Source of the DNA: Candidatus [Bacteroides] periocalifornicus | Lineage (GTDB): Bacteria; Bacteroidota; Bacteroidia; Bacteroidales; CAJPTX01 | Direction: 5' to 3' | Length of the DNA stretch: 64,000 nt | Assembly: GCA_001421095.1 (NCBI GenBank) | Contig: LIIK01000008.1 | Location: 2,791-66,790 of the forward strand | Shown here: positions 1 to 64,000 of the stretch, one piece after another | Numbering within the stretch: position 1 is the first letter of the stretch | How the letters are laid out: each line of letters begins with the position of its first letter | Program-made: the position numbers and the translations under genes | Notes under the pieces: generated by a model | Seen by the model: only the letters and a program-made list of their open reading frames with translations | What the model was told of the DNA's origin: nothing | Database searches by the model: none

Positions 1-908
1 TAGGCTTTGGCCAGTCGGGTTAGGCGGGCAGATAGCCTCCGTTTACGCTCTGGGGCTGGGAGCTGACGGGTGATGTTCACCGCCTCGGTGTAGTACTCTA
101 TGGCTGCCAGGGGCGTGCCTTTGGCGAGATATATCGAGCCAAGGTTGCAGAAGGCAGTAGCAATGAGGGTTGAGTCGGCGAGCTCGTTGGCTAGTCGCTG
201 CGCTTTTTGCGCAATGGGAATGGCCTCGGAGTAGATGCCGAGCTGGGCGAGATTGGCGGCTTGGAGCGAGAGCGCGCTGAATTCCGTGTAGGGGGTAGAG
301 TGCGCCTCCAGCGCGGGAATGGCCAGGTCGCAGCCTTGCGACGATTCGAGGTAGAGGTTTCGGTGGTAGAGCTTATAGGCTAGGTACAGGCGTAGGTGGG
401 CTAATGCGCAGCTGGGGTGGGCGCCTAGGTAGCTGAACAGGCTTGCGCTGCAGGGCGCCATGGGGGAGAGGCTCACGGAATCGAGCGCCAAGTAGAGCGA
501 CGGGGTTTGCAGGAACAGGGAGAGTAGATGCTGCGAGGTTCCCCCGATGCCCTCTAGCGAATCGGGGATCGGGTGGGTTCGACACCAGCGGCAGTTGGCA
601 TCTACGGTGGTGGTAGGGGCTACGAATCCTGGTTCAGGCTGGACGTTTTGCTGCAGGATGTGGAGGAATGCGGAAGCTTCGCGCGAGAGCGCATGCTCCC
701 AGGTCGATAGCGTGTCGGGCTCTTCCTGTTCACTGTAGAAGTAGAATGAATGCGGCCATCGCCCCTGCGCGGTAGCATGCCCAGAGGTGGCCACCACACC
801 GCTTAGCCCGAGCAGCAGGGCTGCACAGCTCCGTATCGCCACGGGCCTTACAATGTGTAGCCATTGGCGGCGCCATTGTTCTACAAATAGGGTAAGAAAG
901 ACTGGCAT
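1..908 (-). CDS. TPR-repeat protein, N-terminal portion (gene runs off the window start)
   Basis: Not in the ORF track because no stop lies inside the window. My manual minus-strand translation from the ATG at 908-906 stays open to position 3. It reads MPVFLTLFVEQWRRQW...SCAALLLGLSGVVATSGHATAQG (signal/TM-like), then LGIYSEAIPIAQKAQRLANELADSTLIATAFCNLGSIYLAKGTPLAAIEYYTEAVNI (TPR-like A/G/Y/L spacing). Confidence 0.55.
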   Translation of the reverse strand, partial: MPVFLTLFVEQWRRQWLHIVRPVAIRSCAALLLGLSGVVATSGHATAQGRWPHSFYFYSEQEEPDTLSTWEHALSREASAFLHILQQNVQPEPGFVAPTTTVDANCRWCRTHPIPDSLEGIGGTSQHLLSLFLQTPSLYLALDSVSLSPMAPCSASLFSYLGAHPSCALAHLRLYLAYKLYHRNLYLESSQGCDLAIPALEAHSTPYTEFSALSLQAANLAQLGIYSEAIPIAQKAQRLANELADSTLIATAFCNLGSIYLAKGTPLAAIEYYTEAVNITRQLPAPERKRRLSARLTRLAKA

Positions 909-1328
909 GGTACGGCACGCAAAGAGCTTGGTTGATTGGTAATGGCTCTGGGCAATTCTACAGGGCTTGCCTCTGAGCACCAGTAACGTGGGATTGTTTT
1001 AGAATGGACTTGGGCTAGGCTGATGTAATACTTGGATGTCGATGGCTAGGATGGTGCAAGCGTGAACCCCTGCGGCATAGGGGCTTACTACGTGCGCGGT
1101 TGTTGAATTGCGTTCTGCGAGTTAATAAACAATGAAAAACGGGACGACTGCGCTCTATTTTGCGGGGTTTTTCGTGCGACAAAGTAACTAAAAAAAAGAA
1201 TTCGCGCCAAACGTGAAAGGGGCAACTCTTACTTTTTGAATATATTATTTACCATGTGGAGAGGGGGTGCAGGAATCGGGGTAAATCTGGGGCGGGGGTT
1301 CGTATTCTTTTTTGTCGAAAAAAAGTTT

Positions 1329-1336
1329 TACATTTG
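1329..1336 (+). promoter_or_regulatory. Bacteroidota -7 promoter box (tacatttg, TAnnTTTG)
   Basis: Matches the TAnnTTTG consensus, 60 nt upstream of the first ATG of the M23 peptidase gene. Confidence 0.4.
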
Positions 1337-1395
1337 CCGCCTAGTTGGTCAGTGTAAAATGGCTAACGGCATCGCGAGGAGCAGCAGATTTTTGT

Positions 1396-2367
1396 ATGGC
1401 GAGGGAGGGTTACCATTTTAATCGGGAGTCGCTGAGCTTTACGCAGGTTGGGCAGAGCTGGGGACGGCGAATCTTCGGGTGGGTAAAGTACATGCTGGCG
1501 GGCTTTGGACTGGCCGTGATATGCTACTTGGTCTACTCGCTATCGTTCTACACGCCTCGGGAGCGGCAAATGCAGGACAACAACCGTCTACTGGCCGATT
1601 ACGTCAAGACCCTACAGGCTCGGTACGATAACGTAAGCGCCGTGCTCAAGGATCTGGAGCAGCGTGACAATACGATATACCGCGTGATATTTGAGGCCGA
1701 GCCGGCTTTAGACGATGAGCAGGCCGCCGCGCAGATGATAGGGCAGATGTACGATCAGGCCAAACGGGAGGGCTGCGAGGCTATGCAGGAGACCACAAAG
1801 GATGTGCTCATAGGGCTAGCCGATAGGGCGCGCGAGGCCTCCGCTTCTTTTAACGATATAGTGGAGCTGGCGCAGGCCGATACGCTCTTCGCACGGGAGG
1901 TGCCTAGTATCCAACCGCTCGATAATTCAACCCTTACCCGTGTGGCGGCACCCTTTGGCGTGCGGATGCACCCCTTCTACAAGATGCTGCGCCTGCATAC
2001 GGGCTTGGATTACGCCGCGCCGGTGGGTTATCCTGTGCGGGCCACGGCGAATGGGGTGGTGAAGGATGTAGTTCGCTCCCAGCGTGGGTATGGAAATACG
2101 GTGATCGTAACGCATGCCAGAGGTTACAGCACGCTATACGCGCATTTGGATGAGATAAAGGTGAAGAAGGGGGCCAAGGTGCGCCAAGGTGAACCCCTGG
2201 GGACGGTGGGCTCTACGGGCATGTGCATGGCGCCAGCGCTCCACTACGAGGTGCACTTTGAGGGGCGTCCTGTAGATCCGGTGAACTATTTTTTCCTGGA
2301 GTTGGATCCGCTACAGCTAGCTCGCCTTGCCAAGCTGGCTGGCCAAACGGGGCAGTCTATGGACTGA
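1396..2367 (+). CDS. M23/LytM family metallopeptidase
   Basis: Motifs HTGLDYAAPVGYPV, GYGNTVIVTHARGYSTLYAHL and GSTGMCMAPALHYEV. One N-terminal TM helix. The track start (1345) is TTG; the first ATG is at 1396. Confidence 0.85.
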   Translation: MAREGYHFNRESLSFTQVGQSWGRRIFGWVKYMLAGFGLAVICYLVYSLSFYTPRERQMQDNNRLLADYVKTLQARYDNVSAVLKDLEQRDNTIYRVIFEAEPALDDEQAAAQMIGQMYDQAKREGCEAMQETTKDVLIGLADRAREASASFNDIVELAQADTLFAREVPSIQPLDNSTLTRVAAPFGVRMHPFYKMLRLHTGLDYAAPVGYPVRATANGVVKDVVRSQRGYGNTVIVTHARGYSTLYAHLDEIKVKKGAKVRQGEPLGTVGSTGMCMAPALHYEVHFEGRPVDPVNYFFLELDPLQLARLAKLAGQTGQSMD

Positions 2368-2407
2368 GCCTGAGGTCTAATTTTGCGTAACTTAGGTAGG
2401 AAGGGAA

Positions 2408-3790
2408 ATGCGTCGTAATCGGCAAGCGATATTCTGCGTTGTTTCAGTTTTCACCTCGCTGTTGCTGGCGGGTAGGGCTTTGGGGCATGATGTGTCTGCA
2501 CAAACCCTTGGGAGGGGCGAGGATACGCTGGTGCGGAGAGATACCCTGGTAATGCCGCCAGCCGACACCGTGAAGGGGGCTGTTCGCCCGTTGCAGGCAG
2601 GTGTGGATTCAGTGCGTATACAGCTCGATTCGGGGAGAATTCTGACAGATTCTGCTCATCTACAGCTCGATACGCTGCAGGGAGGACGGGATACCGCAAG
2701 ATACCCTACCGATTCGATACGGCAGGTGCTCGACTCCGTGGCGGTGCCCGTAGATACTACCATCACCATAATGGCGGTGGGCGATGTGATGCTGGGGAGC
2801 GACTTTCCCAGTAAGAATCAGCTACCACCACGTGATGATGCCGATGCGTTGCTACGAGAGGTTCAAGGGCTCTTCAAGCGCGGCGATGTGGTTTTTGGCA
2901 ATCTGGAGGGTGCGTTCCTGGCGGGTGGGCATCCAGCCAAGAGCTGCAAGGACCCCAGTCGCTGCTATCTATTCCGCATGCCGCCTCGCTATGCAGCAGC
3001 GCTACAGCGGGCAGGCTTTACCGCGATTAGCAATGCGAACAACCATGTGGGGGATTTTGGCGAACCCGCACGGCGGTGCACGGGGCGCCTGCTCGATTCG
3101 CTGGGCATTGCACGGGCAGGATTGCTATCGCACCCTGTGGACACTATCTGGGTGAAAGGGGTTAAGATTGGCCTGTGCGCTTTTGCCCCGAATTCAGGGT
3201 GCTGCCAGCTGAATGACTACGCGGGGCTAAGGAGGATAGTGGCCGGGCTAAAGGCCAAGTGCCAGCTGGTGATAGCCTCGTGCCACATGGGGGGTGAAGG
3301 CTCTGCGCAAACCCACATCACCAAGCAGCGGGAGATATTCCTTGGCGAGAACAGGGGAAACCCCTATGAGATAGCCAGGGTGCTGATAGATGCTGGGGCC
3401 GATGTGGTGATAGGGCATGGGCCGCACGTTACCCGGGCGGTAGACATCTATAAGGGTCGCCTAATAGCCTACAGTCTTGGGAATTTCTGCACATACGGGG
3501 GCTTCAACCTTCGTGGCGTGTGCGGCATATCGCCAGTGCTGGAGGTTCGGGTAGGGCCTAGTGGTCAGTTCCTAGGGGGTAGGGTGCATGCTACGCGGCA
3601 AGAGGGGCGAGGAGGTGTACGGCTAGATGCTGCAGGCACGGTGATAGCGGAGATCCGTCGGCTAATGGCTCATGATATACCTGAAACTCAACTGGTGGTG
3701 CATGAGGATGGAGAAATGGGGCTAAAGAGTAGGGTGAAGGCAGAGAATGCGGTACGTGACTCCGTGCGGCAGCCCCAGGGTGTGCAATGA
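2408..3790 (+). CDS. CapA (PGA_cap) family metallophosphatase-like protein
   Basis: Signal peptide, then MAVGDVMLG, GNLEG, ANNHVGDFG, HMGGEG, GHGPHV and YSLGNF. Confidence 0.8.
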   Translation: MRRNRQAIFCVVSVFTSLLLAGRALGHDVSAQTLGRGEDTLVRRDTLVMPPADTVKGAVRPLQAGVDSVRIQLDSGRILTDSAHLQLDTLQGGRDTARYPTDSIRQVLDSVAVPVDTTITIMAVGDVMLGSDFPSKNQLPPRDDADALLREVQGLFKRGDVVFGNLEGAFLAGGHPAKSCKDPSRCYLFRMPPRYAAALQRAGFTAISNANNHVGDFGEPARRCTGRLLDSLGIARAGLLSHPVDTIWVKGVKIGLCAFAPNSGCCQLNDYAGLRRIVAGLKAKCQLVIASCHMGGEGSAQTHITKQREIFLGENRGNPYEIARVLIDAGADVVIGHGPHVTRAVDIYKGRLIAYSLGNFCTYGGFNLRGVCGISPVLEVRVGPSGQFLGGRVHATRQEGRGGVRLDAAGTVIAEIRRLMAHDIPETQLVVHEDGEMGLKSRVKAENAVRDSVRQPQGVQ

Positions 3791-3928
3791 ATGGCGAGGG
3801 TGGCGCTTTTTATGCCGACCTCCTGCCAGCGGAGGGGAAGTTTTTAGCTTGTGGTAATTCAATCAAAAAGGGGGCGTTTCTTCTGATAGCGAAGAGGCTC
3901 GGTTTCCAAAAGGTCAGGAGGCTGGATT

Positions 3929-4267
3929 ATGGAGAGCGACAACCAAGACAGTAAGCATAGGCTGTACTACTCTATAAAAGAGGTGGCAAAGTTGCTCAAT
4001 GAGGAGCCCACAACCCTACGCTACTGGGAGCGGAATTTCCCTCAATTGCAGCCGCGTAGGTCTGGGAACGGGCGCCGCCAGTACACGCTGGAGAACGTGG
4101 AGGTGCTACGCAAAATCCGCCACATGCTCCGCGAGGAGGGGTTCTCTATAAGCAGGGCGCGTGGTAGGCTGGAGCAGCTCGGCAGCGAGGAGATGCGTAG
4201 GATAGAGATACTGGCGAGCCTCAACCGTATGCGAGTGCTCCTCCATGAGCTCCGAAAGCTGGTGTGA
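3929..4267 (+). CDS. MerR family transcriptional regulator
   Basis: N-terminal HTH YSIKEVAKLLNEEPTTLRYWERNF...GRRQYTLENVEVLRKI, followed by a coiled-coil tail. Confidence 0.8.
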   Translation: MESDNQDSKHRLYYSIKEVAKLLNEEPTTLRYWERNFPQLQPRRSGNGRRQYTLENVEVLRKIRHMLREEGFSISRARGRLEQLGSEEMRRIEILASLNRMRVLLHELRKLV

Positions 4268-4380
4268 GGGGGGAAGTGTAGTAACGGGTAATTTTTCTGA
4301 AAAAAAAACGGTTCTCTGGGGGTGAGCATTAACTATAGAAACAGCCTACTAAGCTCTCGGTAGTAGCCAATCAGGCTTTA

Positions 4381-5526
4381 ATGCTCTTCGGCCTGATCGA
4401 TAATCCAGTATTTATGGAAGGTGCGGTTAGCTTTGCAGACATAGAGAGTGTGGTGGGTGAATGGGCACCCTGGGCTCTCCAAGAAAGCTATGATAATAGC
4501 GGGCTTCTGCTTGGCGAACGGGATACGAAGGTCACGGGCATCCTGGTTAGTTTCGATATACGGGAGGCCGTGGTGGAGGAGGCGGTAGAACGGGGATGCA
4601 ATCTGGTAGTGAGTCACCATCCGTTGGTATTCAAAGGATTGAAGAACCTACGGGGTGATGATCCCGTATCGCGAACGGTGATGCTAGCATTGCGTAATAG
4701 GGTTGGCGTGCTTGCAGCCCATACGAATGCCGATAGCACAAACGGAGGGGTAAGCTACCTGCTAGGCGCAAGGTTGGGGCTGAAATCGATGCGCGCGCTG
4801 GTGCCGAAAGATGGGCAGATTCTAAAACTCGCAGCCTATGTTCCGCCCGAGGCGGTAGAGGGGGTACTAGCAGCCCTCCATGCGGCAGGCGCTGGGTGCA
4901 TAGGAGCGTATAGCCACTGTTCGTTCAGCACGCAGGGGGAGGGGAGGTTTTACGCACCGCCAGAGAGCGCGCCCTATGCAGGAGCTAAGGGACAGCTCAA
5001 TAGGGTAGGGGAGGTGCGGATAGAAACGGTATGCCCATCGTATCGACTCGCCTCCGTGCTGGAGGCTCTGGTGGAGGCGCACCCCTATGAAGAGCCTGCC
5101 TATGATGTCTATCAATTGATTAACAGAGACTCTAGGGTAGGGCTGGGATGTATAGGTATGCTAGACGAAGCGTTGGATGAGAAGGGCTTTTTGGCGCGAG
5201 TGGCCGAGTCGCTCGGTACGCCTTGGCTGCGCTATAGCAACCCCACGGGGCACCTGGTGCGCCGGGTGGCGGTATGCGGGGGGAGTGGGGCCGATATGAT
5301 AGGCCAAGCTATGGCGCAGGGGGCTGACGCTTACGTTACAGCCGATGTGAAATACCATGATTTCCAGCAACCTGTAGGCCGAATGCTGCTGGTGGATGCT
5401 GGGCATAGGGAGAGTGAACTTATGGTGGTGGAGGCCTTGAGGAAGCTTATCCAAGAAAGATTTACTACATTTGCGGTTTGGGAGAGCAGCCAAGATGCCT
5501 CCCCAGTGCACTACTATAGACGTTAA
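4381..5526 (+). CDS. Nif3-like dinuclear metal centre protein (YbgI/GTP cyclohydrolase 1 type 2 family)
   Basis: Motifs DNSGLLLGE, VVSHHPLVFKG, AAHTNAD, VAVCGGSG and YVTADVKYHDF, with a PII-like insert. An alternative ATG lies at 4414. Confidence 0.85.
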   Translation: MLFGLIDNPVFMEGAVSFADIESVVGEWAPWALQESYDNSGLLLGERDTKVTGILVSFDIREAVVEEAVERGCNLVVSHHPLVFKGLKNLRGDDPVSRTVMLALRNRVGVLAAHTNADSTNGGVSYLLGARLGLKSMRALVPKDGQILKLAAYVPPEAVEGVLAALHAAGAGCIGAYSHCSFSTQGEGRFYAPPESAPYAGAKGQLNRVGEVRIETVCPSYRLASVLEALVEAHPYEEPAYDVYQLINRDSRVGLGCIGMLDEALDEKGFLARVAESLGTPWLRYSNPTGHLVRRVAVCGGSGADMIGQAMAQGADAYVTADVKYHDFQQPVGRMLLVDAGHRESELMVVEALRKLIQERFTTFAVWESSQDASPVHYYRR

Positions 5527-5539
5527 TACAGAGCTACAA

Positions 5540-6322
5540 ATGGCAGAGGAGATACGAGAAGAGCAGCCGACGGTGGCCACGCGCGAGGAGCGCACGATGG
5601 ATGAGAACCTACAGGTACTCTATAACCTTCAGCGCGTAGATTCCAAGATCGACCATTTCCGTCGCCTACGGGGCGAACTTCCCGAAGAGGTGCGCGACCT
5701 AGAGGATGAGATAGAGGGGCTACGGACTCGTGTGGCCAACCTAGAAGGCGAACTGCAAGGTGGGCTGGAGCAGATATCATCCAAGCGTATAGAGATCAGG
5801 GCGATAGAGAACCAGATATCTAAGTACGCCGAGCAGCAGAAGAATGTGCGCAATAACCGGGAGTACGATTCGCTTACCAACGAGCTAGAGTACCAGCGCC
5901 TTGAGGTGGATCTGCGCAATAAGCAGATACGAGACATTAAAACCCGCAATGAGGGGGTAAGTCGGCAGCTGGAGGTGGCTAAGCGCCATATAGCCGAGAG
6001 GGAGCTAGACCTAGGTGTGAAGCGCTCTGAGCTGCAGGGTATAATAGACGAAACGGAGAAGGAGGAGGCAGAATTGCGGGCAGAATCTGAAACCCTACAG
6101 TCCAAACTGCCCGAGCGCGTGCTGCAGGGATACCTACGGATACGGAATAGCGTGCGCAATGGGCTGGCGGTAGTCTCCGTAAAACGGAATGCCTGCGGCG
6201 GGTGTTTTAATAGGATACCTCCCCAGCGTCTGCTAGATATTCGTATGCAGAAGCGGATAATTGTATGCGAGTACTGCGGGAGAATCCTAGTGTGGGATGA
6301 GCATGCGGAGGATGAGGAGTAG
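5540..6322 (+). CDS. Zinc-ribbon/coiled-coil protein (COG1579, zf-RING_7 type), conserved Nif3 partner
   Basis: Long coiled coil ending in CGGCFNRIPPQ...VCEYCGRIL. The ATG at 5540 lies 14 nt after the nif3 stop; the track start at 5471 overlaps nif3. Confidence 0.8.
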   Translation: MAEEIREEQPTVATREERTMDENLQVLYNLQRVDSKIDHFRRLRGELPEEVRDLEDEIEGLRTRVANLEGELQGGLEQISSKRIEIRAIENQISKYAEQQKNVRNNREYDSLTNELEYQRLEVDLRNKQIRDIKTRNEGVSRQLEVAKRHIAERELDLGVKRSELQGIIDETEKEEAELRAESETLQSKLPERVLQGYLRIRNSVRNGLAVVSVKRNACGGCFNRIPPQRLLDIRMQKRIIVCEYCGRILVWDEHAEDEE

Positions 6323-6366
6323 CACGGGGGTGTGATGGCTCGTCTAGTGTAGATTTATTGGTAGCG

Positions 6367-6407
6367 CGGGGTAGGGCAGTCTGTCAGATTTGCTCTACCC
6401 CGTTTTT
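6367..6407 (+). terminator. Rho-independent terminator
   Basis: 12-bp stem cggggtagggca/tgctctaccccg followed by TTTTT. Confidence 0.6.
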
Positions 6408-6505
6408 ACTTTTATAGACATTGTTGGTTATCAGCCCTGTGAAGTGGCATTAAATGGGCAGAGGCTTATTGCGTGTAGAGTAGGGACTCAAAGAGCAGGA
6501 AGGGT

Positions 6506-8641
6506 ATGCGAATACTAGGCTGGTTTGGGCGGCTCCGGGTGAGGGTGGCCTTGATCTTTGGGGTATCTGCAGTGTTGCTGTACCTTTTGATACCCAGGAA
6601 CGCAAGGTTCTACTATGATTACCAGAAGGGTAAGGTGTGGACCTACAGCACCCTGATAGCACCTTACGATTACCCCCTCTATAAACCCGCAGAGGAGTAT
6701 GCCAAGGAGCTAGATGCGGTGCGTAAGCGCGCTGTGCCGATTTTTCAGCTAGACACCTCGGTGGCGGCAAATACAGAAACGGCGCTGGTGCGGGTTCTCG
6801 ATGCGCATTTGCTGGCGCGGTATGATTCCCTTTTGCTGCAAGGGCGAGGAGGACATGCTATAGGGCCTAGAAGCCTGCCAGAGGCTGAATTGCAGCGTCT
6901 CCATGAGTTGCTGTCATACATCTATGGGGTAGGGGTGGTGGAGAATCCGCAAGTGCTGCAAGTGGCCAATGGGGTCTCCTTCTCGGTGCTGCGCGATGGT
7001 ATAGCCTACCCTACTGCATTGGATGAGGTTTTTACCCCAGTGGTAGCTGCGGGTCGTATAGTAGCAGAGCTTCGCAACAGGCTGGGCAATGAGGTGGGCG
7101 GTGCTCTGGGTGGGGTATCCGCAGTGGCCAAGCGGATTCAGCCCAACCTACGCTACGATGCCGAGCTCTCTGGGCAGATAATCCAAGAACGGATGGCTGC
7201 CGTATCGCGGGTTCAGGGCTTGGTGCGCAAAGGGGAACATGTGGCCGAGAAGGGAGAGGTGGTAAATGAGGAGACCTTTATCAGGCTCGAGTCTCTACGC
7301 GAGGAGATGGTCAACCAGAGGGCAGAGGGGGGCTGGAGCGTAGTCCAGGAGGTTTGCCATGCTGTACTCTCGGTGCTGGTCATGGGGCTCTTCCTGTTGT
7401 TCATGGTGCGGGTTTACCCGAGGGTGCTTCGGCATACCCGAAAGCTGCTATTCATCATGCTGTTGGCCGGCTTGATGACCACGGTCGCCTTTCTCGTGAT
7501 ACGCTTTTCGCCACAGTTTCTCTACGTGGTTCCGGTGGCCATCGTACCATTGCTGGTACTCACATTCTTTGATGCCCGGCTAGCTTTCATGACCTACCTG
7601 ATGGTGGTAAGCTGCATCAGTTTCCATGCGCCTAACAGCTTTGCGTTCGTGGTGATGAGCTTTGCGGTTGGCCTGGTGGCAGTGTATGCCCAACGCCATA
7701 TATACCGCCGGGGGCAGCTCTTTAGCCTAGTGATTTGCATGCTACTCTGCAGCGAGCTGACCTATGTGGTGATGAAGGTGATTCAGGAAGGGGAATTGAA
7801 CCGGATCGACTGGATGGATGCCGCGCTCCTGGGTGGCAATGCGCTTTTGGTGCTGGCTACCTACCAGCTGATTTACCCAATCGAACGGATTTTTGGCTTT
7901 GTGTCGCACACCACGCTCATGGAGCTTTGCGATACGAACCAACCCCTGCTGCGCGAGCTTGGCGAAAAAGCGCCTGGTACGCTGCAGCATAGCCTACAAG
8001 TGGCCAACCTTGCCGAGGCGGCTGCATTGAAAATCGGTGCCGATGCCCTGCTGGTGCGTACCGGTGCTCTGTACCACGATATTGGGAAGATGGAGCATCC
8101 TGAATTCTTCACCGAGAACCAGCACCCAGGGATGAATCCGCATGCCCAGCTCAGCGAGATAGAGAGCTCTCGGGTGATAGTGGCCCATGTGGCCAATGGC
8201 ATACAGCTAGCCCATAAGCATCGGCTGCCTCAGCAGGTGGTAGATTTTATACGAACGCACCACGGCACTACCAAAACCGAGTATTTCTACAGAACCTACC
8301 GGATGAAGCACCCCGATGAGCCAGACTGCCCTGAGCTGTTTCAGTACCCGGGCCCTCGCCCCTTTAGCCGAGAAATGGCGCTGCTCATGATGGCAGATTC
8401 CATAGAGGCTGCCTCGCGTAGCCTGAAGGTTATAACCGAGGAGAGCCTCCAGGAGCTTGTGGATAAGATTATAGCCAACCAGCAGCGTGAGGAACAGTAC
8501 GCAGATACGAACCTCACCTTCAGGGATGTGAAGATAGTAAAGGAACTCTTTGTAAGCAAGCTGCAGAATATTTACCACACGAGGATCGAGTACCCCGCAG
8601 AAGTGGACAGCGAGCAGGAAAAGAAATCGTCAGAATCATAG
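6506..8641 (+). CDS. 7TM receptor with intracellular HD/HDIG phosphohydrolase domain
   Basis: Extracytoplasmic N-terminal domain, a multi-TM block, and a C-terminal HD domain (LYHDIGK, IRTHHGTT). Confidence 0.8.
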   Translation: MRILGWFGRLRVRVALIFGVSAVLLYLLIPRNARFYYDYQKGKVWTYSTLIAPYDYPLYKPAEEYAKELDAVRKRAVPIFQLDTSVAANTETALVRVLDAHLLARYDSLLLQGRGGHAIGPRSLPEAELQRLHELLSYIYGVGVVENPQVLQVANGVSFSVLRDGIAYPTALDEVFTPVVAAGRIVAELRNRLGNEVGGALGGVSAVAKRIQPNLRYDAELSGQIIQERMAAVSRVQGLVRKGEHVAEKGEVVNEETFIRLESLREEMVNQRAEGGWSVVQEVCHAVLSVLVMGLFLLFMVRVYPRVLRHTRKLLFIMLLAGLMTTVAFLVIRFSPQFLYVVPVAIVPLLVLTFFDARLAFMTYLMVVSCISFHAPNSFAFVVMSFAVGLVAVYAQRHIYRRGQLFSLVICMLLCSELTYVVMKVIQEGELNRIDWMDAALLGGNALLVLATYQLIYPIERIFGFVSHTTLMELCDTNQPLLRELGEKAPGTLQHSLQVANLAEAAALKIGADALLVRTGALYHDIGKMEHPEFFTENQHPGMNPHAQLSEIESSRVIVAHVANGIQLAHKHRLPQQVVDFIRTHHGTTKTEYFYRTYRMKHPDEPDCPELFQYPGPRPFSREMALLMMADSIEAASRSLKVITEESLQELVDKIIANQQREEQYADTNLTFRDVKIVKELFVSKLQNIYHTRIEYPAEVDSEQEKKSSES

Positions 8642-8695
8642 AATTCACATTGTTAAAATGAGTTTTTAACTGCTTCAAAAGGCCAAAATAGAACG

Positions 8696-10018
8696 ATGGA
8701 TGCAGAGACGATGATAGTAACGGAGCAGACCTATATTAACTTGCTGCGTAGCGAGGTGGTGCCGGCTCTTGGGTGTACAGAACCCATAGCTGTGGCGCTG
8801 GCAGTAGCCCGGGCGCGTGAGGCTCTCCCTGGCCAATGTGTACGTGTATCGGTGGCCACAAGCGCCAATATCTATAAAAACGGTATGGGGGTCGGAATCC
8901 CAGGCACTGGCCAAACCGGGCTAACCATTGCTGCCGCTCTAGGCGCTATAGAGGGACGGTCTGCCGACAGCCTAGAGTTGCTAAAGCACGTGAATGCCGA
9001 GGTAGTGGCTAGGGCTCGCCAGCTGGTGGCCGAGGGGGCGGTAGACATCCACATTCAGGAGGGGTCGCCTAAGCTGTATGTGCGTGCCACACTGCATGAT
9101 AAGGAGGGCAATGTGGCTACCTGTACTATACAGGATAAGCACTCGTCCATAGCAGAGGTTACGCTGAATGGCAAATCGCTGCTTGCGGGTGGCGACGGAA
9201 CGGTGGATGATAGCGAATGCCATGCAGCACCTAGCGATGGGAGCGCGGCTAGGGCTATCACGGTGGCCGGAATTTTCGATTTTGCCGATAGAGTCCCGAT
9301 AGAAAAGATTGCATTTATACTTGAGAGCGAGAAGCTTAATAGAAAGATTGCGCAGGAGGGGCTCTCTGGCAACTACGGCCTTGAGGTGGGACGGAAAATA
9401 AAAGAGAGAATGGAGGCTGGCACGCTCGGGAAGGGGCTGATGACCGAGGCGATGGCAATGACCGCGGCAGCTAGCGATGCCCGTATGGCGGGTTCTACCA
9501 CCCCGGTAATGAGCAATTCGGGGAGTGGGAACCAAGGGATTACCGCAACGCTCCCCGTGGTGGCTGCGGCAGACTATTTACACTCTAGCACCGAGAAGCT
9601 AACCAGGGCACTGGCCCTCTCGCACCTAGTGGCCATACACATCAAAGGGTATCTCGGTAGACTGTCGGCGCTCTGCGGCTGCGTGGTGGCCTCTTCTGGC
9701 GCTGGCTGCGGAATAGCCTACCTAATGGGCGGGGGTGAAAAGGAGGTGGAAGCTACGATTAAGAATATGCTTGGGAGCGTAACCGGGATGCTTTGCGATG
9801 GTGCCAAGGTCGGCTGTGCGCTTAAGGTCAGTTCTGGGGTAAGCACGGCGGTAACCTCAGCGCTCCTCGCAATGGAGGGTTCCTGTATATCGGCCAATGA
9901 CGGGATCATTGAGACTGATATAGAGCGTTGTATCCGTAATCTCGGCAACATCGGGGCAGAGGGCATGCGTGAGACCGACGAGATGGTTCTGGAAATCATG
10001 ACGCACAAGGCAGAGTAG
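8696..10018 (+). CDS. UPF0597/serine dehydratase alpha-like family protein (YhaM/CyuA-like, putative L-cysteine desulfidase)
   Basis: Family-typical N-terminus LRSEVVPALGCTEPIAVALAVA, then SNSGSGNQG and CDGAKVGCALK. Confidence 0.75.
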   Translation: MDAETMIVTEQTYINLLRSEVVPALGCTEPIAVALAVARAREALPGQCVRVSVATSANIYKNGMGVGIPGTGQTGLTIAAALGAIEGRSADSLELLKHVNAEVVARARQLVAEGAVDIHIQEGSPKLYVRATLHDKEGNVATCTIQDKHSSIAEVTLNGKSLLAGGDGTVDDSECHAAPSDGSAARAITVAGIFDFADRVPIEKIAFILESEKLNRKIAQEGLSGNYGLEVGRKIKERMEAGTLGKGLMTEAMAMTAAASDARMAGSTTPVMSNSGSGNQGITATLPVVAAADYLHSSTEKLTRALALSHLVAIHIKGYLGRLSALCGCVVASSGAGCGIAYLMGGGEKEVEATIKNMLGSVTGMLCDGAKVGCALKVSSGVSTAVTSALLAMEGSCISANDGIIETDIERCIRNLGNIGAEGMRETDEMVLEIMTHKAE

Positions 10019-10319
10019 GGTGATCGGCAAGCAACTGGTTAGCAATAGCGTAGCGAGATACGGAGAGCGGATGGAATTATCCACCCGCTCTCTCCGTAGA
10101 TTTTGCCTGTCCTTGGGATGGATTTCTACCACTGTTTGCGGGCATTTTGTCAATAAAAACGGCATATCTACGCTGTTGCATAATATTGACTAAGGAGCTT
10201 ATTTGAGGAGCGAATTTGAGTTTTTCAACAGGTTAAACCCTTTTCTAGGAAAGGGAACGATTGCAATAGGGCTTGAGGATCTGGGCTTCTGGTTTCGTGG
10301 TTTTCTAGAGAAATGCGGC

Positions 10320-10327
10320 TACCTTTG
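10320..10327 (+). promoter_or_regulatory. -7 promoter box (tacctttg)
   Basis: TAnnTTTG match 37 nt upstream of the aroC ATG. Confidence 0.5.
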
Positions 10328-10363
10328 CGGTGCAAGAAGTGCGGATTCTACTAGAGGCAGACT

Positions 10364-11371
10364 ATGAATAGCCTAGGACATAGCCTGAGGGTATCGCTGC
10401 AAGGGGAGTCACATGGGCCAGCGCTAGTGGTGGTGGTGGATGGGCTTCCAGCAGGACTGCCAGTGCGCGAGGAGGTTTTCTCGGCAGATTTGGCGAGGAG
10501 ACGCCCCCAAGGAGACTGTGCCACGGCTAGGCAAGAGCCAGATGTACTCCACCTGCTGACTGGCATACACCAAGGGTACACTACGGGGGCTCCGGTGACG
10601 GTGAGCATAGAGAATAGGGAGGCAAATAGTGCTGATTACCAAGATATAGAGAATTTTCCACGTCCAGGTCATGCCGATTTTGTGGCACAACAAAAATATG
10701 GGGAGTATTGCGACCTACGTGGTGGTGGAGTTTTTTCTGGTCGGACTACGGTAGGCATAGTCGTGGCCGGGACGCTGGCAGGTATGATGCTTAGGGGTGT
10801 GCGGGTGGAGGCGAAAGTAGAGAGTGTAGGCGGACGCACTGATTGGGCTGCGTACCTGCACGAGGTGACGGCTGAAGGCGATTCTCTAGGGGGCATTGTA
10901 ACGTGCGAGGCCTCTGGAGTCCCGGCTGGGTGGGGCGATCCCTATTTTGATTCTGTGGAGTCGCTCCTTGCGCATGGACTTTTCGCCATACCAGGAGTTA
11001 AAGGGGTGGAGTTTGGTGACGGGTTCGCTGCCGCTAGCCTGCGTGGCTCTGAGTATAACGATGCTATTATAGATGCTGGTGGGCAAACGGCTACCAATCA
11101 TTGCGGTGGGGTGAATGGGGGGATATCTAACGGTAACCAGTTACGATTCAGAGTGGTTGCACGTCCGCCAGCTAGCATACGGCGAGAGCAGCAGAGCTAT
11201 AGTAGGCGCACGGGACAGGTAGAGCCCATTCGGGTACAGGGGCGGCACGATTCGTGCTTCGTTACACGGCTCCCAGTGGTGGTGGAGGCTATGACAAAGC
11301 TGGTGCTAGGGGATTTGGCCTTGAGGCGAATGGCGGAGTTGGGGGGGAGGAAGCTTTTTAACGAGGGTTAG
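10364..11371 (+). CDS. aroC: Chorismate synthase
   Basis: Motifs SLQGESHGPALVVVVDGLPAG, RPGHADF and GRHDSC. Confidence 0.9.
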   Translation: MNSLGHSLRVSLQGESHGPALVVVVDGLPAGLPVREEVFSADLARRRPQGDCATARQEPDVLHLLTGIHQGYTTGAPVTVSIENREANSADYQDIENFPRPGHADFVAQQKYGEYCDLRGGGVFSGRTTVGIVVAGTLAGMMLRGVRVEAKVESVGGRTDWAAYLHEVTAEGDSLGGIVTCEASGVPAGWGDPYFDSVESLLAHGLFAIPGVKGVEFGDGFAAASLRGSEYNDAIIDAGGQTATNHCGGVNGGISNGNQLRFRVVARPPASIRREQQSYSRRTGQVEPIRVQGRHDSCFVTRLPVVVEAMTKLVLGDLALRRMAELGGRKLFNEG

Positions 11372-11581
11372 TTTTTCTGCTCATCGGTTTTTACGCATAA
11401 ATATGGGCGTGTGCTGCTGTGATTGATAAATAGGATGCGGAATTGCCGATAGAAGGTAGATAATAAGTTAATAATTCGTCTTATTTACTTCGTGAAGACG
11501 GGTAGTTAGTAGGAAAGATATCCCCGTTCACCCGAATCGGAAGGAGGGGGTGAACGGAATAGTAGATTGGAATAATATTGC

Positions 11582-11589
11582 TAACTTTG
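11582..11589 (+). promoter_or_regulatory. -7 promoter box (taactttg)
   Basis: TAnnTTTG match about 108 nt upstream of the giant adhesin ATG. Confidence 0.4.
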
Positions 11590-11696
11590 CGCTGCGAACG
11601 GATGCCATCAGTTTACGCAAGTGAGACGGGTGCTTTGGCTGGGAAATCCAACGGAAAGCGAGGACTGATGCGGGCCTGCGGCATGGAGGATAGGAG

Positions 11697-14600
11697 ATGC
11701 GGAAGAGTATACTGAGGGGATGTTTAGGTCGTTTTGGCGCGCTGCGTGTCGCACGGTGGCGTGCGGGGCAAGTGCTGGCTTTGGTAGCGGTGCTTACGGT
11801 GATGCTGGCAATGACTGCCCATGCGCAGCCAACGGCATTCCCCACGTTACCAGATGGTACGACCACCTGTGCAGGGGCGCGCTCCATAATTCTTCCATCT
11901 CAGCCCACCGCGGTGAAGATGCGCCTAGTGGTGTGGGATGGGATCTGCTGCACGGGGATTGAGAGCTTTACGGTATACGAGAATGTGGGTACAGGCTACC
12001 AGAAAACCCCTGTGAGCCAGGTGCTGGAGACTCTGCTGAACTCCACTACTCTTCAGCCAGTTAGTTCGAATACCAAATGGAAGTATCTTGATTTCACCCT
12101 GCCGTCTTCAGCTGTGGGGAAGACTTTTAGGATTGTCAATACGAATAACGTCTTCCATCTGGGCATTTTTGCAGCCCCTAATCCCCCCGACGACCTCTAC
12201 AGTTACCTTCCTGCTGAAACGCCTTTGAGTACGAGCATCGTTTTGCAAGAGGAGCGGTATGTGGGGAGCAATAAGGTATTCCAGCCAATTACGAATATTG
12301 TCGGCGGTGTAAAGCAGGTAGAGGTATGCGCGGGAAGAGGACTCCGGCTAAGCGCGGCAATCGATTCCAAGGATCGATACTCCTACGAGTGGCGGCCTGG
12401 CGACGGGATAAAGTCGCCATTCGATAGCGCCGTGGTAGAGTTTGAACCGTTTGATTACACGCCGACCCCCAGGATCGTCAAAGTGCTACGTACAGGGGTC
12501 TGCGAACTCACGAATCCCTCCAAGCCAGGAGCACATGTCATTTGGGATTCTGTACGGATAGTGGTGAAGCCTCCGATTCAACCCAAACTCACGGTGCCAG
12601 AGGCTAAGGGATGTGCAGGTCGAGAACTCTACTTTAAGCTAGAGAATCTCAAGCCGGGCTACCATGTTCAGTGGTACTACATAAAGAATGGGACGGGAAA
12701 CCCTGTTATACCCTACCCTCCTGTTGTACCCGCCCCTCCGCTCCCTTCTGGTATTGTAAAGTTGTGGGAGGAAACGGTAACGGGCAATATGGCTGAGTAT
12801 AAGGCTAATCCAGTAGGTACACCCGTTCCACCGAGTGCGCCACTAGTTCCAGCATTCCTGTATGAATCTGAAATCCCTACCAATTTAACAGGAGGGGAGA
12901 TAAGCCATCGGCTCGGAGTGCGGGTTTCTGATGGCGACTGCTACTGGGAGCAGTACGTCACCATCACCGTTTACCCCTCGGTGCTTAAACCGAATTTTGA
13001 TGTGCCAGCAGGTCCTATCTGCTCCCCGGTTCTCCACCACCAGTATGAGGATCACAACTATACTGGCCAGCCTAGGAGGGCTAAGTATCTCTGGGAGTTC
13101 GATGTGACCAACGAGCTCGGCGTGCTTTCCAGCTCCGATATGGTCTTACCCGCACCTCAAGACTACGTATGGGAGGATAACGCTACGCTCACCAAGACTA
13201 TAAAGGTGCGCTGCACGGTTACTGACGCTTCAGGGAACTGTAAGAACTCGGACGAGAAAACCTTTGTCCTGAAGACCGGCATCAAACCAGCTATTACGGT
13301 TGAGGTTGACCCCAACTCAGGCTGTCTTCCCGTGAAGATAAATTATAGGAGCAATGACCCCGCAATCTACATCCAGAGCTACCAGTGGGATCTGCTACAG
13401 AAAACGGGCGGGACGTTCACCTCGGTGGCCAGCAGTACTACGGCAGCGGGTCAGTTCTTAGGTATACCCTTAGATCCCAGCAAGGAGACGAGGGTTCGGC
13501 TTAGGGTTCTCAATCAGAACTCCTGCCCAGGATCGAGCGAGGCTGCGCTGAGGATAAAGCCCAACGCTAAGCTAGGCTCGCTTGCCGCTACGGTGGTTAA
13601 TCCCTGTAGTCCAGAGTTTAAGGTGAAGATTGAGGGTCTGAATTTGAGCGGTGCGGACAGCTGTGTATGGAGCATAGGCGATCCGCTGGCTCTGGGGACG
13701 TACCAGCTGCACGAGATGGGGAAAATGAACATCACCGATGTGCATAAGGAGACCACAATCACGTTTGAGAACTACACTCCTACCCCCTACCAGAAGTACG
13801 TACACCTGGAATTGAGGCGAGGATCAGACTGTGGGGTGCGTGATAGCATTCTGGTCACTGTGCCGAGCTACATGAAGGCCGTAATGGAAGTGGATGAACC
13901 AGAGAAATGTCCCAGCAATGCGGCAGGTGAACGTTTGATACACGTGGTGGACAAGTCTATAGCGCCTACTACGGCTACCCGGACATGGCTGATAGATGGG
14001 GTAGCAGCAACACCTGAACCTGGGAGCTCCCATCCAAACTATTACTTCAAGCTGACGAATCCCAGCACCACCATATCTAAGCAGCAAACTATAAAGCTCA
14101 GCCTGACAGATAATCCCCCAGCACCCATTCCGCCAGCACCGCCAACCCCTCCTGCTTGCCCCAGTAGCACGGAGGTTGCACTTACCACGTATCCTCGGGT
14201 AGATCCACAATTCACTGCTGAGTACGGAACACCACCTACTATCTGGAATGTGGGGGTAGAGCTTTGCGCCGACCAAGAAGTCACGCTCAGGGCTACGGGA
14301 GCAGAAAAATATGAGTGGATATCCTATGTAACGGCATTGCCAGGTGAGACCCCGGCAATTCAGGGTGAGGGTGCGCAAATAACGGGTAAATTTACAAATG
14401 AAACCGCTGCCAACATCGCCCATCATGTAGTACTCACAGGTTCGAATAGCAAGGGATGCACTGGCAAGGCAGAGCGCGATTTCATCTTAAAGCCCGGGAT
14501 AAGGGCTGCTTTCAAGGCAAAGACTCTCGACAGCTGCACGCCCTACAAGCTCCAGTTGATAAGCGAAACGAAATCAGCCCTCGCTCCCAATATCATAGAG

Positions 14601-17600
14601 AACTGGAATCTGGATGGAGGCGTTCCCTCCTCCGATCCACTGGATCCTCCTGGTACTTATGAATATACCACGCCAGGCTCGCACACCGTTACGCTAACGG
14701 CGCAGAATAACGTTCCAGGTAACTCCTGCGATGCCGTAGCACCAATGTCATTCACCTTTGAGGTGTTGCCGCCCATATCGGTTAATGTATCGGGTGTTTC
14801 CCCTTCCACAATGGTTTGTGCACCCGAGACCCTGACATTCAATTGCACGGCCAATGGGGCAGAAACGTTGACATGGTTCTTCGAGTCACCCTATGTTGGC
14901 GATGGCCAAGAGTTCCCTGTTCCTCCTGCTACTGCGTCCCATACGTACCAGAATACAACGGATAACGAGATTCACCACATCGTTAAAGTCATTGGTAAGA
15001 ACCGACGGGGTTGTGGCGATAAACCTGGGAGCGTGGCGACACAGGAGGTGATAATTCTGCCCCAGCCGCAGAAGAAGATCTCGTTTAAGGAGTTGAACCT
15101 CTGCTCGCCCATCCGTGTACGATTCGGCTCAGATGCGGGTATGTTTGATATGAGCGAGTGGAAGTTTACGCCCACAGGTCCGCATGCTACAACGCACGGA
15201 CAGCAAGAAATTCGTACTCTACAGGTCGGCAAACTGGATTCTATACCGCTGAAGAATGATCACGATACAGATCCCATAGTCTACGAAGTAGAGTTCAAAG
15301 CGTGGAAGATTTGGACTTTTGGTGGTATCTCTAAGTCATGTCCATTTGGCCCAGAAAAGATTGACGACAAGGTGACGGTTCCACCGCTTTTGAAACCGCT
15401 AGTAGTTCCTTCAGACACAGAAGTCTGCTCTGGAACAAAGGTGGTTTTCACGGATAATACTACTGGGGGCGACGTCCAGCAAGAGTGGACCTTTGAGGAT
15501 GTGCAGGGCGGAAACCTTGTGACAGACAGGGGAACGCTAGTAGATTATACGTTTGTCAACACGAGTAGAGCTGCAAAGGAGTTTGATGTAAAGCTTCGGT
15601 CGCTCCAAACCAGCTATGGGTGTGTAAAGGAGTCGCACTATCCAATCCTAGTAATGCCGCGTATTCAGGCAGATTTCAAGATTAAAGAGACGGATAAGTG
15701 CGCATACCCTTACCCCATTACATTCACGCCGACCGAAACGGGAGGGGACGATCCTACACAGTTCAGTACCCAGTGCGATTGGGATTTTGGCTATGTGTGG
15801 CCCCATCCAGGTGGTGCGCAACAGCAGGATGTAAGGAGTGATTTCGGAGCAGTCTCGCACAATTTCAGGAATCACTTACCCAATGCCACTATCTCGTATC
15901 AGGTTAAGCTTAACGTAAAGCAAACCTACCTGAACTCAGGTAAAGTGTGCCAGCATGACACGACGCAAACTGTGGTGATCCCCCCCGAATTACGGCCTGT
16001 ATTCGATCCCGTGCCAGAGAGGTTTTGCGTTCCCGATGAGGTGGAATTTACCCACACATCTTCTGGAGGCATAGAACATGTGGTTTGGGACTTTGGCGAT
16101 GAGAATAAGCTCGATACGGTATCAACTGTAACGAAGGTTAAACACAAGTACCAGAACGAGGCGATCACAACGCCTACACCGTACACCGTAACGCTTACGG
16201 CTCACAGGGGAAAGTGCGCCCAGAAAGCCGAACGTATCATTACGGCCTACCCCAAAGTTAAGCCTGAGTTCACGGTGGATCAGAGCGAATTCTGCTCGCC
16301 TACAAAAATGAGGATAAAGAATAGTACTAAGAATGGGATGACATTCGACTGGACTATCACGGGTGTAGGCCTCACACCAGTAACGATACCCTCAACCACA
16401 ACACTCGATGATGTGGAGACGCCCGACCTCATCAATACCAATAGCAACAGCGAGATCGATATCACCCTGCGTCTTCTTGCAAAGGCTGACTATGGAGGAG
16501 GGTTGGTGTGCCAGAATTCTAAAGAGGCAACCTACAAGCTACTCCCTCCTGTTAAAGCTCAATTTACCCCATCGGTTACCATAGGGTGCAATCCCTTGGA
16601 TGTGAACATCACCAACCTCAGCACGGGGCTAGGTAGCTACTCTTGGTATGTTGACGGGGCGCCCATGGGTACTGAAGCGCAACCCACGTTTAGATTTGAA
16701 AATACGGATAAGGAAAATCCGCGAACCCTAGTTTTACGGCTCGAGTCGAAGAATCGTCTCTACGATGCCAAAAAGCCAGTGGCGGCTTGCTGGGATGCCC
16801 AGGAGGTCTCGCTCACTGTACACCCGAAGCTAGACTCTATATTTGAGCTCGATAAGCAGGACGGATGCTCCCCGCTGACCGTAGAGCCCAAGGTTTCCTT
16901 CCCTTCCTCTGCGTATGGGTATAGCTGGGATTTCTCTGGAGGTACACCCGCTACAAGCTCGGCAGAAGTACCCGGGGCTGTAGTATTCCAGAACGTGACG
17001 AATGCGCCTCCAGTTTTAGTCAAACGCAAGATTAAGCTAACCACATTTGTTGCAGCAGCTACGCAGTGTTCCAAGGTCTACGAGCGTGAAGTCACCGTCT
17101 TTCCGAGGGCCTATCCTGATTTTAGCATAACAGCCAATGGATGTTCACCCTTGCAGGCTGTGGTGCATGATCAGAGTGTGCTTAGAGATGGAGAGGGAAC
17201 TTACGAATGGGAACTGGACAACGGGCTAAAGAGCAGCGAGCAGAACCCCGTTCTTACGCTTGTCAACAATTCGTATACTACAGATGTGTCGTATACTGTG
17301 AAACTCAGGCTTCGCTCTAAGGATGGGTGTGTAGATTCAACCACACAGTCTGTAACGGTATACCCGCGCCCGAAGGCAGCCTTTGTCGTGGTTGGCGATA
17401 GTGAGAAATGCCCACCGTTTGATGTCGAATTGCAGAATCAGAGTGAGGGTACAGGGCTTACCCATACATTCGATTTTGGCGACGGGGCTTCGCAGACTAC
17501 CACGACACTTGCCCCGATAACCCATAGGTATGATAATCACACCTCCGATAAGGTGGGCTATACCATCAACCTCGTTGTTGTGAATAACCATAACTGTACT

Positions 17601-18956
17601 GACACCACATCGCGCACAGTGGTGGTCTTTCCGACCGTGGTTGCCGATTTTGACTTCGATCCTGGTACTCCTCGGTGTAGCCCATCGGTAGTCAACATGG
17701 TGAATAGGAGTACGGGTGGCTTTAAGTACGAATGGAATTTTGGCGATGGCACAACGATTGACATGCCTGAACCCACGCACACCTTTGTGAATAAGGATCC
17801 TGCAGATAAGACATTCTCGGTAACCCTGAATGTAGCCTCAGAGTTTGATTGCAAGGCAACAGTCACCAAGCAGCTTACGGTATTCGCAACACCGTTGGCA
17901 TATTTTGAGGCTGCGCCACCATTGCAGGTATTCCCGAATTCTACGATACATTTGAGGAATCTCACCGAACCACAGCCGAGCACCTGGTCTTACTATTGGG
18001 ATTTCAACGATGGGTACGACAGTCATGATAAGTCGCCAGCCGATCATAAGTATAGGCGTTGGGCACCCAAGGAATGGGATTTCGCCTACACCGTAAAACT
18101 TGTGGTGAATGCCCCCAACTGCTCAGACACCGCCATTCAGAAGGTGTACATATATGCGCCGTTGCCCAATACCAAGTTCACAGCAAACCGCTTTGAGGAT
18201 TGCGTACCAATGCGTGTTTTCTTCAGGAACGATACGGAGGGCGCTACTGATTACCTCTGGGAGTTTGGCGATGGTACAACGAGTACGGATCAAGAGCCCA
18301 TACATGATTACACTCGGCCAGGGATCTATCACGTTAAGCTGACGGCAACAGGCGATGGAGGTGTGAACTACGCCTACGGTGTATTCATCGCCTATGAGAG
18401 GCCGGTGGCTAAATTCAAGATGTTCCCCTCTAAAGTAATGTTACCCAATGCGCTAGTGAAGGCACAGCATGAAACGGTAGGCGTGAACAAATTCTGGTGG
18501 GACTTCGGCGATGGTGCTGTATCCACCGAAGAGGCCCCCGTGCATGAGTATCAGGCTCCAGGGGAGTATAGGGTCTCGCTAAAGGTTGAGAACAGTGCTG
18601 GTTGCACGGATACAACTTCCCGTAGCCCAGGTGTCATAGTACTTCCAGTAGGTAAGATCAGGTTTCCTGATGTCTTCCAGCCCAACGAGAACGGCAGTAA
18701 CGGAGGAAGTTACGATGAACACGATGTCAAGAACCAGGTCTTCCACCCCTATACCGATGGTATCTCAGTCTATACCCTCCAAATCTATAGCCGTTGGGGC
18801 GAGTTGATCTTTGAATCGCACGATGTGGCCAAAGGTTGGGATGGCTATAGGAGCGGTAAGCTTTGCGATGCAGGCGTTTATACCTACCGTTCGTTCGGGC
18901 AGTTCTTTAATGGTGAGGTGTTTGATGTGAGGGGTAATGTAACCTTATTGCGATGA
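11697..18956 (+). CDS. Giant PKD/Ig-repeat surface protein with T9SS type-B (gliding-motility-associated, CHU_C-like) C-terminal sorting domain
   Basis: Signal peptide (LAVLTVMLAMTAHAQ). More than 15 repeats of ~85-90 aa carry C.P..V.F.N.S.G...Y.W.FGDG...P.H.Y. The C-terminus reads FPDVFQPNENG...YTLQIYSRWGELIFES...GWDG...GVYTY...GNVTLLR. Confidence 0.85.
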   Translation: MRKSILRGCLGRFGALRVARWRAGQVLALVAVLTVMLAMTAHAQPTAFPTLPDGTTTCAGARSIILPSQPTAVKMRLVVWDGICCTGIESFTVYENVGTGYQKTPVSQVLETLLNSTTLQPVSSNTKWKYLDFTLPSSAVGKTFRIVNTNNVFHLGIFAAPNPPDDLYSYLPAETPLSTSIVLQEERYVGSNKVFQPITNIVGGVKQVEVCAGRGLRLSAAIDSKDRYSYEWRPGDGIKSPFDSAVVEFEPFDYTPTPRIVKVLRTGVCELTNPSKPGAHVIWDSVRIVVKPPIQPKLTVPEAKGCAGRELYFKLENLKPGYHVQWYYIKNGTGNPVIPYPPVVPAPPLPSGIVKLWEETVTGNMAEYKANPVGTPVPPSAPLVPAFLYESEIPTNLTGGEISHRLGVRVSDGDCYWEQYVTITVYPSVLKPNFDVPAGPICSPVLHHQYEDHNYTGQPRRAKYLWEFDVTNELGVLSSSDMVLPAPQDYVWEDNATLTKTIKVRCTVTDASGNCKNSDEKTFVLKTGIKPAITVEVDPNSGCLPVKINYRSNDPAIYIQSYQWDLLQKTGGTFTSVASSTTAAGQFLGIPLDPSKETRVRLRVLNQNSCPGSSEAALRIKPNAKLGSLAATVVNPCSPEFKVKIEGLNLSGADSCVWSIGDPLALGTYQLHEMGKMNITDVHKETTITFENYTPTPYQKYVHLELRRGSDCGVRDSILVTVPSYMKAVMEVDEPEKCPSNAAGERLIHVVDKSIAPTTATRTWLIDGVAATPEPGSSHPNYYFKLTNPSTTISKQQTIKLSLTDNPPAPIPPAPPTPPACPSSTEVALTTYPRVDPQFTAEYGTPPTIWNVGVELCADQEVTLRATGAEKYEWISYVTALPGETPAIQGEGAQITGKFTNETAANIAHHVVLTGSNSKGCTGKAERDFILKPGIRAAFKAKTLDSCTPYKLQLISETKSALAPNIIENWNLDGGVPSSDPLDPPGTYEYTTPGSHTVTLTAQNNVPGNSCDAVAPMSFTFEVLPPISVNVSGVSPSTMVCAPETLTFNCTANGAETLTWFFESPYVGDGQEFPVPPATASHTYQNTTDNEIHHIVKVIGKNRRGCGDKPGSVATQEVIILPQPQKKISFKELNLCSPIRVRFGSDAGMFDMSEWKFTPTGPHATTHGQQEIRTLQVGKLDSIPLKNDHDTDPIVYEVEFKAWKIWTFGGISKSCPFGPEKIDDKVTVPPLLKPLVVPSDTEVCSGTKVVFTDNTTGGDVQQEWTFEDVQGGNLVTDRGTLVDYTFVNTSRAAKEFDVKLRSLQTSYGCVKESHYPILVMPRIQADFKIKETDKCAYPYPITFTPTETGGDDPTQFSTQCDWDFGYVWPHPGGAQQQDVRSDFGAVSHNFRNHLPNATISYQVKLNVKQTYLNSGKVCQHDTTQTVVIPPELRPVFDPVPERFCVPDEVEFTHTSSGGIEHVVWDFGDENKLDTVSTVTKVKHKYQNEAITTPTPYTVTLTAHRGKCAQKAERIITAYPKVKPEFTVDQSEFCSPTKMRIKNSTKNGMTFDWTITGVGLTPVTIPSTTTLDDVETPDLINTNSNSEIDITLRLLAKADYGGGLVCQNSKEATYKLLPPVKAQFTPSVTIGCNPLDVNITNLSTGLGSYSWYVDGAPMGTEAQPTFRFENTDKENPRTLVLRLESKNRLYDAKKPVAACWDAQEVSLTVHPKLDSIFELDKQDGCSPLTVEPKVSFPSSAYGYSWDFSGGTPATSSAEVPGAVVFQNVTNAPPVLVKRKIKLTTFVAAATQCSKVYEREVTVFPRAYPDFSITANGCSPLQAVVHDQSVLRDGEGTYEWELDNGLKSSEQNPVLTLVNNSYTTDVSYTVKLRLRSKDGCVDSTTQSVTVYPRPKAAFVVVGDSEKCPPFDVELQNQSEGTGLTHTFDFGDGASQTTTTLAPITHRYDNHTSDKVGYTINLVVVNNHNCTDTTSRTVVVFPTVVADFDFDPGTPRCSPSVVNMVNRSTGGFKYEWNFGDGTTIDMPEPTHTFVNKDPADKTFSVTLNVASEFDCKATVTKQLTVFATPLAYFEAAPPLQVFPNSTIHLRNLTEPQPSTWSYYWDFNDGYDSHDKSPADHKYRRWAPKEWDFAYTVKLVVNAPNCSDTAIQKVYIYAPLPNTKFTANRFEDCVPMRVFFRNDTEGATDYLWEFGDGTTSTDQEPIHDYTRPGIYHVKLTATGDGGVNYAYGVFIAYERPVAKFKMFPSKVMLPNALVKAQHETVGVNKFWWDFGDGAVSTEEAPVHEYQAPGEYRVSLKVENSAGCTDTTSRSPGVIVLPVGKIRFPDVFQPNENGSNGGSYDEHDVKNQVFHPYTDGISVYTLQIYSRWGELIFESHDVAKGWDGYRSGKLCDAGVYTYRSFGQFFNGEVFDVRGNVTLLR

Positions 18957-19951
18957 GAATTAATTCTGTAGTATTGCCGCTCATTCTGGGCTGTGTATTC
19001 GTGGGGGCGTGGAGTAGAGTGCAGGCTCAGGATCCGCAGTTTACCCAGTTCTTCGCGAATCCGGTCTACATGTCCCCCTCTTATGCCGGTGCGAGTTCTG
19101 GGCATAGGGCTGTGCTGAGCTACCGTGACCAGTGGTCGATAATGCCCAACATGTATCGCACACTTTCAGCCTCGTATGATGTCAATATCGCCTCCCTTCG
19201 TTCCGGTGTAGGGGTTTTCGTGCTGGGCGATCTGGCTGGAACTGGGAATCTTGGCACAATTCTGGTAGGGGCAGTGTATTCATACTCTGTACCCTTGACC
19301 GATGTGTGGAGCTTTCGGCCTGGTATTGGATTCTACTATCGGCAGAATTCCATTAGCTATTCGAGGCTTACCTGGGGAGACCAGCTCAATACCGATCCGC
19401 CCAGTTCCACGACCATGCAACGTCCAGGGAAGCGGAGGATTTATGATATTGATGCTACGGTGTCCATCCTGTTCCACTCTGAGAATGCCTGGGTGGGGTC
19501 TACCTGGGATCACATGCTTCGCCCAAAGGATTCTTTTTACGGAGAGGGGTCTAGGGTACCATTCCGGTTCTCCCTCTTTGGCGGGTATCGGTTTGTAATT
19601 CAGAGTCTCTACCGTAGAGGAGTCGACCAGAGCCTTTCGGTAGCGGCCAATATACGCTATCAGCAGCGATTTGCGCAGATAGATGTGGGGGGCTATTGGT
19701 TCAAGTATCCATTGCTGCTCGGCATTTGGTACAGAGGAGTACCCATGCTCAAGGGGTATTTTGGGTCTGATGCCCTAGCCTTCATGGTAGGCTTCCGTTA
19801 CAATGGAATACAGGTGGCCTATAGCTACGATCTCACCGTCTCAGGACTTGGGCCTAGCTCGGGTGGTTCGCATGAGATTTCTTTGACCTACGAGGCACCC
19901 ATCACGCCGAAGAAGCGTAAGTACAAAGCCCCCATTTGCCCGCCATACTAG
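18953..19951 (+). CDS. PorP/SprF family type IX secretion system membrane protein
   Basis: N-terminus AQDPQFTQFFANPVYMSPSYAG. The start overlaps the upstream type-B CTD gene by 4 nt (ATGA). Beta-barrel-like composition. Confidence 0.85.
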   Translation: MRINSVVLPLILGCVFVGAWSRVQAQDPQFTQFFANPVYMSPSYAGASSGHRAVLSYRDQWSIMPNMYRTLSASYDVNIASLRSGVGVFVLGDLAGTGNLGTILVGAVYSYSVPLTDVWSFRPGIGFYYRQNSISYSRLTWGDQLNTDPPSSTTMQRPGKRRIYDIDATVSILFHSENAWVGSTWDHMLRPKDSFYGEGSRVPFRFSLFGGYRFVIQSLYRRGVDQSLSVAANIRYQQRFAQIDVGGYWFKYPLLLGIWYRGVPMLKGYFGSDALAFMVGFRYNGIQVAYSYDLTVSGLGPSSGGSHEISLTYEAPITPKKRKYKAPICPPY

Positions 19952-19973
19952 CGGCAGATTGGCATATACACAG

Positions 19974-20001
19974 AGCCTCGCATTTTGCGGGGCTTTTTTT
20001 T
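19974..20001 (+). terminator. Rho-independent terminator
   Basis: Stem agcctcgc/gcggggct with loop atttt, then T8. Confidence 0.7.
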
Positions 20002-20045
20002 GCGGGAGCTGTTGGTTACAAGGTAAAAGGATTCTCTGCAAAACC

Positions 20046-20197
20046 AAGACCTCTGCCAAAATCACATGAACGACGCGGCACGCCGTGTCGCTACGGTCTT
20101 CGAGAAATGGAAGTGATTGATTAAAACCTATTTATTTGCAAAAAGAGGAAAGCACTCCTGTAAAAGATTGAACCCATACGGGACTTTTGCAGAGGTC
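20046..20197 (+). repeat. MITE-like 152-bp element (TIRs agacctctgccaaaa / ttttgcagaggtct) carrying one REP-like GTAG-palindrome (20070-20093)
   Basis: Terminal inverted repeats are visible. It is the reverse complement of 27951-28101, with 6 mismatches by hand alignment. Confidence 0.7.
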
Positions 20198-20815
20198 TCA
20201 AACCAGTAAAACGATGCGATACGTTGCTACAATCTTCGTTAGCTGCCCTACCTAGAGGGCATTTTTATTCATAGCCTTTCAGCTTCTGTAAAGCTAGCAC
20301 TAAAAGGCTTGTGGTGCAGCTCGACCATTCAGTTTTGTCCATTACGCCCCATTACGCAATTTTGTCCTTCAAGTGAAAGTGCACGTTACTATCTCGCCCC
20401 ATTTGCGACGCGAAATTACGCACACCGCGATAACTAGAATGGGAATTGCCTCAAGATTATATAATAAGCTTTTAGTCAAGTTGATATAGAGCTCTAAGAG
20501 AGGAAAAATACGCATGTCATGGGAGCTGTTGCGCGCGCCGAGCCGTTGCGACGCATTCAGCATTGCGGTTGTGCTTGCTGCGACAGGGATCCTCTTGCCA
20601 TTTCCCTTTTGGACGGTGGGCTGCGAGGGGGCTCTTTGGGGAATTAGGGCTATTTTCAGCATTCTCATTCGCGCTGGTTAGCCGTATCTGATCTGATATT
20701 TTATTCTGATAATCATTACGTTGAGATGTTATTCTTTTTGTTCTGCATTGGGATGTTTGGAGCAGTGTAGGCTAAGGGATTCTTTCGTTGAGGCGTGTCT
20801 TTTCAAAAATCTTAC

Positions 20816-20823
20816 TACCTTTG
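20816..20823 (+). promoter_or_regulatory. -7 promoter box (tacctttg)
   Basis: TAnnTTTG match 69 nt upstream of the ECF sigma start. Confidence 0.45.
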
Positions 20824-20891
20824 CCGTTGTGAAACCAGCTAATCATTTCTGCCTATAGAGTACTTTTCCACAAACCAACATTGTTGAAAAC

Positions 20892-21479
20892 GTGGATATT
20901 ACACAGGTAGAAAAGGACAATGCGCTGTTGATTCAGCGGTTCCTTTCTGAGGGGGATCAAGAGGCGCTCAACCTTCTGTTCTCGCGGTATAGCGGGAAGG
21001 TGTTTGCCTACCTCTATACCTCGTTGAATGATAGGAGTGTGGCCTCTGATGTGATGCAAGAGGTGTTCTGCAAGGCATTGCGTTCTATTCAGGAGGGGCG
21101 TTACGTTGACACCTATCGCTTTGAGGCGTGGCTGATGCGTATCACCCACAATGCTGCGATGGACTTCTACCGCGACCGTAGACGCACGAGGGATCTTTTT
21201 GCCGAGAGTACCCCGTCATCCGCCTTCAGTACCAGTAGCGACTATGATCCCGAGCGGGAACTTACGCTCTCGCAGTCCAAGAAGAACCTAAGGCGGCTCA
21301 TTCAGAAGCTCCCCCCAGCGCAGCGGCAGGTGGTCATTATGCGCCTGTATATGGGGTTATCGTTCCAGGAGATAGCAACGCACACTGACGTGAGCATCAA
21401 TACGGCCCTTGGGCGGATGCGGTATGCGCTGCTGAACATGCGTCGCTACGCAGAGCGCGATAATCTCCAGCTGGTGTAG
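20892..21479 (+). CDS. RNA polymerase ECF-type sigma-70 factor
   Basis: Region 2 (EVFCKALRSIQEGRY...FEAWLMRITHNAAMDFYR) and region 4 (LPPAQRQVVIMRLYMGLSFQEIATHTDVSINTALGRMRYAL). GTG start. No adjacent anti-sigma gene. Confidence 0.8.
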   Translation: MDITQVEKDNALLIQRFLSEGDQEALNLLFSRYSGKVFAYLYTSLNDRSVASDVMQEVFCKALRSIQEGRYVDTYRFEAWLMRITHNAAMDFYRDRRRTRDLFAESTPSSAFSTSSDYDPERELTLSQSKKNLRRLIQKLPPAQRQVVIMRLYMGLSFQEIATHTDVSINTALGRMRYALLNMRRYAERDNLQLV

Positions 21480-21690
21480 CCCTGGCAGGGCAGGAATGCG
21501 TTGGGGGCATCCACGCTCCCTCTCGTTTATCAGGCCGTTTACGGCTATTTAGTCGAGCAATAGCATTCGGGAAATGGTTCGGCGAGCCACCTTTCTTGGG
21601 GATCTAAGGGATTCTTAAGTAGGTGTTCATTCTGCTTTTTGAACGTACAGTTCGGGTAGAATTCCACGTTAGGTTGGGTTTTAAAAACGG

Positions 21691-21722
21691 GCAGGGTTGC
21701 GCGTAGCGACCCTGCTTTTTTT
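21691..21722 (+). terminator. Hairpin + T-run (orphan/bidirectional terminator)
   Basis: Stem gcagggt/accctgc, then T7. It lies 212 nt after the sigma stop, and its loop contains gcgtagcgac. Confidence 0.4.
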
Positions 21723-21904
21723 ATTTGTGTAGGCGGAGAATTAAGGAAGGGGTAATGTATCAACCTATTGTATTCCAATTGCTAGAATCATCATTGAGCC
21801 TAGCGTATTGAGCTAGATTATCGATGTTGTGTCTCGGGTTGCCACACAGGAAAAGAGCCCGAAGAGGGGAGGTCGGCAGATTTTTCTATCCCGACTTTTT
21901 CCTA

Positions 21905-21912
21905 TACCTTTG
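21905..21912 (+). promoter_or_regulatory. -7 promoter box (tacctttg)
   Basis: Lies 40 nt upstream of the ATG at 21952. Confidence 0.5.
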
Positions 21913-21951
21913 CGCGGTTTTTGGCATTGTAATATCCAAGATTATACTGTT

Positions 21952-22437
21952 ATGGAGCTGAAAGAAGTCCTATCCATATCTGGTAAGCCAGGGCTTTACC
22001 GAATGGTAGCAAAGACCCGCGGAGGTCTGCTAGTGGAGTCGTTGCTCGATGCGAAGCGCCTTGTGGTTCCGATGTCCTCCAAAGTCAGCGCGCTGTCAGA
22101 CATAGCCATATTCACCACAGAGGGGGAGGCCCCGCTGCATACCGTGTTCACAGCGGTTAAGCCGTTTCAGAAAGAGGTGGAATCCCTCGACATTAAGCGG
22201 GATGAGGAGGGGGTGAAGGCCCTTTTTGCCAAGGTGTTGCCGAATTATGCGGAGCACAAAGTGTATCCAGAGGTCATGCGTAAGGTATTCAAGTGGTTTC
22301 TCCTCCTTACGCAGCAGGGGATGGACGAGTTTACACCGTCAGCTGACGAATCGGCAACTGATTCTGGGGCTAGTGGGCAGAGCGCAGAGCCAGCGGCAGG
22401 CAAAGCTGGGGCAGAATCGCCTGCTGATGCCGACTAA
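21952..22437 (+). CDS. DUF5606-like conserved Bacteroidota protein
   Basis: MELKEVLSISGKPGLYRMVAKTRGGLLVESLLDAKRLVVPMSSKVSALSDIAIFT matches my recollection of DUF5606 N-termini. The track's upstream extension (21829) overlaps the promoter box. Confidence 0.6.
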   Translation: MELKEVLSISGKPGLYRMVAKTRGGLLVESLLDAKRLVVPMSSKVSALSDIAIFTTEGEAPLHTVFTAVKPFQKEVESLDIKRDEEGVKALFAKVLPNYAEHKVYPEVMRKVFKWFLLLTQQGMDEFTPSADESATDSGASGQSAEPAAGKAGAESPADAD

Positions 22438-22480
22438 GAGCGATAGTTAACGATAGTGCAACCATAAATATTTTACGCAT

Positions 22481-23791
22481 TTGGCCATGGACATTCCGAT
22501 TTCGGGGTGGTTACTCCTCCCCTTTGTGCTCATGCTGCTCACTATAGCCGTAGCCCCGTTGGTGGCAGAGCATTGGTGGGAGAGTAACCGAAACAAGCTT
22601 ATTGTCTCGCTTGTGCTGGGTGTTCCTACTGCTATCATACTCTGCCGCATGGGGTTATCCCATAATCTAGAGCATCAGCTGGTGTTTGACTATATACCGT
22701 TTATCGTCCTGCTCTTGGGGCTTTTTACCACCACAGGCGGAATTAAGCTAAGTGGCGATATTCGGGCCACGCCCGCCGTAAACACCCTGTTCTTGGCCAT
22801 AGGGGCCGTGTTGGCCAGCTTTATGGGAACTACAGGCGCCTCCATGCTCCTGATTCGCCCCGTGCTGGCCACCAATCGGCAGCGTCGGTTTACCGTGCAT
22901 ACCGTGCTGTTTTTCATAGCCATCGTCTCCAATGCGGGGGGGATACTTACTCCCCTTGGCGATCCGCCCCTCTTCCTGCTCTACCTGCGGGGTGCACCCT
23001 TTACGTGGTTTTTCCACCTGATTCCCGAGTGGCTTACGGTGAATGTCTTGCTGCTGGCGATCTACTATATTTTTGATAGCGTGCAGTACCGCAAGGAGTC
23101 AAAGGTCAATCTGCAGAAAGATGTGGCGGAGAAGCAACCCTTACGCCTTACTGGGTGCATCAATTTTGTGTGGTTGCTGGGCGTGATACTCGCAGTGGCA
23201 TTTATGAATGAGCAGTATTTCCCCTTCATGAAAGATCCCGTTACAGGAGTCAACACCTACTGGATGTTCCTACGCGAGGGGATGATACTGCTCATGGTAG
23301 TAGCATCGCTGCTGACCACCAAGAAATCGGTGCGCGAGGCCAATCAATTCACCTGGGGCCCTGTGGTAGAGGTTGCGTTCCTATTCGTGGGGATCTTCAC
23401 CACCATGGTGCCCGCATTGCTCTACCTTCAGCAGCATGCGCAGGCACTGGGGCTTACGAAGCCGATACACTTCTTCTTCGCTACGGGTGCGCTCTCAGGA
23501 TTCCTAGACAATGCCCCCACCGCGCTCGCATTCCATTCATTGGCCATGGGGTTACCTACCAATGTGCCTGAGATTGCGGGGATTACCGTGCCATTGCTCA
23601 AGGCTATCTCGCTGGGCGCAGTGCTTTTCGGCTCGATGACCTACATTGGCAATGGCCCGAATTTCATGGTGAAGGCCATCGCGGAGAGCAGCGGTATCAA
23701 GATGCCAGACTTCTTCAAGTACATGTACAAATTCTCCCTCATCATCCTGCTTCCGATTTTTGCCTTGGTGGCAGTGATATTCTTGCTCTAG
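22481..23791 (+). CDS. ArsB/NhaD-superfamily ion transporter (sodium:proton antiporter-like)
   Basis: About 11-12 TM helices. N-terminus SGWLLLPFVLMLLTIAVAPL.AEHWWESN, later GILTPLGDPPLFL and GNGPNFMVK. Confidence 0.65.
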   Translation: MAMDIPISGWLLLPFVLMLLTIAVAPLVAEHWWESNRNKLIVSLVLGVPTAIILCRMGLSHNLEHQLVFDYIPFIVLLLGLFTTTGGIKLSGDIRATPAVNTLFLAIGAVLASFMGTTGASMLLIRPVLATNRQRRFTVHTVLFFIAIVSNAGGILTPLGDPPLFLLYLRGAPFTWFFHLIPEWLTVNVLLLAIYYIFDSVQYRKESKVNLQKDVAEKQPLRLTGCINFVWLLGVILAVAFMNEQYFPFMKDPVTGVNTYWMFLREGMILLMVVASLLTTKKSVREANQFTWGPVVEVAFLFVGIFTTMVPALLYLQQHAQALGLTKPIHFFFATGALSGFLDNAPTALAFHSLAMGLPTNVPEIAGITVPLLKAISLGAVLFGSMTYIGNGPNFMVKAIAESSGIKMPDFFKYMYKFSLIILLPIFALVAVIFLL

Positions 23792-23830
23792 CCGAGGGCT
23801 AATTTTGTAGGGAGTATAGCGAGTATTTAC

Positions 23831-23864
23831 GGCGCGGGGGCGGTATGCCTCCGCGCCTTTTTTA
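23831..23864 (+). terminator. Rho-independent terminator
   Basis: Stem ggcgcgg/ccgcgcc, then T7. Confidence 0.65.
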
Positions 23865-23972
23865 TGCCTCTGCAAGATCCACATTTCCACCAATTGCCGA
23901 GCTTTCTATCGCGTTCTTGGTAGGGGTGCCGCTGTAGGGGCTTTACCGCACGCTGCTGTATGCGTTTTATCA

Positions 23973-24170
23973 CGACGCGGCGCGCCGCGTCGCTACGTCC
24001 TTCGGGGAACGGGAGAATAGGTTTTAAACCACCGCATTCCAAAGGGTGACCGCGGCAAAAGGCCCGTATGGGTTCAATCTTTATGGGGCTTTCCCCTTCT
24101 TTCGGGTAAACAGGTTTCAATCACGCAATCCCATTTCTCGAAGACCGTAGCGACGCGGCGTGCCGCGTCG
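23973..24170 (-). repeat. REPIN-like ~200-bp inverted doublet of GTAG-palindrome units
   Basis: cgacgcggcgcgccgcgtcgCTAC at 23973-23996 and GTAGcgacgcggcgtgccgcgtcg at 24147-24170. The arms and centre are homologous to 31149-31348 in reverse complement. Confidence 0.8.
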
Positions 24171-24322
24171 TTTACGTAGGCGATGTAGGGTCTTTTGATG
24201 GACATCGATTTTGTGGACTCGGTAGGGGCGGTGCTGTAGGGGCGGGCCGCGAGTTGCCCGCCCACCCTCGAATGCCCGCCCAAACAGAGCAGCGAGAGTC
24301 CCCGACGGGCTCTCGGGCGTTT

Positions 24323-24346
24323 GTAGCGACGTGGCGTGCCGCGTCG
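24323..24346 (+). repeat. GTAG-palindrome box, 'T-variant' (GTAGCGACGTGGCGTGCCGCGTCG), followed by a degenerate 20-22-nt tandem array to ~24440
   Basis: Read directly from the sequence. Lies 209 nt upstream of the ATG at 24532. Confidence 0.7.
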
Positions 24347-24531
24347 CGATTCCAAATGAGCCGCGTTGCGGTTATTAATGCCGCATCACAGTTCTTATAA
24401 TGCCGCGTCGCGATTCTAAGCGTGCCGCATCATTTACATGGCTGTGTAGGAATAAAATCGGTTGTCGGGCGTTTTTCTATTGAGTTGCCTGGGGGTGCGG
24501 TTTTTGTGCATAATCAAATAGAATGTGACTC

Positions 24532-25617
24532 ATGAAAAACAGCTTAAACCTTGCTATTCTCTTGGTTTTTGTTCTCCTGCTTTCGGGGTGTGTAGGGCGC
24601 AGGGGGCGCACCTGGCCATTGGAGCAGATGCCAACAGGCCCCTCAGACTATACCGTTTACTTCCTGCCGCAAAATGTGGTTCAGCTGCAGTTCACCCTAC
24701 TGCGGCATAGGCATACGGCAGGGCCTTACGCAGCGTACCAGGGGCAGCTCCTTGGAGTAGAGCCCGCATCTACTCCCGTGGTGCGGTACGCCATAGGGGC
24801 CGTGCAGCTCCGTACTAGGGTGGCGCCCGACCTTGCCCATCCTATAGCCGCCCGGGTGCCCAGGAACTGCCCGCTGTTCCTCCGTATGCTGAAGGGGGGC
24901 TACCTAGTGCCGGCCAATGCAGACCGGCAGCCCTCTGAGGCGGCGAACCTGCCCGATGGCGAGCGGGAGTCCCAACCCCTCTTTGTCGATCTTTCCGTTC
25001 AGCCGTTCATAGACGATCAGCGGAATATATTCTACTCTGTGGTAGAGCAGGATAGCGCATTGGTACGAGTGCCAGTGCAGCGGACCGTTACGGTTCAGCG
25101 CACGCTGCAGGAGAAGGCGAAGCAGGCCGCCGACCTGATATTCTCCCTGCGCAAAAAGCGAATCGATCTTATTTCAGGAGAGGTAGATCTCTCCAATTCG
25201 CCCGGCACCCTCCCGGTGATGCTTGCCGAAATCGCGAGGCTGGAGGAGGCCTACCTCTCGCTCTTCATTGGGCGAGATGTCACAGATACCCTACGCGTTG
25301 ACTATGAGGTAACCCCGCAGCCCGGGCAAACGATTACCATCCCATGCCGATTCTCGCCCGAGCGTGGCGTGGTGCCAGCCTCCGAGTTTGGGGCGAAGCC
25401 CATCACGCTGTCCATTACGCCGGGGGCGCAGTCCGATTCGGCAGCCCACCATCTCCGTCCTGTTGCGGGGCGTTTCTACTACCGAGTGGCCGCCCCCGTG
25501 GAGTACACGCTCTCGCTGGAGGGGCAGCACCTCCTGCAGGGCCAGTTGTATCTTGCCCAGTTCGGGCGCGTGATGACCCTCCCGCTGGCGACTAGCAGGC
25601 TGGGCCGATGCAAGTAG
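24532..25617 (+). CDS. Lipoprotein of unknown function (possibly DUF4831-like)
   Basis: Lipobox LLLSGC at the N-terminus. No catalytic motif recognised. The family name is from memory only. Confidence 0.5.
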   Translation: MKNSLNLAILLVFVLLLSGCVGRRGRTWPLEQMPTGPSDYTVYFLPQNVVQLQFTLLRHRHTAGPYAAYQGQLLGVEPASTPVVRYAIGAVQLRTRVAPDLAHPIAARVPRNCPLFLRMLKGGYLVPANADRQPSEAANLPDGERESQPLFVDLSVQPFIDDQRNIFYSVVEQDSALVRVPVQRTVTVQRTLQEKAKQAADLIFSLRKKRIDLISGEVDLSNSPGTLPVMLAEIARLEEAYLSLFIGRDVTDTLRVDYEVTPQPGQTITIPCRFSPERGVVPASEFGAKPITLSITPGAQSDSAAHHLRPVAGRFYYRVAAPVEYTLSLEGQHLLQGQLYLAQFGRVMTLPLATSRLGRCK

Positions 25618-25873
25618 AACGGCCGATTTGCCATTGGGGGCAGGCAGAGTTTTGTAGGAAGTCAGGCTTGAGAGGGTTGGAGCCCATTAGAAAACAGCCC
25701 GGGGAGCACGGCGAAATGTACCCACGCCTTCCATTGTAGAGTTGCCCTTTTCCCTTTCAAAGTTAAAAATCTTTAGCCAATCGCGCCCAATTACCGCAGG
25801 CGTAACGGAGCGACGTGCAGAGAGTCGTTTAACAGAGATTCGCAGAGGTCTTGTAATACCATTTCTATTGATC

Positions 25874-27049
25874 ATGCCCATTCCGCAGTCCATTTTTCGC
25901 TACGCGCAGGCCGTGCGGCGCCGTGTGCATGCCCACCCAGAGCTCTCTGCGCAGGAGTGGCATACCGCCTCCTACTTGCAGGCAGAGCTCGAGGCGTTGG
26001 GGTGGAGCCTGGTTACCATTCCTGATACCCCTAGCTTTCTCGCGGTGTGGAATCCTAGAGGCGAGCGCTTTATTGGCTACCGTGCCGAACTCGATGCGCT
26101 CCCCATAGCCGAGGCTACAGACCTGCCCTACGCCAGCGAAAATGCAGGAATCATGCATGCCTGCGGGCATGATATGCACATGGCCATCGCTATGGGGTTG
26201 GCCAAGATGCTCGCCGAGGGCAGCGCGATATTGCCCACCGGGGACGATACCGCATCTTACGGCGTGGTGCTGGTGTTTGAATCGTCTGAGGAGCTTCTCC
26301 CCGGGGGGGCGCCTGCCATATTGTCCAGCTCAGAATTCGCCCGCTACCGCCCCCAGTCTATTTTCGCCTTCCACGCCGATCCATCGCTCGCCACGGGGCA
26401 GATAGGGTTTCACCCAGGGCCATTCATGGCATCGTGCGATGAGCTCTACATTACCGTGTCGGGGCAGGGTGGGCATGGCGCCATGCCGCATCTTACCACC
26501 GATCCAGTGCTGGCCGCAGCGCAAGTGATAGTGGCGCTGCAGGCCGTGAGGGCGCGCATGCTGCCGCCTTTCACCCCGAGCGTGCTCACCATAGGCAGAG
26601 TAGAGGCGTTGGGGGCGACGAACGTGATACCCCACCAGGTGAAGATGCAGGGAACTTTCCGCACGCATGACGAGGAGGTGCGTAGGCAGGCGCACGCGCG
26701 CATTGCCACCGTGGCAGAGCGGGTGGCAGAATCAATGGGCAATACCGCCCAGGTTGAGATACGGCATGGGTACCCCGTGCTGGTGAATGCGCCGGAGCTT
26801 TGCCAGTCTGTAAGGCAGATGCTCAGTGCCGAGTGCGAGAATGCCGAGTGCGTGGAGGTGCCAATGCGCATGACGGCTGACGATTTTGCCTACTATGCCC
26901 AGCAGATTCCCGGGCTTTACCTTCGCCTGGGAGTGGGGGTAGGGGCAGGGCTGCACACCTCGGCCTTCAGCCCCGACGAGCAGGCGCTGGGGGTGGCGCT
27001 CTCAGCCCTGCAAGTACTGTGCCGCCACCCAGAGCGCTGGGGGAGTTAG
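25874..27049 (+). CDS. M20D family amidohydrolase (N-acyl-L-amino acid amidohydrolase-like)
   Basis: Motifs IFRYAQAVRRRVHAHPELS, HACGHDMH and FESSEE..PGGA. The ATG at 25874 gives the typical ~391-aa length; the track start at 25742 is a TTG extension. Confidence 0.85.
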   Translation: MPIPQSIFRYAQAVRRRVHAHPELSAQEWHTASYLQAELEALGWSLVTIPDTPSFLAVWNPRGERFIGYRAELDALPIAEATDLPYASENAGIMHACGHDMHMAIAMGLAKMLAEGSAILPTGDDTASYGVVLVFESSEELLPGGAPAILSSSEFARYRPQSIFAFHADPSLATGQIGFHPGPFMASCDELYITVSGQGGHGAMPHLTTDPVLAAAQVIVALQAVRARMLPPFTPSVLTIGRVEALGATNVIPHQVKMQGTFRTHDEEVRRQAHARIATVAERVAESMGNTAQVEIRHGYPVLVNAPELCQSVRQMLSAECENAECVEVPMRMTADDFAYYAQQIPGLYLRLGVGVGAGLHTSAFSPDEQALGVALSALQVLCRHPERWGS

Positions 27050-27280
27050 GCGGTCCAGGGAGGGATGGTGGAGCGCGGGTGAACGGTGCCAACCAACCTT
27101 TTTGCCCAGTGTGAAAATATTTGTAGCTTTGCAGCCTGATTTTCCGCCAAGAGAGCTGAATGCAACGCAAGGAGGCATCGCACCCCACAATGCGCCACCC
27201 GTGCAGGCCGTGATTGGTTGAGAATCCTGAAAATTCGAATAGGTAGTTAAAGGCTCATTTTTACATTCTTGCAATTCGCC

Positions 27281-27889
27281 ATGTTTGACATTTCAACCTT
27301 CATATCCCACGCGCTCAGCGGGTTCGTTATTCTCTTCGCCATCATCGATATCACGGGGGCTGTGCCAGTGGTGGTGAGCATGCTAGAGCGCGGGCAGACC
27401 TACAAGCCGCTCATAGTGGTAATCGCCTCCCTGGCGTTCTACATCGCGTTTTTCTACCTTGGGCAGGCGATCCTGAAGTTCCTGGGGGTCGATTTCACCT
27501 CGTTTGCCATAGCGGGCGCCCTGGTGCTGCTCGCGATGGCCATGGAGATGATATTTGACATCACCATATTCAAGGATACCAACCATACGGGCGATGCCAC
27601 CTTTGTGCCGTTGGTATTCCCCCTCATTGCAGGGCCGGGCTCCATCACCACCATCCTTGCCTTCAAAACCCAGTTCTCCAACGCGGAGATCCTAGCCGCC
27701 GTGCTGCTCAATCTGCTGGTGGTCTACCTGGTGCTGAAGAATGTCTACCTGGTTCAGAAATTCTTGGGTAAGGCGGGCGTGTACGCGCTACGGAAGTTTT
27801 TCGGGATCATCCTCTTGGCAACGAGCTCTAAGATGCTTATCGAAAATCTCTCCAAGATCATCGCGCAGGTTAGCGGTGCTGGGGAGTAG
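27281..27889 (+). CDS. MarC family (UPF0056) integral membrane protein
   Basis: MFDISTFISHALSGFVILFAIIDITGAVPVV and six TM helices. The first ATG is at 27281. Confidence 0.8.
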   Translation: MFDISTFISHALSGFVILFAIIDITGAVPVVVSMLERGQTYKPLIVVIASLAFYIAFFYLGQAILKFLGVDFTSFAIAGALVLLAMAMEMIFDITIFKDTNHTGDATFVPLVFPLIAGPGSITTILAFKTQFSNAEILAAVLLNLLVVYLVLKNVYLVQKFLGKAGVYALRKFFGIILLATSSKMLIENLSKIIAQVSGAGE

Positions 27890-27914
27890 AGGCTTTCATG
27901 TGGAATTTCTATAG

Positions 27915-27937
27915 GGCGGCGTGGGCCGCCTTTTTTT
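27915..27937 (+). terminator. Rho-independent terminator
   Basis: Stem ggcggc/gccgcc, then T7. Confidence 0.65.
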
Positions 27938-27950
27938 GTGCGCGGTGTGA

Positions 27951-28101
27951 GACATCTGCAAAAGGCCCGTATGGTTTTAATCTTTTACAGGAGGGCTTTC
28001 CTCTTCTTGCAAATAAATAGGTTTTAATCAATCACTTCCATTTCTCGAAGACCGTAGCGACACGGCGTGCCGCGTCGTTCATGTGATTTTGGCAGAGGTC
28101 T
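27951..28101 (-). repeat. MITE-like 151-bp element, inverted copy of 20046-20197
   Basis: TIRs agacatctgcaaaa / ttttggcagaggtct. GTAG-palindrome at 28054-28077. About 96% identical to the 20-kb copy by hand alignment. Confidence 0.7.
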
Positions 28102-28605
28102 TGGTGTGGCATTGTTAGGGCGGGTACTCGGGAGGCGGGCAACTCTCGGCCCGCCCCTACAGCTCCGCTCCTACCCAGGACGTAGTAGCCAATCTCGTTA
28201 TTTGATAGAAATGCGGTTCTCTGCAGCAAAGCACACGTAAGCGAAGCGGCGCGCTTAAAATTGCGAAGCGGCAGATTTAATATCACGACGCGGCACGCCA
28301 CGTCGCTACAAATACGGACCCGTCCCTACAGCATCTCCCCTGCCAAGATCCCCAAGGTAGGGATGGATATCCAATGCATGGGAGCACTGCAACCCATAGA
28401 AAGATGCGGCGCGCTGCGTCTTTTAAACGGGTTTTGCAGAGGTCTTTGTGTATAGTCTGGCCTGTCGCTCCCCCTGCGCGCATCTACGCCTATCTTGCGG
28501 GGGTATTTAGGGGCAGGCCGAAAGTTGCCAGCCCACCCCGTTCCTGCGCGTACCCTTCCACCATCCCATCTGCCCTTTCGTCCTACCAACCTCGTACCAA
28601 CCTCC

Positions 28606-28692
28606 TACCAACCCCGTACCTCCGTCGCTTCAAGTTCGGGTTTCGCCTTAGACGAAACCCGAACTTATAGCGACGGAGGTACGGGGTTGGTA
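28606..28692. repeat. 87-nt near-perfect hairpin element
   Basis: Arms taccaaccccgtacctccgtcgct..aagttcgggtttcg and cgaaacccgaactt..agcgacggaggtacggggttggta. About 40 bp of stem with a 2-nt internal mismatch. It is preceded by 11-nt tandem units c(c/g)taccaacc(t/c). Confidence 0.75.
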
Positions 28693-29119
28693 CGGCGAAG
28701 GTGCGGCCCATGTGTAGCCCAAGTGTGGGGATGGAGTAGGGGTATTTCATGTTCTACCGATTGAAAATAGAGCAGTTTTCGCTATAATTGAAAGATTTTC
28801 CTTTTAATAGGTTATATTTGTATTGAATTGGTAAACAGTTTGTTAGATTTATCATCGAGGATTTTCTTGAATCCTGTTGGAAATTTTCTGGGGTTGTGGG
28901 GTACAAATCCCGGATATCCGCGCTATCTTTGCGGCAAAGTTAACCAGGAGATCTCTGCGAAATCCCCCCAATCATCCGCGTTATCGGTGGTCGCTACGTG
29001 GCGTGCCGCGTCTCGATTAGATCCATCGCATCGTAATTGGGCGTGTGGCGTTGCGATTAGTTGCGCCGCATCGTTTAAATGGATTTTTGCAGAGGTCTTA
29101 CCCCATCATTCCTAGCATC

Positions 29120-29890
29120 ATGGCGATAGCAATACCCCATCAGCCCCGTTACCGAGACCACAGCCTGCCGATCTATTACCTTTGTGGCGAGCAGGTGCGC
29201 ATACGCCGTCGGCCTACGCAGATCCGCGATCCACGCAGCGAGGCGCAGAAGGCGCAGCGGTTACGATTCAAGGTGGCCTCCCACTTTCTGGCGCCGTTCA
29301 AATCGTTCGTGCAGAAGGGCTTTGAGCCGCTTGAGAAGGAGAATTTCCGCCAGGTGGGGGCGTATCAGCAGGCCTTGAGCCACCTGCTGGGGTACGCCAT
29401 ACAGCAGCAGGGTGACGTGGTGAAGGTTGATACCCAAAAGGTTGTACTATCTGAGGGGCGGAAAAACCCTATGGACACTGTGCAGGCTTCGGTGGCTAGC
29501 GGCATGCTGCGGGTGCGGTGGTCGGGTACGTTACCTAAGAAATGCAGCCTGGTACTGGTGGCCGCCCTGAACAGGGCAACCGGCGAGGTGCTGTGCCGGG
29601 AGCTGGAGGCTGGGGAGCTGGGCGATGGATTCGCGCTGAAGGTTCCTGACGATTGGAACGGCGCGGCGTTGGATCTCTGGCTAGCCCCGTGGCACAGCGG
29701 GAATCGTGGGCGTTTTGATTCGATCCACGTGGTGGTAGATGGGGTGCAGCCCGCTGGGCAAGAATTCCTCTGCGCGCATTTGAAGGACCTGATTCCCAAC
29801 CGTAAGGGCAGCTCTATTCGGATAGCCTCTGAGCTCAGACGCCGCATTCTCATCCCTGATTTCTACACAGGCCGACGACGACGGCGGTGA
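29120..29890 (+). CDS. Hypothetical protein (possibly DUF6266-like)
   Basis: The ATG at 29120 lies just after a ttttgcagaggtct repeat end. The pattern VRIRRRPTQIRDPRSEAQKAQRLRFKVASHFLAPFKSFVQKGF resembles my recollection of DUF6266, which is weak evidence. Confidence 0.45.
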   Translation: MAIAIPHQPRYRDHSLPIYYLCGEQVRIRRRPTQIRDPRSEAQKAQRLRFKVASHFLAPFKSFVQKGFEPLEKENFRQVGAYQQALSHLLGYAIQQQGDVVKVDTQKVVLSEGRKNPMDTVQASVASGMLRVRWSGTLPKKCSLVLVAALNRATGEVLCRELEAGELGDGFALKVPDDWNGAALDLWLAPWHSGNRGRFDSIHVVVDGVQPAGQEFLCAHLKDLIPNRKGSSIRIASELRRRILIPDFYTGRRRRR

Positions 29891-30114
29891 GACGCGCCCG
29901 CTTTACGCGTCTTGGCGATACGATTCTTACGTCCCAATCGTTATACAATGTTAGGGTAGGGCGAGCGAGCGTGTTGCGCGGTATCGCCCGTACCAAGATT
30001 GTAGGAACAGACATCGTCAATTTGGGAATGCGTTTTTCCTCTAGATTTTAAGATCTAGGATTCGGGAATCTGCGGATAATTCAACGATATCGGGAATTAC
30101 TCAACCATCCCGCT

Positions 30115-30729
30115 ATGAAGTGTGCCCAGTGGCTATACGGTTTGGTGCTGGTGTGCGTTTTGAGCTCGGTGTGCACCACGGCATCGGCGCAAGATTCTGT
30201 GCCGGTGGAGTTTGGAGGGCGGGTGCTGCCCGCCTACGTAGAGAATGGCGACACCATCCCCTACGAGCACATATTCGAGGTGGTGATAGTGCCGCGACGC
30301 ACCTTTCGGAATGAGCGCGAGCTGCGGGCTTACAGGCGGATGATAGCCAACCTGAAGAAGGTCTACCCGTACGCGCAGGAGGCCAAGCGCCTGCTCCGCG
30401 AGATGGATTCGGTGTACGGGAGCCTCGATTCTCGCATGGCGCGCTCCCGCTACGCTTCTCAGATGGAGCGGAAGCTGAACCGGCAATTTGAGAAGCAGAT
30501 CCGCAACCTCACCTACTCGCAGGGGCGCATGCTCATCAAGCTCATCAACCGGGAGACGGGGCGCACGACCTACGATATCATCAAGCAGTTTCGCGGTGGT
30601 CTCTCGGCGGGGTTCTGGCAGATTATCGCCAAGATGTTCGGGTCAGACCTCAAGTCGGGCTTCGACCCCGTGGAGGAGGATCGCATTCTGAATGAGCTCA
30701 TCATACTCTACGAGCACGGGCAGCTGTAG
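30115..30729 (+). CDS. DUF4294 domain-containing protein
   Basis: Signal peptide, then RELRAYRRMIANLKKVYPYAQEAKRLL and YSQGRMLIKLINRETGRTTYDIIKQFRG. Confidence 0.7.
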   Translation: MKCAQWLYGLVLVCVLSSVCTTASAQDSVPVEFGGRVLPAYVENGDTIPYEHIFEVVIVPRRTFRNERELRAYRRMIANLKKVYPYAQEAKRLLREMDSVYGSLDSRMARSRYASQMERKLNRQFEKQIRNLTYSQGRMLIKLINRETGRTTYDIIKQFRGGLSAGFWQIIAKMFGSDLKSGFDPVEEDRILNELIILYEHGQL

Positions 30730-30768
30730 GGGCGTGATGAAGAATTTGGTGGGTATGGAAAAAGTGCC

Positions 30769-30776
30769 TACCTTTG
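30769..30776 (+). promoter_or_regulatory. -7 promoter box (tacctttg) for the tRNA gene
   Basis: Lies 19 nt upstream of the tRNA 5' end. Confidence 0.5.
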
Positions 30777-30794
30777 CAGTCGGATTCTTGAGGG

Positions 30795-30868
30795 GGCGAG
30801 GTAGCTCAGCTGGTTAGAGCGCATGATTCATAATCATGAGGTCGGCGGTTCAATCCCGCCTCTCGCTA
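30795..30868 (+). tRNA. tRNA with CAT anticodon (elongator tRNA-Met type; tRNA-Ile2/lysidine not excluded)
   Basis: Hand-folded cloverleaf: acceptor ggcgagg/tctcgct (two G-U pairs), D arm gctc-agctggtta-gagc, anticodon arm catga-ttCATaa-tcatg, T arm ggcgg-ttcaatc-ccgcc. No encoded CCA. Confidence 0.85.
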
Positions 30869-30895
30869 CGACATGTGTTTTGGTGAAACAATGGG

Positions 30896-30933
30896 GAAGA
30901 GGGAGGCTTTCGGGTCTCTCTTTTCCTTTTTTT
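30896..30933 (+). terminator. Putative tRNA terminator
   Basis: Stem gaagagggag/ctctcttttc (contains G-U pairs), then a T-run. Confidence 0.4.
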
Positions 30934-30939
30934 GCGGGT

Positions 30940-31495
30940 AGCGCCTTGCATTGGGGGCAGCATCGCTACCAACCCCGAGTCCCCGTTTGGGAGGGCACGC
31001 GGCATTGTTAGGGCGGGCACTTTGGGGTGGGCCGGCGCATGCGGGGTAGGCGGGCACTCGCTACGCTCGGCACCGCCCCTACCAAGAACGCGATGGCAAA
31101 TCTCGACAATTGATAGAAATGGGATTCTCCGCTGCGAAACCTTATAAACGACGCGGCACGCCGCGTCGCTACCTTCTTCGAGAAATGGGATTGCTTGATT
31201 GAAACCCGTTTACCCGTAAGAGAGGGAAAGCCTCCATAAAGATTGAACCCATACGGGTCTTTTGCAGCGGTCTCCCTTTTGGAATCCGGCGGTTTGAAAC
31301 CTATTCTCCCGTTCCCCAAAGGACGTAGCGACGCGGCGTGCCGCATCGTTTAATTACAGGTGCGGCGTTTTTGCCCTGGCGGGGGCGCGCCGCCCCCGAG
31401 GCTGGGCGTGGGCTGCTCTTTCCCCTTTTTGCGTTGGGATGGTACAGCGCGGAATTTTGCGAGAGGTCTTAATCCTTGGTATTCTCATGTAGAAT
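30940..31495. repeat. Intergenic repeat mosaic
   Basis: G-module (31005-31085), a complete REPIN-like doublet, and a ttttgcgagaggtct end motif. Confidence 0.7.
31149..31348 (+). repeat. REPIN-like ~200-bp inverted doublet
   Basis: cgacgcggcacgccgcgtcgCTAC at 31149-31172 and GTAGcgacgcggcgtgccgcatcg at 31325-31348, with a conserved centre aaagattgaacccatacgggtcttttgcagcggtct. Confidence 0.8.
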
Positions 31496-31498
31496 GGC

Positions 31499-31506
31499 TA
31501 CCTTTG
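31499..31506 (+). promoter_or_regulatory. -7 promoter box (tacctttg)
   Basis: Lies 25 nt upstream of the parA-like ATG. Confidence 0.5.
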
Positions 31507-31530
31507 CCCCAATCATAATACCGTTCGCCT

Positions 31531-32325
31531 ATGGCTCGGACTTTGGCTCTGCTGAACAACAAGGGGGGGACAGGAAAAACCACCACTACCCTAGGGCTCG
31601 GTGCGGCGTTAGCCCGACGACGGCAGCGCGTGCTGCTCATAGATCTCGATAGTCAGCGAAACCTCTCGGCGGCCTTTACGCTCCCCGAGGGCTACACGGG
31701 CATAGGCCATGCGCTAGTGGATAGCCTACCGCTACACGAGGCGATGGTGAAGGTGGACAAGCAGCTCTGGGTGCTGGGCTCTACGCCAGCGCTGGTGGAT
31801 TATGAGTACCAGCTGAGCCATGAGCCCGGGCGGGAGTTCATACTGCGTGAGGCCTTGGCGCCATTGCAGAGCGAATTCGACTTCATCCTGCTGGACTGCG
31901 CTCCTAGCCTGGGTACGCTTACCGTGAATGCGCTCACAGCTGCGGACGGATTCATAGTGCCGATGCAGGCGGAGAATTTCGCCTTTCTGGGGCTAGACCG
32001 AATCCTAGAGACTGCCGATAAGGCCAAGCGGAGAATGAATCCCAAGCTGGAGCTGGAGGGTATTCTCTTCGTGAAGCTGAATCCCCGCACCACGTTCTCC
32101 AAGGCTGTAGTGCAGAGCTTGGCCAAGGATCCTCGCACGGCGGGGAGGGTCTTCCACACCTACATTCGGCAGGATATTGCGCTTATGGAGTGCTCGGCAT
32201 TCCAGAAAAGCGTGTTTGAGTACGCCCCCAGCAGCAATGGGGCGCATGATTACGCAGACCTAGCCCGTGAGTTACTGCAGCGCACGGGTGACCAGAGTGG
32301 TAAGCATAACCTTGAGGAGAAGTAG
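31531..32325 (+). CDS. ParA/Soj-family ATPase (deviant Walker A)
   Basis: LNNKGGTGKTTTT, LLIDLDSQ and ILLDCAPSLG. Confidence 0.85.
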   Translation: MARTLALLNNKGGTGKTTTTLGLGAALARRRQRVLLIDLDSQRNLSAAFTLPEGYTGIGHALVDSLPLHEAMVKVDKQLWVLGSTPALVDYEYQLSHEPGREFILREALAPLQSEFDFILLDCAPSLGTLTVNALTAADGFIVPMQAENFAFLGLDRILETADKAKRRMNPKLELEGILFVKLNPRTTFSKAVVQSLAKDPRTAGRVFHTYIRQDIALMECSAFQKSVFEYAPSSNGAHDYADLARELLQRTGDQSGKHNLEEK

Positions 32326-32327
32326 AT

Positions 32328-32570
32328 ATGGCCAAGAAGAGACGCCCTGCCCTGACCGATATTCAGGATGCTCTCCATGCGCAGACCCGCTACCTTACGG
32401 GAGGTGAAGCGTCATTACCCCTCTCGGCAGATTCGCTGCACAAGCTCCAGGTGCTGGCAGAGTACCAGGGCACTACGGTGGAGGCGCTGCTGCAGCTCGC
32501 GGTAGATGACCTCCTCTCGCTGCGCGCCAGGCAGCTGAAGGCCGCCATGGACGAGCGGGGCGAGGCGTGA
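32328..32570 (+). CDS. Small ribbon-helix-helix-like protein (ParG/CopG-like partner of ParA)
   Basis: Starts 2 nt after the parA stop. 80 aa with a basic N-terminus (MAKKRRPAL) and SLPLSADSLHKLQVLAEYQGTTVEALLQLAVDDLL, a strand-helix-helix pattern. Confidence 0.5.
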   Translation: MAKKRRPALTDIQDALHAQTRYLTGGEASLPLSADSLHKLQVLAEYQGTTVEALLQLAVDDLLSLRARQLKAAMDERGEA

Positions 32571-32929
32571 TCGGCGCGCCTCCTGCTGGGATCATCGGCG
32601 AGCGTTGCTATTGCGATCTGGGTAGGGGAGGTGCCGAGCGCAGCGAGTGCCCTCCCTAATGCATCGTGGCGTGCCGCGTCGCGGTTACATTAATGTTGCG
32701 TCGCAATTATTAATGCCGCATCGCAATTCTACGCGTGCCGCGTCGTTTATGTGGTTTTTGCCGAGGTCTTGGATGGTATGCGCGGGGAGGAGATGGGCGG
32801 GGGAATCTTCGCGTTGCGAAGACCCCGCCCCTACAGTCGGCATTGCGAGGAGATCGTTGCGGGGTATGCCGCACCGACCATCGTGTACGCCCACATAGGC
32901 ATCAACGGGAGCGGCGAATGGGCGGATAA

Positions 32930-33132
32930 CGACGCGGCACGCCGCATCGCTACGTCCTCCGGGAAACGGGGAAATAGGATTTAAACCATCGTATTCCAAA
33001 AGGGGACTCCTCTGCAAAAGGCCTGTAGGGGTCAATCTTTTTTAAAGGATTCTTTCCCTTCTTGCGCGTAAATAGGTTTCAATCAGGCAATTCCATTTCT
33101 CGAAGACCGTAGCGACGCGGCGTGCCGCGTCG
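32930..33132 (-). repeat. REPIN-like ~200-bp inverted doublet
   Basis: Cores at 32930-32953 (…CTAC) and 33109-33132 (GTAG…). Confidence 0.8.
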
Positions 33133-33318
33133 GTTATAAAAACCGTGGGTTTCTATGGGTGGCGCGGAATGCGCATGGAGGCGGCGGCAATGGCAACATG
33201 TGGCTCGCAATGCGACACGCAATGGTATCCCCGCAAACGCCGACTGTAGGGTGCGGGGTCTTCGCGGTCCGCGCGAAGATTTCCCCGCCCGTTGTCACCA
33301 TGCGCCGCTGCGGCGTTT

Positions 33319-33342
33319 GTAGCGACGTGGCGTGCCGCGTCG
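33319..33342 (+). repeat. GTAG-palindrome box, T-variant
   Basis: GTAGCGACGTGGCGTGCCGCGTCG, 142 nt upstream of the ATG at 33461. Confidence 0.7.
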
Positions 33343-33408
33343 CAATTCTTAGCATCCTGCCGGTAGCGGCGTTCATTTTTTCTATTTCGCCATTTCTTTC
33401 GAAATGTC

Positions 33409-33416
33409 TACCTTTG
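33409..33416 (+). promoter_or_regulatory. -7 promoter box (tacctttg)
   Basis: Lies 45 nt upstream of the ATG at 33461. Confidence 0.5.
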
Positions 33417-33460
33417 CAGGAGATTAGGCAGTGTTGCGGCAATTCTCATCGGAAAGCAAA

Positions 33461-34801
33461 ATGGCCACAAGAATAAAAAGCATCAAATGCCCGCAGTGCG
33501 GGAGTACTCGCGTGGAGGAGCTGGCCAACGGGCGTTTCCGTTGCAGGAGCTGCTCCACCACGTTCTTCCTCGATAGCGACGATATCACCATACACCACCA
33601 GTACGATGCGCCGCAGCTGCGGAAGTACCTAACGGGGAAAAATCTGCGTATCGTGCTGATTTCGGTGCTGGGGATGGTGGCCTTGTACGTGCTCTCATCT
33701 ATACTGTCGCCCCGTTCGTCTAGCACGCAGTCGTCGTTATCGCAATCCGTCCGCGATATCGAGAATGTTGAGGAAAAGGAGGCCGAACCCGTTTTCGAGG
33801 CCAAGTACGCGGTGCCCTTTGCCAATAAGGATGGAATGCCGATGATTGCCCTGTTCGGCGTGCAGAGAACGGGCCAATATCCCAAGGTGAAGGAAGATTT
33901 TCTGCTGAAAATATACGATGTCACAGAGGAAGAGATGGTGAGCGCTTCGCTGCTGCCTATAGACCGATTGGGCAGGTTGGAGTACCGGCTCTTTGCCAAC
34001 GGGAAGCTGAACATCATCATCAACGAAAGGCGTTGGTTCGTGCTCGATAGGCAGCTCTATTCGCTGGAAGAGCAAAACAGCTATAGGGAAATAGAACAGC
34101 TGAGCTCAGGATTCGCTTCGGTCAAGTTCGATTATATAGGCCGAGGCGACGGGATGGAGCTGATGACGAATCTGGGCAAGGCGTACTATTACTACCCCTC
34201 TATAGGCAAGGTTTACACGAAAGATCAGTACTTTGATGCCCTGAATAGTCGGCCTCCGCACGCGGTGGTTCGCACGGCTTTCGCCTTTTCATCGGTTACT
34301 GATGACTACCCGGAGCAGGATATTCAGCTGCTGAAAGTCAAGCAGTATTGGAAGGATGGCTACCCGCATGATTTTGTAGATGGATTCGGGTGGTATAAGG
34401 ATTTTGGCGGGAAATTCATCGTCTACACTGATCGCGATCCGTATACAAAGGCCTTCATCAGCAAGTACAATGCCAATAGGGTTCGGCTCATTTCCTACAA
34501 GGATTTCACGCCGGGTTCCATTTATTTTGACCCCGATGTTTTCTATTTCAACGACAGCATCCTCCTTATTGGCTACAAGCCCACGGCGGCGCCCGATGCC
34601 GTCTACCAGTTCCAGCTTTTGGATGCCAACACCGCGGAACGAAAATGGACGGCGCAGAAGCCCGCAGAGCTCTCTGGCAGCGTTGCCAATGACGAGGCTG
34701 TGCTCACCTCGAAGGGCTTTATGCTGGCTTATGGCCGCAAGGTGTGGCTGCTGGGGCTCGACGGTAAAAACCGCTCCATTTCGTCGTTCTATAAGTACTA
34801 A
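33461..34801 (+). CDS. Zinc-ribbon / single-TM protein with large extracytoplasmic domain (unknown function)
   Basis: CPQCGS...CRSC ribbon, TM helix LRIVLISVLGMVALYVLSSIL, then ~350 aa rich in Y/F/D/K. The ATG at 33461 is preferred over the GTG at 33431. Confidence 0.6.
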   Translation: MATRIKSIKCPQCGSTRVEELANGRFRCRSCSTTFFLDSDDITIHHQYDAPQLRKYLTGKNLRIVLISVLGMVALYVLSSILSPRSSSTQSSLSQSVRDIENVEEKEAEPVFEAKYAVPFANKDGMPMIALFGVQRTGQYPKVKEDFLLKIYDVTEEEMVSASLLPIDRLGRLEYRLFANGKLNIIINERRWFVLDRQLYSLEEQNSYREIEQLSSGFASVKFDYIGRGDGMELMTNLGKAYYYYPSIGKVYTKDQYFDALNSRPPHAVVRTAFAFSSVTDDYPEQDIQLLKVKQYWKDGYPHDFVDGFGWYKDFGGKFIVYTDRDPYTKAFISKYNANRVRLISYKDFTPGSIYFDPDVFYFNDSILLIGYKPTAAPDAVYQFQLLDANTAERKWTAQKPAELSGSVANDEAVLTSKGFMLAYGRKVWLLGLDGKNRSISSFYKY

Positions 34802-34897
34802 AGGTGGGGATAAAATGCCGCGAGGCGTATTGCACGCATGGCAAAGAGACTGATAGGCAGATTTCTATGATTATTTAAAGACCGCAGCAATAGCGCA

Positions 34898-35911
34898 ATG
34901 GGTATAAAGAATCTTTTCCACAGGCAGCTATCTACCGTTATCCAGTGGGCAGGCGACGATGGTGATTTCTGGTATAAATACCCCTCAAAGCACGATGAAA
35001 TCATCAATGCCAGCAAGCTCATAGTGGCGCCCGGGCAGGGTGCTGTGCTGGTGTATGAGGGCGAGGTGGTAGATGTTATAGAAGAGGCGGGCTCGTTCAA
35101 CCTGAAAACCGATAACCATCCGTTCTTCACCAACCTTGTAAGGCTACGCCAGGGGTTTGAGAGTGAGCACAAGCTGAAGATCTACTTCTTCCGTAAAACG
35201 CAGGTCTTGAACCAGCTCTGGGGGACGGCCGCACCGGTAAAGCTCATCGATAAGCAATACCGCATCCCGGTAGAATTGGGGGTCAATGGCAATTTCTCGT
35301 ACCGAATGGCCGATGCCCGGCTGTTCCTGGCGGGTATCACGGGAGGGCGCGAGGAGTACTCTACCAGCGAACTCAGCGAGGTCTTGGCCGACCGGATAGT
35401 GCAGAATATCATCACGGAGCTGCACCAGGCAGACTATTCCTACGTGCAGATAGATGCCCACCTCGATGCGATGGCGGGGGCATTAAAGCAGAAGCTCGCC
35501 CCTGTTTTCCAGCAGCTGGGGCTAGAGCTCGCCGACTTCAGAATCATGGGAACGCAGTTCGACGAGGCGACCCGTGCGCGCATTGGGCGTATTGCCGACG
35601 TTACCTCCGATGCGCAGGCAGCGCAGGGGGCCGGGATGACGTACGCTGAGCTCGAGAAACTGCGGGCGTTGCGCGATGCTGCCCGTAATGAAGGCGGCCT
35701 GGCGGGCGCTGGCGTTCAGATGGGCGTGGGCATAGAGATGGGACGGCAAATGGGCGCAGTATCGGGCTCGGCAGGCAGAAACGGGGCGGCACAGACTACC
35801 GACGAGGAGCTGGCCCAACGGCTAAGGCGGCTGAAACTCCTGCTCGACGAGCACGTAATCACCCAGGATGACTACGAGCAGATGAAACGGCAACTGCTGC
35901 TGAAATCCTAA
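34898..35911 (+). CDS. SPFH (Band-7, YdjI/'virion core protein'-like, COG4260) protein with C-terminal SHOCT domain
   Basis: N-terminus LSTVIQWAGDDGDFWYKYPSKHDEIINASKLIVAPGQGAVLVYEGEVV. C-terminus ELAQRLRRLKLLLDEHVITQDDYEQMKRQLL (SHOCT pattern). Confidence 0.7.
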   Translation: MGIKNLFHRQLSTVIQWAGDDGDFWYKYPSKHDEIINASKLIVAPGQGAVLVYEGEVVDVIEEAGSFNLKTDNHPFFTNLVRLRQGFESEHKLKIYFFRKTQVLNQLWGTAAPVKLIDKQYRIPVELGVNGNFSYRMADARLFLAGITGGREEYSTSELSEVLADRIVQNIITELHQADYSYVQIDAHLDAMAGALKQKLAPVFQQLGLELADFRIMGTQFDEATRARIGRIADVTSDAQAAQGAGMTYAELEKLRALRDAARNEGGLAGAGVQMGVGIEMGRQMGAVSGSAGRNGAAQTTDEELAQRLRRLKLLLDEHVITQDDYEQMKRQLLLKS

Positions 35912-35932
35912 CAACATCTAGCATTCTGAACT

Positions 35933-36205
35933 ATGGCATACATTAAGGGAATCGTGCTGAGCATCGTGCTTCTCGCCTTGCTCATCATAGCCTATTTTAC
36001 CCTGGATATGTGGGGTGTAGGGCTTCCATTCAGCCGGGGCACGCTGTACAGCATCGTCATCACGGTGGGCATTGTGGATTGCGTTGTAATCCTTCTGCTC
36101 ATTTTCCTGCCGTTCCTTTTCAAAAAAGAGGGGGCGGGGTACGACAAAACGGGCACAGGGGTAGCGCAACGGAAAAGGAGAAAAGACCAGATTATCGCGG
36201 AATAG
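35933..36205 (+). CDS. Small two-TM membrane protein
   Basis: Two hydrophobic helices and a basic tail (QRKRRKDQ). Starts 21 nt after the SPFH gene. Confidence 0.45.
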   Translation: MAYIKGIVLSIVLLALLIIAYFTLDMWGVGLPFSRGTLYSIVITVGIVDCVVILLLIFLPFLFKKEGAGYDKTGTGVAQRKRRKDQIIAE

Positions 36206-36448
36206 GCTGGCATGGAGAAGTGGAAGGGGAGGGCCAGGCAGGGGAAGGATGGAATAGGCAGGCAGGGGAGGGGGAGTGGGCAGGCAACTTTCGGCCTGCC
36301 CCTACATGGTCTATCCCCTATGCGGCATCGCCTTTGCCCAGATCGCAGGAATGGGGGCATCGATTGATGAAGGCATTACCCTTCCGATGATTTTTGATTT
36401 CAAAGGTCTAGAATCTGATAGTAAGATTCTATTAATTAAATAATTACG

Positions 36449-38515
36449 ATGATGAAGAACGGTGTACTACGGCTGGCAGTGGTGCTCGCTTTGCTATTGG
36501 GTGCTGCTGGGGTGAAGGGGCAGGATGGGAAATCCTTCATTACCCTATGGGATACGGAGCTAAGGGTCGTCTACCTTGTGTACGATGGAAAGGAGATACA
36601 CGGGGTGGATGTGGATGATAAGACGCTCTACATCCCGATAGTTGGGGAGAACTACGCAGTGAGCTACCGCAAGGTGGGGGAGAGCCAGTGGACTGATGCT
36701 GGCAGGCACACCACCCAGAGGGGGAAGGCTCTGATACTAAAGCTCCCAACCCCCGGGAAGTACTACGTGAAGGCTGGACCCGAGGGGGTAAAGGCAATAT
36801 ACGGTGGAGGGCAGCACTACACAACATGGACGGGTACGAACAGCCGCTTGCTGGAGGTGGTCTCGTTTGGCGATGTGGAGTGGGGCGAAAATGGGCTGGA
36901 GAGCGCTTTTATCGCCAGCACAGCGCTAACCACGATGGGGGTACGCAAGGCGGAATTCCCCGACGCACGGCTTACGCCAAAGGGGGTGAAGGGATCGCTG
37001 CGCCACCTATTCTGCGATTGCAGAGAGTTCAATGGCGACCTCTCCCAATGGGATGTGAGCCAGGTTACCAACCTAGACAGCACCTTCGCGGGCTGCGAGA
37101 AGTTCAACGGCGATCTCTCCAAGTGGAATGTGGGCAATGTGACCTCTATGCGCAGCACATTCTACGGTTGCGATGTTTTCAATGCGAACCTCTCAGAATG
37201 GAACGTGGGCCGTGTGGTACGTATGGACGATATGCTCCACGGTTGCTATGTTTTTAGCTCAGATATCTCCCGATGGAATGTGGCGCAGGTGGCAAATATG
37301 GATCAGCTGTTCTACTATTGCTGGGCCTTCAATGCGGATATCTCCAAGTGGAATGTGGCTCGGGTAACCACGATGAATCGGATGTTCTATGGGTGTAAAA
37401 TCTTCAATGCCAATCTCTCCAGATGGGATGTGTCCAATGTGGAGGATATGGGCTTTATGTTCTGGGGGTGTGAGGCTTTCAACGCGGATCTTAGCCTGTG
37501 GAACGTGGGGAAGGTCGCCTCGATAGGGGGTATGTTTGTAAGGTGTAAGGCTTTCAACTACGACTGTATCACAAGCTGGGTGCCTCGCTCGCTGGAGAGA
37601 GGGCATATGTTCAGCGATGCCATAACCCCCGCGGCATGGAGTAGAATTCTGAAGGCTTGGGGGGCTATAGCCGATCGGCTTCCTCTGAATGCGAAAGTGG
37701 GGGCGGAGTGCAAGCATTTCAAGAGTGCCAACGCGGCAATAGCCCAGCTGAACGGCAGGGGATGGGAGATACTGGATGGCGGTGAGATGGACGGGGTTAT
37801 CTTCCGGTACGATGCGAATGGCGGCGTATTTGCAGGGGGAAAAACCACTTGGGACGATGAAACGGAGGGAAAGGCGGAGGCCCCGAAGGTGCGCCCAACC
37901 AAGGCGGGTTTCGTGGTGTCTGGCTGGTATCAGGATGCAGCTTGCACCCGAAAGTGGGACTTCACGAAGAGCTACCCAATGGGCGGTAGCCCCTACACCA
38001 TCTACGCTGGGTGGAGGGCCGGTAAGATCCTCACGATTATCCCACCGTCCAATGGTTCGCTAGAGGTGCGGGAAGGTGCTACCGTGCTGCCTACAGGATC
38101 TGGCGTTGCAGAGGGTGTGATTCTCACCATAATAGCCACTCCCGCGGAAGGCTATACCCTGAAGTCAATCACTGTCAACGGAACTCCCATAGCTACCAGT
38201 AGCCCGGCAACCTATACCGTGGCAGGCGACCTGGAGGTATCGGCAGAATTTGCAGAGGGAGGTAATACACCGGTGGAGGGGCTTGCAAGGGTGGTGGCTG
38301 CCCCCAATCCGTTTGGGCATTCGCTAATCCTGATGAATGCTGAGCGGGTGGCTAGCTACACAGTACTGAATGCAAAGGGTGCGGTAGTGGCAAGCGGGGC
38401 GCATGATGGCTCGCCAACGCTACAAATAACCGCGCAGGACTGGCCTAGCGGTTTCTACCTCGTGCGGCTAGTGGGACCTGACGGGGTGAAGGTGCTGCGG
38501 ATCGTGAAGATGTAG
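36449..38515 (+). CDS. BspA-type leucine-rich-repeat surface protein with Listeria-Bacteroides (Flg_new) repeat and T9SS type-A C-terminal domain
   Basis: Signal peptide. About 8 repeats of FxGCxxFNxDLSxWNVxxVTxMxxMF. GFVVSGWYQDAACTRKWDF. C-terminal NPFGHSLILMNAERVASYTVLNAKG...GFYLVRLVG...LRIVKM. Confidence 0.8.
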   Translation: MMKNGVLRLAVVLALLLGAAGVKGQDGKSFITLWDTELRVVYLVYDGKEIHGVDVDDKTLYIPIVGENYAVSYRKVGESQWTDAGRHTTQRGKALILKLPTPGKYYVKAGPEGVKAIYGGGQHYTTWTGTNSRLLEVVSFGDVEWGENGLESAFIASTALTTMGVRKAEFPDARLTPKGVKGSLRHLFCDCREFNGDLSQWDVSQVTNLDSTFAGCEKFNGDLSKWNVGNVTSMRSTFYGCDVFNANLSEWNVGRVVRMDDMLHGCYVFSSDISRWNVAQVANMDQLFYYCWAFNADISKWNVARVTTMNRMFYGCKIFNANLSRWDVSNVEDMGFMFWGCEAFNADLSLWNVGKVASIGGMFVRCKAFNYDCITSWVPRSLERGHMFSDAITPAAWSRILKAWGAIADRLPLNAKVGAECKHFKSANAAIAQLNGRGWEILDGGEMDGVIFRYDANGGVFAGGKTTWDDETEGKAEAPKVRPTKAGFVVSGWYQDAACTRKWDFTKSYPMGGSPYTIYAGWRAGKILTIIPPSNGSLEVREGATVLPTGSGVAEGVILTIIATPAEGYTLKSITVNGTPIATSSPATYTVAGDLEVSAEFAEGGNTPVEGLARVVAAPNPFGHSLILMNAERVASYTVLNAKGAVVASGAHDGSPTLQITAQDWPSGFYLVRLVGPDGVKVLRIVKM

Positions 38516-38700
38516 GGATGGTGCTCACAGGTGGGGGGCTTTGGACGGCGAAGCCCCCTCTACGGTCGGCGTTGCGGGGTATGCCGCTTGACTAACATTC
38601 TACGCCCATGCGGGGATGCCATGCGCGTATATCGCCAACCAATCCGTGAGTTTTCTAAGTTGATGCGATGATCAATGGAAACGGCGTGAAGGCGAGTCAA

Positions 38701-38899
38701 CGACGCGGCACGCCGCGTCGCTACGTCCTTCGGAGAACGGGAGAATCGGTTTTAAACCGCCGTATTCCAAAAGGGGACCGCGGCGAAAGGCCGTAGGGGG
38801 TCAATCTTTCTGGGGAGATTTTCCCTTCTTGCGCGTAAATCGGCTTCAATCATGCAATTCCATTTCTCGAAGAGCGTAGCGACGCGGCGTGCCGCGTCG
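38701..38899 (-). repeat. REPIN-like doublet, copy 1 of tandem trio
   Basis: Cores at 38701-38724 and 38876-38899. Confidence 0.8.
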
Positions 38900-39061
38900 T
38901 TTATGGGAGGTTTGCAGAGGTCTTGGATGGTATGCGCGGAGGCGATGGGCGGGGGAATCTTCGCGCTGCGAAGCCCCCTCTACGGTCGGCGTTGCGGGGT
39001 ATCTCTATTGGCCAACATTTACGTCACAGCGGAAATCAACGGGAACGCCATGGGCGGATAA

Positions 39062-39256
39062 TGACGCGGCACGCCGCGTCGCTACGTCCTTCGGGAAACG
39101 TGAGGATAGGATTTAACCGCCGTATTCCAAAAGGGAGGCCGCGGCAAAAGGCCTGTAGGGGTTCAATTTTTTATGGGGGGCCTTCTTGTTGGTAAAGACC
39201 TTTTAATCATGCAATCCCATTTCTCGAAGAGCGTAGCGACGCGGCGTGCCGCGTCG
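39062..39256 (-). repeat. REPIN-like doublet, copy 2 of tandem trio
   Basis: Cores at 39062-39085 (tgacgcggc variant) and 39233-39256. Confidence 0.8.
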
Positions 39257-39305
39257 TTGTAAAAACCGTAAGGTCTCCTTAGGTGGGAGCCATAAAGGCG
39301 GATAA

Positions 39306-39496
39306 CGATGCGGCACGCCGCGTCGCTACGTCCTTCGGGAATCGGGAGAATAGGTTTTAAACCTCCGCATTCCAAAAGAGGGACCGCGGCGAAAGGCCTA
39401 TGTGGTCAATCAATTTTTAAAGGGGGCTTTGGTAAACAGTTTTTAATCACGCAATTCCATTTCTCGAAGAGCGTAGCGACGCGGCGTGCCGCGTCG
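39306..39496 (-). repeat. REPIN-like doublet, copy 3 of tandem trio
   Basis: Cores at 39306-39329 (cgatgcggc variant) and 39473-39496. Confidence 0.8.
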
Positions 39497-40128
39497 TTTT
39501 GTGTGGGCGCTACAGAGAATCCCATTTCTATCAATTAACGAGATTTGCTATCTCGTTCTTGGTAGGGGCGGTGCTGTAGGGGCGGGTCGAGAGTTGCCCG
39601 CCCACCCCCGAGTACCCTCCCTAACAGTGCCGTGTCGGTTATAAAAACCGTGGCTCTCCATGCGTGGCATGGTATGCGCATGAAGGCGGCGGCAATGGCG
39701 ACATGTGGATCGCAATGCGACACGCAATGGCCTCCCCGCAAACGCCGACTGTAGGGTGCGTGGTCTTCGCAACGCGAAGATTCCCCCGCCCACCGTCTCC
39801 GCCGCGCAAATCCTCCCCGTCCGCCCCATCCACCATACGCGGTTACGGGAGGCCTGCGCGAGGGGCATCAAGAATCGCCCGCAGGCCTGTGCCCACGGGA
39901 TATGCGGGCTATTCCCCATCTCGGGAGTACCTAGCGCACTACCTTCGCGGCGTGGAATCGAGAGATTCCTCTTGCCTGCACCCTAAATCAGGACGCACAA
40001 TCAATCTACCGTAATAACCAACCAAAACCATACCGACATGGCCAATGCAATTCCCCACAAGCTCCGCTACCAGGACTGCCCCCACCCTCTTCCTGGAGTG
40101 CGACCGCCTGCTGGTGTAAGCTGCGTTA

Positions 40129-40150
40129 GTAGCGACGTGGCGTGCCGCGT
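40129..40150 (+). repeat. GTAG-palindrome box, T-variant (3' arm truncated) + short array
   Basis: GTAGCGACGTGGCGTGCCGCGT, then tcccaaac repeats. Lies 197 nt upstream of the ATG at 40326. Confidence 0.6.
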
Positions 40151-40274
40151 TCCCAAACGCCGCGTCGCGTTCCCAAACCCGCATTGCGATTAGGGGATTC
40201 GGCTCGCTCCATTATGTGGCGTTCTCCAATTGCCACCCTCGGGGGGCTAAAAATTGCAGAAATGAAATAATGTC

Positions 40275-40282
40275 TACCTTTG
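40275..40282 (+). promoter_or_regulatory. -7 promoter box (tacctttg)
   Basis: Lies 44 nt upstream of the ATG at 40326. Confidence 0.5.
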
Positions 40283-40325
40283 CGTCTGACAACCCTGTCA
40301 AATCGATAGGCTAAAATTGATGTAA

Positions 40326-43300
40326 ATGCTTAGAATAGGCGTAGATATAGGTTCGACGACGGCGAAAATCGTAGTGCTGGGTGCTGATGATTCGGTGCTC
40401 TTTGAGGCCTACGAGCGCCATAATGCGAAGGCCAAGGAGCTCCTGCTATCGTTCTTGGATAGACTGCGTGCCCAGTTTGGCGATAGCGAGGTGTCGTTGA
40501 ATATCACGGGTTCTGTGGGCATGGGGGTGAGCGAGAAGTGCGGAGTGGCATTTGTGCAGGAGGTGGTGGCGGCTACCAAGGCCATACAGCATTTCTACCC
40601 GCAGGTACGCTCGATGATCGACATTGGGGGTGAGGATGCCAAGGTGGTATTCTTCAAGGACGGGCGTGCTACCGACCTCCGTATGAACGGGAACTGTGCT
40701 GGAGGAACGGGGGCTTTCATCGACCAGATGGCGATTCTGCTGGGAGTGCCACCCGAGGAACTCACCACCCTCGCGGAGAGGAGCAAGAACATCTACCCCA
40801 TCGCCTCTAGGTGCGGGGTGTTCAGCAAGACCGATGTCCAGAACCTGATAGCCAAGAATGTGGGCAAGGAGGACATAGCGGCCTCTGTATTCCACGCGGT
40901 GGCGGTGCAGGTGGTGGCTACGCTAGCCCACGGGTGTGAGATAGCGCCGCCAGTGCTATTCTGCGGGGGGCCACTCACATTTCTACCCCAGCTTCGGCAG
41001 GCTTTTATCGACTACCTAAAGATCTCGGAGTCAGACCTTGTGCTGCCCAAGAACAGCCACCTTATCCCGGCATTGGGGGCTGCCCTTGCGGCGGAGAAGG
41101 GTAAAGTCCAGCTGCTCTCGGAGCTGCGAGATTCTATCACTAAGGGGTTGGACAGCAATGGGATAGTGCGCAAGGGGCTTGAGCCAATATTTGCCAGTGA
41201 GGAGGAGTACGCGGCCTGGAAGGCACGAATCAATACCCACGCCATGCGCGAGGCGGATTTGACGCCCGGTAAGCATAGGGTGACGTTGGGCATTGACTCG
41301 GGCTCTACCACCACCAAGATCGTAGTGCTCAATGCGCAGAATGAGTTGCTTTTCCACTACTACCACAATAACGAGGGGAATCCTATAGCCGCAGCCCGCA
41401 AGGGATTGGAGCTTTTCCGAGAACGTTGCCAAGAGGCGAGGGCTGAGGTAGAAATTGTGGGGAGCTGCTCCACGGGCTACGGAGAGGATCTGCTCAAGGC
41501 TTCGTTTCGGCTCGATAGCGGTATCATAGAGACGATAGCGCACTACATGGCCGCCCGCCACCTTACGCAGAAGGTGAGCTTTATCCTCGACATTGGTGGT
41601 CAGGATATGAAGGCGATCTTCGTGAATGATGGGGTAATAAACCGCATGGAGATCAACGAGGCCTGCTCTAGCGGTTGCGGCTCGTTCATCGAGACCTTCG
41701 CGAAGTCGCTAGGTTACGATAAGGAGGCCTTTGCCCGCGAGGCGAGTTTGGCCAAGCTACCCTACGATCTGGGTACTCGCTGCACGGTGTTCATGAACTC
41801 AAAGGTAAAGCAGGCGCTGCGCGAGGGAGCTTCGATTGGTGACATTGCTGCCGGGCTATCATACTCGGTGGTGAAGAATTGCCTCTACAAGGTTCTGCGT
41901 CTCAAGGGGGTAGAGGAGCTGGGTGAGTACGTGGTGGTGCAGGGTGGTACGATGCGGAACGACTCGGTTGTGCGTGCCTACGAAAAGCTGATAGGGCATC
42001 CGGTATTCCGTAGCAATCGCCCGGAGTTGATGGGTGCTATAGGGTGTGCGCTCTATGCTCAAACGCATACGCACGGCGAGGTTGGGGTTACGCTTGAGGA
42101 GATTCTCGGGCAGGCTGACTACACCACCAAGCAGCAGGTGTGCATAGGGTGCGAGAACAAGTGCCTGGTGAGCATCTACCGATTCAGCAACGGGAGCCGC
42201 TACTTCTCAGGTAACCGGTGCGAGAAGATCTTCACCAACCAGGGCAGCGCTGTGGAGCACGGGACTAATGCCTATGCTCAGAAGCTGAATCTCCTGTTCA
42301 ACAGGAAGATCGAGGTCTCTAATCCGATTGCTACCATCGGGATTCCCCGCTCGCTGAATATGTATGAGGAGTACCCATTTTGGCATACGCTCTTCAGCCT
42401 GTGCGGTATCCAAGTGGTGCTGTCTGATACCTCTACCTTCACCAAGTACGAGGGGAGTGTGCGCCTTATAATGAGCGATAATATCTGCTTTCCGGCCAAA
42501 CTGGCGCATAGCCACATCAAGAATTTGATTGACAAGGGGGTAGATAGGATTTTCATGCCCTTTGTGGTGTTTGAGAAGCAGGAGGGGGGGCAGAATAGCT
42601 ACAACTGCCCGATAGTATCAGGATACGCCGAGGTGATAAAGAGCGTGCATAGCACCGATATCCCTATAGATTCGCCCGCTATCACCTTCAAGGATCACAA
42701 GCTGCTGCTACGCCAGTGTACGGAGTACCTTGCGGGGTTGGGCGTAAAGGCCAAGGTGGTGAAGGAGGCATTCTCCAAGGCCCTAGAGGCGGCAGATCAG
42801 TATGCTGAGCAGATAGCTACGTACAATCGGCAGCTGCTGGAGTCGAATGGCGGGAAGCGGTTGGCGATTTTGCTTGCCGGGCGTCCCTACCATGCCGATC
42901 CGCTTATCCAGCATAAGCTCAGCGATGTGATAGCGGCGATGGGGGCTGATGTGCTGACTGAGGACGTAGTGCGGGGCATGGATATAGAGGCTAAGGATGT
43001 GCATTTCGTGTCGCAGTGGGCCTATACCAATCGGATACTCAAGGCGGCAGAATGGGCAGGAAGGCAGGGCAATGGGGTGCAATTCATGCAGATGACCTCG
43101 TTCGGCTGTGGCCCTGATGCGTTCCTGACCGATGAGACGCGCCACCTGCTCAAGCTGCATGGCAAGACGCTCACCCTGCTGAAGATAGACGATGTGAGCA
43201 ATATCGGCTCTATAAAACTGCGGGTGCGGAGCGTGATAGAGAGTATGAAGCTCAGCGTGCAGGAGAAGCAAGCGGAGCGTGCCCCATTCGTTCGCCCTCC

Positions 43301-44534
43301 CGTATTCACCAAGGAGGAGCGGCAGAAGCGCAAGCGTATCATTGCACCGTTCTTCACCCCCTTCATCTCCCCGTTGATACCACCGCTCTTCAAGCTTGCG
43401 GGCTACGATGTGGAGAACCTAGAACCGAGCGATACGCAGTCTGGCGAGTGGGGGTTGCGCTACGCGAATAACGAGGTCTGCTACCCCGCAACGCTGGTGG
43501 TGGGCGATATAGTGAAGGCCTTCAAGAGCGGGAAGTACAGCCCTGAGGATACCGCAGTAATCATTACCCAGACCGGGGGGCAGTGCCGTGCTACAAACTA
43601 CATCTCGCTCATTAAGCGAGCATTGGCAGAGAGCGGCTATCCCGATGTGCCGGTAATCTCGCTGGCCTCGGGCTCTGGGGTGGAGAATAATCAGCCGGGG
43701 TTCAAGATGAACTGGCTGAAGATCATCGGTATAGTGGTGGCTGCGTTACTCTACAGCGACTGCATCGCGAAGTTCTACTACGCAGCGGTGGTGCGTGAGA
43801 AGGGGAGGGGAATGGCAGCCCGGCTACGCGATTACTATCTGGCGAAGGCCGATCCAGTAATTCGCAGGCACGACACCAAGGGGCTCTGGGCTCTGCTGGG
43901 TGAGGCTGCTGAGGCGTTCAACGATATTATAGTAGAACGCCGCACGCACAAGGTAGGGATAGTGGGTGAAATCTACCTGAAGTTCAACCCATTTGCCCAG
44001 AAGGATATCACCAACTGGCTCACCGAGCAGGGCATAGAGGTGGTGCCGCCGCTGCTAACCGACTTTTTCCTGCAGAGCTTTGTGAATACAATGGTGAATC
44101 GCGACAATCTGTTGGAAAGTGAGGGGCTGCCACGCCCGCTGCTGAAGGGTATCTATGCACTGGTATGGTCTAAGATCCAGAAAGCCAATAGGATCTGTAG
44201 CGCATTCAGGATCTTCACACCTTTCGAGTCGATATTCGCCAAGGCAGAAGAGGCCGAGCAGGTCGTTTCGCTCTACGCGCAGTTTGGTGAAGGGTGGTTG
44301 CTACCCGGCGAAATCCTCTCTATGGCGCACCAGGGGGTAAATCACGTGGTGAGCCTGCAGCCGTTTGGGTGTATAGCGAACCACATAGTGGCCCGGGGTA
44401 TAGAGAATAGAATGAAGCGACTGTACCCAGACTTGAACCTGCTCTCGCTAGATTTTGACAGCGGGGTGAGCGATGTGAACCTCCGGAATAGGATTCTGCT
44501 ATTCTTAGACAATATACTGGGAGTGGAGGCGTAG
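40326..44534 (+). CDS. Fusion protein: two BadF/BadG/BcrA/BcrD-type (2-hydroxyacyl-CoA dehydratase activase-like) ATPase modules + large DUF2229-like C-terminal region
   Basis: Two copies of the acetate/sugar-kinase fold motifs (GVDIGSTTAKIVV and GIDSGSTTTKIVV, each followed by DIGGEDAK or DIGGQDMK, and a conserved Cys). About 700 aa of Cys-containing C-terminal region. Confidence 0.75.
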   Translation: MLRIGVDIGSTTAKIVVLGADDSVLFEAYERHNAKAKELLLSFLDRLRAQFGDSEVSLNITGSVGMGVSEKCGVAFVQEVVAATKAIQHFYPQVRSMIDIGGEDAKVVFFKDGRATDLRMNGNCAGGTGAFIDQMAILLGVPPEELTTLAERSKNIYPIASRCGVFSKTDVQNLIAKNVGKEDIAASVFHAVAVQVVATLAHGCEIAPPVLFCGGPLTFLPQLRQAFIDYLKISESDLVLPKNSHLIPALGAALAAEKGKVQLLSELRDSITKGLDSNGIVRKGLEPIFASEEEYAAWKARINTHAMREADLTPGKHRVTLGIDSGSTTTKIVVLNAQNELLFHYYHNNEGNPIAAARKGLELFRERCQEARAEVEIVGSCSTGYGEDLLKASFRLDSGIIETIAHYMAARHLTQKVSFILDIGGQDMKAIFVNDGVINRMEINEACSSGCGSFIETFAKSLGYDKEAFAREASLAKLPYDLGTRCTVFMNSKVKQALREGASIGDIAAGLSYSVVKNCLYKVLRLKGVEELGEYVVVQGGTMRNDSVVRAYEKLIGHPVFRSNRPELMGAIGCALYAQTHTHGEVGVTLEEILGQADYTTKQQVCIGCENKCLVSIYRFSNGSRYFSGNRCEKIFTNQGSAVEHGTNAYAQKLNLLFNRKIEVSNPIATIGIPRSLNMYEEYPFWHTLFSLCGIQVVLSDTSTFTKYEGSVRLIMSDNICFPAKLAHSHIKNLIDKGVDRIFMPFVVFEKQEGGQNSYNCPIVSGYAEVIKSVHSTDIPIDSPAITFKDHKLLLRQCTEYLAGLGVKAKVVKEAFSKALEAADQYAEQIATYNRQLLESNGGKRLAILLAGRPYHADPLIQHKLSDVIAAMGADVLTEDVVRGMDIEAKDVHFVSQWAYTNRILKAAEWAGRQGNGVQFMQMTSFGCGPDAFLTDETRHLLKLHGKTLTLLKIDDVSNIGSIKLRVRSVIESMKLSVQEKQAERAPFVRPPVFTKEERQKRKRIIAPFFTPFISPLIPPLFKLAGYDVENLEPSDTQSGEWGLRYANNEVCYPATLVVGDIVKAFKSGKYSPEDTAVIITQTGGQCRATNYISLIKRALAESGYPDVPVISLASGSGVENNQPGFKMNWLKIIGIVVAALLYSDCIAKFYYAAVVREKGRGMAARLRDYYLAKADPVIRRHDTKGLWALLGEAAEAFNDIIVERRTHKVGIVGEIYLKFNPFAQKDITNWLTEQGIEVVPPLLTDFFLQSFVNTMVNRDNLLESEGLPRPLLKGIYALVWSKIQKANRICSAFRIFTPFESIFAKAEEAEQVVSLYAQFGEGWLLPGEILSMAHQGVNHVVSLQPFGCIANHIVARGIENRMKRLYPDLNLLSLDFDSGVSDVNLRNRILLFLDNILGVEA

Positions 44535-44720
44535 GGAGAATAGCATCATAACGTATTGTGGCAAAGGATTTCAGTTCCTGTGGAGGGGGCTGCGTAGGGC
44601 GGTGGCGCAATACTTAGGGAGGCTCTTTGAATGTAATGTATAGGTAGATGATGTATTGACCGCTGGGAGGTGATTCACTAGAGGCGGTTTAACATTAAGG
44701 GTTGTCGATAGAAAACGGTG

Positions 44721-45347
44721 ATGGAAGATGGTAAGCCAACATCTGGCACAGAGGCACGAATAGTGCAGGAGGCGACGAGGCTCTTCACAGAGCGGGGCTA
44801 TATTGCCACGAGCATGGCTGATATTGCTGCGGAGGTGGGAATCAATCGCACAGGGCTACATTACTACTACCGGACAAAGGATAGAATGTTTCAGGCTGTA
44901 TTCGGCAGCGTGGTGAAGCAGCTAATCCCCCAGATTCATGAAATCATCCTAGAGGTTAACAGCCCCGTGGAGGAGAGGGTCAGTAGGGTGATAGATGTCT
45001 ATTACGGGCTTTTCAAGGCTAACCCGAGCCTGCCAATGTTCATGCTTCGGGAGATGCAACGAGATTTTGATAATCTGCTGAATGCGATCTACCGGATGCA
45101 CCTTGAGCGCTACTGCACTGCGATAAGCCTAGGGCTACAGCGGGAAATGGACAGCGGCCATATACGGAAAGTACCCATCAGATTCCTGTTCATGACGTTC
45201 TATTCGCTGCTGACCATGCCCTTCATAACCAAGAATCTGTGCCAGTACGTTTGGCTGGAGGAGGGGGAAGCGTTTACTGATATGGTGGCTAAGTGGAAGC
45301 CATACGTGGTGGAGCAGATAAGGGCGCTGCTGGAGATACGGCAATAG
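44721..45347 (+). CDS. TetR/AcrR family transcriptional regulator
   Basis: HTH EATRLFTERGYIATSMADIAAEVGINRTGLHYYYRTKDRMF. Confidence 0.85.
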   Translation: MEDGKPTSGTEARIVQEATRLFTERGYIATSMADIAAEVGINRTGLHYYYRTKDRMFQAVFGSVVKQLIPQIHEIILEVNSPVEERVSRVIDVYYGLFKANPSLPMFMLREMQRDFDNLLNAIYRMHLERYCTAISLGLQREMDSGHIRKVPIRFLFMTFYSLLTMPFITKNLCQYVWLEEGEAFTDMVAKWKPYVVEQIRALLEIRQ

Positions 45348-45363
45348 CGCGCTGAGGCAGGGA

Positions 45364-45403
45364 AGAGAGCCGCCTAGACGAAGTCCAGGCGGCTCTCTTT
45401 TTT
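45364..45403 (+). terminator. Rho-independent terminator
   Basis: Stem agagagccgcc/ggcggctctct, then T6. Confidence 0.7.
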
Positions 45404-45469
45404 ACGGCTTTTTGCCCCTTGTTTTCCCATTTTCAGCGGGCTTGTTCCCCTCCCATTCGCCCAGGAGAT

Positions 45470-45700
45470 GGGTTTTAACCATGTTATCACCCATCGCCCT
45501 GCGAGGGAAAGCGGGAATGGCGTAATTCTGCCCTGGCGGGTCTTAGTAGCGACGTGGCGTGCCGCGTCGCGGCTTTACACCATCCGTGCTGCGGTTGTGG
45601 CGTATCCGCGTCGCGGCTTTACACCTTCCGCGCTGTGGTTAAAGCGTAATCCATCTTGCGGTTAAGCCATCCCACGCGCCCTTTAGCCGCGCTTCGGGTT
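45470..45700. repeat. Intergenic repeat block with T-variant GTAG box (45545-45568) and degenerate tandem array
   Basis: GTAGCGACGTGGCGTGCCGCGTCGcggctttacacc... appears twice. Lies 214 nt upstream of the ATG at 45759. Confidence 0.65.
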
Positions 45701-45758
45701 CATTAGCGTTTTCGGGAGATGGGGTAGATCCTTAAGATGTGAATGGGGGGCTGATAGG

Positions 45759-47597
45759 ATGTACGATTTCAGCCTCCCAGTATTCGATAAGTGCACGCTA
45801 CGCGCGAGGACGAGGTCGAAGAATCATCAGATGTGGACGGTGACCTTTATGGATGGCGACACGGAGTGGAAGAGCGTGCAGGTGGAGGATGGTGAACTCT
45901 GCGAGAAACCAACGCCAGACCCAGTGAGAGCGGGCTACACCTTTGAGTACTGGTGTAGCGATAGGGGAGATCCAGAGACATCGAAATTCCAGTTCAGAGT
46001 GCCCATACGGAAGAATCTGACACTCTGGGCACAGTGGAGGCGGGATCCCAAGGTAGTACTCCACAAGGTGATATTTGACACGCAGGAGGCTGGCAAGATC
46101 GACACCGTGGAGGTGGAGGACGGCAAGGCAGTGGCAGAGCCTACAGCACCAGTGAGGGCAGGGTACGATTTCAAGGGTTGGTATACCGATGCGGGATGCA
46201 CGATAAAGTACAACTTCAGCTCGGTGGTTACTGGCGATATCCACCTCTACGCCAAATGGGAGAGCAATGGGAAACCGACGTTCAAGGTGACATTCCACAG
46301 CAATGGTGGTAGCGAAGTGCCAGCGCAGCAGGTGGAGGAAAACTGGAAGGTTCAGCGACCTAAGAATCCTGTGTGGGCGAAGCACCAGTTTGCAGACTGG
46401 TATGAGGATGCGGGGCTCACGAAGCTCTACGATTTCGACGCGCAGGTAACAAAACCACTCGACCTCTACGCCAAATGGCTTTCGCTCTGTACGGTAAGCT
46501 ACTCGCAACCCGAGCACGGAAGGATGGATGTGAGAAACGGCAACGACCCCGTAGCGAGCGGCAACGAGGTGCTGGAGGGCACTAAGCTCTCGGTAAGCCT
46601 ACAGGCCGATGATGATTACAAGCCCAAAAGCCTGCTGGTGAACGGAAAGGAGCAGAAAATAGGTGAGGATATAGAGGTAAGGGAGGATGTGACCCTGGTG
46701 GCGGAATTCACCCTCGCGACCTATACGGTGACGTTTATCTACAACGATGGGGTAACGCAGAACTTAGACACTGTGGTGCCTATCTATACGATTCTCCAGC
46801 GGGGCGACGATCCTCAGCGGGAGGGGTATCGATTCAAGGATTGGTACATGGATCAGAATCTAGAAACGCCCTACGATTACAGCCGGCCGGTGAAGAACGA
46901 TCTTAAGCTCTACGCCAAGTGGGCGAAGCTCTGGACAGTAACCTTTGAGAGCAATGGGGGAAGCCCAGTGGATGCCCAGCAGGTGGAGGAAGGGCAAGCG
47001 GCTACCGAACCCCCAGCACCCACCAAGGGCGACGGGAGTGATTTTGGCGGTTGGTTTGAGGATGAAGGGCTGACGAAACCCTTCGTATTCACCACATCGA
47101 TTACTGGCGATAAGAAGCTCTACGCCAAGTGGGATACCAACCGATGCACCATAACCTTCAATAGCAATGGCGGTTCTACGGTGAAGGCTATCCAGGTACA
47201 GAAAGGTAAGCAGGCTAACGAGCCTACAGCACCTGTTCGGAGCGGTTACACTTTCGGGGGATGGTATACCGATGCGGCCTGCACTAAGGCCTACGATTGG
47301 AATAATCCCGTAGTTGCCAACCTAACGCTCTACGCCAAGTGGCAGATGGCAACCCCCGTGGCGCAGCTGCCCGAGGTGGTGGTGGCTAACCCCATAGACG
47401 GAGAGCTACGGCTGCTGAATGCCGAAAGGGTAATACGCTATACGGTGTACACCCAGACTGGCGTAGCTATAGTGCAAGGACGCTCGGCGGGCGCTGGGTC
47501 TATAAGGATAGATGCTACGGATTGGCCCAGTGGGGGCTACCTAGTGCGGGTGGAAGGCGCAATGGGCGGAAGGACTATAAGGGTAGTGAAACAGTAA
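45759..47597 (+). CDS. InlB B-repeat (Listeria-Bacteroides repeat, Flg_new) protein with T9SS type-A C-terminal domain; no recognisable signal peptide
   Basis: Six or more repeats of V.F..NGG........V..G......P..P.R.GY.F.GWY.D......YDF...V...L.LYAKW. C-terminus NPIDGELRLLNAERVIRYTVYTQTG...GGYLVRVEG...IRVVKQ. Confidence 0.75.
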   Translation: MYDFSLPVFDKCTLRARTRSKNHQMWTVTFMDGDTEWKSVQVEDGELCEKPTPDPVRAGYTFEYWCSDRGDPETSKFQFRVPIRKNLTLWAQWRRDPKVVLHKVIFDTQEAGKIDTVEVEDGKAVAEPTAPVRAGYDFKGWYTDAGCTIKYNFSSVVTGDIHLYAKWESNGKPTFKVTFHSNGGSEVPAQQVEENWKVQRPKNPVWAKHQFADWYEDAGLTKLYDFDAQVTKPLDLYAKWLSLCTVSYSQPEHGRMDVRNGNDPVASGNEVLEGTKLSVSLQADDDYKPKSLLVNGKEQKIGEDIEVREDVTLVAEFTLATYTVTFIYNDGVTQNLDTVVPIYTILQRGDDPQREGYRFKDWYMDQNLETPYDYSRPVKNDLKLYAKWAKLWTVTFESNGGSPVDAQQVEEGQAATEPPAPTKGDGSDFGGWFEDEGLTKPFVFTTSITGDKKLYAKWDTNRCTITFNSNGGSTVKAIQVQKGKQANEPTAPVRSGYTFGGWYTDAACTKAYDWNNPVVANLTLYAKWQMATPVAQLPEVVVANPIDGELRLLNAERVIRYTVYTQTGVAIVQGRSAGAGSIRIDATDWPSGGYLVRVEGAMGGRTIRVVKQ

Positions 47598-47838
47598 GGA
47601 TTGTTGGCAGCTTGCCCCCATCGGGTTACCGGTGGGGGCCGTTGTCATGGTTTTGCTGTAGAATGGGGTGCGCTCGGGAAGAGTGGGCATTTTGCCCCAT
47701 ATTATGATGCGCACGCAGAGAGCATGCAATTTTGTCCCCATGCAGCTTAGTAGCGACATGGAGGCTCGTGTTGCGATTTGGCTTTTCAGCATTCTCATTA
47801 CCATACAGTTCAGCAATTTTAATGGGATTTTTTAGCCG

Positions 47839-50800
47839 ATGAGATTTATCAAAACGATCTTTAGCCTTCTGCTTCTCGCGGCCTGCTGGGGAGGGGAGAC
47901 CCTTGGGCAGAAGGTGAACTACCTCTACGCTGGGCATGATTCTACCGTGCTAGAGGTGGAATTTCCCTCTGTGCGCCTTGAACCCGTTGAGGTTCAGGGG
48001 CAGCGAAGCCTATTGCCCTATATGCCAGAGGGGATCTATAGGCAGGAGGCGGGTGATCCGGATTTGCCCAACTACGCCCTGCCGATGCTTATGCAGCCTG
48101 GGCAAACGGCTAGCGTTCGCATACTCTCTATGGAGCTGGACACCGTGCCGGGCGTACTGATTGCGCCTTCTAGAGGTATGCTAATACGGACTGTAGACCC
48201 TAGCACGGTGGTTAGAATCTTTGGCCCTAGCTATACGAACGATGGACTGTTCCCTACCCAGAGCGTAGAATTTGCCGCCCCCTATTGGCAGGGTACCAAC
48301 TACGGGCGGAGTTTGCAGCTCTACCCCTTGCAGTACAATCCGGTGAAGCGGTAGCTCTTGGTTGCTAAAAGGATGCGGTTGGCTATTAGGGGTCTGGTAG
48401 ATCCTAGCGAATTGTTCCCAGAGGAAGTACGGGCAGCAGCGAACTATTCGAATATCTATCCAGCACTCTCTAAACTCCCGAAAGTCAGAGGTCAGAAGGT
48501 TGATCCCCAATACGAACTGATGGTGGTAGTGCCTGAGAGATACCGAGCCGCCATACAGCCTTTGGTGCTGTGGAAACGGCAGAGAGGGCTAGCTGTGAGC
48601 ATCTGCAACTACGGCAAGGTGAATGGGGGCAGATAGTAAAGAGCCCCTCTACCCTGAAGCAGTATATCCAGACGAGGTACGAGGCCTCCAGCTCGCGGCT
48701 ACGCTACGTGCTGCTTGTGGGTGGACGGGAGGATATTCCACCGTTTACGAGGACGGGGATCTCAGACCTAAGCTCTGGCGTACCCAATTCCGATAGCGAT
48801 GTGGCCTACGGGCAGCTGCCAGGGCCAGACGGGAGGGAAGACCATGTGAATGAGGTTTACGTGGGGAGATTCTCGGTGCGTGGGATTCCAGAGCTAGAGT
48901 CCATGGTGAAGAAGGTTATAACCTACGAACGCGATCTGGATGCCAGCGATACGTGGCTATCCAATGGCCTTTCGATAGCCAGCAATGAGGGGACGAATGC
49001 GGGCGATAACGACGAAACTGATAGAGAGCACAGCCGGCTTATCCGCCAACATATGCTCTCGGGCGGTTACCAGCAGGTGGATACGCTTTTCGACTTGCCA
49101 CGCCGTTCGGTGAAACCACAGGATGTTTTTGAGACTATCAACAGCGGGGTGGGGGTGATAACCTATATAGGGCATGGCGATGTGCGTTACTGGCAAACCT
49201 CTGGATTCACCGTTGGCCATATAGAGCAACAGCTTAGGAACACTAGGGCTTGGCCTTTTATATTCGATGTAGCCTGCCTAAACGGTAAGATGGCAGAGGG
49301 ACCCTGTTTTGCCGAGGCGTTCGCCAGGGCTAGCCGCGATGGTGAGCCTACGGGCGCATTGGCCATAAACGGAAGTAGCGATAACCAACCGTGAGCACCA
49401 CCCATGGCAGCCCAGGACGCTATGGTTGACTACCTTACAGGGTTTAGCCCTACCGATGGCATGCTAGAGCAGGAGCAACTCTCCTATGGTATGCTGGTAG
49501 CGCGGTCTGTGCAGGTGATGCTGGGCAAATACACGGGGCGGTACGGTGCAGTCACAGCCGATACGTGGAATACGTTTGGCGACCCCTCGGTGTATCTTCG
49601 CACGCAACCGCCTATCCCCATGCGGGCAGAGCTTACTAGAACCGTAAGGATGGGCGATACGCTGCTCAGTGTGCAGTGAGACACGGAGGGGGCACTCGCT
49701 GTGCTTACCTTTGAGCGTACAGGTGAAGATACAGCCTACCTTAGGGCGGTGGTAGACGGAGGACTGGCGCAGTTTCGGGTGAAAGCAATTAAAAAATCAG
49801 ATCGGCTTACACTTACGGTTACAGCGCCCAATAGGCAAACGGTGGTTAGCACGCTCAATGTGGAAGAGGCCAATGCTTTCAGCCTTCGTTCAGTGGTGTG
49901 AAGCTAAAGACTGCTGTAGGGGAAGAGGGAATCTCAATGAAGGGTGGCGATAGTCGAGAGCTTTCGGGCGAGTTGTGCAGCTCGGGATCTGCATTGCCCA
50001 GTGGGTCAGTATCGTTGGAGTGTGTATTGGAACCGAGTACCTTGGGAACGGTAGCTGTGGAGCTGCCCGATGTGAAGGTTGCTGCTTTAGGGCAGTGTAC
50101 GGGTAGGCAAAATCTGGCCAAGGTCACGCTGAAGGCGGAGATACCAGAGGGTACACAGGGTACTCTGCGGCTTAAGGCTAAGGTGGGCGATGTGGTGGTG
50201 GGTGACTATAGCCAGCTCTTCCGAATGGGGACGTGGCGTATGGTAATAGACAGCCTCTCCATTGCAGCGAGTTCAAACGGTGGTAGCGTGCTGGTACCAG
50301 GCGAAAAGCTCACGCTTCAGGTGGCATTGAGGAATGTAGGGGGGCTCGATGTGGAGAATTACCAGCTGATGCTTTCCTACCCAGATTTTCCAGAATTCAC
50401 CCCAAAAGAGTTCAAGCGCACATTGCTCCCTGTTGGAGCAAAGAGCTGATTCCGTCTAGATGTACAGCTGCCAGAGCAAGCCAAGAACAGAAACTTCACG
50501 GTGCTTCGGGCAACGGTCCTGGTGGCGGGCAAAGAGGTGACCGTTACCGAGCTCCCCATCCCGCTTAAAGAGCGTTACATCGCGCAAGCCCTCTTTACGG
50601 GTTACCCACTTGCGAATGGGGATGCTAAGTACCAGAAAACAAGGATTATTATACCCCGTGAAACATTTAAGGCTGGGCAGTATACGGGGATTAGAATCCC
50701 GGTGTACGCTTACGGTTTGCAACAGCAGGGTGCGTGGAACGCCACGGCAACACTAGAACCTACGCTGGCTACCACCATGTCTGATTTGCCCAAAAGCGTA

Positions 50801-51791
50801 CTGGATACGACCACTTGGCCTAGTGCTACCCTGCCCGTAACCTACGATTCGGCCTCCCATTCGCTCGTTCTGCCTACCAATGTTGTGAAGATGTCGGGCG
50901 ATAAGAACCTCCTGCTTACCATCTACTACCGCGGTGGTCAGCAGCAGGGGTATGGGGTAAAGCCCGCCCAAAAGGGGTACGGCATGGTGGATGTAGCCCA
51001 ATTGCATGGTGGAGGGGACGCCGAGGTCTATAATCCGGTATTCCCCCCCCCGCGCAGAGCTGATAGAGGCTAGGAGGGCGAAGGTCACTCTCGCCTTTCA
51101 CCCGGTAGACGGAGGTAAGCCCGAGGCTCTACGGGTGCGATTCAATGGCGAACTCCTCGCAGTCAACCAGCAGGCTACAGCATATGCCAATGTGCTTGAG
51201 GGGGACTATACCCTACAGTTCAGCACAGACAATTACCTCGATAGCACGGTGGCAGTGAGCGTTCGGGGGACGGAGTCCTCCCATGCAATACCGCTCCTAG
51301 CACCACACGCTGCGCCAGTAACCATCTGGGTTACCAACAAGCAGGGGGCAAGCCTAGATGGCGCCGCGGCAGAGGTGGGAGGAGTAACAGCGCAACCAGA
51401 TGATGATGGTGTATTCCATTTTAGCTTTAGGCCAGGGATATACCCCCTTGCAGTTAGTGCGCCAGGATTCTCGGCCATGAATTACGATATTGTGGTTACG
51501 AAGTCAGGGTTCAACGGTAAATACGCTCTTTCGGCAGATCTTAGTCCAGTAGATGAACCCGAGGGTATACGTCTACACCCCAATCCGGCCGGTTCGTACC
51601 TAGAGATGCAGCTTCCAGAGGGCGTGGAACGATTGCAGGTGCTGGCTTCTACTGGAGTTGAGATGCTTGAGGTGCAGGTTAGCGAGCAAAAGGTCAGGAT
51701 AGATGTGCGCGCCCTTCCAGCAGGGGGCTATATTGTTAGGGCTGTAGGGAAGGGGAGGGCGCCCGTATTGGCACGCTTTGTTAAGCTGTAG
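47839..51791 (+). pseudogene. Gingipain-family (peptidase C25) T9SS protease gene, disrupted by 4 in-frame stops and 3 frameshifts
   Basis: Eight consecutive ORF fragments reconstruct one ~1300-aa protein. It has a signal peptide and propeptide, a C25 catalytic region (ITYIGHGDVRYW, IFDVACLNGKM), Ig-like domains and a T9SS CTD (HPNPAGSYLEMQL...GGYIVRAVG...ARFVKL). In-frame stops: TAG at 48352-48354, TGA at 49392-49394, TGA at 49677-49679, TGA at 50447-50449. Frame changes occur near 48625-48629 (G5), about 49880-49900, and 51043-51051 (C9). Confidence 0.85.
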
Positions 51792-51820
51792 GTGATTTTG
51801 CGGGTAAGATAGGTAAGATA

Positions 51821-52576
51821 ATGGTGCGTAATCAGCGGAATGTGTGGATTCTTATGCTAGCTGCGATGTCGCTTCTGACTGTGCCGCTCGGCTGTACGAA
51901 AGAGCCGATTAAGCCCATTGAGAATCCTGACAGAGTCGACACCGTTCCAAATCCCAAGCCAGATACCATTCCAGACCCCAAGCCACAACCCGAACCGTCG
52001 CCAGTGCCAGGCAAATACCCCGCTGTCGATAGTATCATGGTGGATGCCTACCATTTCGATAGTTGGGTCTACATCTCCCTCGAGAAGAGGGGCAATGCTC
52101 GCGTATTGGGGAAGGGGAGCATGACTGTGGATGGCGAACGGCGAGTGGTGGAGGAGCTTTCTTGGAGAGAGCGTGATGATTGGGATGTGGCGCTCCACCT
52201 TACCGACTGGCGCACCAATGGCGGTACATCGGGAAAAGGGCAGTGCGCAGTGGCCAGAACCGAGGAGAAGGACTTTGCTAAAGTTACCGAGGTACCAGCA
52301 CCGTCGGCATTCATAGCCGATGATTCTATACAGGTGCACTATGCGCATAAGCTGGATAAGATTACCACCTTTGGCAATGCGCTACTGTCTGATGTTGTGA
52401 CCATGGTGCACCAAGGGGGCGGTCCTCCAATATTCTCCATTCTCCCGAAAGTTTTAGTGCTTCGCACAGCCAAGGGGCGATACCTCAAGCTGCAGGTAAC
52501 GGGCTACATGGATATGGCAGCGAGTAAATATCTGCAAATCTCATTCAGATACCAAGAGCTAAAGCCGCAGCCATAG
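51821..52576 (+). CDS. HmuY-family (haem-binding) lipoprotein
   Basis: Lipobox LGC. Collinear pattern match to P. gingivalis HmuY from memory: DAYHFDSWVYISL, DDWDVALHLTDWRTNGGTSGKG, VPAPSAFIAD, VLVLRTAKGRYLKLQVTGY, ISFRYQEL. Confidence 0.65.
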   Translation: MVRNQRNVWILMLAAMSLLTVPLGCTKEPIKPIENPDRVDTVPNPKPDTIPDPKPQPEPSPVPGKYPAVDSIMVDAYHFDSWVYISLEKRGNARVLGKGSMTVDGERRVVEELSWRERDDWDVALHLTDWRTNGGTSGKGQCAVARTEEKDFAKVTEVPAPSAFIADDSIQVHYAHKLDKITTFGNALLSDVVTMVHQGGGPPIFSILPKVLVLRTAKGRYLKLQVTGYMDMAASKYLQISFRYQELKPQP

Positions 52577-52605
52577 TTCGTGTGCATAGCGGTGCTACCC
52601 AGTGA

Positions 52606-52634
52606 AGACCCACCCGAGAGGGTGGGTCTTTTTA
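52606..52634 (+). terminator. Rho-independent terminator
   Basis: Stem agacccaccc/gggtgggtct with loop gaga, then TTTT. Confidence 0.7.
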
Positions 52635-52667
52635 TGCCGTTTTGCCAGTTATTCCCCATCTTCTTGC

Positions 52668-52675
52668 TACCTTTG
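52668..52675 (+). promoter_or_regulatory. -7 promoter box (tacctttg)
   Basis: Lies 45 nt upstream of the ATG at 52720. Confidence 0.5.
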
Positions 52676-52719
52676 CCCCGTTTACCGAGAAATCAATATT
52701 AGAACATCAGGTTTATTCT

Positions 52720-53772
52720 ATGAAAAGATCGCAAGTAGCCCCCTTTTTTCTTGCCATTGCCCTGGTGGCGGCATTCACCTTTGCGGCGTACGGTATAGCT
52801 GGCATTCGTGTGGTCAAGGAGCTTTCGCTCAGCCCTATGGTTATAGGCATTGTGCTGGGGATGCTCTTTGGCAATACTCTGCTGCCCTATGTGCTGGGTT
52901 CGTGGGAGCTTAAAGGGGGATTCAAATTCTGCAGCAAGACCCTCCTGCGCACCGCTATCGTATTCTACGGATTCCGCCTCACGGTGGGCAATGTGATGGA
53001 GATAGGGGTGCCGGGTATCGTTATCGATATCATAGTGGTGACCACGGTGCTGCTGCTGGGTACGTGGCTAGGGCGGCGGTTGGGGCTTGATAGCGATTTG
53101 GCCATACTCACCTCATCGGGCAGCGCGATATGCGGGGCAGCTGCGGTGCTGGGTACAGAGCCCGTGGTGCGCGCCAAACCCTACCAGACGGCAATAGCTG
53201 TGACAACGGTGGTGCTCTTCGGTACCATTGCCATGTTCCTCTACCCTGCGCTCTACAGGGCGGGAGTGTTCGACCTTAACCCTACGCAGATGGCGCTCTA
53301 CACCGGGAGCACCCTCCATGAGGTAGCCCATGTGGTGGGGGCAGGCAACGCAATGAACGATGTGGTAATAGCAAACAATGCGGTGATTACCAAAATGATC
53401 CGTGTTATACTGCTTGCCCCATTCCTCATAATTCTGGGCTTAATACTGCAGCGTACTCGCCGTGGGAAACCCGAATTTGAGGGTAATGCGGGTGGAGCCT
53501 GGTGGCGAAGATTCCCCTGGTTTGCCATTGGTTTCCTGCTGGTTATCTGCTTCAACTCCTTCGACCTCTTGCCGCATTCTGCCGTGGGTATGATCAATAA
53601 GCTCGATAATTTTGCGCTGGCTATGGCCATGACGGCCTTGGGTATCGATGCCGACTTCCGCAAGTTCAAGGAGGCGGGTTTTCGGCCATTCCTGCTGGCG
53701 CTTATCCTTTTCGGCTGGCTCATCGGTGTCGGCTACCTGTTGGCCAAGTATTTAGCGCCCGCATTGGCCTAG
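52720..53772 (+). CDS. YeiH/UPF0324 family membrane protein (putative sulfate exporter family)
   Basis: About 10 TM helices. Motifs GSAICGAAAV and TLHEVAHVVGAG. The ATG at 52720 is preferred because the track start overlaps the promoter. Confidence 0.75.
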   Translation: MKRSQVAPFFLAIALVAAFTFAAYGIAGIRVVKELSLSPMVIGIVLGMLFGNTLLPYVLGSWELKGGFKFCSKTLLRTAIVFYGFRLTVGNVMEIGVPGIVIDIIVVTTVLLLGTWLGRRLGLDSDLAILTSSGSAICGAAAVLGTEPVVRAKPYQTAIAVTTVVLFGTIAMFLYPALYRAGVFDLNPTQMALYTGSTLHEVAHVVGAGNAMNDVVIANNAVITKMIRVILLAPFLIILGLILQRTRRGKPEFEGNAGGAWWRRFPWFAIGFLLVICFNSFDLLPHSAVGMINKLDNFALAMAMTALGIDADFRKFKEAGFRPFLLALILFGWLIGVGYLLAKYLAPALA

Positions 53773-53796
53773 TTTCATCCAAACCATCCATTCGCC

Positions 53797-54675
53797 ATGC
53801 ACAAGTCAGGTTTTGTCAGCATTCTCGGGAATCCCAACGTTGGGAAATCCACACTTATGAATCGTCTGGTAGGCGAGCGGCTGTCCATAGTCACCAGCAA
53901 GGCGCAGACTACCCGCCATCGAATTTTTGGCATTGTCGATACCCCAGACTACCAGATTGTTTACTCCGACACCCCAGGTATATTGGCGCCAGCCTACGAG
54001 CTACAGCGCACCATGCTGAAGGCGGTGGAGCAGACCCTGGAGGATTCCGATTTCCTGCTCTACATAACCGACGTGGTGGAGAATCCGGCCAAGCACGCCG
54101 AGTTTTTCGCCACCATAGCCAAGAGTCCCATCCCAAAGCTGGTGCTTATCAATAAGATCGATCTTACCGATCAGCATACGCTAGAGGGACTCGTTGCCCA
54201 GTGGGCAGAGAGGTTGCCCGGGGCTGAGGTGCTCCCCATATCGGCCCTGCATAGCTTTGGCGTGGAGCTTATCCAGCCGAAGATCATTTCGCTCCTACCC
54301 GAGGGTGAAAAGTACTTCCCCCCCGATACGCTGACCGACAGACCAGTGCGTTTCTTCGTTACGGAGATCATCCGAGAGAAGATCCTGCTCTACACCCATC
54401 AGGAGGTGCCCTACTCGGTAGAGATCTCGGTGAGCGACTACCGCGAAGAGCGTGGTATCGACCGTATAGAGGCGGTGATATACGTTGCCCGCGATTCACA
54501 GCGGGGCATCCTCATCGGGCACGGGGGGCGCATGCTCAAGCGCATTGGCATAGAGGCCCGCAAGGATCTGGAGCGATTCCTCCAGAAGCACGTCTACCTT
54601 GGCCTCACGGTTCAGGTGGCCGATAACTGGCGCGACGACCCAGACCAGCTCAAGCGATTCGGGTATACGGAGTAG
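53797..54675 (+). CDS. era: GTPase Era
   Basis: G1 GNPNVGKST, G3 DTPG, G4 NKID, and a C-terminal KH domain (IYVARDSQRGILIGHGGRMLKRIG). Confidence 0.9.
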   Translation: MHKSGFVSILGNPNVGKSTLMNRLVGERLSIVTSKAQTTRHRIFGIVDTPDYQIVYSDTPGILAPAYELQRTMLKAVEQTLEDSDFLLYITDVVENPAKHAEFFATIAKSPIPKLVLINKIDLTDQHTLEGLVAQWAERLPGAEVLPISALHSFGVELIQPKIISLLPEGEKYFPPDTLTDRPVRFFVTEIIREKILLYTHQEVPYSVEISVSDYREERGIDRIEAVIYVARDSQRGILIGHGGRMLKRIGIEARKDLERFLQKHVYLGLTVQVADNWRDDPDQLKRFGYTE

Positions 54676-54701
54676 GGCGGAATACCGCAAAATCTGATTC
54701 A

Positions 54702-54738
54702 ACGGGCGATGCGAAGAGCATCGTCCGTTTTTTTTTTT
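54702..54738 (+). terminator. Rho-independent terminator
   Basis: 11-bp stem acgggcgatgc/gcatcgtccgt, then T11. Confidence 0.8.
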
Positions 54739-54756
54739 GCAATTTATTGATGTCTG

Positions 54757-54832
54757 GTAAAACTTAATGGGGGTTACGAAATCTCCTAAGAATATAGTCA
54801 AAATCTTCAAAAATAGGCTTATAAAGGCCTAA
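54757..54832 (+). repeat. Left arm of ~76-81-bp imperfect inverted repeat bounding the 5.7-kb cassette
   Basis: gtaaaactta..ggggttacgaaatctcctaagaatatagtcaaaatcttcaaaaataggcttataaaggcctaa is the reverse complement (with a few mismatches and indels) of 60421-60501. Confidence 0.8.
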
Positions 54833-55233
54833 CAAGCAAGAAATACCCAGATAATAGCAATTTGTATAATCTGTCTAAAAGATTGCCTCTGTATTAAAAT
54901 TGGCTATAACTATAAGATTTTTATCTATTTGCAGTAATCGTATGTATTTTTAGCGGACAGCAATAAAAAAAGATTGAACCCATTACGAAACTTTTGCAGG
55001 GGGGCATCGTGCCAAATTTCGCTCTGGTATAGACTGGGAGGTGTTGATGGTATGTTATTTCACGGCTCGTTGCCCTCCTTAGTAAGGACGCGGTGTAACC
55101 CAACCCCAAGGGAGGCCCCAAACCGAACAAAGAAAGCAAAAGATATCAACGCCAATTGACTCTGAAATCTTGCACGCCGGGATTTGAATCACTACCTAGT
55201 TGTGGCGTGCCTGTAGAACGGTTATGATCCACT

Positions 55234-56256
55234 TCACATTTCTTCGCTCCACTGCATACATTCCGGGTTATAATGGCATTTATAGGGTTTATCTGTAAGG
55301 TTTTCCAGAAAGGCTCTACAGTCATTGCAAAGATATCTGAACTCGCACAATTTACATACTGAAACACGATCTGTGTTGATCATTCCTAAGGATTGGAATT
55401 TTTCATTACTCACAATATCTACTAACTGAACGTCATTCTGATCTATATTACCGTAGTAGCGAGGAATACAGGGACAATTCATTACATCCCCTTCTGATGA
55501 TATGAAGAGTTTCTTGTACAAGCAGCTGTTATATAACTTATTGAACATATAGGAGTGTACAGTCTTCAATCTGTAAAGAGTTCTCCTATTTATCACTCCA
55601 CAGTCTCTGGGAGATGAAAAACATTGCTCTGAATAAAGTATGAATCCTATCGATTGGGATGTGAATTCTGTTTTGATCTTCTTATAATAATTCTTTTCTT
55701 GGTTAAATACTATCATCGATAGCATCGGATATTTTTCTAGGAAAGAAATTGCTTCGTCTACATGATTCCAATTCGGCTGGCAGATTATTAGTTCGATTGA
55801 TAGCCATTCATGCTGTAAAAATGGCTGTAGCGTCTTGTCGACTTCTGCAAGCGATACAGGAAGGAAATATCGAAACTGAAGATGCTGGCAATTCAACTTT
55901 GCGAGTTGTGCCGCAATATAATCATATCTATGCGCATGCTTCTCAATATCTATACATGCGATTTCTATTAGGCACGGAGAGCAGTATATCTCCTCGATTT
56001 TTCTAAATCCAGTAATATCCTCCACTAGAACTCCAAGCCGGTAACGTAAGATAAAGTCGATAAATTGCTGTATGAATTCATGCCATTCCTCTCCCCATTT
56101 GGAAAAAATACACTCAATAGTTTCGGTAGAGAATTGCTCCTGCAAACCACACGGCAAATTTGGGATATAGAGGAGTTCTTCCCTTTTGAAATCAAGCACG
56201 AGCGTTCTTTTCGCTCCCTTGGTGAAAAAAACGTCTGGGAAAATAAGTAGATACAT
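55234..56256 (-). CDS. SPASM-domain peptide maturase ('grasp-with-spasm' type), no canonical radical-SAM CX3CX2C motif
   Basis: The C-terminal Cys pattern fits SPASM: C-x10-G-x4-C (CLYKKLFISSEGDVMNC), then CKLCEFRYLCNDC, then YKCHYNPEC. The N-terminal half has only CSPCLIEIAC (C-x2-C-x5-C). AT-rich codon usage. Confidence 0.75.
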   Translation of the reverse strand: MYLLIFPDVFFTKGAKRTLVLDFKREELLYIPNLPCGLQEQFSTETIECIFSKWGEEWHEFIQQFIDFILRYRLGVLVEDITGFRKIEEIYCSPCLIEIACIDIEKHAHRYDYIAAQLAKLNCQHLQFRYFLPVSLAEVDKTLQPFLQHEWLSIELIICQPNWNHVDEAISFLEKYPMLSMIVFNQEKNYYKKIKTEFTSQSIGFILYSEQCFSSPRDCGVINRRTLYRLKTVHSYMFNKLYNSCLYKKLFISSEGDVMNCPCIPRYYGNIDQNDVQLVDIVSNEKFQSLGMINTDRVSVCKLCEFRYLCNDCRAFLENLTDKPYKCHYNPECMQWSEEM

Positions 56257-56459
56257 TATCCGTCATCTTCATTTTTTGTAGTAAATCCATATATTGTAAC
56301 GGATTTCCAACGATCACATAGGCTGTATTGACTATAGCCATGATATTTCTGGGAAAACGAGAAATTCTTTTTCTCAGAAATTAAATGCTCAGAATCAGCC
56401 TCCCATTCTTTTAGCTCTAAGCTTCGGAAAAAGAGCGGAAATGTTTCTTCTTGTGCCAT
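56256..56459 (-). CDS. 67-aa ORF translationally coupled between the ATP-grasp and SPASM genes (function unknown)
   Basis: Its ATG lies 4 nt after the ATP-grasp stop, and its TAA overlaps the SPASM ATG by 1 nt (TAATG). Acidic C-terminus (KNEDDG). Confidence 0.5.
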   Translation of the reverse strand: MAQEETFPLFFRSLELKEWEADSEHLISEKKNFSFSQKYHGYSQYSLCDRWKSVTIYGFTTKNEDDG

Positions 56460-56463
56460 AGTC

Positions 56464-57444
56464 TTACAGTAAGGACGCTAATTCTTTCTCTAGGTAGTAG
56501 TTGCAGGCTGTACCATAGGCCGTAAATTGCCCCACTGGGTTCACTTCGAGAAATACGTAAGCACCGTTCGAATCTACTACCAAATCAATAGCCCCGAATT
56601 GCAAATCCAAGAGTCGCATCAAATGGGAAAGCTTCTGAGCGATTGAATCGGGAAGTCTATAAGGAACAATGCGAAGATCCTTTGGCTGGCAACGTCTTCC
56701 ATCAATGGTTGCCCCTTCAAGTTCCTGCGTGAATAGGGCCACCGCATAGCAACGTCCAGCTATATAGATTACGCGAAGCTCAAATCGCTTTTCAATTTTT
56801 TCTTGAAAAAGCGCATGGGGAAAAGTATCTGGTATTGAGGACAGATCTTCCTCCGTCACCAGTGAAGTGTATGATATATAAGCGCTAGATTTTTGAACAT
56901 CGTAAACCCCTTCATACATTGGCTTTACGATCATATCCCCTTTCTGCTTAATCAAATCTTTCAACTCGCTTTTCTTGTTTATGATATAAGTCGCTGGCGT
57001 TTTAAGCCCAATGTTTCTAGCTATTACAAGTACACTTAGCTTATTCAGCTCGCGTTTTTCGTATTCGCAGAGTTTAAAGCTTGCCTGCTTTTGAATCTGC
57101 TCAAAAATAAAAGCCCGATAAACGAGAAACTCGGTTTTTAGGAATTCCTTATAATGATCGATTTTGTAGGCTTCACATTTGTCATGCGGAAGATCTGCAT
57201 GTGCCGTGGCTGGAGGTAGTGCTAGGTTGATTCCACATTTTCGATACCAAAAGCTCGTGATTTCTGAGATGTCAATATCCCTCGCACAGTAGATAGATCG
57301 GGCGCTCAGCTTCCCATTTGAGTATTTGAAATGAATATCATGACAATCCCCATTGAACCGGAAATAGTTTTTTCCCCAGAAGTAAAGCCAATCAATCACC
57401 CTAGAGGTGGCGAAATCATCTAATCGCGAGGATATAGCTATCAT
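56464..57444 (-). CDS. ATP-grasp peptide maturase (graspetide/'grasp-with-spasm' type)
   Basis: MIAISSRLDDFATSRVIDWL N-terminal pre-ATP-grasp region. Later VKPMYEG, FELRVIYIAGRCYAVA and YVFLEVNPVGQF. The track start at 57573 adds 43 codons and is less likely. Confidence 0.8.
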   Translation of the reverse strand: MIAISSRLDDFATSRVIDWLYFWGKNYFRFNGDCHDIHFKYSNGKLSARSIYCARDIDISEITSFWYRKCGINLALPPATAHADLPHDKCEAYKIDHYKEFLKTEFLVYRAFIFEQIQKQASFKLCEYEKRELNKLSVLVIARNIGLKTPATYIINKKSELKDLIKQKGDMIVKPMYEGVYDVQKSSAYISYTSLVTEEDLSSIPDTFPHALFQEKIEKRFELRVIYIAGRCYAVALFTQELEGATIDGRRCQPKDLRIVPYRLPDSIAQKLSHLMRLLDLQFGAIDLVVDSNGAYVFLEVNPVGQFTAYGTACNYYLEKELASLL

Positions 57445-57602
57445 AAGTACAAAAAAAATTAAAATAGAGAGTTCCACCCGTGAGTAAGTAGAACCCTCTA
57501 TCAAACTAAACCGCTTCTTGTAGCTATCGTATGGGATAAACGACGAGTTACAGCCTCTAACAAATACATACAAAACCTACAGAAGTGCGTACCAAACTGA
57601 TC

Positions 57603-57788
57603 TTACTTCAAGTCAGTCAGTTTTTCTGTATCAGCATCGCTATCTACATCCTTACCGCTGGCCTCGCTGCACTGCATCCCTGAAGACAACGTAAAGGAAA
57701 GATGCCAATCCCATTCCTTACCACCAAGAAGTTCTTCTTGCATGCTCTGTGGAATTTCAAAATCCACATTGAAATTCTTAACATCCAT
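57603..57788 (-). CDS. Candidate RiPP precursor peptide (61 aa) with double-glycine leader
   Basis: MDVKNFNVDFEIPQSMQEELLGG | KEWDWHLSFTLSSGMQCSEASGKDVDSDADTEKLTDLK. Verified ATG at 57788-57786 and TAA at 57605-57603. It is the only AT-rich part of the 181-aa track ORF and lies 158 nt upstream of the ATP-grasp gene. Confidence 0.65.
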   Translation of the reverse strand: MDVKNFNVDFEIPQSMQEELLGGKEWDWHLSFTLSSGMQCSEASGKDVDSDADTEKLTDLK

Positions 57789-57829
57789 GATCGTAAGTAT
57801 TTTGTGAAACAATATGAACACAACATCTA

Positions 57830-60133
57830 CTACAATCGCTGTACCTCGTCGGATACCTCGTTTGGTTTCTTCGTAGTTTTCATACCCCATCGGTACTGCA
57901 CTGAGAGGAAGACGCCGCGAATCCCACCCCGCGAAAAGCTGTCCCGCTGGATTCCGTTGGTCTCCAGGAGGATGTTCTCGTAGGCCGTATTGAACATATC
58001 GTCGGCTATTAGCTGAGTTACGAGCTGCCCCCCGAGCCAGCTCTTCGATATGCGCCCATCTGCATTGATGTAGCCCTTCGTCACCCCGGTGGCATAGCTC
58101 CCACCGTGCACGTGGGAGCGTACCCCAAGAGTTAGGTTCCATCCCCACCCTACTGCGTACCGTACTCGCAGCGAGTAGGCCACGAAGGGGTGGGTGTAGC
58201 GTTGGCCATTGTAGCGCAGATCCTGGAGCTGCACGCCAACCTGCCCGTTTATGGAGAGATGCCAGATCTTCGGGCTGAAGGCGAGCGCGGTGAAGTACTG
58301 GTTGTGGTCTGGCAGATTCATGGGGGCGACCAGCACTATGGCCTGGGCATCGTCATGCAGCCGCGCCACCTCAAAGACACGTGCGTAGACCCTGCTGTAG
58401 GAGACCTCCCACGATAGCCACCCGTAGGAGAGGTTGCATGCGACCTCGCGCAGCCGGCTGGTGCGCAGATTGGGGTTGCCATCCCAGCGGAGATACCGAT
58501 TGTTCATGAAGTGGTTCGAGGAGAGCTGTTCGTAGGAGGGTCTATCCACCATCTCCCTGTACGCCAGCTCGAGAGCCAGATTATCAGACTCGTAGCCCAG
58601 GGTGACCACAGGGAGAAGATCGAGCGACCTGCGGCTCTGCCCGGGCTGTAGCACCCTGTCTGCGTAGTACCGATAATCCACGTACTCCGCCCCGAGCTGC
58701 CCTTGGAGCCTCCACTGCTCGCCCAGCGTGTAGGTGCAGCCCACGTAGCCCCCTAGGCGATCTTGCCGGAACTGATCGGAGGCGAGCTGCGCGCGGCTAT
58801 ACTCCCCTTCACGAGCTGTGCGTGCGTAGTCTGCCCCTAGGGAAAGTTCAAAATCGCCTAGTTTGTGGGAGAAATCCCCCTTGGCAAAGAGAAGGCGGGC
58901 GCGCGATACGGTACGGTAGGCATCTGGCACCCCGCCTGTCCCGTAGAGGATCGCCCGCTCCGATTCAGCTCCCGTCCAGTAGTAGCTGCCCGTGATAGCT
59001 GCGGTTGTCCGCTCAGTCTGGAAATCGTAACCGCCCCCCACGGTGTAGCCCTGATTTTTATCTAGGGTTTCGCTCCGGAAGGGCTGCTCTTCCCTTGTGG
59101 TTGAACCAGAGCGCGGGCGTAACTGGTGCGAGAAATCACCCGCTATCACAGTTCGTTTCCTACGGCTCGGCTGGGCATCTACATACAGGTTGAGCGTATG
59201 GCTACTGCTCAGATGGTAGAACAGCTTGGCGCCACCCGATAGCTCACGATTTTGTCGACGGCGATTCGCAAGCAGACGATTATCCACCGTACCCCGCGAG
59301 GTGCCGTAGTGGAACACCTCCTCATCGTGCAGGCGGTTGGTATTCTCAAATTCGTGAATCCCGAGAAGGATATCGAGCCGGGACAGGCTAAGGAAACCGC
59401 TTGCATCCGCAGTATTCGTCCAACCGTTACGCAGTCCGAATTTGTCGTAGAGGTCGAACCCGATATATTCGCTCCGCTTACGGTAGGTGTTGATGATGAT
59501 GGCCGAGCCTACATTTACCCCGTACCGACCTGAGGGGTTCGTGGTGATCTCCACATTGCGAATCTGTGACGATTTCACGCGCGCAAGTTCGTTGGCATCC
59601 TGCACTTCCCGACCGTCTATGAATATGGCTGGCGTGCCATGCCCGAAGATGGACACCGCACCGTCTGTAACCTCCACCCGGGGCATTTCACGTAGCACAT
59701 CGAGCAGCGTGCCGACTGCCTCCAGCTGAGTCCCCTGGATCTTCACCGTGGTGAGGTTGGCCTTCCGCTCGATGCGTTCCGCATCGCCCCGGACTACCAC
59801 CCGCTCGATCTCCTGCACTGGAGAGTCGGCCACTACGATGCCAAGGTCAGTATCGCCTATCACGTTCACTGATATCTCTTGCAGATTCTGCCCGAGGTAG
59901 GTGAACCGTAGCCCGTAGTGACCCACGGAAACCGTGCCCGCCATGTGGCCTTGCGCATCGGTCCAGTACACTGCAGCGTGCCTCTGCTCCCCCTCGGGGG
60001 TGAATATGCAGGTAACATCGGGCAGCGGCCTACCTGTGCTATCCTGCAGCGTGAGGCTTACTCTAGCCACTTGGGCAACAGCCGGGGACACGGCAAGCAG
60101 TGACGCAACAAATACGGCTATCAATCTTTTCAT
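57830..60133 (-). CDS. Outer-membrane beta-barrel protein (CarboxypepD_reg-like + plug-like + OMP_b-brl_3/TonB-dependent-receptor-like barrel)
   Basis: Signal peptide MKRLIAVFVASLLAVSPAVAQ. N-terminal VSLTLQDSTGRPLPDV. Plug-like FGHGTPAIFIDGREV. Alternating beta-strand pattern ending in LSVQYRWG. Confidence 0.75.
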   Translation of the reverse strand: MKRLIAVFVASLLAVSPAVAQVARVSLTLQDSTGRPLPDVTCIFTPEGEQRHAAVYWTDAQGHMAGTVSVGHYGLRFTYLGQNLQEISVNVIGDTDLGIVVADSPVQEIERVVVRGDAERIERKANLTTVKIQGTQLEAVGTLLDVLREMPRVEVTDGAVSIFGHGTPAIFIDGREVQDANELARVKSSQIRNVEITTNPSGRYGVNVGSAIIINTYRKRSEYIGFDLYDKFGLRNGWTNTADASGFLSLSRLDILLGIHEFENTNRLHDEEVFHYGTSRGTVDNRLLANRRRQNRELSGGAKLFYHLSSSHTLNLYVDAQPSRRKRTVIAGDFSHQLRPRSGSTTREEQPFRSETLDKNQGYTVGGGYDFQTERTTAAITGSYYWTGAESERAILYGTGGVPDAYRTVSRARLLFAKGDFSHKLGDFELSLGADYARTAREGEYSRAQLASDQFRQDRLGGYVGCTYTLGEQWRLQGQLGAEYVDYRYYADRVLQPGQSRRSLDLLPVVTLGYESDNLALELAYREMVDRPSYEQLSSNHFMNNRYLRWDGNPNLRTSRLREVACNLSYGWLSWEVSYSRVYARVFEVARLHDDAQAIVLVAPMNLPDHNQYFTALAFSPKIWHLSINGQVGVQLQDLRYNGQRYTHPFVAYSLRVRYAVGWGWNLTLGVRSHVHGGSYATGVTKGYINADGRISKSWLGGQLVTQLIADDMFNTAYENILLETNGIQRDSFSRGGIRGVFLSVQYRWGMKTTKKPNEVSDEVQRL

Positions 60134-60420
60134 ACCACCAAGTTATAAACTATTTTTGGTTCAATAGCAAGCGTAGAGTCCAAAAAATATTTATTATACT
60201 ATACTGTGCTAATCATCAACCGTTTAGCGATGAAAAAAAGAGAATAACCCATGCGACCCGGCTCGAAGATCGCCCAGAAAATTATTATTGCTGACCAGTA
60301 AAAATACATTACAATTACTACAAATGACTGATAATCTTATAGTTATAGTCAAATTTAATGCAGGAGTTTACCTTTTAGACGGGTTATGCCAACTGCTATT
60401 ATCAGGGTGTTTTTCGCCTG

Positions 60421-60501
60421 TTAGACCTTATATAAGCCTATATTTTGAAGTTATTGACTATATTCCTAGGAGATTTCGTAACCCCATCAAGTAAGTTTTA
60501 C
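60421..60501 (-). repeat. Right arm of the inverted repeat bounding the cassette
   Basis: ttagaccttatataagcctatattttgaagttattgactatattcctaggagatttcgtaaccccatcaagtaagttttac. Confidence 0.8.
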
Positions 60502-60517
60502 TGGATAGCAATAATAG

Positions 60518-61546
60518 GCAATAGATTACGAGACGGGTGAACGGAGTTTCGGCTCAGTGGCAGTGGGCAATAATCTGGAGTATACTGACGATGGGATTAA
60601 GAACATAGCGGCCTCCCCCGCCTTATTTGCCAGCGTGGGGCTTTGGAGCAACTACACCCATGCCACCTACACGCACAGCTGGCGGCAGCTCTACTACATG
60701 GGTTCTGTGGGGCTACAGGGCCTAGCGGTCAATGCTACGAGTAAGCGGCATGACTACTGGCGGCCACGGGTAGCCGTGAGCCTTACATGGCGGTTGCCCC
60801 ACAGGCAGTCGGTACGCGGGAGCTACTACCTCACCAATCAGCTCCCGGAGAGCCGGAATCTGGTGACCTTCAACCAGTCGACCAACCCGTGGTTTCGCGA
60901 AGAGGGCAATCCCTACCTCGTCCCCATCCAGAGCCATCGTTTCAGCCTGAACTATGAGTGCGGGTTGGGCGATTTTCAGCTTCGCCTGCAGGTACGCCAT
61001 AACCGCAACAGCCAGATGATAGAGCCCTACCTGAGGCAAGAGGGAGCGGTGCAGGTCCAGTCGTACCGAAACAATGGCACTACGCTAGGCACCCATGCGG
61101 GGCTTGGGCTGAACTACCGAGGCGAGAGCATAATGGTATCGCTTACCTCTGAGTACTCGTGGGTGGCCTACAATGGGCAGCGGCCCAAGGGCTATGTGGG
61201 GGTAAGGGGCTTCCTCCGTTGGGATTTTGGCGACTTTTTCATGTACACCACCCTTGCCTGGCAGAACCAGAGCTACACGGCCATAGGCAGTACCGAATAC
61301 CCAGCCCCCCTAGAAGCCCACGTACAGATAGCTTGGCAGGCCACCAAGCGGCTCTACCTGGCACTGGCGCTGCCCTACTACTGGGGGGTGCGGAGCGAGA
61401 TAACGCGGATCGGGCAGGCAGACTACACGAGCTACCAGCGCACCTACTACCAGGGGGCCAGCTTTCGCCCTTGGGTGCTGGTGGCCTGGACGCTGCGTAG
61501 GAACGCCGAGCAGGCCATAGAGAACCGGATGCCCGAGCCGCTGTAG
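60518..61546 (+). pseudogene. 5'-truncated outer-membrane beta-barrel (OMP_b-brl_3-like) gene remnant
   Basis: The open frame starts right after a TAG at 60515, about 17 nt from the inverted-repeat arm, where GC content jumps. It encodes only the C-terminal ~340 aa of a barrel (NPWFREEGNPYLVP..., ends ...RPWVLVAWTL) with no signal, plug or N-terminal domain. Confidence 0.6.
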
Positions 61547-61630
61547 CGCGCAGCCCGTTGAGCCATGCCGCAGGGGGGATCTTTACGCGCAGCATTTGGC
61601 CAATCCGAGCCAAAGTAGTACCTTCGCGTC

Positions 61631-61715
61631 GGAGGAATGGCAGAGCGGTCGAATGCGGCGGTCTTGAAAACCGTTGTACCGCGAGGTACCGGGGGTTCGA
61701 ATCCCTCTTCCTCCG
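61631..61715 (+). tRNA. tRNA-Ser (TGA anticodon), class II with long variable arm
   Basis: Hand-folded: acceptor ggaggaa/ttcctcc, anticodon arm gcggt-ctTGAaa-accgt, variable arm gtacc-gcga-ggtac, T arm ggggg-ttcgaat-ccctc. Confidence 0.85.
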
Positions 61716-61765
61716 CGGAGGATTCCCGGGCGTGAACTGCTGGGGGAATCTGGGGGAATTCCCAA

Positions 61766-61802
61766 GTGCTGCAACCCAAAATCTGGGGGCAGCACTTTTT
61801 TC
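61766..61802 (+). terminator. Rho-independent terminator after tRNA-Ser
   Basis: Stem gtgctgc/gcagcac, then T7. Confidence 0.6.
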
Positions 61803-61899
61803 ATGCAGATACGGCGGCTGGGGATGTCATACTGCCGTTTTTGCCCATTCGCCTTCGTGCTCTTGTGGGGAGGAAGCTGCGCTGCTATCAGCTATTTGT

Positions 61900-62700
61900 T
61901 GGGGTGGGGAGCGCAGCAATGGGGGATGGCTCTCGTTGAGTTCGGCACTTCCTCTACCCAGATCTGCATAATCACCGCTTTGCACCAGATTCTTGCAGAA
62001 AAAGGGGAATTCCCGGCGCATTAATGGAGGGAGAGAACATGGGCACCCCTCCCTTCCCCCCTCTTCGTCCCTCCTCCCCGGTCGTACCATCCCCGTACCT
62101 GCGCCGTACCAACCTCGTACCTGCGTCGCTACATCCTCGGGTTTCGCCTAAGGCGAAATCCGAACTTGAAGCGACGGATGTGTCTGGTTGGTAGGAGGTT
62201 GGTATAAAGAAGGTGCGGAGGTGGTAGAATGCGCAAAAAGGGGGATGCCCTAGAGCATTTTCAGGGCTCGGTACGCTTGGCTTCTTACAGTGAGAGCGCA
62301 CTGCAAAACTCACATAAACGATGCGGCGTGGGCAGGTCGGGCACTCGTAGGTGGTCGGCCAACCGATACGCGCCCCTGCAGCACTGCCCCTACCACGATC
62401 TGAAAACAGGGGTGGCGCTCCAATGCGTCGGGGCTCGCCAACCCTTTATAAGAACGCCGTGGAACGCTTATATCACGCCACGGCACGCTGTGTAGCTACA
62501 GTCTTCGGTAATTTGAATTGCGTAACTAAAACCGATTTACCAGCAAGAAGGGGAAATGTAAAAGCTTGGGTACATACGGGACTTTTGCAGAGGTCTCGCG
62601 CGAACCCTCCATCCTGGGGCAGCCCGCACGCGGTTTCATCGTTAGGTGTGTAGAATCGCGCTGCCCTCTGCGATATGTCGAGGCGTTTGTAGTGGCGTGA
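61900..62700. repeat. Intergenic repeat mosaic (degenerate long-hairpin element ~62090-62205; degenerate MITE-like unit ~62470-62596)
   Basis: cgggtttcgcctaaggcgaaatccg, flanked by gtaccaacc repeats and ggttggta...gaaggtgcgg as at 28.6 kb. Also ...gggacttttgcagaggtct. Confidence 0.6.
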
Positions 62701-62867
62701 GGGGAGGGGCGTCGTTTAGATGGCTATCCTTGGAATCTGGGCAGAGTTGGACGGCCCCGCGGGCGGTAACCCCACTGCATGCCGTGGTCTGATAGGCCTT
62801 CCCCTGCGCGCATAAAAAACGCCTGGGTGTTCCCCAGGCGTTGGTTGGGTCCCGTATGCCGGGCGGC

Positions 62868-64000
62868 CTAGGCCAGCCCGTAGATGAAGATGGCGATGAT
62901 GGCTATAGGGGCTATGAAGCGCACGAGGAAGGTGTAGGTCTTCAGCATCCCTATGCTCCAGTGCTGCCGCCCCTCGCTGGTGAGCTCGGCCTCCACCAGC
63001 TTGCGCTGCATGAACCAGCCCACGAAGATAGAGACCAGCAGCCCGCCGAGCGGGAGCATGATCTTCGCGGTGAGGAAGTCGAGCCGGTCGAAGAAGTTCA
63101 TGGAGTAGGAGCAGAACACGCCGAGGATGATGACCCCAGCCGTAACGATGATAGTACCCACCGAGCGGCTGAGTTTGAACCGCTCGTGCACAAACACCAC
63201 GCAGGTCTCGGTGAGCGAGATGGTGGAGGTGATGGCGGCAATCATGATGAGGAAGAAGAAGATGGACGACCATAGGCTCGAGAGCGGCAGGCTCTTGAAC
63301 AGGCCCGGCACGGTGATGAAGAGCAGCCCGGGGCCTCCCTTCACCAGCTCCTGGGTTACAGCAGCTTTATCTGGCGCGAGCGCAAAGGCCGCAGGGAATA
63401 TCACCAGGCCGGCGAGGATGGCCACCAGCGTATCGAGTAGGGAGACCTGGGCGGCGGTTTTGAACAGGTGCGCATCCTGCTTGAAGTAGGAGCCGTAGGT
63501 AATCATGATCCCCATGCCCAGCGAGAGCGAGAAGAATGACTGCCCTAAGGCCGAGAGGAATGTGGAGCCATTGAGCTTGCTGAAATCGGGGTGGAAGAGG
63601 AATGAGAGCCCCTCGCCAGCCCCCTCTAGCGTTATGGAGCGTATGGCCAAGACGATGAGCAGGAGGAAGAGCACGGGCATGAGTAGCTTGGCCGATTTCT
63701 CAATGCCCTTCTTAACGCCAGAATTGACAAACACTCCCGTGAGTATGGCAAAGGTGGCCATTAGCGCCACCTGTATTGGGAATCTTGCGGCCAGGTTGCT
63801 GAAGTCGCCTGCGTAGTCTGTCACGCTGGCCAGCTGCCCAGAGACCGATTGGATGAAGTACCAGAGCGTCCAACCGCACACCACCTGGTAGAAACCCAGA
63901 ATGAGGAAGGCGGTGAGTATGCCGAGCCGGCCTACCCATTTCCATTGCGTACCCGGGGCCAGTACTCTGAACGACATCGAGGCGTTAGCCTTCCCAGCGC
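62868..64000 (-). CDS. Sodium-dependent transporter, NSS/SNF family (5' end beyond the window)
   Basis: Multi-TM protein. The frame stays open upstream of the track's Met to the window end (…AGKANASMSFRVL…). GPGLLFITVPGLF-type motifs. Confidence 0.7.
   Translation of the reverse strand, partial: AGKANASMSFRVLAPGTQWKWVGRLGILTAFLILGFYQVVCGWTLWYFIQSVSGQLASVTDYAGDFSNLAARFPIQVALMATFAILTGVFVNSGVKKGIEKSAKLLMPVLFLLLIVLAIRSITLEGAGEGLSFLFHPDFSKLNGSTFLSALGQSFFSLSLGMGIMITYGSYFKQDAHLFKTAAQVSLLDTLVAILAGLVIFPAAFALAPDKAAVTQELVKGGPGLLFITVPGLFKSLPLSSLWSSIFFFLIMIAAITSTISLTETCVVFVHERFKLSRSVGTIIVTAGVIILGVFCSYSMNFFDRLDFLTAKIMLPLGGLLVSIFVGWFMQRKLVEAELTSEGRQHWSIGMLKTYTFLVRFIAPIAIIAIFIYGLA

What the first reader, a model, noticed from the sequence alone, without database searches (positions are those of the whole stretch)
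55234..56256. SPASM-domain protein with no canonical radical-SAM cysteine triad
The C-terminal third fits the SPASM seven-Cys signature: C-x10-G-x4-C, then C-x2-C-x5-C-x2-C, then a distal C.

Scanning all Cys residues in the N-terminal 220 aa, I find no CX3CX2C. The only cluster is CSPCLIEIAC (C-x2-C-x5-C).

Two readings are possible. The protein may use a non-canonical SAM-cluster motif, or it may be a SPASM protein working without radical-SAM chemistry. Either would be mechanistically unusual.
Basis: partly seen in the sequence, partly recalled or inferred. Interest (0 to 1): 0.6.

Follow-up and report, generated by a model that had tools for sequence, protein, structure and literature searches.

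The report
SPASM partner protein lacking radical-SAM site
This gene belongs to a known, untested family (GwsS, TIGR04193) that always sits beside a ring-forming peptide ligase; it keeps two iron-sulfur sites but, like every relative examined, lacks the cysteine triad needed for radical-SAM chemistry.

Summary
The 340-aa ORF at 55234-56256 (-) has the SPASM cysteine signature and no CX3CX2C in any frame. Start and frame are right: NCBIfam TIGR04193, the grasp-with-spasm SPASM maturase, matches end to end at 211.9 bits (cut-off 175).

It is the last gene of a low-GC operon: GG-leader precursor, ATP-grasp ligase GwsG, a 67-aa LPL-type protein, then GwsS.

The missing triad is a family trait:
- 0 of 157 relatives and 0 of 78 ORFs from named genomes carry CX3CX2C.
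- 0 of 100 match Pfam Radical_SAM.
- GGE occurs in 4 of 157.
- Eight cysteines are invariant, all in the C-terminal third. That is enough for two [4Fe-4S] clusters.

An AlphaFold model (pLDDT 96) significantly resembles only SuiB and CteB, which are radical SAM/SPASM peptide maturases. The middle domain is a shortened, poorly conserved four-unit beta/alpha remnant.

Most likely GwsS is a degenerate radical-SAM maturase working without SAM radicals, as an iron-sulfur, peptide-binding partner of the ligase. That role is inferred, not shown.

It is a new member of a known family. Published surveys call the family 'radical SAM', which the sequences do not support.

The parts
55234..56256 (-). gwsS: 340-aa grasp-with-spasm SPASM domain protein (the finding)
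   Evidence: TIGR04193 scores 211.9 bits against a cut-off of 175, full length. The AF2 model has pLDDT 96.0 and pTM 0.91. The only significant PDB fold matches are SuiB and CteB.
56017..56256 (-). GwsS residues 1-80: N-terminal beta-beta-beta-beta-alpha-alpha-alpha domain, RRE-like (peptide-recognition) by topology
   Evidence: DSSP on the model gives E2-5, E9-13, E17-22, E27-32, H38-41, H47-54, H56-71. The global fold matches are SuiB and CteB; that both start with an RRE is my recollection, and per-domain alignments were not visible. No PqqD/RRE Pfam match was found by sequence, so this assignment is structural inference only.
55954..55983 (-).
   Evidence: These positions are Cys in 1%, 4% and 1% of 157 family members. 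The cluster is shared only with the 96%-identical P0002. It lies before and within strand beta-1 (99-104) of the model.
55612..55962 (-). GwsS residues 99-215: shortened beta/alpha domain, a remnant of the radical-SAM partial TIM barrel, with no cluster loop and no GGE
   Evidence: The model shows four beta/alpha units (E99-104/H111-120, E125-130/H136-143, E153-158/H166-174, E179-183) plus extra strands. The beta-1 to alpha-1 loop is 6 residues and has no Cys. Modelled alone, the domain gives only weak hits, nearly all to TIM barrels (E>=0.087). It is the least conserved domain, at 23% pairwise identity. Pfam Radical_SAM does not match.
55237..55611 (-). GwsS residues 216-340: SPASM domain with eight invariant Cys (219, 245, 261, 301, 304, 310, 313, 327)
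   Evidence: All eight Cys are present in 157 of 157 sequences. PF13186 scores 24.4 bits. hhalign to canonical radical SAM/SPASM proteins covers 246-318 at 93% probability. It is the most conserved domain, at 47% pairwise identity.
56256..56459 (-). 67-aa LPL-family small protein, translationally coupled to gwsS (TAATG overlap)
   Evidence: It is conserved in relatives, with PLF[FL]RS and RWKS motifs. A small ORF fills the same gap in 74 of 77 loci from named genomes and carries LP[LIV] and KPISK motifs. The LPL family is described in PMC8939145.
56464..57444 (-). gwsG: ATP-grasp graspetide ligase. The ORF is open to 57573, but the likely start is M44 at 57444.
   Evidence: TIGR04192 scores 254.5 bits against a cut-off of 230, matching residues 46-369. 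It is 48% identical to the L015 ligase, starting at M44.
57603..57785 (-). 60-aa precursor peptide: leader ...EIPQSMQEELLGG, core rich in Ser/Thr and Asp
   Evidence: Read from the sequence. It aligns with precursors in L013-L015. The leader, S-x-T-x-S and SGKD-x-DSD are conserved. The single core Cys is not conserved.
57830..60133 (-). 767-aa OMP_b-brl_3 outer-membrane barrel, syntenic with the operon in relatives
   Evidence: PF14905 matches at 1.4e-32. It is 36% identical over its full length to the barrel at the same position in L015.
54737..54969 (.). Left arm of a roughly 235-nt imperfect inverted repeat that brackets the barrel gene and the gws operon
   Evidence: Five collinear blocks are 77-93% complementary to 60282-60521.
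60282..60521 (.). Right arm of the same inverted repeat

Best explanation
The ORF is GwsS, the SPASM-domain partner of a 'grasp-with-spasm' graspetide (ATP-grasp RiPP) gene cluster.

It descends from an RRE / radical-SAM / SPASM peptide maturase of the SuiB/CteB type. In the whole family the radical-SAM core has decayed:
- The barrel is cut down to about four beta/alpha units.
- The CX3CX2C loop and the GGE SAM-binding motif are gone.
- No conserved replacement cysteine triad exists.

Strong selection retains two things:
- an N-terminal peptide-recognition-like domain;
- a SPASM domain with eight invariant cysteines, enough to ligate two [4Fe-4S] clusters fully.

GwsS therefore cannot generate a 5'-deoxyadenosyl radical in the canonical way.

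**Most likely mode of action (inferred, not shown).** GwsS is an obligate, SAM-independent accessory subunit of the ligase machinery. Its N-terminal domain, its conserved basic SPASM surface, or both, hold the GG-leader precursor and/or the LPL mini-protein. This presents the acidic, Ser/Thr-rich core to the ATP-grasp ligase GwsG for ester ring formation. The two Fe-S clusters would be structural or redox-sensing.

**Shown here:** family membership, family-wide absence of the radical-SAM signatures, the invariant eight-Cys SPASM domain, strict gene adjacency with the ligase, and the fold relationship.

**Inferred:** Fe-S occupancy, peptide binding, complex formation, and lack of SAM cleavage.

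**Confidence.** The stated value of 0.5 is for the whole statement, including the partner-subunit role. The identity and the family-wide loss of the radical-SAM site alone I put at about 0.9.
For: **Membership**
- TIGR04193 scores 211.9 bits (cut-off 175); the upstream TIGR04192 ligase scores 254.5 bits (cut-off 230).

**Family-wide loss of radical-SAM signatures**
- 0 of 157 relatives have CX3CX2C.
- 0 of 78 ORFs from named genomes have it.
- 0 of 100 members hit Pfam Radical_SAM, while 55 of 100 hit SPASM.
- The same Radical_SAM model finds 16 other genes in this genome but not this one.
- GGE occurs in 4 of 157.

**Cysteines and conservation**
- The invariant Cys are 219, 245, 261, 301, 304, 310, 313 and 327.
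- Pairwise identity is 47% in the SPASM domain, 23% in the middle domain and 29% in the N-terminal domain.

**Fold**
- The model has pLDDT 96.
- The only significant PDB matches are SuiB (5v1q, 5v1s, 5v1t) and CteB (5why, 5wgg), at E 4e-6 to 5e-5 and probability 1.0.
- The middle domain alone resembles TIM-barrel fragments, only weakly.

**Adjacency**
- An ATP-grasp gene lies directly upstream in 77 of 77 testable loci, across the Bacteroidota, Acidobacteriota and Gemmatimonadota records listed.
- A small ORF lies between the two genes in 74 of 77.

**Core cysteine is not required**
- The window's core Cys is not conserved in relatives.
- 11 of 25 loci with recognisable precursors have Cys-free cores (rough mining).

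**Literature**
- Branch-5 / group-14 graspetide clusters always carry this protein. No biochemical characterisation was found.
Against: - No experiment exists for any family member, so the scaffold/partner role is inference.
- Eight invariant Cys and many invariant charged SPASM residues (K249, E305, R307, D312, R314, K323, K326) look more like an active site than a passive scaffold. This favours the redox-enzyme rival.
- The N-terminal domain has no sequence match to PqqD/RRE models.
- Profile-profile comparison with canonical radical SAM/SPASM proteins aligns only the SPASM part. Descent of the middle domain from a radical-SAM barrel therefore rests on whole-protein fold matches with low TM-scores (0.29-0.45).
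- Most family members carry semi-conserved Cys at positions 9 (82%), 21 (42%) and 123 (92%). This protein has V9 and L21.
Confidence: 0.5

Rival explanations
1. GwsS is a true tailoring enzyme that uses its two SPASM [4Fe-4S] clusters for SAM-independent chemistry on the precursor or on the cyclised graspetide. Examples would be a two-electron oxidation or reduction, or a cluster-bound substrate reaction. On this reading the degenerate barrel and the N-terminal domain only position the peptide.
For: - The SPASM domain is by far the most conserved part, at 47% pairwise identity.
- It carries many invariant polar or charged residues besides the eight Cys: N243, K249, N260, E305, R307, D312, R314, K323, K326, Y329 and W336.
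- The protein has been retained next to the ligase across several phyla.
- From memory: auxiliary clusters of SPASM enzymes can bind substrate directly, as reported for CteB.
Against: - No SPASM domain is known to catalyse a reaction without the radical-SAM cluster.
- All eight Cys are invariant, which suggests both clusters are fully ligated and leave no open iron site.
- Precursor cores share no conserved redox-active residue. Cys is absent from many cores.
Confidence: 0.27
2. GwsS is still a radical-SAM enzyme that binds its SAM-activating cluster through non-canonical cysteines. In this protein these would be CSPCLIEIAC (C92, C95, C101), perhaps with C123. In most relatives they would be C9, C21 and C123, contributed from different segments as in Dph2.
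For: - This lineage has a CX2CX5C cluster next to strand beta-1, an exact spacing seen in 0.6% of shuffles.
- C123 is 92% conserved, position 9 is Cys in 82% and position 21 in 42% of the family.
- From memory: non-canonical cluster motifs exist in ThiC, HmdB and Dph2.
Against: - C92, C95 and C101 are Cys in 1-4% of the family.
- The 43-51% identical relatives P0003-P0007 have neither these Cys nor C9/C21. No triad is therefore common to the family.
- Three Cys within 10 residues arises in 19% of shuffles.
- The cluster lies before and inside beta-1, and C123 lies at the N-terminal end of beta-2. That would be the barrel face opposite the usual SAM site, which is inference.
- There is no GGE or other SAM-binding motif.
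- The barrel has only about four beta/alpha units.
Confidence: 0.05
3. The gene is a decaying relic with no function in this genome. The cassette is a recently acquired, truncated island without its own exporter.
For: - The operon is low in GC (0.35-0.44 against 0.53-0.61 in its flanks).
- TIGR04193 is absent from 13 of 13 same-genus genomes.
- The C39-peptidase ABC transporter that follows gwsS in relatives is missing here.
- This protein departs from the family at two near-invariant SPASM positions, W291 to G and K295 to T.
Against: - All four ORFs are intact and translationally coupled.
- All eight invariant Cys and nearly all other invariant residues are kept.
- A 96%-identical copy stands for 78 member sequences in public data.
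- A C39 ABC transporter exists elsewhere in the genome, on contig C19.
Confidence: 0.07
4. The missing triad is an annotation or sequencing artefact, caused by a wrong start codon or a frameshift that hides a normal radical-SAM core.
For: None found.
Against: - The profile match is end to end.
- The N-terminus matches the family consensus from residue 1.
- No CX3CX2C occurs in any of the three frames of that strand across 55101-56700.
- 235 independent homologues show the same architecture.
Confidence: 0.01

Closest known systems
TIGR04193 / GwsS, 'grasp-with-spasm system SPASM domain peptide maturase'. This is cluster 20 of Makarova et al. 2022 (PMC8939145) and the SPASM protein of graspetide group 14 in Carter et al. 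2026 (PMC13097080).
   Same: - The profile match is full length and above the curated cut-off.
- It has the same gene neighbours: GG-leader precursor, TIGR04192 ATP-grasp, LPL mini-protein and OMP_b-brl_3 barrel.
- It has the same eight invariant Cys and the same lack of CX3CX2C.
   Different: - It is only 26-35% identical to most family members. Its own sub-clade is at 43-51%, plus one relative at 96%.
- It has extra lineage-specific Cys at 92, 95 and 101.
- It lacks the common family Cys at positions 9 and 21.
- It carries G291 and T295 at near-invariant W and K positions.
- No C39 ABC exporter follows it here.
RRE / radical SAM / SPASM RiPP maturases SuiB (PDB 5V1Q) and CteB (PDB 5WGG, 5WHY)
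   Same: - These are the only significant structural matches.
- The domain order is the same: N-terminal peptide-recognition domain, beta/alpha domain, SPASM domain with two auxiliary-cluster Cys sets. The domain order of SuiB and CteB is from my knowledge of those structures.
- The SPASM region aligns by profile with canonical radical SAM/SPASM proteins.
   Different: - GwsS has no CX3CX2C, no GGE and no Pfam Radical_SAM match.
- Its barrel has about four beta/alpha units in about 120 residues, not six in more than 200.
- TM-scores are only 0.29-0.45.
- Its partner is an ATP-grasp ligase, and its precursors often have Cys-free cores.
Partner-protein-dependent graspetide synthetases (MirB/MirC, CorC/CorD; PMC13097080)
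   Same: A strictly co-occurring non-ligase protein sits beside a graspetide ATP-grasp ligase. This gives precedent for a required, non-catalytic partner.
   Different: Those partners are a PpiC-type chaperone-domain protein and a helper of a 2OG oxygenase. They are not Fe-S/SPASM proteins. No experiment links GwsS to this role.
PqqD/PqqE (peptide chaperone plus radical SAM/SPASM enzyme)
   Same: Makarova et al. proposed that the LPL mini-protein upstream of the SPASM gene is a PqqD-like chaperone. The gene order, small protein then SPASM protein, is the same.
   Different: - PqqE is a true radical-SAM enzyme with CX3CX2C.
- GwsS already carries its own RRE-like N-terminal domain.
- The LPL protein has no PqqD match. 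Its N-terminal PLFFRS motif looks more like the PFFARFL ligase-activating leader helix of microviridins; that comparison is my inference and echoes a remark in PMC8939145.

Membership tests
TIGR04193 (GwsS, grasp-with-spasm SPASM maturase) | Whole-protein score above the curated equivalog cut-off, with full-length alignment | tested here: met
   211.9 bits against a cut-off of 175; residues 2-338 align to profile positions 1-334 of 342. The same result came from the genome search.
TIGR04193 (GwsS, grasp-with-spasm SPASM maturase) | Encoded next to a TIGR04192 ATP-grasp maturase and a short GG-leader precursor | tested here: met
   The upstream TIGR04192 ligase scores 254.5 bits against a cut-off of 230. 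The 60-aa GG-leader peptide lies at 57603-57785. Ligase adjacency holds in 77 of 77 testable loci elsewhere.
SPASM domain (PF13186 / TIGR04085) | Seven-Cys signature: CX9-15GX4C, gap, CX2CX5CX3C, gap, C | tested here: met
   The pattern is C245-x10-G256-x4-C261, C301-x2-C304-x5-C310-x2-C313, C327. The last spacing is x2, not x3. All seven, plus C219, are invariant in 157 sequences.
SPASM domain (PF13186 / TIGR04085) | Profile score above the curated threshold | tested here: met
   PF13186 scores 24.4 bits against 21.5. TIGR04085 scores 22.3 bits, below its 27-bit cut-off. hhalign to canonical radical SAM/SPASM proteins gives 93% probability over residues 246-318.
SPASM domain (PF13186 / TIGR04085) | Binds two auxiliary [4Fe-4S] clusters | not testable with these tools
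   Eight invariant Cys are consistent with this. Confirmation needs Fe/S analysis, EPR or a structure.
Radical SAM superfamily (PF04055) | CX3CX2C, or a conserved variant triad, that ligates the SAM-binding [4Fe-4S] cluster | tested here: not met
   - The motif is absent here in all three frames of the coding strand.
- It is absent in 157 of 157 and in 78 of 78 relatives.
- No N-terminal Cys triad is conserved across the family.
- Only 3 of 143 members have any tight three-Cys cluster.
Radical SAM superfamily (PF04055) | Sequence-profile match to the Radical_SAM core | tested here: not met
   There is no PF04055 hit at E<=0.1. 0 of 100 family members hit it at E<=0.01. The genome search with PF04055 finds 16 other loci but not this one.
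Radical SAM superfamily (PF04055) | GGE and related SAM-binding motifs | tested here: not met
   GGE occurs in 4 of 157 members. After beta-2 the family reads LQ-x-R-[FY]-[FY], with near-invariant R129.
Radical SAM superfamily (PF04055) | Partial (beta/alpha)6 TIM-barrel core | tested here: inconclusive
   The model shows about four beta/alpha units in residues 99-183 plus extra strands. The whole protein matches SuiB and CteB significantly. The isolated domain gives only weak, generic TIM-barrel hits at E>=0.087.
Radical SAM superfamily (PF04055) | Reductive cleavage of SAM to the 5'-deoxyadenosyl radical | not testable with these tools
   This needs an in vitro assay.
RRE (PqqD-like RiPP recognition element) | Three-stranded sheet plus three-helix winged-helix fold that binds leader peptides | tested here: inconclusive
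   The topology beta x4 then alpha x3 in residues 1-78, and global matches to SuiB and CteB, which carry RREs by my recollection, fit this fold. No PqqD or RRE Pfam hit was found for 10 diverse N-termini at E<=10. Binding was not tested.

The most novel reading that the evidence does not exclude
The GwsS family would be the first SPASM-domain proteins shown to function without any radical-SAM cluster. They could be a SAM-independent twin-[4Fe-4S] catalyst acting on graspetides. Alternatively they could be an iron-sulfur 'dead-enzyme' subunit that, together with the LPL mini-protein acting as a trans leader helix, is required to switch on the ATP-grasp ligase. Either result would define a new maturation logic for more than 590 gene clusters in Bacteroidota, Acidobacteriota and Gemmatimonadota.
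Probability: 0.3. Interest if true: 0.7.

Novelty: new member of a known kind. Interest (0 to 1): 0.38.

Why it matters
**A published label looks wrong.** Graspetide surveys (PMC8939145) describe this partner as a 'radical SAM enzyme of the SPASM family'. They propose that it makes thioether or C-C cross-links. The sequence and model evidence here says the whole family lacks the radical-SAM cluster and SAM-binding motifs, so those predicted chemistries are unlikely.

**What that changes.**
- Product prediction for the largest uncharacterised Bacteroidota graspetide group would need revising.
- It raises a clean, testable question: what does a SPASM twin-cluster domain do on its own?

**For this genome.** The gene is an ordinary member of that family, on a small, recently acquired cassette.

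Tried and rejected
- **Wrong start or frameshift.** Rejected by the end-to-end profile match and by a search of all three frames of the coding strand.
- **CSPCLIEIAC as a conserved alternative cluster.** Rejected by the family census.
- **Sequence search of PDB**, with the single protein and with a 143-sequence profile. Only noise came back at E>=0.18, and not even SPASM enzymes were found.
- **hhalign against three canonical radical SAM/SPASM proteins from related genomes.** It aligned only the SPASM part, so it neither proves nor disproves descent of the middle domain.
- **Fold search of the middle domain alone.** There were no significant hits, only generic TIM-barrel fragments.
- **Pfam search of N-terminal domains for PqqD/RRE.** Nothing was found.
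- **Cys-Cys distances in the model.** I could not measure them (C92/C95/C101/C123, or positions 9/21/123), because model coordinates are not exposed to the Python box.
- **Literature.** No paper in the library characterises GwsS or notes the missing triad. Haft & Basu 2011 and Iyer et al. 2009 are not held. My recollection that the TIGRFAM curators were aware of the missing motif is therefore unverified.
- **Precursor mining across 77 loci.** It was crude, using ATG-start ORFs and a GG rule, and found candidates in only 25 loci. The Cys statistics are indicative only.
Full report
**What is there.** The ORF at 55234..56256 on the minus strand encodes 340 aa.
- It has 18 cysteines.
- The C-terminal third carries C245-x10-G-x4-C261, C301-x2-C304-x5-C310-x2-C313 and C327.
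- No CX3CX2C occurs in the protein, nor in any of the three frames of that strand across 55101-56700.
- Pfam finds only SPASM (PF13186, 24.4 bits, cut-off 21.5) and no Radical_SAM.

**Identity.** NCBIfam TIGR04193, 'grasp-with-spasm system SPASM domain peptide maturase', matches residues 2-338 at 211.9 bits against a curated cut-off of 175. Start and frame are therefore right.

The gene closes a four-gene, same-strand, low-GC operon. GC is 0.35-0.44, against 0.53-0.61 in the flanks. The genes are:
- a 60-aa precursor with an EIPQSMQEELLGG leader and a Ser/Thr- and Asp-rich core (57603-57785);
- the ATP-grasp ligase GwsG (TIGR04192, 254.5 bits; likely start M44 at 57444);
- a 67-aa protein whose stop overlaps the gwsS start (56256-56459);
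- GwsS itself.

Relatives in metagenomic integrative elements and in Hallella show the same order. There it is preceded by an OMP_b-brl_3 barrel, and in two loci it is followed by a C39-peptidase ABC exporter. The window has the barrel, which is 36% identical to its counterpart, but no exporter. One C39 ABC gene lies on another contig.

**Is the missing triad peculiar to this protein?** No.

I gathered 157 sequences: the query, six word-index hits, and the 150 best of 2,612 HMMER hits against 1.84 billion cluster representatives. Nearly all matches are full length, with E<=7e-33.
- None has CX3CX2C.
- Eight Cys are invariant: 219, 245, 261, 301, 304, 310, 313 and 327.
- C123 is 92% conserved.
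- The 43-51% identical relatives read YYSPSVAEIMVIDIA where this protein reads YCSPCLIEIACIDIE.
- Only 3 of 143 members have any C-x1-8-C-x1-8-C in the N-terminal two-thirds.
- GGE occurs in 4 of 157.

Independent checks agree.
- A scan of species genomes found at least 591 loci. In the best 80, 78 of 78 recoverable GwsS ORFs lack the triad. These come from Bacteroidota, from Thermoanaerobaculia and other Acidobacteriota, and from Longimicrobiaceae.
- 0 of 100 members match Pfam Radical_SAM, while 55 match SPASM.
- The Radical_SAM model finds 16 genes in this genome but not this one.

A tight three-Cys cluster arises in 19% of shuffles of the N-terminal 218 aa. CSPCLIEIAC is therefore best read as a lineage-specific feature, not a cofactor site.

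**Fold.** An AlphaFold2 model built on 143 sequences is confident, with pLDDT 96.0 and pTM 0.91. It has three parts:
- residues 1-78: four strands and three helices, an RRE-like topology;
- residues 99-183: four beta/alpha units, followed by extra strands up to 208;
- the SPASM domain.

The loop after strand beta-1 is where radical-SAM enzymes carry CX3CX2C. Here it is six residues long and has no Cys.

Foldseek against the PDB gives six significant matches, all to SuiB (5V1Q, 5V1S, 5V1T) or CteB (5WHY, 5WGG). Their E-values are 4e-6 to 5e-5, with probability 1.0 and TM-scores of 0.29-0.45. From my knowledge of those structures, these are RRE / radical-SAM / SPASM peptide maturases.

Other comparisons are weaker:
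- The middle domain modelled alone (pLDDT 92.7) has no significant match. Its weak top hits are nearly all TIM-barrel fragments.
- Profile-profile alignment with three canonical radical SAM/SPASM proteins from related genomes covers only the SPASM region.

Conservation is uneven. Pairwise identity is 47% in the SPASM domain, 29% in the N-terminal domain and 23% in the middle domain.

I read this as a maturase whose radical-SAM core has been truncated and has lost its catalytic signatures. Its SPASM domain stays under strong constraint. Descent of the middle domain from a radical-SAM barrel is likely but not proven.

**Context that bears on function.**
- An ATP-grasp gene lies directly upstream of gwsS in 77 of 77 loci that have upstream sequence. 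The gap is 167-472 nt, with one exception of 1488 nt.
- In 74 of 77 loci the gap holds a small ORF. It has an N-terminal LP[LIV] motif and a C-terminal KPISK-like motif. The window's version reads PLFFRS ... RWKSVTI.
- This is the 'LPL family' of Makarova et al. 2022. They noted that it always precedes the SPASM gene and that its motif resembles the leader helix missing from these precursors.
- The window's only core cysteine is not conserved in its closest relatives.
- In a rough survey, 11 of 25 loci with recognisable precursors have Cys-free cores. A cysteine-directed cross-link therefore cannot be the general job of GwsS.

**Mechanism.** Without the SAM cluster and SAM-binding motifs, canonical 5'-deoxyadenosyl radical chemistry is excluded for this family, with about 0.9 confidence. 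By analogy with anSME-type SPASM domains (from memory), the eight invariant Cys should ligate two [4Fe-4S] clusters fully. I weigh two roles.
- **Partner or scaffold subunit (about 0.5).** GwsS uses its RRE-like domain and basic SPASM surface to hold the precursor and/or the LPL protein for the ligase. Obligate non-catalytic partners of graspetide ligases now have precedent (PMC13097080).
- **SAM-independent Fe-S tailoring enzyme (about 0.27).** The density of invariant polar residues in the SPASM domain keeps this rival alive.

A cryptic radical-SAM activity (about 0.05), a dead relic (about 0.07) and an artefact (about 0.01) are unlikely.

**Comparison with what is known.** This is a bona fide member of a curated family, so it is not a new kind of protein.
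- The NCBI name avoids the words 'radical SAM'.
- The main comparative paper calls the protein a radical SAM enzyme and predicts thioether or C-C chemistry.
- The 2026 RODEO update says only 'SPASM-domain containing protein'.
- I found no experimental work on any member.

The useful outcome is a corrected expectation for the family and a sharply testable question. It is not a discovery specific to this window.

**Genome context.**
- TIGR04193 is absent from 13 of 13 same-genus genomes.
- The operon is AT-rich.
- Roughly 235-nt imperfect inverted repeats (54737-54969 and 60282-60521) bracket the barrel gene plus the operon.

Together these point to a recently acquired cassette.

Noticed in passing
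window 54737-54969 and 60282-60521: Five collinear inverted-repeat blocks, 77-93% complementary, form arms of roughly 235 nt. They bracket a 5.8-kb cassette holding the OMP_b-brl_3 barrel and the gws operon. The barrel gene inside has host-like GC (about 0.6), while the operon is about 0.40.
   Followed up: partly
window 54676-55233: About 560 nt of non-coding DNA follows gwsS, where relatives (L015, L016) carry a C39-peptidase ABC exporter. The only strong C39 match in the genome is on another contig (G000:C19:2568-2948).
   Followed up: partly
window 56256-56459; L019-L098 gaps between the ATP-grasp and gwsS genes: The small protein between ligase and GwsS is conserved across phyla. It has an N-terminal LP[LIV]xx motif (window: PLFFRS, reminiscent of the microviridin PFFARFL leader helix) and a C-terminal [FY][HYK]KPISK motif (window: RWKSVTI). 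It could bridge the ligase and GwsS.
   Followed up: partly
GwsS residues 291 and 295 (window 55372-55386): This protein has G291 and T295 where more than 90% of the family has K at 295 and most have W at 291. The 96%-identical relative keeps K295. This may be mild relaxation of constraint in this copy.
   Followed up: no
GwsS family positions 9, 21, 123: Most family members have Cys at position 9 (82%), often at 21 (42%), and at 123 (92%). This protein has V9, L21 and C123. I could not check whether these three lie together in 3D, because no coordinates were available.
   Followed up: no
G022 (same-order genome), contigs C419, C98, C659, C679, C649, C36, C609: One related genome carries at least seven TIGR04193 paralogues. 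Thirteen genomes of the window's own genus carry none.
   Followed up: no
L013 (Hallella multisaccharivorax DSM 17128) 7486-9020: In this isolate genome the precursor, small protein and GwsS are present, but only about 100 nt separates the precursor from the small ORF. The ATP-grasp gene seems deleted. A near-identical metagenomic locus (L014) keeps a 277-aa ligase gene.
   Followed up: no
G000 contig C8, 56554-63572 and 121329-128347: Two pairs of radical-SAM hits with identical scores lie exactly 64,775 nt apart on one contig. This suggests a large duplication or an assembly artefact. The assembly is listed with 7.3% contamination.
   Followed up: no

Follow-up and report, generated by a model that had tools for sequence, protein, structure and literature searches.

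The 61-codon open reading frame (ORF) at 57603..57788 on the minus strand of the window (the whole stretch of DNA that was analysed, 64 kb in length) very probably encodes the ribosomal precursor of a graspetide from a 'grasp-with-spasm' gene cluster. Our analysis confirmed that this frame is a real, conserved graspetide precursor gene. Both the gene and its class were already known: the 61-aa sequence is that of GenBank KQM09293.1 (UniRef100_A0A0Q4B8Q6, "hypothetical protein AL399_02695") from the Candidatus [Bacteroides] periocalifornicus MAG; this peptide was published in the final predicted graspetide precursor set of Makarova et al. 2022 (Biol Direct 17:7, PMC8939145) as a member of cluster2721, and the present result is therefore a rediscovery and not a new find. 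The new elements are the S-x-T-x-S / D-x-D-S-D register found in 16 sequences and its persistence when the leader is swapped, together with a conserved hairpin after the precursor gene, the synteny of an outer-membrane protein gene, a break in base composition and the absence of an exporter gene at the locus.

Coordinates and start of the precursor gene

Translation of the minus-strand ORF gave MDVKNFNVDFEIPQSMQEELLGGKEWDWHLSFTLSSGMQCSEASGKDVDSDADTEKLTDLK, in agreement with the sequence read in the preliminary description. The peptide consists of a 23-aa leader with a terminal GG (MDVKNFNVDFEIPQSMQEELLGG; residues 1-23, 57720..57788, minus strand) and a 38-aa core (KEWDWH...DLK; residues 24-61, 57606..57719, minus strand), and is followed by a TAA stop codon at 57603-57605. 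The same frame can be extended to a 181-aa ORF (57603-58148) with a GTG start, but the extension merely continues, out of frame, into the upstream gene for an outer-membrane beta-barrel protein (OMP; 57830-60133), whose 3' part it covers. The initial suggestion that the real gene comprises the last 61 codons of this longer ORF was borne out, since homology was found to this frame and the remainder overlaps the OMP gene. In addition, the N-termini of the relatives lined up with the 61-aa start in our alignment.

Gene calling was uneven at this locus. The precursor gene and the small LPL gene described below were often mis-called or missed; of the four assemblies that span the LPL ORF, a single one called it. 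Two longer forms were rejected as over-extensions: a 95-aa form of the precursor (P0001; called in some assemblies), which extends back over the 3' end of the OMP gene, and a 369-aa form of gwsG with a TTG start, since it is the N-terminus of the 326-aa form that aligns with the relatives.

The length of 61 codons says little by itself because ORFs of at least 30 aa are plentiful, with 150 of them in the 14 kb around the precursor. This abundance, the variation of the start between gene callers (61, 72, 93 or 95 aa) and the lack of a match in curated family collections (see below) are the features expected if the frame were a chance ORF, never translated, within AT-rich promoter or leader sequence that separates the OMP gene from gwsG. 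The comparison with related loci argues strongly against this explanation, as follows.

Neighbouring genes and synteny

The gene downstream of the precursor on the same strand, gwsG (56464..57444, minus strand; ATG at 57444), begins 158 nt after the end of the precursor ORF and encodes a 326-aa ATP-grasp peptide maturase. The product scored 255 bits against TIGR04192 ("grasp-with-spasm system ATP-grasp peptide maturase"; cut-off, 230), carries an MvdD pre-ATP-grasp domain (Pfam) and matched the solved structures of MdnC, MdnB, AMdnB and CdnC (PDB 5ig9, 5ig8, 7m4s and 7mgv; E 1e-21 to 1e-27). The gene gwsS (55234..56256, minus strand) encodes a 340-aa SPASM-domain protein (Pfam SPASM) that scored 212 bits against TIGR04193 ("grasp-with-spasm system SPASM domain peptide maturase"; cut-off, 175). 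Only one ORF lies between gwsG and gwsS, and it encodes a 67-aa small protein of the LPL family (56256..56459, minus strand; FPLFFRSLEL ... FSQKYHGYSQY ... RWKSVTI), which has homologues in the same position in L040-L051. Upstream of the precursor, the OMP gene (57830..60133, minus strand) encodes a 767-aa outer-membrane beta-barrel with OMP_b-brl_3 and CarboxypepD_reg matches in Pfam and ends 41 nt before the precursor ATG.

This arrangement was repeated in related loci. In the close relatives, an OMP_b-brl_3 gene (818 aa) is followed by a 68-72-aa ORF, an ATP-grasp gene (330 aa), a 56-64-aa ORF, a SPASM gene (340 aa) and a gene for a C39-peptidase ABC transporter (743 aa), and the order OMP, small ORF, ATP-grasp, small ORF, SPASM, with or without C39-ABC, recurred across L040-L053. 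The OMP gene also occupies the same position in L046, L052 and L053. Between the window and L040, amino acid identities were 36% for OMP (E 1.6e-166), 48% for GwsG (E 2.2e-103), 39% for LPL (E 2e-9, tblastn) and 49% for GwsS (E 1.6e-111). On the long contigs of the relatives, the cluster is located amid genes of conjugative elements (TraG, TraQ, DUF3945 and Toprim_Crpt).

Conservation and coding constraint of the precursor frame

The preliminary description had proposed aligning the small ORFs that precede ATP-grasp homologues, and this comparison yielded homologues with a conserved leader and a conserved Ser/Thr and Asp register. Loci whose GwsG is 47-51% identical to that of the window contain a homologous 68-72-aa ORF in the same position; the 68-aa ORF of L040, for example, is MKKKKIDVGVEIPQSMQEALLGGQGLEKISITISLASSANLSSGKDKDSDIDESTATTPPLGGKKLLP. 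When the syntenic 68-aa ORF was searched against all six frames of the window by tblastn, the sole match was the precursor frame (47% identity, E 6e-11). The precursor alone as query matched only near-identical clusters in a database of 5.8 billion proteins; the family was reached via the neighbours of GwsG homologues and then by profile search, and a profile of the relatives recovered the precursor's own cluster from the same database at E 9e-23.

Codon alignment of the precursor between loci gave a pN/pS of 0.44-0.61 (pN, 0.35-0.47; pS, 0.62-0.88), and the conserved residues, including the invariant ones, are written with different, synonymous codons across the loci. Because pN/pS is in this range with synonymous sites saturated, we infer that the frame is translated and constrained. 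Homologues are thus kept in the same position at loci where the flanking enzymes are only 38-51% identical, and, for practical purposes, this codon-level conservation refutes the explanation of a chance ORF, which we now regard as extremely improbable.

Searches of the precursor against Pfam (E up to 0.1) and NCBIfam (E up to 10) gave no match, including to TIGR04149, TIGR04139 and PF14406; this family is thus outside the reach of the curated precursor models. The leaders from more distant loci scored 15.6-21.6 bits on TIGR04149, under its cut-off of 25.

The family extends beyond the close relatives. A sub-family of 66-aa peptides encoded as tandem pairs has an unrelated leader, MKKKKLLKVEDELSNDKLTQIIGG, which is of the canonical Bacteroidota type, and the same core, KISVTISMASQSELSEASSGKDKDSDADES; its locus has the order OMP, precursor, GwsG, LPL, GwsS and C39-ABC, and its GwsG is 38% identical to that of the window. 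Farther away, in 32 Bacteroidota genomes with a GwsG 28-37% identical to that of the window, almost every locus has, on the same strand, a small ORF for a peptide with a GG leader, either immediately before the ligase gene or about 1 kb upstream, and a ~50-80-aa ORF between the ligase and SPASM genes. The precursor cores across these more distant loci are hypervariable.

Leader and core of the precursor

The leader contains a conserved EIPQSMQExLLGG block with the double glycine at its end. An alignment of seven sequences showed that E11, I12, P13, Q17 and G22 are invariant, and in a 16-sequence alignment E11, G22, T33 and I34 were at least 90% conserved. The double-glycine end proposed earlier was well supported: G22 is kept in all 15 leader-containing sequences, while G23 is replaced by Ala in one of the 15. 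In P0001, the commonest variant within the lineage, both non-synonymous changes in the precursor fall in the leader.

The core has nine Asp/Glu residues and follows the pattern L-S31-F-T33-L-S35, 11 residues, K46-D47-V-D49-S50-D51-A-D53, which corresponds to a family motif of h-S-h-T-h-S ... K-D-x-D-S-D-x-D. S31, S35, D47, D49, S50 and D51 (window numbering) are invariant in the 16-sequence alignment, and the loop between the S/T arm and the D arm has 11 or 14 residues. K46 is Lys in most relatives and Arg or Ser in some. The core motif is conserved more strongly than the leader or the enzymes. The expectation that the core would offer acidic and hydroxyl residues to an ATP-grasp enzyme was thereby substantiated in a more specific form: the Ser/Thr and Asp residues keep a fixed register, and the gene for a RiPP-type ATP-grasp ligase follows immediately downstream.

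The single Cys (C40) and the two Trp residues (W26 and W28) of the core had been suggested as possible targets of the SPASM enzyme. This suggestion did not hold, since all three residues were found only in the window lineage and the CxxxCxxC motif was present in none of the 21 GwsS homologues. GwsS has nine conserved Cys residues, including the SPASM set. It matched the SPASM domain only and not the Radical_SAM domain of Pfam, and a sequence search against solved structures found no relative. Because CxxxCxxC is absent from 21 of 21 homologues, GwsS is not a canonical radical-SAM enzyme.

The LPL protein as an alternative substrate

A second explanation accepts the 61-aa ORF as a real small protein and gives it another role, for example as a regulator or immunity factor, with the 67-aa LPL ORF or a peptide from elsewhere as the substrate. 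The LPL ORF is a reasonable candidate in terms of position: it is conserved, with homologues of 56-64 aa between the ATP-grasp and SPASM genes in all close relatives, and is tightly linked, its stop codon overlapping the gwsS start by 1 nt (ATGA). Furthermore, two conserved Cys residues in the close LPL relatives borne on integrative and conjugative elements (ICEs; YCYSQKYQGYC) could suit an Fe-S enzyme. However, neither residue is kept in the window or in L051, and the LPL proteins have neither a GG leader nor a conserved register of Ser/Thr and Asp/Glu. What they share is a motif, FPLFFRSLEL in the window and PLFLRSIE in the relatives; the 67-aa sequence itself gave no match in Pfam or NCBIfam, including at E up to 10. 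The 61-aa family, on the other hand, has a GG site, matching C39 exporters in its relatives and a core that is kept despite the change of leader. Makarova et al. came to the same conclusion and proposed a PqqD-like auxiliary role for LPL, either as a chaperone or in partnership with the ATP-grasp enzyme, on the grounds that the LPL motif is similar to a leader motif that branch-5 precursors lack (PMC8939145). We consider a non-substrate role for the 61-aa protein very unlikely and retain it as the graspetide precursor.

Hairpin, base composition and state of the locus

A terminator scan located a 17-bp hairpin with a trailing U-rich run at 57463..57502 (minus strand), 19 nt before the gwsG start codon, and folding of the spacer between the precursor gene and gwsG gave z = -3.4. 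Strong hairpins of different sequence are present at the same place in L040, L046, L049, L050, L044 and L052. The hairpin could be an attenuating terminator, or an element that stabilises RNA, placed between the precursor gene and those of the enzymes. Our scan for Sigma-70 promoter sites, which is ill-suited to Bacteroidota, returned nine sites, with 8.3 expected from shuffled sequences.

The G+C content decreases from 0.55-0.63 to 0.35-0.47 over approximately 54700-57830, and the break coincides exactly with the boundary between the OMP and precursor genes; the OMP gene itself has a host-like G+C content. The GC3 values were 0.70 for the OMP gene and 0.72 for era, and 0.44 for the precursor gene and 0.43, 0.31 and 0.41 for the other three genes within the AT-rich block. 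The cassette in the window adjoins era and not conjugation genes, and housekeeping neighbours such as era were also found on two contigs of the same lineage (L033 and L034).

These observations raise the possibility that the cassette is a stranded remnant of an ICE-borne cluster which has lost its exporter/peptidase gene and the genes downstream, so that the peptide is perhaps still made and no longer matured or secreted. The relatives reside in conjugative elements, and the AT-rich block, which abuts era, is only about 3.1 kb long. A C39-peptidase ABC transporter is encoded in cis right after the SPASM gene in L040, L044 and L053, and the C39-ABC and a 168-aa protein that follow gwsS in L040 and L044 are without counterparts in the window. 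A tblastn search with two C39-ABC relatives (E up to 1) found no C39-peptidase ABC exporter in the 64-kb window, in which no ABC ATPase of any kind was detectable; likewise, no remnant of the C39-ABC or of the 168-aa protein was found in 54676-55233 or in the whole window (tblastn, E up to 1). The AT-rich stretch at 54676-55233 (560 bp) contains no tRNA and no credible Rfam element; its sole Rfam match, STnc240, scored 27.6 bits against a cut-off of 55 bits and overlaps a terminator-like hairpin (54701-54729) after era.

Nevertheless, the cassette does not look decayed. All four genes are intact, and the arrangement is identical in seven independent metagenome contigs, each from its own assembly. 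In comparisons of the window with metagenomic variants of ~96-97% identity, pN/pS was 0.23 for gwsG and 0.12 for gwsS, values comparable to that of the OMP gene (0.15); the value for era was 0.06. Moreover, a peptidase-ABC gene is found nearby in only 35%, or about a third, of Group 14 clusters (Carter et al. 2026, PMC13097080), which suggests that action in trans is common. A stranded remnant is therefore an unlikely description of the locus, and we continue to treat it as an intact precursor and enzyme cassette.

Proposed product and biosynthesis

In graspetide biosynthesis, ATP-grasp ligases link the side-chain carboxyls of Asp/Glu to the hydroxyls of Ser/Thr or the amines of Lys (PMC8939145). 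Given its homology to the microviridin ligases MdnB and MdnC, GwsG would use ATP to activate the Asp side-chain carboxylates of the core, which would then form esters with the Ser/Thr hydroxyls. Because some members have Arg or Ser in place of K46, a lactam is not well supported. In both arms of the core, the i, i+2, i+4 spacing would place the side chains on one face of a hairpin, suggesting a macrolactone ladder; the likely product would be a beta-hairpin with up to three omega-ester rungs (S35-D47, T33-D49 and S31-D51, or a shifted pairing).

The roles of the other components can be sketched in the same conditional manner. LPL, with its PLFFRSL motif, probably serves as the partner of one of the enzymes, as a chaperone or leader mimic. 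GwsS, with its two-cluster SPASM Cys set and without CxxxCxxC, may carry out a further modification, take part in redox chemistry or act as a scaffold. Through the hairpin that follows the precursor gene, the precursor transcript may be kept in excess of the enzyme transcript. A C39-peptidase ABC exporter would remove the leader after the GG, and the position of such a gene right after the SPASM gene in the relatives fits cleavage at this site; since the 64-kb window contains no exporter, any such cleavage at this locus, if there is any at all, would have to be carried out in trans. OMP may allow passage across the outer membrane.

The LPL motif PLFFRSL bears an apparent resemblance to the microviridin leader helix PFFARFL. 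A more specific reading, which we offer tentatively and hold to be less probable than its opposite, is that the S-x-T-x-S / D-x-D-S-D register forms a three-rung ester-ladder hairpin, that its formation depends on LPL, which would mimic the microviridin-type leader helix in trans, and that the product would then be altered by a SPASM Fe-S protein lacking the radical-SAM cluster. To our knowledge, a three-rung ester-ladder topology is absent from the characterised graspetides. If this reading were true, it would represent new enzymology in an uncultivated, periodontitis-associated bacterium. As for function, the default expectation is protease inhibition, the activity shared by every graspetide that has been characterised (PMC8939145).

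Comparison with known systems

The window precursor and the cluster2721 entry are the same sequence, with no difference in identity; the other of the two members of cluster2721 is a 68-aa ORF of Porphyromonas cangingivalis (PMC8939145). Branch 5 in that study comprises Bacteroidetes systems with an ATP-grasp enzyme, a TIGR04193 SPASM protein, fast-evolving GG precursors, an LPL protein and pfam14905 outer-membrane barrels (PMC8939145). The branch 5 clusters are Group 14 of Carter et al., with 1,643 clusters, all containing TIGR04193 (PMC13097080). The window locus agrees with Group 14 in the operon and in both signature enzymes, which are above their cut-offs, and also has the LPL ORF, but lacks the peptidase-ABC and HlyD genes seen in about a third of the clusters. 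Our literature search found no experimentally characterised product of a grasp-with-spasm or Group 14 cluster. Such clusters number more than 1,600, and the window family would be an unusually clean starting point for characterising a first product: its single core is short and has six invariant residues that are candidates for cross-linking, and natural variants supply two loop lengths and two types of leader.

A preprint (bioRxiv 10.64898/2026.08.04.741601) describes ICE-borne gwsG/gwsS clusters of P. gingivalis in which the precursor gene, often uncalled, is located immediately upstream and an outer-membrane barrel and an ABC transporter are encoded nearby. The relatives of the window cassette are likewise ICE-borne, whereas the window cassette itself lies beside era. 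A 73-aa P. gingivalis precursor belongs to cluster2758, a sequence cluster different from cluster2721 (PMC8939145), and would fit the 222-bp gene of the preprint.

As in graspetide systems generally, the window ORF is co-directional with a neighbouring gene for a RiPP-type ATP-grasp enzyme and has a core with Ser/Thr and Asp in a fixed register. It shares the conserved GG junction of double-glycine leader peptides, although the cognate C39-ABC gene is absent from the locus. It differs from radical-SAM/SPASM-modified peptides in that its GwsS is without CxxxCxxC and its core is without a conserved Cys.

The microviridin and chryseoviridin systems use a homologous ATP-grasp ligase, and their precursors likewise have a leader and a core with Ser/Thr and Asp/Glu; however, they have two ligases, in contrast to one at the window locus. 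Microviridin precursors carry the core motif TxKxPSDx(D/E)(D/E) and a PFFARFL-type leader motif, and both are absent from the window precursor. Compared with microviridin, the window system includes a SPASM protein in addition, its leader is of the GG type, and a similar motif, PLFFRSL, is found on the separate LPL protein.

In plesiocin and thuringinin biosynthesis, one ATP-grasp enzyme makes all of the linkages (PMC8939145). These peptides have no sequence similarity to the window family, in which the i, i+2, i+4 spacing and a single, non-repeat core are specific features of a predicted topology. Nevertheless, they share with it a layout of hydroxyl residues upstream and acidic residues downstream of a loop, which suggests that the window family also adopts a hairpin.

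Base composition at the OMP/precursor junction

The OMP_b-brl_3 outer-membrane beta-barrel gene (OMP; 57830-60133, minus strand) lies upstream of the gene for the predicted 61-aa graspetide precursor, and the junction between the two (57788-57833) marks a compositional break between OMP and the block at 55234-57788. The codon third-position G+C content (GC3) of OMP was host-like at 0.70, and that of era, the housekeeping gene adjoining the cassette, was 0.72; the four genes downstream of OMP, from the precursor gene to the SPASM gene gwsS, had GC3 values of 0.31-0.44. OMP was 36% identical to its syntenic homologue upstream of the precursor in the ICE-borne loci, in which all of the genes, OMP among them, are AT-rich. 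These results suggest that acquisition or exchange of the block from the precursor gene to gwsS may have come after OMP, or else that OMP may have been ameliorated.

A gingipain-type Peptidase_C25 gene with a Por secretion tail and an HmuY gene were found in the chromosomal surroundings at 13310-16288 of L033, a metagenome contig of the same lineage that is about 96% identical to the window. These assignments were read on L033 only; the corresponding window ORFs include a 251-aa ORF at 51821-52576. Both are Porphyromonas-like traits, and the organism is filed as Bacteroidota incertae sedis. The occurrence of a graspetide cassette and Peptidase_C25 in one lineage is of interest because characterised graspetides are protease inhibitors (PMC8939145).

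Organization of the cassette and its relatives

The automatic gene calls were too long for both the precursor (95 aa; 57603-57890, minus strand), which ran over the OMP stop, and the ATP-grasp gene gwsG (369 aa from a TTG; 56464-57573, minus strand), which in fact starts with the ATG at 57444 and encodes 326 aa. Just 5' of this start is a minus-strand hairpin of 17 bp followed by a U-run (57463-57502), a candidate attenuator separating the precursor from the enzyme genes. Strong hairpins occupy the same spot in the related loci L040 (about 5940-5980), L046 (about 3190-3230), L044, L049, L050, and L052, the position being kept among relatives but not the sequence.

The 67-aa LPL-family ORF (56256-56459, minus strand) was annotated only in L036, although four contigs of the lineage span it. 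The PLFFRSL motif of the window LPL is apparently similar to PFFARFL, the microviridin leader helix. The LPL of close ICE-borne relatives contains a YCYSQKYQGYC motif, both Cys residues of which are substituted in the window and in the related locus L051.

In a comparison with L053 and L055, contig L054 (7001-9100) had OMP and two tandem precursor genes, but the next genes were HTH_17 and phage-integrase genes in place of gwsG-LPL-gwsS, reflecting either mobile-element insertion at this site or enzyme-gene loss. Many distant Bacteroidota grasp-with-spasm loci (L001-L032) have an additional gene of approximately 300 aa that separates gwsG from the GG precursor and probably belongs to Makarova's 'cluster 23' lipoprotein family. 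The window cassette and its close relatives lack this gene and have OMP instead.
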